This document shows positions 1-24,114 of a stretch of DNA of 24,114 nucleotides, one piece after another. Source of the DNA: a virus (lineage: Duplodnaviria; Caudoviricetes); IMG/VR virus record IMGVR_UViG_3300017902_000255, positions 1-24,114 of that record. One strand, written 5' to 3'. A program made the translations under genes and the position numbers. The notes under the pieces are model-generated. The model was not told the DNA's origin, did not search any database, and saw only the letters and a list, made by a program, of their open reading frames with translations. Position 1 is the stretch's first letter. The number at the start of each line of letters is the position of its first letter.

Positions 1-4
1 GCCA

Positions 5-169
5 TTATTTGACCTCCTTTGCGGCACAAACTGCATCAAACAAATTGTCAAAAGTCTGTGGGTCAAAATCATCACTGTCATTGAGATAGTCGATAATTTC
101 ATCTTGAGAACACATGATATTGTACAAGTGGTCATATTGACCTTGAGTAAGAGTGATCTGAAGTTTCAT
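5..169 (-). CDS. small acidic hypothetical early protein, 54 aa (MKLQITLTQGQYDHLYNIMCSQDEIIDYLNDSDDFDPQTFDNLFDAVCAAKEVK)
   Basis: Translated by hand (below the ORF-track cutoff). ATG follows the ACAAACAC leader of promoter copy 1; its TAA overlaps the next ATG (TAATG at 3-7), which has an AAGGAGG RBS. Confidence 0.8.
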   Translation of the reverse strand: MKLQITLTQGQYDHLYNIMCSQDEIIDYLNDSDDFDPQTFDNLFDAVCAAKEVK

Positions 170-253
170 TTTGTGTTTGTTTGATCTATAAGTATATTAG
201 TCCATAGTGGCAAAAAAGCAACGAGCAGATGTGCCACTAATAAAATTGTCCTA
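170..253 (-). promoter_or_regulatory. composite early promoter copy 1 (palindrome 230-253, -35 TTGCTT 216-221, -10 TAATAT 194-199, leader ACAAACAC 173-180)
   Basis: One of nine aligned copies; 30 nt between palindrome and -10; palindrome arm at 246-253 is degenerate. Confidence 0.8.
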
Positions 254-514
254 GCAAACTGAATAAACTGTTTTCCAAGTCTTAGAATCCTCTACAGTAG
301 CAAGGCAACCATACTTTTCACACATTTCAAGGCATAATATCTTTGCCTTCTTTAAACTATGTGTGTATAGGTCATCATTTGCACCTGAGCAACCAATAGT
401 GTATTTAAAGTGATTTCTAGGGTGGTTCGGGTCATTCTTGAGACACTCTTGCCCCCACTCTCTAAGTTGTTCGAGTTCACTCTCTAACTTAGCAATAATC
501 TCTTTATTGGTCAT
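251..514 (-). CDS. hypothetical phage protein, 87 aa
   Basis: ORF track; TAATG coupling to the upstream gene at 514. Confidence 0.75.
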   Translation of the reverse strand: MTNKEIIAKLESELEQLREWGQECLKNDPNHPRNHFKYTIGCSGANDDLYTHSLKKAKILCLEMCEKYGCLATVEDSKTWKTVYSVC

Positions 515-732
515 TATCCCAACCTTTTGTATAAGTGAATCATTTTTTCATCAATAGAGTTGATTCTGTCCATAACTGGAATACCGCCAATCAAATCTTC
601 TTCTGCTGCTTCATCATCAGCGTAGCACTTGTATTCTTCAAGAGCAGCGTCTATTGTATCCCACTCTGCTTGAGTGAAAAATGCCTTGATAGTTGCAAGT
701 TGGTCATAACTGAAATCTCTTGTTAGAGTCAT
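514..732 (-). CDS. acidic hypothetical early protein, 72 aa (start reassigned to MTLTRDF...)
   Basis: ATG at 732 follows ACAAACACAGAGG; the longer ORF-track start runs through the promoter. Confidence 0.8.
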   Translation of the reverse strand: MTLTRDFSYDQLATIKAFFTQAEWDTIDAALEEYKCYADDEAAEEDLIGGIPVMDRINSIDEKMIHLYKRLG

Positions 733-824
733 TTGAAAAACCTCTGTGTTTGTTGTATATACTAATGATAGTCGAAAATTATCAAAAAGCAACGAGCGAG
801 TGTGACAGAGTTTATACTGTCACA
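733..824 (-). promoter_or_regulatory. composite early promoter copy 2 (perfect-arm palindrome TGTGACAG-agtttata-CTGTCACA 801-824, TTGCTT, TATCAT, leader ACAAACAC 746-753 + GAGG)
   Basis: Direct sequence alignment with the other copies. Confidence 0.85.
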
Positions 825-982
825 TCATAGGTTGACTTATTCTTTAGAATATGCCAATACTCTTCATAGGATAGAGTTTCTTCTTCCTCTGTATCCATAT
901 TCAAAACTATGTCAAATGGGTAGAAAGCATAATACTTAAAATGGTCATCTACATAATTTTTGACTTGTTGATACTTATTCAT
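812..982 (-). CDS. small hypothetical protein, 56 aa (MNKYQQVKNYVDDHFKYYAFYPFDIVLNMDTEEEETLSYEEYWHILKNKSTYDVTV)
   Basis: Hand translation; fills the gap, overlaps the stop of 975..1229 and stops inside palindrome 2. Confidence 0.7.
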   Translation of the reverse strand: MNKYQQVKNYVDDHFKYYAFYPFDIVLNMDTEEEETLSYEEYWHILKNKSTYDVTV

Positions 983-1229
983 CATACATATCCTCTATAT
1001 CAGGTAAATCAAAGTGAGCAGCGGTATCTGTCCATAGTTCGCTATCCCAACCCGCCATTTCTTCAAATACACTTACTTGCCCAGTATCTTGGCGTATATT
1101 CTCAAAGTCAATATGTGTTTGCTCTGAGATAATCTCTCTCATTTGATCGGGCGTCAAGTTGTTTACATAGTCATCAACAAAACGTCTAACAACTTTGTCA
1201 TACTCTGACATTTGCATTATGTTTGCCAT
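975..1229 (-). CDS. acidic hypothetical protein, 84 aa
   Basis: ORF track; TAATG coupling; GGAGG RBS upstream. Confidence 0.8.
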   Translation of the reverse strand: MANIMQMSEYDKVVRRFVDDYVNNLTPDQMREIISEQTHIDFENIRQDTGQVSVFEEMAGWDSELWTDTAAHFDLPDIEDMYDE

Positions 1230-1504
1230 TAGTTTGCCTCCGCTTCGATTTCATTTACTGACTCGATAACGTCTTGAATAGTATCTGTAAAGTATTCATC
1301 AAAATACTCTTCGATCTCTACCATAGCATCATTAAATGTTTGGTCATCTATCCATCTTTGCATATCGTCAGTAACATATATGACCAAATCTTTCATTGAC
1401 ATATTATCAACAATTCGATCAACATAATACTCTTTGAGAGCAGCAAACTGTTTGTCAGTTAGATTTTGTGCCTTAAGTAAGGTGTCTTTATTTTTCTTGT
1501 TCAT
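1229..1504 (-). CDS. acidic hypothetical protein, 91 aa
   Basis: ORF track; ATGA overlap with the upstream gene. Confidence 0.8.
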   Translation of the reverse strand: MNKKNKDTLLKAQNLTDKQFAALKEYYVDRIVDNMSMKDLVIYVTDDMQRWIDDQTFNDAMVEIEEYFDEYFTDTIQDVIESVNEIEAEAN

Positions 1505-1707
1505 GGCATGAAATTGGGATTAATACTAAAAGTTGAGTCAGGTGTATCAAATTCTTGACACTTGAGTAGTGACATGGCACTTATCATGTGCCACACTTTT
1601 TCGCCTGAGAGTTTGTGCTCGTCACATACATGAGCAACTGAATCCTCGATCACTTCGAGGACTTTTGTTGCTTCAATATAGAACTGTTTGTATTCTTCGT
1701 TGTTCAT
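1501..1707 (-). CDS. hypothetical cyanophage protein, 68 aa
   Basis: ORF track; ATGA overlaps at both ends. Confidence 0.8.
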   Translation of the reverse strand: MNNEEYKQFYIEATKVLEVIEDSVAHVCDEHKLSGEKVWHMISAMSLLKCQEFDTPDSTFSINPNFMP

Positions 1708-2012
1708 AGAATGATGCTCCCGCCATAAAGATTTTTGTCATAACCATACTTCAATACAAGTATGTCTCTTACTCTCTCTCTATCGAGTGAGTCGCCGTCG
1801 CCCCAAGTGAAATGCTCATCATTACGAGCAGTGATCTCATGTAAGTAGTCGTAGATCGCTCCTAAAATGTCAACTTTAGAAACTCTCTTGCCTGTTTTCA
1901 TGTGATTCATAGGGTACAAAACGTCATCTACATCGCCGTAGAAATCATTGACGTAATTTGTGAACTCAATTAGCATATCATTGAGTTTGGTTGATGAATG
2001 TCCTGAGTTCAT
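1704..2012 (-). CDS. hypothetical early protein, 102 aa (start MNSGHSS...; contains WGDGDSLDRERVRD)
   Basis: ATG at 2012 directly follows ACAAACACAGAGGTTTT. Confidence 0.8.
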   Translation of the reverse strand: MNSGHSSTKLNDMLIEFTNYVNDFYGDVDDVLYPMNHMKTGKRVSKVDILGAIYDYLHEITARNDEHFTWGDGDSLDRERVRDILVLKYGYDKNLYGGSIIL

Positions 2013-2098
2013 AAAACCTCTGTGTTTGTTATATTCTAATGATAGTCGAATATGGCAATAAAGCAACGAGCAGATGTGCCACTAATAAAATTGGCACA
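2013..2098 (-). promoter_or_regulatory. composite early promoter copy 3 (palindrome 2075-2098, leader ACAAACAC 2022-2029)
   Basis: TGTGCCA-N10-TGGCACA, TTGCTT-16-TATCAT; 34 bp (2060-2093) identical to copy 1 (215-248). Confidence 0.85.
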
Positions 2099-2102
2099 CT
2101 CT

Positions 2103-2345
2103 TCATTGCCAACCGCCTGATACCTCTGGTTTAGTATCTGAGAAACCAACAACTTTAAACTCTGGTTCGCCATCAGCAATATCAGCAAGTCTGCCTAGTT
2201 TATGACGAATTTTTCTAAAGTTTACGTCAAATTCATCAGCATATTTGTCTGTTATTCTATTTGGCGTAGATAGGATTAACTTCAGCAGGGCATCACACTC
2301 TGATGCTGTCAAGTCATTTTGTTGTTTTAATTGATCTGTAGTCAT
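2103..2345 (-). CDS. hypothetical protein, 80 aa
   Basis: ORF track; AGGAG RBS upstream. Confidence 0.75.
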   Translation of the reverse strand: MTTDQLKQQNDLTASECDALLKLILSTPNRITDKYADEFDVNFRKIRHKLGRLADIADGEPEFKVVGFSDTKPEVSGGWQ

Positions 2346-2346
2346 T

Positions 2347-2520
2347 TTATGCTCCTTGATACTGATTTACAATAATGTCCTCTATTTGAGCAAGTTGGTC
2401 ATCATCTAATATGTTGACTATGGCGTCAAGCATATCATAAAAGTTTGAGTCATTGCTCTCATAAAGAGAGCATAACTCTGTGAATATAGTGAGCGATTTG
2501 TCGCCTTGATAATAAGTCAT
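2347..2520 (-). CDS. small acidic hypothetical protein, 57 aa (MTYYQGDKSLTIFTELCSLYESNDSNFYDMLDAIVNILDDDQLAQIEDIIVNQYQGA)
   Basis: Hand translation; ATGA overlap with the stop of 2517..2999; fills the gap exactly. Confidence 0.75.
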   Translation of the reverse strand: MTYYQGDKSLTIFTELCSLYESNDSNFYDMLDAIVNILDDDQLAQIEDIIVNQYQGA

Positions 2521-2999
2521 GCTACTTTTAAGTCCTCATAATTTGGATAGTCAGCGGGGATAGTCTTTTCAACATACTGAACAGTATCATTGAAATCTTT
2601 TGTTACTGGATTCCAGTAATCAAGAGCAATACAACGCCATGTATTGTTTAGTTCAAAAATGTAAGCAAACTCGCCACAGCACTTGTTTGTAGCAACAAAA
2701 TACTCTTTGTCATTTTTGTATAGTTTGGGGCAAACATCTTCGATTTTCTCGCCTCTGTCTGCATAGTATTCTGGTCTAGGGTCACGTTTGACAAACTCTT
2801 GTTTCTCATAGTCGTACTCATTGTCAGAATAACAAGATGACATATCGCCGCCATCAATTAGTTCAGCAACTTTCTCTCTTGTATTGTACTGTTGGTTTAG
2901 GGTAACACCTAACCACTCTGGATAACCGTCCCAGTGATGATATACTGACAAAATACTGCCATCTTCGAGTCTGAGTCCGAGTCTTGAATTGGTTGACAT
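2517..2999 (-). CDS. conserved phage protein with YxHxDGYP motif, 160 aa (start MSTNSRLG...)
   Basis: ATG at 2999 follows the ACAAACACAGAGG leader; YHHWDGYPEWLG is a motif I recognise from uncharacterised phage proteins. Confidence 0.85.
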   Translation of the reverse strand: MSTNSRLGLRLEDGSILSVYHHWDGYPEWLGVTLNQQYNTREKVAELIDGGDMSSCYSDNEYDYEKQEFVKRDPRPEYYADRGEKIEDVCPKLYKNDKEYFVATNKCCGEFAYIFELNNTWRCIALDYWNPVTKDFNDTVQYVEKTIPADYPNYEDLKVA

Positions 3000-3084
3000 A
3001 AAACCTCTGTGTTTGTATATTTGAATTATAGTCGCTGGTGGCAAGAAAGCAACCAGCGAGTGTGACAGTATTTCAACTGTCCTT
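3000..3084 (-). promoter_or_regulatory. composite early promoter copy 4 (palindrome 3061-3084, TTGCTT-16-TATAAT, leader ACAAACAC 3009-3016)
   Basis: Alignment with the other copies; consensus -10. Confidence 0.85.
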
Positions 3085-3228
3085 TTTTCTGTGGATATTG
3101 TCCATATTGAGTGGACTATCAAAGTATGCTCTATTGACAAAATACAATAGAACTAATGTAAATATAATTCCAAAGAATCCAATAATCAATATTGGACTTT
3201 GGGGAAAATCATAAGTTGGAATTGTCAT
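3073..3228 (-). CDS. small single-pass membrane protein, 51 aa (start MTIPTYDF...)
   Basis: Hydrophobic segment ILIIGFFGIIFTLVLLYFV; ATG 1 nt after the upstream stop; GGAG RBS. Confidence 0.7.
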   Translation of the reverse strand: MTIPTYDFPQSPILIIGFFGIIFTLVLLYFVNRAYFDSPLNMDNIHRKKDS

Positions 3229-3229
3229 T

Positions 3230-3415
3230 CTACCAATCTCCGTTAGCATCAGCAAAAACATCTTCATTCCAATGTTCGTATGGTTTTATGATACCAACAT
3301 GGCGCATAATGCCATCATAGATTTCCATGCCTGATCTTGACATTCTGCCGCATGAATAATCCCAACCTAGTTCGCCAAGTTGGTCAACTATGAATTTGAG
3401 TGAAACTTTTTTCAT
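3230..3415 (-). CDS. hypothetical early protein, 61 aa
   Basis: ORF track; follows the ACAAACAC leader of promoter copy 5. Confidence 0.8.
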   Translation of the reverse strand: MKKVSLKFIVDQLGELGWDYSCGRMSRSGMEIYDGIMRHVGIIKPYEHWNEDVFADANGDW

Positions 3416-3500
3416 AAGTGTTTGTTTAATTGATGTACTAATGATAATCGAAATAAATTAAAAAGCAACCAGCAAGTGTGACAGTAATATAATTGTCACA
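3416..3500 (-). promoter_or_regulatory. composite early promoter copy 5 (palindrome 3477-3500, leader ACAAACAC 3418-3425)
   Basis: TGTGACA-N10-TGTCACA, TTGCTT-16-TATCAT. Confidence 0.85.
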
Positions 3501-3753
3501 GGGTAGCAGGGTCACTTGGCATACTGGTAGGAGCAAGTGTTAATGTGATGTTATCGAGAACAGCAGGGGCAATAAAACTGCCATCAAATGAGCAACTGCC
3601 ATCTTCATTCTTGTTTCCTAATTTCTCACATAACGCCTCAGTTACCATTTCATATAGAAATGTATTTGTCTTAGGATTATTGACAATATAGTCAATAACC
3701 TCTAGTGTGAGAGCATCAGCAAGTTTGCCTATTGTTTCTTTAGATAGTGTCAA
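3496..3753 (-). CDS. hypothetical protein, 85 aa (TTG start)
   Basis: ORF track; GAGGA RBS upstream; stops inside palindrome 5. Confidence 0.75.
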   Translation of the reverse strand: MTLSKETIGKLADALTLEVIDYIVNNPKTNTFLYEMVTEALCEKLGNKNEDGSCSFDGSFIAPAVLDNITLTLAPTSMPSDPATL

Positions 3754-3931
3754 GGTCTTTTTCCTCTGAAATTGAATCTAGTTGAAAGTCATAGAACATA
3801 TCGTCACGTTGATAATTACTATCTGGATAATGTCCTCTATTATATAAGGCAATCGCCTCTTCTTCGGTTTCAGCATCTATCTCTATATCAGCATAACCTG
3901 TAAACCTTTCTGTGATGATAAATTTTTTCAT
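3740..3931 (-). CDS. small acidic phage protein with IxAETEEEA motif, 63 aa
   Basis: ORF track; TAATG coupling; GGAGG RBS. Confidence 0.8.
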   Translation of the reverse strand: MKKFIITERFTGYADIEIDAETEEEAIALYNRGHYPDSNYQRDDMFYDFQLDSISEEKDLDTI

Positions 3932-4065
3932 TAATCTGCCTCCAAAGAAAATGTGATTTGAAATTGATCTGTAAAATCCTGATAGTCAGTAACAACAAGT
4001 GGGCAAATGTTTAACCACTCTTGAAAATCCTGATAGCGTTGCTCTAGTTCTTGCTCTCTAGTCAT
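3931..4065 (-). CDS. small hypothetical protein, 44 aa (start MTREQELE...)
   Basis: Start reassigned to ATG 4065, which has a GGAGG RBS and avoids a long overlap with 4058..4276. Confidence 0.7.
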   Translation of the reverse strand: MTREQELEQRYQDFQEWLNICPLVVTDYQDFTDQFQITFSLEAD

Positions 4066-4276
4066 TTTCTGCCTCCATGAATTTTTCTTCTTGGACTTCC
4101 ATATAGTTTTGTATGGTAAATTCAAAATCTCTAACGCCATGTATGTCCTCATACATACAATCGAAAAAAGATTCAAATTCTCCTCTGTTTAAAACATCTT
4201 TTTCAAGATAGTAGAAAGCAACGTTGTCGTTTGGGTCAGCGTCACTTAGAATGTCTAGTAGTTCCTTGACTTTCAT
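4058..4276 (-). CDS. acidic hypothetical early protein, 72 aa (MKVKELLDIL...DP type)
   Basis: ORF track; follows the ACAAACAC leader of promoter copy 6. Confidence 0.8.
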   Translation of the reverse strand: MKVKELLDILSDADPNDNVAFYYLEKDVLNRGEFESFFDCMYEDIHGVRDFEFTIQNYMEVQEEKFMEAEND

Positions 4277-4359
4277 GTGTGTTTGTGATCTATACCTATA
4301 TGATAGTCACGATTGGCAATAAAGCAACCAGCGAATGTGCCACTCTCTTAACTGGCACA
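4277..4359 (-). promoter_or_regulatory. composite early promoter copy 6 (palindrome 4336-4359, leader ACAAACAC 4279-4286)
   Basis: TGTGCCA-N10-TGGCACA, TTGCTT-16-TATCAT. Confidence 0.85.
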
Positions 4360-4363
4360 TATT

Positions 4364-4423
4364 TTAGATGGGTAGAATCATACCAACTATATTATAGAAT
4401 GCTATGATTATTAATTGTATCAT
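4364..4423 (-). CDS. possible 19-aa hydrophobic micropeptide (MIQLIIIAFYNIVGMILPI)
   Basis: ATGA overlap with the stop of 4420..5343 and fills the gap to promoter 6; very short, may be chance. Confidence 0.3.
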   Translation of the reverse strand: MIQLIIIAFYNIVGMILPI

Positions 4424-5343
4424 TTGAGACTTACTTCTTTTTTCCATTCTTGTCTAGCATTGAAGTTAGCATAAGAGAATTGTTGACGTTTTACAAGTTT
4501 GAATGTACCATATTGATTAGACATTACATAACCCTCATGCTCATAGGGCATATTCTCAAATAAACATTGAACATTCTCTGTAGTAGTGATGCCTTCCATG
4601 AGTAATTCTTTTATCTCAATTATCATATTGTATAAGTGAAATAAGTTTCTGGAATATCCAGTATCACTTGCTAACTTATCAGCATCAAGTGTTTGCCCTG
4701 ATCTGATATAACTATTGATATTTATTTTTAATTGTGAAATATCATCACTCTCTGGAAACTTGACAAATGGTATTACAGTTTTAGCAAGTGTGATAAGTAA
4801 GTTCAATCTGAAATGTCTTTTAGATATTGATGCACTTGTATCAATAAAATGTACACCATAACTTTTAGACTCTCTGTAGTGAAACTCAGCATCTAACTCT
4901 TGTATGGTAGCACCAATATATTGTGTATGAGTAGCAACAACAATATCGTCAATTACATCATCAAATTTATATGTAATTGTGTTTGGTGTGTGGGTATCTG
5001 AACCACCATAACCAATAAAGTCGCCCTGATATATGCCCTCATTCTGTGGCAATCTATCAAGACATATATGTAGAATAGAAGCGACTCTAGGTGTATGTCC
5101 ATGATTAGATTCAATATCAGTATGAGTATAGTTTATCTTGATTCTTCTCTTATTGAATACTGATTTAGTTCCTACAAAGAATTTGCCATTCTCAGGGTTA
5201 GTTCCATATACTATGGCGGGAGCGCCATCATACTTGACGGATACCTGACTCTGTTTAGTATCTAAAAACCTGATAGCATCAAGTGCTCCCTGCTTACCAG
5301 TAAGCACATGATCTTCAATGTGTTCCAAGTGTTTGTTCTTCAT
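4420..5343 (-). CDS. DUF6267-like protein with ligase/nucleotidyltransferase motifs, 307 aa
   Basis: N-terminal KNKHLEHIED, then KYDG (motif I-like), YQGDF, HEGYV and FKLVKR in the order of covalent nucleotidyltransferase motifs; DUF number from memory. Confidence 0.7.
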   Translation of the reverse strand: MKNKHLEHIEDHVLTGKQGALDAIRFLDTKQSQVSVKYDGAPAIVYGTNPENGKFFVGTKSVFNKRRIKINYTHTDIESNHGHTPRVASILHICLDRLPQNEGIYQGDFIGYGGSDTHTPNTITYKFDDVIDDIVVATHTQYIGATIQELDAEFHYRESKSYGVHFIDTSASISKRHFRLNLLITLAKTVIPFVKFPESDDISQLKININSYIRSGQTLDADKLASDTGYSRNLFHLYNMIIEIKELLMEGITTTENVQCLFENMPYEHEGYVMSNQYGTFKLVKRQQFSYANFNARQEWKKEVSLK

Positions 5344-5349
5344 AGAACC

Positions 5350-5378
5350 ATTATAACATAAAAGTGAGAGAGGTTCAA
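5350..5378 (-). promoter_or_regulatory. sigma70-type promoter predicted to give a leaderless mRNA for 4420..5343
   Basis: TTGAAC (5373-5378), 17 bp, TATAAT (5350-5355) with extended TGn; ATG starts 7 nt after the -10. Confidence 0.7.
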
Positions 5379-5423
5379 CTTAAAGGGCATCTTCCTCTGG
5401 GGTCGCCCACCCATGCCTCTCAC
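5360..5423 (-). ncRNA. candidate structured small RNA A (~60 nt)
   Basis: Starts at the predicted +1 of promoter copy 7; GUGAGAG...CUCUCAC closing stem then UUUU; inner GGCAU/AUGCC and GGGU/ACCC pairings; GC-rich relative to the flanks. Confidence 0.55.
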
Positions 5424-5488
5424 ATTTATATAATAGTACATCATGGCAACAATACAACCCTCTGTGTGCCAGTTTGTCAAATGTCACA
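5424..5488 (-). promoter_or_regulatory. composite early promoter copy 7 (palindrome 5465-5488, TTGTAT-16-TATTAT); no ACAAACAC leader
   Basis: TGTGCCA-N10-TGTCACA; 29 nt to the -10. Confidence 0.75.
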
Positions 5489-5662
5489 CTCTGGATTCAA
5501 ATACTTTCGATCTCTCTTTATCTTAGTTGTAGAGGCATCAATTAAATCCTCTAGTTCTTCAATAGAACTGGCAACGCTATCCTTTTCTTCTGAATAATAG
5601 AATAGTGCTTCGCTCAATAGGTTATATTGCCTATCTGTTAAAGTTACGTTAATCTTATACAT
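5477..5662 (-). CDS. hypothetical protein, 61 aa
   Basis: ORF track; TAATG coupling; stops inside palindrome 7. Confidence 0.75.
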   Translation of the reverse strand: MYKINVTLTDRQYNLLSEALFYYSEEKDSVASSIEELEDLIDASTTKIKRDRKYLNPECDI

Positions 5663-6231
5663 TATCTCAATGGGATATTAAAAGACATAATTGTCCTCTG
5701 TTTGTCTGATGGCGATACAGGCGATTCATGTAATAATAATGATGGGAAAGCAATTATATCTCCCTCTGATACAGGGGGCGTTGCTTTACTTATTGTGCCA
5801 TAGTAGGGATTAGGAAATGGCGAGTAGAATGTAGTAGGGATATGTTCCTTTTCATCAAACTCAACATATAACACACATGATATATTCATCATGCCATGAT
5901 TATGTGAACCATGATATTGTCCTTTGACATATCTCTGTGACCATAGTTGCCAAGTATCTAAACTTTGAACTGGGCACTCTCCACCATAACGCTCACTCAA
6001 TCCCTCTGTAAATGTATTTACTAAGTTATCCAAATCTTCCGACAAAATCTTAACAAAACTGTCAAAATATGGCGGTCTTGTTTGATGTTTGTAGTAGTCA
6101 GTTTGGCATTCTACTATATCCTTGCTATCCAGTTCAATTAATTTTAATAACTCTGGTTTCTTCTCTTGCCAATTAGTTACTTTGAACTTATTAATACCAA
6201 TAGCAAACAATAATAAACTTTCAGCACTCAT
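5662..6231 (-). CDS. putative 2OG-Fe(II) oxygenase (TIGR02466 / 2OG-FeII_Oxy_5-like), 189 aa
   Basis: W...Y..G.YHGSHNH, ISCVLY, EGDIIAFPSLLLH, R..MSFN. Confidence 0.85.
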   Translation of the reverse strand: MSAESLLLFAIGINKFKVTNWQEKKPELLKLIELDSKDIVECQTDYYKHQTRPPYFDSFVKILSEDLDNLVNTFTEGLSERYGGECPVQSLDTWQLWSQRYVKGQYHGSHNHGMMNISCVLYVEFDEKEHIPTTFYSPFPNPYYGTISKATPPVSEGDIIAFPSLLLHESPVSPSDKQRTIMSFNIPLR

Positions 6232-6380
6232 TTCTTTTTCTTAAATGGATTCCAATTTCTTCTAGGTTTCATGCCCTTATCTCTTTTCAATTCAGATTTT
6301 AATTTTTTCAAATATTTTAGATGATTAGGATAAACTATGTTCATCAATTCTTTTTTAATTTGCCTTTCTTCTTTAGTCAT
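6228..6380 (-). CDS. small basic protein, 50 aa (MTKEERQIKKELMNIVYPNHLKYLKKLKSELKRDKGMKPRRNWNPFKKKK)
   Basis: Hand translation; overlaps both neighbours (ATGA at 6228-6231). Confidence 0.7.
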   Translation of the reverse strand: MTKEERQIKKELMNIVYPNHLKYLKKLKSELKRDKGMKPRRNWNPFKKKK

Positions 6381-6618
6381 CTTTATCGTAAAATTTCAAA
6401 TCACTGCCTGGAAATGGTTGATCTAACCACGAAGTTAAATCATCAAGAAACAAGTCACAATCCTCGCCCTCCTCGCCTTCAAATGTCATTTCTTGACATA
6501 AAGACTCAGCATCTTCTAGTCTCATTTCATCAATTAATTTCTCTATTCTTTTAGCATAATGTTCTTCCATTTTTGCTAAACATTGATTACGGATTTTATC
6601 CATTTTGTTTGATTCCAT
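6373..6618 (-). CDS. acidic hypothetical protein, 81 aa (start could be 6603)
   Basis: ORF track. Confidence 0.75.
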   Translation of the reverse strand: MESNKMDKIRNQCLAKMEEHYAKRIEKLIDEMRLEDAESLCQEMTFEGEEGEDCDLFLDDLTSWLDQPFPGSDLKFYDKDD

Positions 6619-6630
6619 TGTACTATCTAG

Positions 6631-7854
6631 TTACTTTTTTCTGTTAATGATTGATTCCTGTGCCTCTCCTTTGATAAAGATAGTGTCAACAACATTCTGT
6701 AATCTCTTTTCTGTAGAGATACCAACATTGTTGTACACTGGCACGAACATCTTGCCAAATGGTTTCTTGAAACCCTCGCTCTGTGGTTTTAGTTCTCCTG
6801 ATTTTAGTCTAGCAGCATCACTCTTGTCAAGTCTGATAACTCTACCAATAGTCTGTGCCATAGTAATAAGATCAAGGTTTCTCATAAGAATAGCAGCAGT
6901 GAGTCCGCTGACATTCATACCCTCTGATAATATAGAGTGATGAAACATAACAAACTTTTTCTCAGGGTCATTGCCCCACTTGTTCATTATGTTGAAAAAT
7001 GTCTCTCTGTTTACTTTCTTGCCATTGATGATAGCACCAAACTTTGATGTAATCCATAAGACATTGTATTTCATAGTATGGCATATTGCCTGAAAATCTG
7101 TCTTTGTGATAAGGTTACGAATATTGGTAGTTGATTTAGATGTGACCAATACTTTATCCATGTGTGTCTCATTCTTGAGAGCGTCAAGGATAACTTTCTT
7201 GTCAATCTCTTCTTGACTACTGAAATGACCTACTGGATACTTCACTGCCTTCACTTTAGGCGGTATGATGTAACCTTTAGCAATTAGATCAGGAGCAGGC
7301 ACTTGAGCAATAACTTTGCCAAATGTTTTACCATTCATACCCATGTCAGGGTTTCTGCTGTTCTTAGGTGTAGCAGTAAAGAAATACTTACGATTAGCAT
7401 AGTTTGAGAAATGTTTGACAGCGGGTAAGAAATTACTCTGTACTGAATTGTGTGCTTCATCAAAGTAAATTGTATCCACCTCAATATCCTGTGCTTCCTG
7501 TATTCTGTGAAGTGAATGATATGTTGTAAATATCAAGATATTCTTGACAGTATTGTGATACCACTGCTCCATTTCTTTGGGGCGAGTGGTCTGGAAATGG
7601 TGTGTGTCTCCACTATGAACATGGCACACTGCCACATTATCAATATGCTCAAGGAACTCTGAACATAGTTGATTTGCCAATAATATTCTAGGAGCAACAA
7701 CAACTATGGTCTGTGGCATAGGCATACTGAATCGCCACTTGGCATCTTGAATCATACACATTGTTTTGCCACCGCCAGTAGGTACAAGTATCTTGCCCTT
7801 TTGCTGTGTTGTCATCAACTGTATGATCTCTTTTTGATGATCTCTCAATTCCAT
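6631..7854 (-). CDS. superfamily 2 DEAD/DEAH-box helicase (ResIII-like), 407 aa (start MELRDHQ...)
   Basis: Q motif LRDHQ, Walker A PTGGGKT, DEAH, TATP, LSEGMNV, QTIGRVIR; ATG follows ACAAACAC. Confidence 0.9.
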   Translation of the reverse strand: MELRDHQKEIIQLMTTQQKGKILVPTGGGKTMCMIQDAKWRFSMPMPQTIVVVAPRILLANQLCSEFLEHIDNVAVCHVHSGDTHHFQTTRPKEMEQWYHNTVKNILIFTTYHSLHRIQEAQDIEVDTIYFDEAHNSVQSNFLPAVKHFSNYANRKYFFTATPKNSRNPDMGMNGKTFGKVIAQVPAPDLIAKGYIIPPKVKAVKYPVGHFSSQEEIDKKVILDALKNETHMDKVLVTSKSTTNIRNLITKTDFQAICHTMKYNVLWITSKFGAIINGKKVNRETFFNIMNKWGNDPEKKFVMFHHSILSEGMNVSGLTAAILMRNLDLITMAQTIGRVIRLDKSDAARLKSGELKPQSEGFKKPFGKMFVPVYNNVGISTEKRLQNVVDTIFIKGEAQESIINRKK

Positions 7855-7935
7855 AGTGTTTGTGTCAATAATCATATTATAATAAAAAATGACCCTAGAT
7901 TCTAGGGTCATTGTGACAGTTTTAGAACTGTGCTA
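7855..7935 (-). promoter_or_regulatory. composite early promoter copy 8 (palindrome 7912-7935, -10 TATAAT, leader ACAAACAC 7856-7863; -35 position occupied by a hairpin)
   Basis: TGTGACAG-N8-CTGTGCTA; exactly 30 nt to TATAAT. Confidence 0.7.
7884..7912 (-). terminator. intrinsic terminator-like hairpin
   Basis: Perfect inverted repeat AATGACCCTAGA-T-TCTAGGGTCATT running into a U tract on the - strand. Confidence 0.65.
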
Positions 7936-8044
7936 GTAGTTTCTGTGTCTCAGGGTCGAATACTTCCTCGACTCCCTCTATTGAATGAATCCAATCATCA
8001 TTTGATTCAGCGATCTCATAGAGATCAATCATTTCATCTTCCAT
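7922..8044 (-). CDS. small acidic protein, 40 aa (MEDEMIDLYEIAESNDDWIHSIEGVEEVFDPETQKLLAQF)
   Basis: Hand translation; preceded by TTGCCA...TAATAC promoter-like boxes (about 8070-8097) and an AAAACACAA leader. Confidence 0.65.
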   Translation of the reverse strand: MEDEMIDLYEIAESNDDWIHSIEGVEEVFDPETQKLLAQF

Positions 8045-8097
8045 AAAAAAAATTGTGTTTTCAAATCTAGTATTACATATTGTGGGTAGTTTGGCAA

Positions 8098-8403
8098 CTA
8101 TCCAATCGGAGGCGCTCCAGCACCGCCATATTGAGCAGGCATAGCGTCCATGTCAAATTTCTTTGATGCTTCCTTTGCTTCAAGTAATCCTTTCAAAGAA
8201 TTGACCTCAATAACAAGTGCAGCAATGTCATCTTGCTGTTTCAATAATGCCGCTTGAACCATTGACTCTAGTGTAGTCAATCTCTCGTCAAGATTGCCAA
8301 TGGTTCTCATTGACGCTTGTAGTTGTTTCTTAAGTCTATCAACTTGACCTAACTTAACTTTTGTTAGTGTCTCTGTATCTGAAGTAAGTGAATCGTAACC
8401 CAT
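8098..8403 (-). CDS. coiled-coil hypothetical protein, 101 aa
   Basis: ORF track; heptad pattern; CTAAATA late-promoter-like box about 20 nt upstream. Confidence 0.8.
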   Translation of the reverse strand: MGYDSLTSDTETLTKVKLGQVDRLKKQLQASMRTIGNLDERLTTLESMVQAALLKQQDDIAALVIEVNSLKGLLEAKEASKKFDMDAMPAQYGGAGAPPIG

Positions 8404-8438
8404 AATTTATTCTTTTTAGTTATTTAGTACGTTATATG

Positions 8439-8885
8439 TTATCTAAGGTAGAGATAACCACCCGCCCAATCACACACGTTGTAGAGTTTTGCTCTGTCAA
8501 TGTCATCACTCATATTGAATCTAACGTGTTTAGCGGGTTGTTTCCACCCTGCTGGTTTATATACTTCTCCTGATAATTTATCAACGAAGCAATGGACGCT
8601 TATGTCATCTTTAAACTGACGATTGACTTGTTTCCAGCGTAGGCAAACTTTGTAGTACTTTCTGCCATTTTCTATGAAAAAACTAATTCTATCATCTTCT
8701 CCAGACTCAATTTGGTTAACCTTTTCCTGTAGATATGGGTCAGGTTTATCTGCCTTATTTTGATTATTAACGATAGAGCGTACTGAATAATCTCTGTATT
8801 GTTGTTCAAGGCAACGACATAGTTTCTCTGTCCATTGAAGCACCTTGACTTTCTGAGTTGCTTGATGAAATACTAAATTTGTCAT
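8439..8885 (-). CDS. conserved cyanophage hypothetical protein, 148 aa (start MTNLVF...)
   Basis: GRKYYKV...SVHCFVDK.SGEVYKPAGWKQPAKHVRF...CDWAGGYLY motif set; ATGA overlap with the upstream gene. Confidence 0.85.
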   Translation of the reverse strand: MTNLVFHQATQKVKVLQWTEKLCRCLEQQYRDYSVRSIVNNQNKADKPDPYLQEKVNQIESGEDDRISFFIENGRKYYKVCLRWKQVNRQFKDDISVHCFVDKLSGEVYKPAGWKQPAKHVRFNMSDDIDRAKLYNVCDWAGGYLYLR

Positions 8886-9151
8886 GTCAAAGTCCAATAA
8901 GTGTGTTTTCCTTTTATGTGTTTTTTAATTAAACCTCTTTTCTTCAATTCTGTTTTGTTCCACCTCAAAGCATATTGCCATTCATATTTAAAATCGCCTA
9001 TAAATTCAATAATGCCTTTCTCCTGATATTGATATAATTTTTTCATTATATCAAGTGTTCTAACAGCAGTGCCGTAATCTTTCATAGCAATGATATACCA
9101 ATCAAATGCCTCTTGTTGAGAGTTCGATTCAATAGTGATAGGAATTTTCAT
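8882..9151 (-). CDS. small basic protein, possible winged-helix DNA-binding domain, 89 aa (start MKIPITIE...)
   Basis: C-terminal WQYALRWNKTELKKRGLIK...YWTL resembles the helix-wing of Mrr N-terminal-like wHTH domains; start moved out of the hairpin. Confidence 0.6.
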   Translation of the reverse strand: MKIPITIESNSQQEAFDWYIIAMKDYGTAVRTLDIMKKLYQYQEKGIIEFIGDFKYEWQYALRWNKTELKKRGLIKKHIKGKHTYWTLT

Positions 9152-9154
9152 AAT

Positions 9155-9200
9155 AAAAAAAGAAGTGGAGCAGAGGAACAAACACAAACCCTCTCTCCAC
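9155..9200 (-). ncRNA. candidate small RNA B (~46 nt), hairpin with loop GUUUGUGUUUGUU antisense to the early-gene leader motif
   Basis: Starts at the predicted +1 of promoter copy 9; stem GUGGAG-AGAGG / CCUCU-g-CUCCAC; 13-nt loop (9177-9189); UUCUUUUUUU tail. Confidence 0.7.
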
Positions 9201-9206
9201 TTCTTT

Positions 9207-9265
9207 ATAATAGTATATTTACTTTTTAAAGGCAACCCCCATGTGACACTCCCAATAATGTCACA
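9207..9265 (-). promoter_or_regulatory. composite early promoter copy 9 (palindrome 9242-9265, TTGCCT-17-TATTAT)
   Basis: TGTGACA-N10-TGTCACA; 29 nt to the -10. Confidence 0.8.
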
Positions 9266-9428
9266 CTCGACCTCTTCGCCCTTCGGACTTTGGATATAAT
9301 GTTATATCCTGTGTTCCGAATCTACCCATTGCTTCTATCTTGGCGTCAGAACCAAAGTTGCTCAGACTTTCAAATTCTGTTGATAGTAGTCTGTTGTCTA
9401 TTTTGACAACTGCTCTCCAAAGTGCCAT
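9261..9428 (-). CDS. small hypothetical protein, 55 aa (start MALWRAVV...)
   Basis: Start reassigned downstream of the leader hairpin; stops inside palindrome 9. Confidence 0.65.
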   Translation of the reverse strand: MALWRAVVKIDNRLLSTEFESLSNFGSDAKIEAMGRFGTQDITLYPKSEGRRGRV

Positions 9429-9443
9429 GATTTTAGTAATAGG

Positions 9444-9511
9444 GTGTCGAGAAACAAAATCCAGTTGCCGCACTCCTATGAAAGGCGCAGGGATAGATTT
9501 GTTTCTCACAC
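9444..9511 (-). ncRNA. long 5' leader hairpin / candidate structured RNA C (68 nt)
   Basis: GUGU/ACAC, GAGAAACAAA/UUUGUUUCUC, UCUA/UGGA and CUGCGC/GUGCGG stacked pairings starting at the predicted +1. Confidence 0.55.
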
Positions 9512-9512
9512 T

Positions 9513-9545
9513 ATTTATTATAGGGCATCATCAATTATTTGGCAA
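9513..9545 (-). promoter_or_regulatory. sigma70-type promoter TTGCCA-17-TATAAT with overlapping late-type ATAAATA
   Basis: Direct reading of the - strand; no palindrome upstream. Confidence 0.7.
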
Positions 9546-10223
9546 CCCCTCTTTTTCATCAAATGCTTTTTTTCTTTCACTCTGGTTAAGATTGACACAT
9601 CGCCACCCATAATCCCCATTGGTAACGATAGTAGGCATAAAGTTCATTGATAACGATATTCTATTGTATCCTGTGTTCTCATCATAACCATGATTCAACT
9701 GTGATGGGAATATGACTAACTCTCCCTCATTCGATAAAACTTCATTGTTTTGATTATACTCTGTAGTTTTTCCTGTGATAAAATTGAGAGCAGGAGCATT
9801 TATAAAATTAGTATCTCTGGTAAAATATGTGGGCACATGATCTCTTGCCATATCAAAATTAACATAGTATATTGCTGACAAATAAGAATTAGCATGATGA
9901 TGGGGATATTGATACCCACCTTTATCTGAAATGTTTATCCAACTATCTGTAACTTGAACTGTCTCTTGTATATAATCTCCCTTGACTTCCTTAGCATACA
10001 ACTCTGCTTGTTGTTCACACCAGTTTCTAAATCTGCCGTATCTCTCATCATTATGTAATACTGAGTAATGACCAATATGTTTTAATTGTTCTGAGTTGGC
10101 ACTATATGTTATTTGATTTTGTTTCTGTTCTTCTATCTCTGCCAGTATAGTTTCTTTTACTTTACTATGAAAGGGGCAAGGTATGATTGCCACTGGCGTT
10201 GGTAGTACGTTAATAACTTCCAT
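9531..10223 (-). CDS. putative 2OG-Fe(II) oxygenase (TIGR02466-like), 230 aa
   Basis: SWINIS..GG.Q.PHHH.NS.LSAIYY, EGELVIFPSQLNH, RISLSMN. Confidence 0.85.
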   Translation of the reverse strand: MEVINVLPTPVAIIPCPFHSKVKETILAEIEEQKQNQITYSANSEQLKHIGHYSVLHNDERYGRFRNWCEQQAELYAKEVKGDYIQETVQVTDSWINISDKGGYQYPHHHANSYLSAIYYVNFDMARDHVPTYFTRDTNFINAPALNFITGKTTEYNQNNEVLSNEGELVIFPSQLNHGYDENTGYNRISLSMNFMPTIVTNGDYGWRCVNLNQSERKKAFDEKEGLPNN

Positions 10224-10224
10224 A

Positions 10225-10926
10225 TTATAAATCAGGATTATCCCATAGTTGTCCAGACCTAAATGTTGTCATGGCAGTGTGTCTCTCATCTTTTGTCAAT
10301 GGCATCACTTCAAAGGAATTAATATATCTAGGCATAAGATTACTGGATATAGTAATTCGATTGTCTGTGTAATTAGTTCCATAACCATGAACACAATTCG
10401 CTGGCCACAACAACAACGAACCTTCCAATCCTACCACCTCATTTATATTATTATACTTGGTATGCTTATGATTAGTCAACATATATGAGTAGTAATCAGG
10501 ATACTTTTGACTATCATTAGGACGATAAAAATAAGTTGGCGAGTGTGACGAATCATCAAAGTTGACATAATATAAAGCACACACAGCGGCATTTATATGG
10601 AAATGTGGTAGTTGTTTACCACCAGCGTCACACACATTTATCCAACTGTCTGTCAGTAGAAAATCTGACGTATCATAACCTAGTATGTCCTTAGCATATA
10701 TCTCTGCCTGTAGTTCTATCCACTCTCTAAACTCTTTGTACTTGTCATTTGATAACGGCGAGTAGTAATCTAAATGTTCAAGTGATTTGGTGACAGCATC
10801 TATTTTTTTGTGTTCGTATTCATCACCATGACTTTGAATCTCATCAATCAATAACGACTTAACTTTATCATGCTCTGGGTACATCACTACACCTAATTGC
10901 ACTGGCAGTATGTCAACTACCCTCAT
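10225..10926 (-). CDS. putative 2OG-Fe(II) oxygenase (TIGR02466-like), 233 aa (start MRVVDILP...)
   Basis: SWINV...GG.Q.PHFH, EGSLLLWPANCVH, RITISSN; clear paralogue of 9531..10223. Confidence 0.85.
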   Translation of the reverse strand: MRVVDILPVQLGVVMYPEHDKVKSLLIDEIQSHGDEYEHKKIDAVTKSLEHLDYYSPLSNDKYKEFREWIELQAEIYAKDILGYDTSDFLLTDSWINVCDAGGKQLPHFHINAAVCALYYVNFDDSSHSPTYFYRPNDSQKYPDYYSYMLTNHKHTKYNNINEVVGLEGSLLLWPANCVHGYGTNYTDNRITISSNLMPRYINSFEVMPLTKDERHTAMTTFRSGQLWDNPDL

Positions 10927-11536
10927 GTCCTTTACCCCATACTGACTCCACATAGGCAGGGTCTAACATATCATGACTACATTGAGAAGTATTGAAACTT
11001 ACTGTCCACCTGTCATGTTCAGTATTGTTTACTCTACTACCATGCTCTAACCATGACGGAAACAAATATAGATGTTTCTCTTTGATAGGAACATCATAAA
11101 AGTACATTCCGTAGGGTGTCTCCTTCACATTATGAACACACATCATATATGGTTGTAATGGCGATACCACGAAAAATTTACCAAAATCTCCCTCTGGTAG
11201 ATCAATGTAATATGCTCCACTAATTACACTCGATTCATGTCTGTGTCTCTCTGTTCTACCACCTTTGGGTAGAATATTATACCATGAACCACTAATCACG
11301 ACAGGCCAGTTGCCCATCTTCTCTGAGAAATGATTACAACACTGCTGAAATGTAACCAGCATTGGTTCAGATACCTTGTCTCGCAGGGGATCCCAGCCTC
11401 CATGTGAACTCACGCCATTCACTGCTAATGAGTGTTCATGACTCTTACCATTGGTCTTTACATGATTATGAAATTCATCTACACCAGGCGCCCCTGTGAG
11501 ATCATATTCTTCTAATAACGTAGGAAATAAATCCAT
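10913..11536 (-). CDS. putative 2OG-Fe(II) oxygenase (TIGR02466-like), 207 aa
   Basis: DLFPT start, SWYNI..KGG...RHRH..SVISGAYY, LFPSWLEH, R.TVSFN. Confidence 0.85.
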   Translation of the reverse strand: MDLFPTLLEEYDLTGAPGVDEFHNHVKTNGKSHEHSLAVNGVSSHGGWDPLRDKVSEPMLVTFQQCCNHFSEKMGNWPVVISGSWYNILPKGGRTERHRHESSVISGAYYIDLPEGDFGKFFVVSPLQPYMMCVHNVKETPYGMYFYDVPIKEKHLYLFPSWLEHGSRVNNTEHDRWTVSFNTSQCSHDMLDPAYVESVWGKGHEGS

Positions 11537-12064
11537 TTAATTCCACTTACAATAATCTATATTAAGCACGACTCTTAGGTCAGCATCAGTACATGACGTT
11601 CCAGCATGAAGCAAATCGCCTGGAAATAACACTGCTCTGTTCTCTTTTGACTCTACCTTTTGTCCGTCCTCAAAATATGTATATCCGTTGTTGTCATTGA
11701 AATATAAGACACATATATGATAGTCTGGCACATTAGGATAAGGCGGGTCAGGACTCTCACATGGCCCCGTCACATCAACGTGCAGTGGTTTCTTTTGTAT
11801 ATCTTTTGTTCTAGGTGTAGCATTGAACTTCAATCTATGTAAAGCAAATGGTTTGAGTGTATGGAATATTGGTTTAACTATGTTATACACATCAGATATA
11901 GGTTCAGAGTCCACATACATGGCGTGTGAGAACTGTGGGCAACTGTCATTAGGTCTTACTGAACTAGAACTATAATACCATGGCATACGCCCACCAAAGA
12001 TATAATCTCTGATGGGCGTAAAAACCTCTGTTGGTAGGAAGTTATCGTAAACTTCTATGCTCAT
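11537..12064 (-). CDS. 2OG-Fe(II) oxygenase, 175 aa
   Basis: YDNFL start, HVD, LYFNDNNGYT.F, ENRAVLFPG...HAG, RVVLNI. Confidence 0.85.
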   Translation of the reverse strand: MSIEVYDNFLPTEVFTPIRDYIFGGRMPWYYSSSSVRPNDSCPQFSHAMYVDSEPISDVYNIVKPIFHTLKPFALHRLKFNATPRTKDIQKKPLHVDVTGPCESPDPPYPNVPDYHICVLYFNDNNGYTYFEDGQKVESKENRAVLFPGDLLHAGTSCTDADLRVVLNIDYCKWN

Positions 12065-13548
12065 AATCTAACAAGTTCTATCTTGTCTGATTTATTCTTG
12101 TTTTCATCATAACAAACTAACTGAGCATTTTCAAAGGTAGTAGTTCCACCTTCCTCAACTCCAGCAGCGTGTGGTATTTTGTGGTCTATCACATATTTTT
12201 GTCCGTTAAAAATATCTGATTGTGGTATCTCTATGCCAGTTAGAGCACACTTACCACTCTGCTGTTCCCATAGTGGAAATCTGAAAGATACAGGAAATGC
12301 TCTCTTGGTGTCCTTCTGAATCAATACATCTTCTGGTAATTCAGGCAATCTATCTCCATATTTTTCGTGGTAGTTTCCAAAAACAGTATAGACTCCTAAT
12401 CTCGCCTCTCTGTGACATAAGTTGGTTGATCTTTGAGCACCAACATAATCTCTAACGTTGCTTCCGTTTCCATCTTCGTATAAGATTATGGCAGTTTTTT
12501 TCTTCTTACCTGTAACTGGGTCAGTAGTTGTTGTCTTAGCATTTTTTACTTTTAGAAAAGTAAGTTCAAACCACTCATACAACTTTCTTTCGTTGTTGAT
12601 TTTGTAGTTATGTTCAAATAACCAGTTGATAAACATAAACAAATCTGTAAGAGTTGCCTCTGATTTCAATACGTTGTTGTTATCATACTTGACACACATT
12701 CTTGCCATGATTTTGATAATCTCTTGAACACGTTTTCTGTTATCATACTCTGGCATCAAGTTATCGTAAGCGGCGTCTCTTTCTTTTTTGTCAATGTTAC
12801 CTGATCTAGTGGCGTGAACAAAACAAGTGACTATCCACTGTTCATGCTTCCTTCTTCTCTGTCCTTTCTCTGTCCAATACTTATCAAAAAATTCTGGAAA
12901 CTGAACTGGAATATCTCTAACAGCGGGTGCTAGGTTACATATAAAAGAGTTTCTCCACTCTTGATCGTTCAATGCCATTCCGCTGTTGATAGCTCTAAAC
13001 TCTTGATGTAATCTTTCAAGGTCAGCATCTTTTATGATGTAAACACAAAGATTTTGTTGGTCTAAATGATCTCTGACATAAGCAGGCAGTGTACGATATG
13101 TACGATTATCATTCTTTGGACTCCATTTCTTGTAATTTGCATACTTGATGGCAGGGATACTATGTTCTTTTAAACTAAGAGCAAATTCATCATTCTTAAA
13201 CCTCTTGCAACCCTTAGTTCTATTGTTGCCATCAACACTAATATAAGTGAATCCATCATCAAATAAAGATTTGAAGTAGATATAATCCTCAGAATCCTCT
13301 CCCTTTGTTTTAGCACAATAGTTCATGCAAGATTCTATGTGAGCTAGAACTATTGGTGTAGGAACTGAACCTCTTAAAATTGATTTTATATATTCTCTCC
13401 TCTGTTTGTCGCTCCATCTTTCTATGGATTGAAAACTTAATTCTAAATAAATTTTGTTTTGAACTTCTAGTTCAACTAGGTTTCCAAAGGTAACGAAACT
13501 GTGCTTTGAAATAAACTCCTCGCTATCGAGGTATGGAATGGTTGTCAT
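12061..13548 (-). CDS. GmrSD-like protein: N-terminal DUF262 (ParB/Srx fold) plus C-terminal HNH endonuclease, 495 aa (start MTTIPY...)
   Basis: FQ...RW....R.YIKSI..G, VDGNNR, F..IN.G..L..QE.RN (DUF262 motifs); Q.GKCALTG...IDHKIP...GG.T..ENAQLVC..EN..KS (HNH). Confidence 0.8.
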   Translation of the reverse strand: MTTIPYLDSEEFISKHSFVTFGNLVELEVQNKIYLELSFQSIERWSDKQRREYIKSILRGSVPTPIVLAHIESCMNYCAKTKGEDSEDYIYFKSLFDDGFTYISVDGNNRTKGCKRFKNDEFALSLKEHSIPAIKYANYKKWSPKNDNRTYRTLPAYVRDHLDQQNLCVYIIKDADLERLHQEFRAINSGMALNDQEWRNSFICNLAPAVRDIPVQFPEFFDKYWTEKGQRRRKHEQWIVTCFVHATRSGNIDKKERDAAYDNLMPEYDNRKRVQEIIKIMARMCVKYDNNNVLKSEATLTDLFMFINWLFEHNYKINNERKLYEWFELTFLKVKNAKTTTTDPVTGKKKKTAIILYEDGNGSNVRDYVGAQRSTNLCHREARLGVYTVFGNYHEKYGDRLPELPEDVLIQKDTKRAFPVSFRFPLWEQQSGKCALTGIEIPQSDIFNGQKYVIDHKIPHAAGVEEGGTTTFENAQLVCYDENKNKSDKIELVRL

Positions 13549-13611
13549 AATAATTGTTTTGATTTGGCTGTCGAAGATCCCGAGCAACGCTCGCTTTCTT
13601 GACGTATCTAC

Positions 13612-13640
13612 AATGTATCATTGGATTGTATATTTGTCAA
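13612..13640 (-). promoter_or_regulatory. sigma70-type (host-like) promoter for the GmrSD-oxygenase operon
   Basis: TTGACA-17-TACATT. Confidence 0.75.
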
Positions 13641-13744
13641 CCCCTTTTCTTTTTCTTAACATTTTTTTCATAAAGAAGTTTCCACATCTTAGGATTTAAC
13701 TTCTTGATTGTTAGTTCGTCAAGTTTCTTTGCTTCCTTTTTCAT
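13637..13744 (-). CDS. small basic peptide, 35 aa (MKKEAKKLDELTIKKLNPKMWKLLYEKNVKKKKRG)
   Basis: Hand translation; fills the gap and overlaps the upstream gene end. Confidence 0.5.
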   Translation of the reverse strand: MKKEAKKLDELTIKKLNPKMWKLLYEKNVKKKKRG

Positions 13745-13883
13745 TCTCAAGAATCTGTAACATTTCAAGAGCGCCCTGCACTTTCAAAAACTCTTCTTTC
13801 TTAAGTTCAAAATTTCTATTTATTTCTTGTATCTCTGACTGTAAGACTCTTGCTCTCTCAGTCAGTTCATCTTTATGACTCAT
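13719..13883 (-). CDS. small coiled-coil protein, 54 aa (start MSHKDEL...)
   Basis: Heptad pattern with VQGALE.L motif; TGGTATAAT extended -10 upstream. Confidence 0.75.
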   Translation of the reverse strand: MSHKDELTERARVLQSEIQEINRNFELKKEEFLKVQGALEMLQILENEKGSKET

Positions 13884-13918
13884 AATTTTATTGCTCTTAC
13901 TTCTATATATTATACCAT

Positions 13919-13926
13919 AATAAATA
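13919..13926 (+). promoter_or_regulatory. T4-type late-promoter-like box (AATAAATA)
   Basis: About 25 nt upstream of the 13951 start; resembles T4 gp55 consensus TATAAATA; short AT-rich motif. Confidence 0.5.
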
Positions 13927-13950
13927 CTATTGGCATGAAAACCGACCAAA

Positions 13951-15555
13951 ATGGATTTTAATTCTGACTATCAGACAGATTATGAGATAAACTCTAACCC
14001 AGAGCTACAGAGGACTGAGGTAAACCCTTCCGTAGCAAGAGAGATATGTGCCCATGAAAAGGTCTATAAAACTCTTGTAACACTTGGAGACTTTATTTGT
14101 TACGTTTGGTTTCACGATAACGATTATGACGACTCAAGGACGACTGAGGGGTCAAAGAGAATACATATCGTACCTTCTGAGTCAAGAATTGAAGATGAGA
14201 TAAAGATAAACGAATACTTAAATATAGCCAGTAATGTTTTCTCTGAGGGTGTTGTATATGTCAATGCGATCTTTAGAAGAAATGGCACTGCCTTTACTGA
14301 AAATAAAGACTTAAAAGATTGTGTCAAGTATATGACAGGTGTGGCAGCACACTATAATGCTAGTTCAGATAAGATTGTAGCGATAGATGCTGAAGATAAC
14401 GATAGAATGTATGATGTAACCTATGATGTGGCATCAGCAAAAAATTATTCTGATATATCTAATAACGTTCTGGGAGACTTTACCTCTGGAGCAGTGGGTA
14501 ATGGTAGTTTAGATGTATCTAACACCACTCACTTCGCTACTGGAGCGATAGCGTTAAGTGCAATTAATAGTGCATTTACAAGTGGCACAAGTATAGGTGC
14601 ATACTACAGAGGCACAGGCGTAGGTAACATCACGGCAAATAATAATGTACCCACAAGTGGCCCAATATCATTCAGTAATTTAAGAAATGCAGTCAGTAAG
14701 GTCACTGCGACTGCAAATGGTAATTGGATGCACCTACAGGCAAGATATGAGGTATTTGGAGATAACACTTACACCTCGACTGTTACCAAACAACTAAACA
14801 TTGGCGGTAACGTGGGTTCTGATGGCAGTTCTAACCCAGCGATCAGATTCAATAGTGGTGGTAATGGTACAATAACGTTCCAAATCAACAACACGAGTGG
14901 TTCTCCTGTAGTTAGAGGATATGCTGGAGAAAAAGGTATTGGTGGTGGTAATACAGGCGATGGCGGTGGCGGTGGTAAAGGAGATGGCGGAGAGAGTGGC
15001 GGCAAAGGTATGATTGTCTCCTCAACTATATCAATGCCAACATCACACTTCAATAACAGACTCCGAGGCGGTGGCGGCGGAGGAGGCGGTGGCGGCAAGG
15101 GCGGTCAAGGAGGTGGCGGTGGTCACTCAGGCGGTAGAAGATGCTCTGGTTGGTTCTGTCACGGTTCTTACCGTGTTTGTAGTAACAATGGAGGCACAGG
15201 CGGTGGCGGTGGTAACGGCGGCGGAGGAGGCCGAGGTGCTGGATATTACTGGAATGGTTCGAGTTGGGTAGCAAAGAATAGTGGCGAGGGAGGCCAAGGA
15301 GGTCAAGGTGGTTCTGGTGGAGGAACTAACGCTGGTACAGGCGGCACAGGTGGTAATGGTGGTGCTGGTGGTAATTATGAATCTAACGGAGGCGATGGCG
15401 ATACTGGTAACACTGGCAACAATGGTGGTGGCGAACAACAAGGTTGCGGTTCAAATGGTTCTATGACTGGTCAATCAGGTAAAGCTGGTGGTGGTAAGGG
15501 CAGTGGAGCATCAAGACACTCAACCAGTAATGGTGCAAATCTAAATTTAACCTAA
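13951..15555 (+). CDS. glycine-rich putative virion/fibre-associated protein, 534 aa
   Basis: Only long + strand ORF; NVPTSGPISFSNLR motif as in cyanophage fibre-like proteins; C-terminal poly-Gly/GGxGG repeats. Confidence 0.8.
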   Translation: MDFNSDYQTDYEINSNPELQRTEVNPSVAREICAHEKVYKTLVTLGDFICYVWFHDNDYDDSRTTEGSKRIHIVPSESRIEDEIKINEYLNIASNVFSEGVVYVNAIFRRNGTAFTENKDLKDCVKYMTGVAAHYNASSDKIVAIDAEDNDRMYDVTYDVASAKNYSDISNNVLGDFTSGAVGNGSLDVSNTTHFATGAIALSAINSAFTSGTSIGAYYRGTGVGNITANNNVPTSGPISFSNLRNAVSKVTATANGNWMHLQARYEVFGDNTYTSTVTKQLNIGGNVGSDGSSNPAIRFNSGGNGTITFQINNTSGSPVVRGYAGEKGIGGGNTGDGGGGGKGDGGESGGKGMIVSSTISMPTSHFNNRLRGGGGGGGGGGKGGQGGGGGHSGGRRCSGWFCHGSYRVCSNNGGTGGGGGNGGGGGRGAGYYWNGSSWVAKNSGEGGQGGQGGSGGGTNAGTGGTGGNGGAGGNYESNGGDGDTGNTGNNGGGEQQGCGSNGSMTGQSGKAGGGKGSGASRHSTSNGANLNLT

Positions 15556-16479
15556 TCCGTAAATATATTCGTTACTAATTCCATCAGCTGTTGCAGTCAT
15601 AATCGTAGCACCAAATACAGCATTTGGATTCTGTTCCCATGTAGATAATTCTTCTGTCCAATCTGCTATACTGGCTATGCCTGCGACTGAGGCATTATGT
15701 GATTCATGTCTCTCAGTCCACAATGTTATGTTATCATTAGGCGATGTACCCTCTGGAGCATCTTTCATAAAGTGTGTAGATAGGGAATATCCAAGTTGTT
15801 TTAGTAAACCATTTTCATTGCACTCTATAACCATCTCTGGTAGATAGACTTCCGAACCATCATATATGTAATCTTCAATGCTGTTGACTAACCCTGAGCA
15901 ACTCTGATATATTTTTGTATTTGATCTAGTCCCAAGATACTTATATACTTCATCAGACATTCTTGATGTGGGACTCTTCACGAGTCCTATTTTCATGTGT
16001 TTATTAATCTTGCTAATGTTGATTGTAGTTACCTCATAGTCTCCATCAACATTATCTAATATATCTAACAGTCCTCTCAATAAATCATTGTTACCTGTAG
16101 TCTCTAAAGCTAATTGACATATTGATTCTATAGTAGGAGCGAATAGTGGTATTGGTTCAAAAGATAATACTTCCTCAACCATGACACTATTTTCAAAATA
16201 TAGAAACTTAAAGTTCTGTAGATATGGAAATAACTTACTCTCTCCGATTGAACCATCAAAGTATTGGTATTGACTCACGCCAGTGGGTACAGGTTTTCTG
16301 AAACCATACTTGGTAGCATTAGAACTTTTCCTTATACCACAGCCATTATTATAGTCATCAGCAAATAAATCAGGATAAACTTCTATAATCTGTTTTACTG
16401 CATCAACATCAGCACTATTCAATAAGTTAGGGAACTTACCTGAGTTAGATATTGAAGTTAGATTGTCTAAGTCAACCAT
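15547..16479 (-). CDS. hypothetical protein, 310 aa (start MVDLDNL...)
   Basis: ORF track; AAGGA RBS before ATG 16479; no recognised motif. Confidence 0.8.
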   Translation of the reverse strand: MVDLDNLTSISNSGKFPNLLNSADVDAVKQIIEVYPDLFADDYNNGCGIRKSSNATKYGFRKPVPTGVSQYQYFDGSIGESKLFPYLQNFKFLYFENSVMVEEVLSFEPIPLFAPTIESICQLALETTGNNDLLRGLLDILDNVDGDYEVTTINISKINKHMKIGLVKSPTSRMSDEVYKYLGTRSNTKIYQSCSGLVNSIEDYIYDGSEVYLPEMVIECNENGLLKQLGYSLSTHFMKDAPEGTSPNDNITLWTERHESHNASVAGIASIADWTEELSTWEQNPNAVFGATIMTATADGISNEYIYGLG

Positions 16480-17045
16480 TGTTTTCCTTTTTGATAACTG
16501 AACCAAGTTATAACAGAATACCTCTCACCTTTGGTGACAGGGGTGATTTCATGTTTGAATAGGTGATTGCTCGGATAAACATGAGCAGTGTTTTCACCTG
16601 ATAAGATATTATAGTTTTCCCAGAAACGAATGTTACCACCCTCATAATTTCCATTGATAGCATAAGATGTGGTAACTGAACCAGCATCAGCATCAACATC
16701 AGCATGAGAAGAGAGATACCCGCCTTCTGGATATTTACATAACCAATATCCTGAGTATTTATCGTAGATGGCTGCTGGTAAATTATCTCCAATATCTTTG
16801 TATATGTGAGGCATCATCTTCATGTGTGCCTTATGAATTAAATCAAATATCTCTCCATGATGAGGTTCTATCTCCACTTGAGCCCTCAGTCCATGTAGAT
16901 TATAATATGTGTTTGCTGGTGGATTACCTACTGCTGGCCAGTCGAATCCTCTAACGAGTTCGAGCAATCTTCTATGATCGACTGTAGGAAGAACATCCCG
17001 ATAATGAAAGATACTGTCCAGTAATCCCAATCTCTCATGACTCAT
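16467..17045 (-). CDS. prolyl 4-hydroxylase-like 2OG-Fe(II) oxygenase, 192 aa
   Basis: KY..GG.L..HAD, N..YEGG...F, YPSN.LF.HEITPVTKGERYSVITW. Confidence 0.9.
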   Translation of the reverse strand: MSHERLGLLDSIFHYRDVLPTVDHRRLLELVRGFDWPAVGNPPANTYYNLHGLRAQVEIEPHHGEIFDLIHKAHMKMMPHIYKDIGDNLPAAIYDKYSGYWLCKYPEGGYLSSHADVDADAGSVTTSYAINGNYEGGNIRFWENYNILSGENTAHVYPSNHLFKHEITPVTKGERYSVITWFSYQKGKQWLT

Positions 17046-17808
17046 TTACATTTACGTCTAAACATTCTGGAAAAATAAATCCAGACATTGAAACTCTTGG
17101 TACGTCTTTATACCAACCTTTTTTAACTATGGCACTGTGCCACATATATGAGGGGTAGATAATCATTCTGTTAAATTTCATTGGAATATGATGTTCTTCT
17201 TCCCAAACATCATCAATCAGAGTTGTATCATTATCTATCAAATCTTCAGCCTTATTAGAAAAATCATATATCCACTCTTTAAAGTTCCAATATTCCTCTG
17301 TTCTTTTGAATGGCATATGCACCTTCTCCATGTTAGTGAGTCCAGTAGCATTGTGTCTAAAGAATGATGTTCCGCCCTGTATATTCTCTTCTGGATTCAA
17401 ATATAATACTGTTGCAAACATTGCTGGGTCAACGTGTGGTTGGATAGAGATTCTATGCACCTCTCTATCACTGTGCATAGCGTTGACTTGATATGAAACC
17501 TGTACATTATTTGGTTCTATATTAGTAAAGTCAGTTAGCTTCTGAATCATATATCCAGTGAGATAACTGACCTCTGGTAAACTAATATGTAATTTTGATT
17601 GATAGCCTGGAAATACTTCCTCTGGATCTCCAGTATTAATATCATTTAATTGCATTGGAAGTTTTTGCACCACTTCCTCTAGGAAAGCATGAGGATTCTC
17701 CAACACATCATCAACTACAATGATAGGGTGGTTTTCCAACCTAGTTACTTCATAATGTAGGTTATCAGAGACTCTATGAGCCTTATCATCAACAATATTC
17801 AGTTGCAT
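17035..17808 (-). CDS. DUF6445-like 2OG-Fe(II) oxygenase-fold protein, 257 aa
   Basis: PIIVVDD...P, FPG, PHVD...FA.VLYLN...GGTSFFRH..TG, KFNRMIIYP...WHS; AATAAATA late-type box at 17823-17830. Confidence 0.8.
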   Translation of the reverse strand: MQLNIVDDKAHRVSDNLHYEVTRLENHPIIVVDDVLENPHAFLEEVVQKLPMQLNDINTGDPEEVFPGYQSKLHISLPEVSYLTGYMIQKLTDFTNIEPNNVQVSYQVNAMHSDREVHRISIQPHVDPAMFATVLYLNPEENIQGGTSFFRHNATGLTNMEKVHMPFKRTEEYWNFKEWIYDFSNKAEDLIDNDTTLIDDVWEEEHHIPMKFNRMIIYPSYMWHSAIVKKGWYKDVPRVSMSGFIFPECLDVNVNES

Positions 17809-17825
17809 AATAACTTTTTAAATAT

Positions 17826-20800
17826 TTATTTTGACTTTAGATCGTCAATTTCTGCTTTGAGTTCTTTGACTGCCTCTATTAGTAGAGGAACTAACTTCTC
17901 ATACTTGACTGTCAAGTAGTCGTCCATTGATCGACAAGCGACTGCCTCTGGTAATACTTCTAACACTTGTTGAGCAGATACACCAGAGTGTCTACCAGCT
18001 GGTAAATCAAGTCCTCTACCTGTCTCATTGAACTCATATGTAAATCCACTTAACTTACATACCTTGGCAACTGCACCTTCAATCTGTTCGAGATTTGTTT
18101 TCAATCTCATGTCAGATGCGAAGGCAGTGATGTCTCCACCAACTGATAGGTTAGTGCCATTAAATGTAAGATTACTTGATGTTGTGGTAGTATTTGATGA
18201 TGAGTTATATAAAACTCTGTTTGCTCCACCAACTACGTTACTTGCAGTTGTGGCTGTGGTTGCATTTCCATTTAATCCACCACTAGCAGAGAATGTTCCT
18301 GTAACAGTTAGATTATTGATAGTGTTGTTTCCACTCAAGTTAGAACCACCAGCAGTCAATCCAGAAGGGAAAGCACCTGATCCGCCTTGGAATATACCAG
18401 TTGCAGTAATGTCTTTGACCTTTGTACTACCTTGAGAGTCTCTACTCATAATAGAGGCACCACTTGTCCAGTTACTACCTACAGCAGATAAACCATCAAG
18501 TAAGTCAGCGTTCAAGTTAATACACTTGGAAGTAGATGCAACCACAAGTGGAGGCACGTTAGTTGCAGTTGACTGGAACTGGAATGATTTTATTTGTCCA
18601 GCAGTACCAGCATCAATGGTCATGTTACCACCACTACCAGCACTCAATGCTGTAATGATACCAGTGTTAGCACGAATGGTTGGGGCAGTAAGTCCGTTAC
18701 CGCCAGGTGTCATGTTGATTCTCTCTATCGTTGCAGCGAAACCAACAATACAAGTGTAGATACCAGCGTTAGCAAAGATAGTTAATTGTTCTGCCTCATT
18801 GCCTGGGTTGGAAGGATACTTACTACCAATATATCTTGTAGTCAATCCATCAGAATCTACATCATTAGAGAAGTAGGCATCAGGCCCGATAAGGTCATCA
18901 GTGAATGTGATGTCTGTACAGGTTAGATCGGCAATGTTTGCAAGTTCAATGTCTGCGTTACCACCACCAGCAGAAGGAACTATTAGGTTAGTGATAGTTG
19001 CATTTGTAACTGTCTCATTAGCGATAGTCGCTTGGTTAGTAACCTGTAAGTTAGTTGCAATACCACTAAAGATATTGGCAGTGTTTACATATTCTGTTCC
19101 AACATGAGATAGAGTTGTAATACCAATATCAGAGTAGTTCTTAGCTATAGATGCGTCTGTAACTACAATGTTTGTTACAATACCAGAACTTGCATAGAAA
19201 TTATTGACTGCCTCAAGAGTTCCGAATGAACCATTATCAGCATTGACAAATGTACCATTGAATGTACCACCTGTACTCTCAAGGTTTCCTACCTTAAGTG
19301 TACCTGAGAATGTACTTACACCAGCAAATGTTGACTTCCATGGCCCCTCAAAGTGGATTGCAGCAGCAGGCTTGAAGGTTACATATGTACCAACAACTTC
19401 CATGTTGTAAAGTCTGGAAGTACCAGCTTCATGTACCTGTGTGTAGTATCCATGATTTTCCCAAGGGATTCCATCATAGGATAGTCCACCTGTAGTATTG
19501 TAACCCCAGAAGTTAGCGTTCTTTTTAATTACTAGAGTATCATAAGACACACCAGCAAATGACTGGTTCGCAGCAAAGGTAACAACACCAGCAACAAATA
19601 AGTCTTTGATCTTAGCAACACCGTTGACCTCAAGTGAATCTTTAAATCCAAAGACACCACCTGACTGTCCAACACCAATCTGATCTACCTTGATGAATGA
19701 TCTATCTCTCTCCTGAGATATGACACCAAAACGCCTCCATTCACCCTCTGCGAAGATATGACCTAAGTAACCACCAGCATTAGGAACACCAGCAAAAGAT
19801 ATATCACCTGATCTTGCAGCATCTACAGGAGTAGAGATACCAACTGTAAGTAACTTACCCTGTGGGGCGTCTCCTCTAATTGATAAGTTGATAGTCTCAA
19901 TACCATCATCAGATGTGTTGGTGATCTTCTCGGTGAAGTTGACTGGGCCATAGAACTGTGATGTTCTATTGTTGTTGTCTCCACCCTCAACTGTGAGTGA
20001 TTCTCTAATTAATACTTCATCAAATACACCTGATGCTCTCTTGATTGTCTCCGCCTCAGCATCGTCACCAACATAGGTGAACACTGGAGCTTCGAGAACT
20101 TCCTCTTCACCTGTAATAGATGATAACTTCTTATATCCTGTGAAGAAGTCTCCAGAGTCATTCATACCAGTATAAACAACTGTACCACCATCTAGCTCTT
20201 TCTTCTGTGCAGTCAGTGATTCAGTATCAGATAGAACTCTATCCTGTTTCTGTGGTAATGATGTAGAGTAGTTTCCTGATCCATAACCAAGATATTCAAA
20301 CGTATGACCAGAGGCACGAAGGATCGAAGGTCTGCGTAATTCCATAGGAAGAACCTTGATCTTCTTGATCGTAGTTCCTGTTATGGCAGGGGATGCTGGA
20401 GTACCAAACTGTCCACGAAGTATCTCGTTGACATTATCGTTAGTGAATCTTACGATCTCTCCATTGATAATACAATAATCTCCTCTCTTGAATCCTTCTG
20501 TTGAAGTCAGTGTAATGCTTGCATCAGTAGATGTGAGTGGAGCATTGATACTTGTAGATATACCAGTATAGAAGTATGAACCTCTACCAGCCAAATTATT
20601 CTCACCAGCACTCAATGACTTACCGTTAGCAGATATACCAGTACCAAACAGTGTTGCATCAGTCGTTAGATATGAAGTATCAATACCAGCAGTGATGATA
20701 CCAACATTAACAGTAAGACTTCTGAGTGGTAGGCCTTCCTCTACACCTTGAACAACTAACTTTCTATCATCAAAGAGTGGGTTCTTAGTTCCTTGAATAA

Positions 20801-23800
20801 CAAATGCGTTACCAGCCACAAGAGAGTGGTTTCCATTTGTTCTGATTGTAGTAAGTCCAGTTGCACCTGTAACATCAATGTAAGTTACACCAACACCGAT
20901 ATTTGCTAAGTGATATGTTGGAACTCTTCTATCATCTCTATCTTTGAAGTATGGTTCAAGATTCCTAGCAGTTCCTATCTCAACTGAAATGGATTTGGAT
21001 GTAGGAATATCTACGATCTTAAATGTACCATTAAGTTTTGGATCTTCAAAACCACTTAAGTTTAATCCATCGCCTATGTTATTGAAGATAGATGTAACTG
21101 AAACAACACCGACCTGTGTAGGGGCACCAGCAGGGAATGATGATACTGTCATGGTATTACCTATACCATAACCGCAACCACCATCTAATAAAGCTACATC
21201 AGTGATTGTACCAGCAGCAGAGACAGTGATCTTAGCAGATGCGTTTGCACCAATCAGTGCATTATTTTCCAGATCCGCAGCATATATAACTGTTGCAATT
21301 CCTGATCCGTTGTTGTATCCAGCGCCAGGAGTTATGAGTTCTAATCCCTTGATTGAGTTATAATTATGTTCAACATCAGTGAATAGAGTAACAGTAGTAT
21401 TACCTGTACCAGTAATAACAGCACCAGTAGCAGCATAACCTACCTGTTGTCCCTGCATGAAGTAACCAAGAGATTCTTTGGTGATTGATTTTTTCTTGTC
21501 ATTCGTTACAACATCACCGATAATCTTAGCACTAGCGTGAGTGATTGCTGGTTCTGGATCTGAGTCATAGTTATCTCTATCCTGTTGTGGATATAGATTT
21601 CTTACGTCCTGTGAGAAGGACTTCATTGATACACCAAAACCAAGATCCTTATCTAGTGGTATTGATGAACATACTAAGATGACATTATAAACACCATCTT
21701 GTCCAGATGTGCCAGGCACATGAGGTCTGTTCTCTTGAACTCTGTAAACTGCAAAACTGTCTACAGCTTTTGATCTCTGAACTGTAGGTAATGCCTCAAT
21801 CTGTTGTTGTGTAGTTCTTTGGTTGACTTGGTTTAAGAATAAGCCTGGATCTGTGTTAATACCAGCAACAGTAAACTGTTTAGTTGATAAAACATTAGAT
21901 ACAGGGTGTACACCATTGTATCCAAGTTTAGGAGATACAGTACTGTAATTTGTGCTAGTTACGTTCCTAATTGTTACCAGATCATTTCTCTGTAATCTAT
22001 GTGGTTCCTCTGTAGTAAATGTAAGAGTATTAGAACCATATGATGCGGTCTTAATAATCTTGACGTTCTTAAGTTGAGTTGGGTTACTTAGGTCTGCACT
22101 TAAGAATGATGCACTACCAACACCAACTGTCTTAGATTCTTGTAAGATGAAGCCAGGCTTTGGAGCACGAGCATTGGTATGTTCTTTTGGTATAACATAT
22201 CTTGCTCTGTAAACTCTATCAAGTAATGATCTATTATCTACTCTTCTCTTGAGGAATGTAGTACCTGTCTCTTCTCCAATAACACCGACACCAATACTGT
22301 TAAGAGCAGGGAATATGGTATTGAATGTCGTACTTGGATGTCCAAGAACATACCATCCACCAACTGTATTCTGAACATTATTAATAGTATAAGTAGATTC
22401 GTCAAACTGCATTGGGTGGCCTGGATCGCCAGGATTCTTATCCGATACAGTAGATCTGACGGTTAGTTTACCACCACCATTTGATATACCTGTGATGGGT
22501 CTACGAGCGATAGCATCGTTGAATGTAGATGCCAACTGTATTCTATCCGCAGCAAGTGTACCACCAGAGATTGCAAAGTAAATCTTATCATTGATGATTG
22601 CACTTGGAGTTTCACCAGTATTACTGAATACTCTAACCTTTTCTCCGTTTACTAACTGATGATTAGTCTTGAATTGTATTACGTTAGATATGATGGCATT
22701 GACACCAGAGTTTCTGATGACTTCATACTCTTTCTTAGATGAAGTACCAATACCACTAGGCACTTGCATGAATATAGGAGATTCATAAGTCTCCTGTACC
22801 GCCTGACCAGATAAAGTATTAACTAGACTTAAGAATATCTTATCGTCTTTTCTAGCACCAACCTTGAATGAGTCAATCTCTGCTGGGGGTATTATCTCTT
22901 CATTATCGTATCCGAAGAGATATAATCTATCAGTAACACCAACACCGATAGTCTTTCTAGTATCAATAGTCAACCAAGATACAGTAGAGTCCTCTCTTGT
23001 AATCTCTCTTGGTGGTATAATATGTGTAATATAACCAGTATCGTCTCTGTCAAATGATTCTGGACGGAAACCTGTAGCTTCAAGAGCAGTCTGTCCAAAG
23101 TTAGAGTTAGAGTTGGTGATTGATGCGTCACCGCCTCGTTCTGCATGGAAGTGTCTAGCATATGCAATAGCGAACACTGACACCAACTGAATAACAGAAT
23201 TATTTCTAGTCCTCATGTGTGAGGTTTCATAATTCGGTTTGTATATCGCCCTTGAGTTAGAGTGTAGTGGTTTCTCTGACTCTGCTACTGTTGTTGTGTC
23301 ATTGAAGATTGCAGTTGTAGGATTATATAAGATGAAGGCGTTGTCGTCTTTCTGAATTGAAATACCAGTGAACTGAGCACAAACCATAGATTTGAAACCA
23401 GTTGCCTTATCTCCATCACAATCCAATCCGTTCATACCAAATACGGAACGGAGTGATACGTTAAAGATATATGGAGAAGCAGATCCAACTGTGTCTGACT
23501 CTACAATAACACTAGAGTTCTGTATTTCCTGTGCTGTTGGAAGTGCATTGCCTGGCACATTTGATGTCTGGAATGTGAACTGAGTAGGACTCAATATCTC
23601 ATCTACAAGGAATGAACCATTATAGGAATTGATTGCAGTTGTAATACCAGCAATTAAGACAGGAGTATCCTTGAATAGTCCATGTGCCTTATTAGTATTG
23701 ACTGTGATAGTTGCAGTCGGAGTGTTACCATCTCCAGACTTGATAGATGTGACACCAACTGGGTCTGATTGTAAGTCTCCAACGATTCTAAATTCATCTA

Positions 23801-24114
23801 CGTTGGGTTCAAAGTCATCAAATGTTGGGTAATCACCAACTGGTCTACCAGATGAATCTCCATAAGCCTTTGCAATCTTGAAGTAATACATATCAAGATC
23901 TGTCAATCCACTGTCAACACCATCAATCAATACGCTATTGATACCATCAGCGTAGGTGAATGTAGCTAATTTATGGTGAGAGTATGAAGGAGTCTTTGTA
24001 TTACTATCGTAGTCATAGTATGCAGTCTTGGTGATGTCTGCATCAAATATGGTGAAAGCAGTGAAGTAACAAGTACCTGTAACCCTAAGAACACCACCAT
24101 ATTCCATGGCATCA
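17826..24114 (-). CDS. giant tail fibre / virion structural protein with C-terminal peptidase S74 intramolecular chaperone; 5'-truncated by the window (>2093 aa)
   Basis: Frame is still open at the window edge (GAT GCC ATG); Gly/Thr/Val-rich beta repeats; C-terminal SDMRLK.N...G..Y....GVSAQQV..VLPEAV...V.YEKLVPLLIEAVKEL (17826-18116). Confidence 0.9.
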   Translation of the reverse strand, partial: DAMEYGGVLRVTGTCYFTAFTIFDADITKTAYYDYDSNTKTPSYSHHKLATFTYADGINSVLIDGVDSGLTDLDMYYFKIAKAYGDSSGRPVGDYPTFDDFEPNVDEFRIVGDLQSDPVGVTSIKSGDGNTPTATITVNTNKAHGLFKDTPVLIAGITTAINSYNGSFLVDEILSPTQFTFQTSNVPGNALPTAQEIQNSSVIVESDTVGSASPYIFNVSLRSVFGMNGLDCDGDKATGFKSMVCAQFTGISIQKDDNAFILYNPTTAIFNDTTTVAESEKPLHSNSRAIYKPNYETSHMRTRNNSVIQLVSVFAIAYARHFHAERGGDASITNSNSNFGQTALEATGFRPESFDRDDTGYITHIIPPREITREDSTVSWLTIDTRKTIGVGVTDRLYLFGYDNEEIIPPAEIDSFKVGARKDDKIFLSLVNTLSGQAVQETYESPIFMQVPSGIGTSSKKEYEVIRNSGVNAIISNVIQFKTNHQLVNGEKVRVFSNTGETPSAIINDKIYFAISGGTLAADRIQLASTFNDAIARRPITGISNGGGKLTVRSTVSDKNPGDPGHPMQFDESTYTINNVQNTVGGWYVLGHPSTTFNTIFPALNSIGVGVIGEETGTTFLKRRVDNRSLLDRVYRARYVIPKEHTNARAPKPGFILQESKTVGVGSASFLSADLSNPTQLKNVKIIKTASYGSNTLTFTTEEPHRLQRNDLVTIRNVTSTNYSTVSPKLGYNGVHPVSNVLSTKQFTVAGINTDPGLFLNQVNQRTTQQQIEALPTVQRSKAVDSFAVYRVQENRPHVPGTSGQDGVYNVILVCSSIPLDKDLGFGVSMKSFSQDVRNLYPQQDRDNYDSDPEPAITHASAKIIGDVVTNDKKKSITKESLGYFMQGQQVGYAATGAVITGTGNTTVTLFTDVEHNYNSIKGLELITPGAGYNNGSGIATVIYAADLENNALIGANASAKITVSAAGTITDVALLDGGCGYGIGNTMTVSSFPAGAPTQVGVVSVTSIFNNIGDGLNLSGFEDPKLNGTFKIVDIPTSKSISVEIGTARNLEPYFKDRDDRRVPTYHLANIGVGVTYIDVTGATGLTTIRTNGNHSLVAGNAFVIQGTKNPLFDDRKLVVQGVEEGLPLRSLTVNVGIITAGIDTSYLTTDATLFGTGISANGKSLSAGENNLAGRGSYFYTGISTSINAPLTSTDASITLTSTEGFKRGDYCIINGEIVRFTNDNVNEILRGQFGTPASPAITGTTIKKIKVLPMELRRPSILRASGHTFEYLGYGSGNYSTSLPQKQDRVLSDTESLTAQKKELDGGTVVYTGMNDSGDFFTGYKKLSSITGEEEVLEAPVFTYVGDDAEAETIKRASGVFDEVLIRESLTVEGGDNNNRTSQFYGPVNFTEKITNTSDDGIETINLSIRGDAPQGKLLTVGISTPVDAARSGDISFAGVPNAGGYLGHIFAEGEWRRFGVISQERDRSFIKVDQIGVGQSGGVFGFKDSLEVNGVAKIKDLFVAGVVTFAANQSFAGVSYDTLVIKKNANFWGYNTTGGLSYDGIPWENHGYYTQVHEAGTSRLYNMEVVGTYVTFKPAAAIHFEGPWKSTFAGVSTFSGTLKVGNLESTGGTFNGTFVNADNGSFGTLEAVNNFYASSGIVTNIVVTDASIAKNYSDIGITTLSHVGTEYVNTANIFSGIATNLQVTNQATIANETVTNATITNLIVPSAGGGNADIELANIADLTCTDITFTDDLIGPDAYFSNDVDSDGLTTRYIGSKYPSNPGNEAEQLTIFANAGIYTCIVGFAATIERINMTPGGNGLTAPTIRANTGIITALSAGSGGNMTIDAGTAGQIKSFQFQSTATNVPPLVVASTSKCINLNADLLDGLSAVGSNWTSGASIMSRDSQGSTKVKDITATGIFQGGSGAFPSGLTAGGSNLSGNNTINNLTVTGTFSASGGLNGNATTATTASNVVGGANRVLYNSSSNTTTTSSNLTFNGTNLSVGGDITAFASDMRLKTNLEQIEGAVAKVCKLSGFTYEFNETGRGLDLPAGRHSGVSAQQVLEVLPEAVACRSMDDYLTVKYEKLVPLLIEAVKELKAEIDDLKSK

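Follow-up and report, generated by a model that had tools for sequence, protein, structure and literature searches.

GcvB, a bacterial and Hfq-dependent RNA (PMC4474525), is described as silencing many mRNAs through C/A-rich, ACA-containing elements just upstream of the Shine-Dalgarno sequence (PMC3879156). In IS10, the loop of RNA-OUT catches the free 5' end of RNA-IN; RNA-OUT is the antisense RNA of one transposon mRNA, with which it forms an extended duplex (PMC4737173). The c4 RNA of the temperate phages P1 and P7 is a phage-encoded antisense RNA whose complementary sequences likely lie in loops; it blocks translation of the ant mRNA near the ribosome site and is linked to immunity between relatives (PMC12197685). 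In the hyperplastic early region of the T4-type phages RB49 and phi1, PeSLs consist of a stem-loop terminator and a sigma70-like early promoter; they are multi-copy, terminate upstream transcription, and end in a Shine-Dalgarno sequence and a start codon (PMC2839356). The ncRNAs listed for T4-like cyanophages are CfrI, a cis-antisense RNA at psbA, and the Rfam families wcaG, manA, glnA, and abiF (PMC12197685, PMC9964418), and according to a review, only a small number of lytic-phage ncRNAs have been characterized (PMC10884466). T4-like cyanophages run early, middle, and late programs but are described as having neither T4 middle promoters nor motA/asiA (PMC5780444).

Here, we report a promoter-hairpin unit in the window, i.e., the whole stretch of 24,114 nucleotides analyzed. 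The virus is a T4-like cyanomyovirus and a relative of Synechococcus phage S-SSM7 (Lipsvirus), and the window covers its early region and part of a tail-fibre region. A blastn search with positions 8400-9700 returned four records, three of them S-SSM7/S-SSM6a at ~72%, and the gene order of the window is the same as in S-SSM7. Early genes lie on the minus strand as cassettes, each with a dyad, a -35, and a -10 element in front. The parts of the unit are as follows:

9265-9242, minus strand: 24-bp dyad TGTGACA-N10-TGTCACA of the early-promoter cassette, read from the sequence; it also precedes other early cassettes
9235-9207, minus strand: sigma70-like promoter with -35 TTGCCT (9235-9230), 17-nt spacer, and -10 TATTAT (9212-9207), from the sequence and a promoter call
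9201-9155, minus strand: candidate RNA of ~47 nt, hairpin plus U-tail, from its fold, 24 distinct cores, and outer-stem covariation
9200-9190, minus strand: 5' arm of the hairpin, from the sequence
9189-9177, minus strand: 13-nt G/U loop with the seed UGUUUGU(U), complementary to the early leader motif, from conservation and accessibility
9176-9165, minus strand: 3' arm of the hairpin with one bulge, from the sequence
9164-9155, minus strand: tail of TTC followed by seven T, from the sequence

The first-pass annotation had placed here a promoter firing into an 11-bp stem with one bulge, a 13-nt loop, and a U-tail; all of these were reproduced from the sequence, the start (~9202-9200, from the promoter) and the termination being predicted. 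We take the cassette of dyad, -35, and -10 in front of the hairpin and its putative targets to be probably the promoter class of Doron et al. 2016 (ISME J 10:1437), where an early-gene regulatory element of T4-like cyanophages is reportedly described. The segment 9201-9155 folds at -18.2 kcal/mol (z -3.7), which was equaled by none of 200 shuffles, and the loop costs only 0.2 kcal/mol to open. The stem reaches further, into AAAGAA upstream of the predicted start. The hairpin has the stem and U-tail of an intrinsic terminator, but its 13-nt loop exceeds the 3-8 nt allowed by the terminator scanner, which called no terminator here. The U-rich tail is present in most of the 24 distinct cores and is weak in two, L136 and L296; some relatives have only four T within 12 nt after the stem. 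The predicted start of the RNA reads AUG-UAA in some relatives and an open frame in others, and in the window it has no AUG; a leader peptide was ruled out, because no frame is conserved among relatives.

The locus resembles GcvB in that one RNA is predicted to act on many mRNAs through an ACA-rich element by the start site, and the GcvB seed is G/U-rich as well. It differs in that the seed is the terminator-hairpin loop of a 47-nt phage unit and the predicted targets are the phage's own early cassettes. It shares with RNA-OUT a loop that would catch a free mRNA 5' end, whereas the unit lies apart from its many predicted targets (1.3-9 kb off, on the same strand) and pairs over 8-12 nt only, so that it is not a cis-antisense RNA of the RNA-OUT or CfrI kind. 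With c4 it has in common the phage origin and the complementarity in a loop, but the predicted target is a motif of about ten early cassettes in a T4-like cyanomyovirus. Unlike the multi-copy PeSLs ending in a Shine-Dalgarno sequence and ATG, the hairpin occurs once in the window and once in the S-SSM7 record, is located past the start site, and has a loop that is conserved. No Rfam 15 family matched at gathering score in the window and seven phage loci, the GcvB, c4, wcaG, manA, glnA, and abiF models included, and therefore no homology to GcvB is indicated; novelty, which the first-pass annotation had left to such a scan, thus holds for the families of Rfam. The best match at the hairpin was a chance miRNA (E 0.98, 20 bits vs 51). 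In its predicted mode of working, the RNA is like a multi-target antisense sRNA, and it is in no catalogued family among those tested.

The loop was originally noted because it contains the reverse complement of a motif shared by early leaders, and the exact match was found at 9178-9185. GTGTTTGT occurs in 10 copies in the window vs 1.69 expected, a number reached in none of 100 shuffles; nine copies read ACAAACAC on the early-gene strand and one is the inverse copy in the loop. The ninth ACAAACAC copy, at 15173, has no promoter. The other eight, all called from the motif and a pairing prediction, are as follows:

173-180, minus strand: leader site ACAAACAC, 3 nt before ATG, predicted 12-bp duplex
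746-753, minus strand: leader site followed by AGAGG, 13 nt before ATG, predicted 12-bp duplex
2022-2029, minus strand: leader site followed by AGAGG, 9 nt before ATG, predicted 12-bp duplex
3009-3016, minus strand: leader site followed by AGAGG, 9 nt before ATG, predicted 11-bp duplex
3418-3425, minus strand: leader site, 2 nt before ATG, predicted 9-bp duplex
4279-4286, minus strand: leader site, 2 nt before ATG, predicted 9-bp duplex
5329-5336, minus strand: eighth site, in codons 2-5 (Asn-Lys-His) of the predicted leaderless DUF6267 gene 5343-4420
7856-7863, minus strand: leader site, 1 nt before the ATG of a ResIII/DEAD helicase gene, predicted 8-bp duplex

Seven leader sites 1-13 nt before an ATG had been claimed; all seven are there, and the count was incomplete by the site at 5329. 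The 12-nt pairing with the leader at 173 (perfect) and with those at 746 and 2022 (one G-U each) was reproduced. The 8-mer that had been named as the pairing element matches too, but what is conserved is a 7-8-mer, UGUUUGU(U) facing (A)ACAAACA, rather than the full 8-mer, with UGUUUGU/ACAAACA as the common seed. All eight motifs begin at +4 to +11 if the start is assumed to be the sixth base after the -10 box, and all eight sites fall within the first ~18 nt of the predicted transcripts; in S-SSM7 the motif is likewise at the extreme 5' end of early transcripts. Such a position might also mean that pairing is protective or activating, i.e., that the RNA keeps host nucleases off the triphosphate-proximal single strand of early mRNAs and prolongs early expression. 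We regard this as very unlikely: the ribosome footprint takes in the four sites that end 1-3 nt before the AUG and the one in the first codons, and pairing there normally blocks initiation. Since all three target layouts lie inside that footprint, repression is favored over stabilization.

The predicted duplexes are short, rich in A/U, and reach -9 to -13 kcal/mol net in the predicted transcripts, with the loop-topology penalty left out. With accessibility counted, the eight window sites rank 1, 2, 3, 5, 7, 8, 10, and 15 among 27 minus-strand sites. Composition-matched permutations of the loop did as well as or better than the real loop in 8 of 715 cases on an imperfect set of seven window leaders (sites 3418, 4279, and 5329 are missing from this set, and the accessibility ranking covers all eight), in 3 of 1500 on 13 S-SSM7 promoters, and in 9 of 1500 for the variant L323. 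For six phages that do not carry the element, the corresponding numbers were 380-960 of 4004. Two of six promoter copies scored weakly because they are without the leader motif. In a seed-prefiltered scan of the 233-kb S-SSM7 record, the best three sites are early leaders and the early region holds 6 of the best 13, while just 7 of the best 32 are early. The expectation that early leaders would rank top for the loop is borne out for the best three predicted sites in the window and in S-SSM7.

For the conservation analysis, a pattern with the loop fixed retrieved 45 IMG/VR loci, a set that presupposes the loop; the DUF7717 protein was therefore used as an anchor, so that loci were chosen independently of the loop. 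The element was present at all 25 loci anchored on the DUF7717 of the window (64-100% identity) and at 21 of 32 loci anchored on that of S-SSM7, i.e., 21/21 at >=70% identity and 0/11 at <=48%. Between the window and S-SSM7, whose DUF7717 proteins are 49% identical, the loop is identical and the stem is different. There are 24 distinct cores across 139 loci, many of the loci being the same contigs retrieved more than once. The 11-nt loop core has an identity of 0.99 over 35 distinct promoter contexts, compared with 0.73 and 0.66 for the arms and 0.47 for the promoter spacer, and only one loop variant, G-to-A, was seen; loss of loop conservation, which the first-pass annotation had named as a refuting outcome, was looked for and the opposite was found. 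A scan for the stem with the loop left free gave 44 matches, 19 of which are the element (14 G-loop, 5 A-loop) with just these two loop forms; the other 25 have unrelated loops and flanks and on that basis were set aside as unrelated hairpins. No micro-inversion of the loop between the arms was seen among these 44 matches. The carriers are kin, and these counts are of non-independent events. Judged by this pattern of change, the element is under selection.

The promoter goes with the hairpin: a TTG and a -10 element stand immediately upstream in 35 of 40 distinct contexts and a dyad half-site in 29 of 40, and in 4 of 40 the hairpin terminates a longer RNA from its promoter. Five relatives carry an additional folded RNA module between promoter and hairpin (~125 nt in L087, L292, and L323; ~60 nt in L136 and L214), so that a longer RNA there has the seed hairpin at its 3' end.

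It might be argued that all this describes an ordinary intrinsic terminator, or a PeSL-type insulator of the upstream transcript, with the loop a frozen accident. Most cores do carry a U-tail, promoter plus stem-loop cassettes occur in T4-type early regions (PMC2839356), and RNA-library contigs of the upstream unit end inside the hairpin in one sample. A terminator, in turn, has no need for a 13-nt loop kept at 0.99 identity while arms and spacer drift, and there is only one copy of the unit, which lies past the start site. From the alignments, loop conservation strongly disfavors the plain-terminator reading, to which we give hardly any weight.

Regarding the stem, the outer six pairs in an alignment of 22 rows are 85.6% paired and 24 cells are changed on both sides, which none of 500 shuffles reached, whereas the number of pairs with double-sided change (4 of 6) is within the shuffle range (142/500); the covariation structure was derived from the tested sequences themselves, which are kin. 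Pattern scripts were used instead of a covariance model, as two stem subtypes differ in register in this alignment. The stems contain 17 G-U pairs when read on the early-gene (minus) strand and 2 on the opposite one, and folding is better on the early-gene strand for 23 of 24 cores, both of which argue for an RNA on the minus strand. The plus-strand sense decoy, raised earlier as an outcome that would refute the proposal, was tested and is rejected on these numbers together with the promoter and U-tail, all of which favor minus. We conclude that the promoter-hairpin unit is a real, selected, RNA-level feature.

Strict compensation between loop and leaders was not seen. The one variant contig with a long early region, the A-loop contig L323, has the matching T at 3 of 9 sites, C at two (CAC), and A at four (CAA), so that strict covariation of loop and leader is not supported by this single loop variant. 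Invariant bases of the loop do face invariant bases of the leader, and the ninth leader position, which varies, lies opposite the only loop position that varies; this points to UGUUUGU(U) vs (A)ACAAACA as the real seed. At the DUF6267 start, AAC AAA CAY is kept in 10 of 10 distinct carrier contexts vs 1 of 5 loci without the element, although AAT, AAG, and CAT are common codons in this genome; the count is weakened by shared ancestry. In the A-loop variant this site reads CAT.

The combination of a covarying stem and an invariant single-stranded loop also marks protein sites, and the U/G loop might be the docking site of a host or phage RNA-binding protein (antiterminator or decoy), with the complementarity being a relic of an inverted leader copy. 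That compensatory covariation was not found and that the leader motif is more widespread than the hairpin would both suit such a site. Yet the correspondence of invariant with invariant and variable with variable positions in loop and leader, the permutation test that singles out the phage's own leaders, and the synonymous codons that preserve the match at the DUF6267 site are difficult to reconcile with it, and we consider a protein site improbable. Five contigs without the hairpin in the span searched have the leader motif at some early genes (3 of 8, 2 of 7, 2 of 6, 1 of 7, and 1 of 8 promoters); the motif is thus not there for this RNA alone. It probably has a role of its own, for instance aiding translation through its A/C-rich sequence, and the hairpin may have been added later.

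The hairpin lies between an upstream transcription unit and genes that seem to depend on read-through:

9545-9261, minus strand: upstream unit with a strong promoter (-10 ending at 9517), a folded leader at ~9509-9442, and a 55-aa ORF at 9428-9261, from a promoter call and RNA contigs
9151-8882, minus strand: 89-aa orphan ORF beginning 4 nt past the U-tail, which would need read-through; many relatives are without it
8885-8439, minus strand: DUF7717 gene, the usual downstream neighbor (Pfam PF24835, E 2.9e-34)

A transcript of the upstream unit would run into the hairpin, and two RNA-library contigs, 9193-9509 and 9196-9509 (both from one sample), end inside it; the hairpin is likely the end of the upstream transcript. 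On the other side, the contig of a relative joins across the 89-aa orphan ORF, and in some relatives DUF7717 is directly behind the hairpin with no room for a promoter of its own. Because the downstream gene is without its own promoter in most contexts, read-through must occur. The hairpin is therefore also the 5' leader of promoterless downstream genes, a role absent from the first-pass annotation.

This arrangement brings up the possibility that the hairpin is a cis-acting leader or sensor of the promoterless gene behind it. Two variants are conceivable: the loop could pair with an adjacent ACAAACA in the read-through mRNA, forming a pseudoknot over the start region, or the 5' ends of early transcripts could bind the loop and alter DUF7717 termination or translation, the early mRNAs then being the signal and not the target. 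DUF7717 usually begins within tens of bases of the hairpin with no intervening promoter, and a pairable target is adjacent in 37 of 50 contexts (33 of 58 in a motif-based count). The A-loop variant is an exact match to its adjacent ACAAACAT, two U-tails are weak as noted, and contigs from two RNA runs of one study extend over both hairpin and downstream ORF, as read-through or DNA would explain. Nevertheless, the loop stays the same in those contexts (13 of 50, including the window) that have no adjacent target, the start of the downstream gene is highly variable (30 distinct N-termini), ACAAACAT also adjoins G-loop relatives, and an adjacent motif is to be expected anyway if the downstream gene is a member of the regulon. 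We hold a purely cis-acting role to be unlikely, and please note that trans and cis roles can coexist.

Thirteen RNA runs hold part of the region, and seven were examined as assembled metatranscriptome contigs, from which ends, strand, and level cannot be read. No discrete hairpin transcript was seen in these contigs, which show neither ends nor strand, and a 47-nt RNA is usually lost from such libraries. In S-SSM7, the annotated start of DUF7717 (SSSM7_041, NC_015287.1 38060-38563) overlaps the hairpin unit, which is at ~38,060-38,110 of that record, so that the annotation hides the RNA; the true start is likely the ATG at ~38138.

Taken together, several features of a trans-encoded base-pairing sRNA are present at this locus: an exposed and conserved seed (the loop and its low opening cost), a promoter of its own and a 3' terminator with no conserved ORF, by prediction, and complementary sites at several unlinked ribosome-binding regions (eight in the window and the best three in S-SSM7). 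Of the trans-acting sRNA proposed in the first-pass annotation, the structured minus-strand RNA, nearly invariant exposed loop, early-type promoter, and leader complementarity are supported by comparison. The reading we prefer, by somewhat better than an even chance, is that a trans-acting antisense sRNA represses early-gene translation and doubles as a leaky terminator. Host polymerase would start at ~9201 and mostly stop at the U-tail, leaving a stable RNA of ~47 nt. The free, unstructured 5' end of an early mRNA, with its motif at +4 to +11, would thread onto the loop as RNA-IN does on RNA-OUT, and an 8-12 bp duplex would form. This duplex would cover the bases just before the AUG at sites 173, 3418, 4279, and 7856, those beside AGAGG at sites 746, 2022, and 3009, and the first codons of the leaderless gene at site 5329. 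With the start region masked, initiation would fall, as when GcvB masks ACA enhancers. As the RNA and its targets share one promoter class, the stable RNA would accumulate with a lag and cap or shut early-protein output, although one hairpin promoter would have to out-titrate ~ten target promoters. Some polymerases would read through the leaky terminator, and DUF7717 would be expressed.

More tentatively, and with the odds rather against it, one 47-nt, chaperone-free hairpin RNA might shut the whole early regulon via a 5' barcode, acting as a timer of the early-to-middle switch in phages without MotA/AsiA and as a brake on later relatives with the same barcode. If this is true, any gene that is shuffled in after an early cassette would come under post-transcriptional control, and cyanobacterial engineering would gain a minimal hairpin-loop repressor. 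With a 47-nt RNA, a 7-8 nt seed, and ~ten targets, a precise and cheap test is possible in the cultured pair S-SSM7/Synechococcus WH8109.

As to how far the unit is distributed, a blastn search of it against 50,697 phage records matched S-SSM7 and S-SSM6a only. The exact loop is missing from four of five whole records searched (P-SSM2, S-RIM8, Syn19, and Syn1). A descriptor search for a dyad-promoter self-terminating hairpin found one in the whole S-SSM7 record, which is this unit, none in S-RIM8, P-SSM2, Syn19, and Syn1, and none in the 20-kb early regions of S-H35, S-RIM2, P-RSM6, and S-SM2, with a descriptor that could miss other shapes. No equivalent early RNA with a loop of its own was found in these representatives of other cyanomyovirus genera. 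Several of the four phages searched in their early regions use a AGAGTCAAAGG-type leader, and S-RIM8 is an example of a phage with AGAGUCAAAGG-type leaders. In the genomes searched, then, the unit is seen only in S-SSM7-like phages. A full-text literature search, the scope of which did not take in Doron et al. 2016, gave no description of this RNA; the loop and leader strings have no match in seven supplementary files of PMC10690425 (files 1 and 2, which may hold it, being outside this set), the words 'small RNA' and 'non-coding' do not occur in the main text of PMC3037559, which covers these genomes, nor do 'antisense' and 'cyanophage' in that of PMC2839356.

In a different phage (L379, 11845-11905), a strong terminator-like hairpin with TGTTTGT in its loop closes a non-coding stretch, and ACAAACA is found at 3 of 4 detected early promoters; this is possibly an independent version and possibly chance. 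A long hairpin at ~49,800-49,870 of S-SSM7 (L231), also seen in L393, L467, L473, L479, and L483, has a loop, GTTGTTTGTTAA, complementary to early leaders. It was rejected as support, because its interior is kept in four contigs and replaced in three and the other strand folds better. In L485, L490, and L510, its outer stem encloses an interior resembling the folded leader of the upstream unit, and a shared outer stem with exchanged interiors suggests swappable RNA modules.

That folded leader (window 9442-9509, minus strand) is closed by GAAACAAA/TTTGTTTC behind a strong promoter and has counterparts in L001 (10185-10250) and P-SSM2 (L072, ~10630-10770), the interior length being very variable among phages. 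Its 3' pattern matches ~390 IMG/VR stretches, some by chance. When the folded leader was used as an anchor, the element was found in 23 of 60 filtered loci by the best-terminator method and in two more by fuzzy scan, and the other loci either are without the element or have flanks of only 300 nt; the folded leader, often without the element, is thus the more widespread of the two.

A further copy of the early promoter, with its dyad at 5465, leads into a folded stretch of ~75 nt at 5345-5418 on the minus strand, closed by GTGAGAGG/CCTCTCTCAC. This stretch is nearly identical in S-SSM7 (L001, ~14360-14430), differs in its interior in L284/L303, and is a candidate second early ncRNA just before the DUF6267 promoter. 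At 7880-7910 (minus strand), a stem-loop and a T-run overlie the -35 region of the helicase promoter; this PeSL-like layout is also seen in S-SSM7, P-SSM2, S-RIM8, S-RIM2, and Syn19. Within the early region, a CTAAATA word, which we take to resemble the T4 late promoter consensus, stands at 8420-8430 (minus strand) before the ORF 8403-8098. A glycine-rich ORF of 534 aa (13951-15555, plus strand) runs opposite to all of its neighbors, as SSSM7_033 does in S-SSM7.
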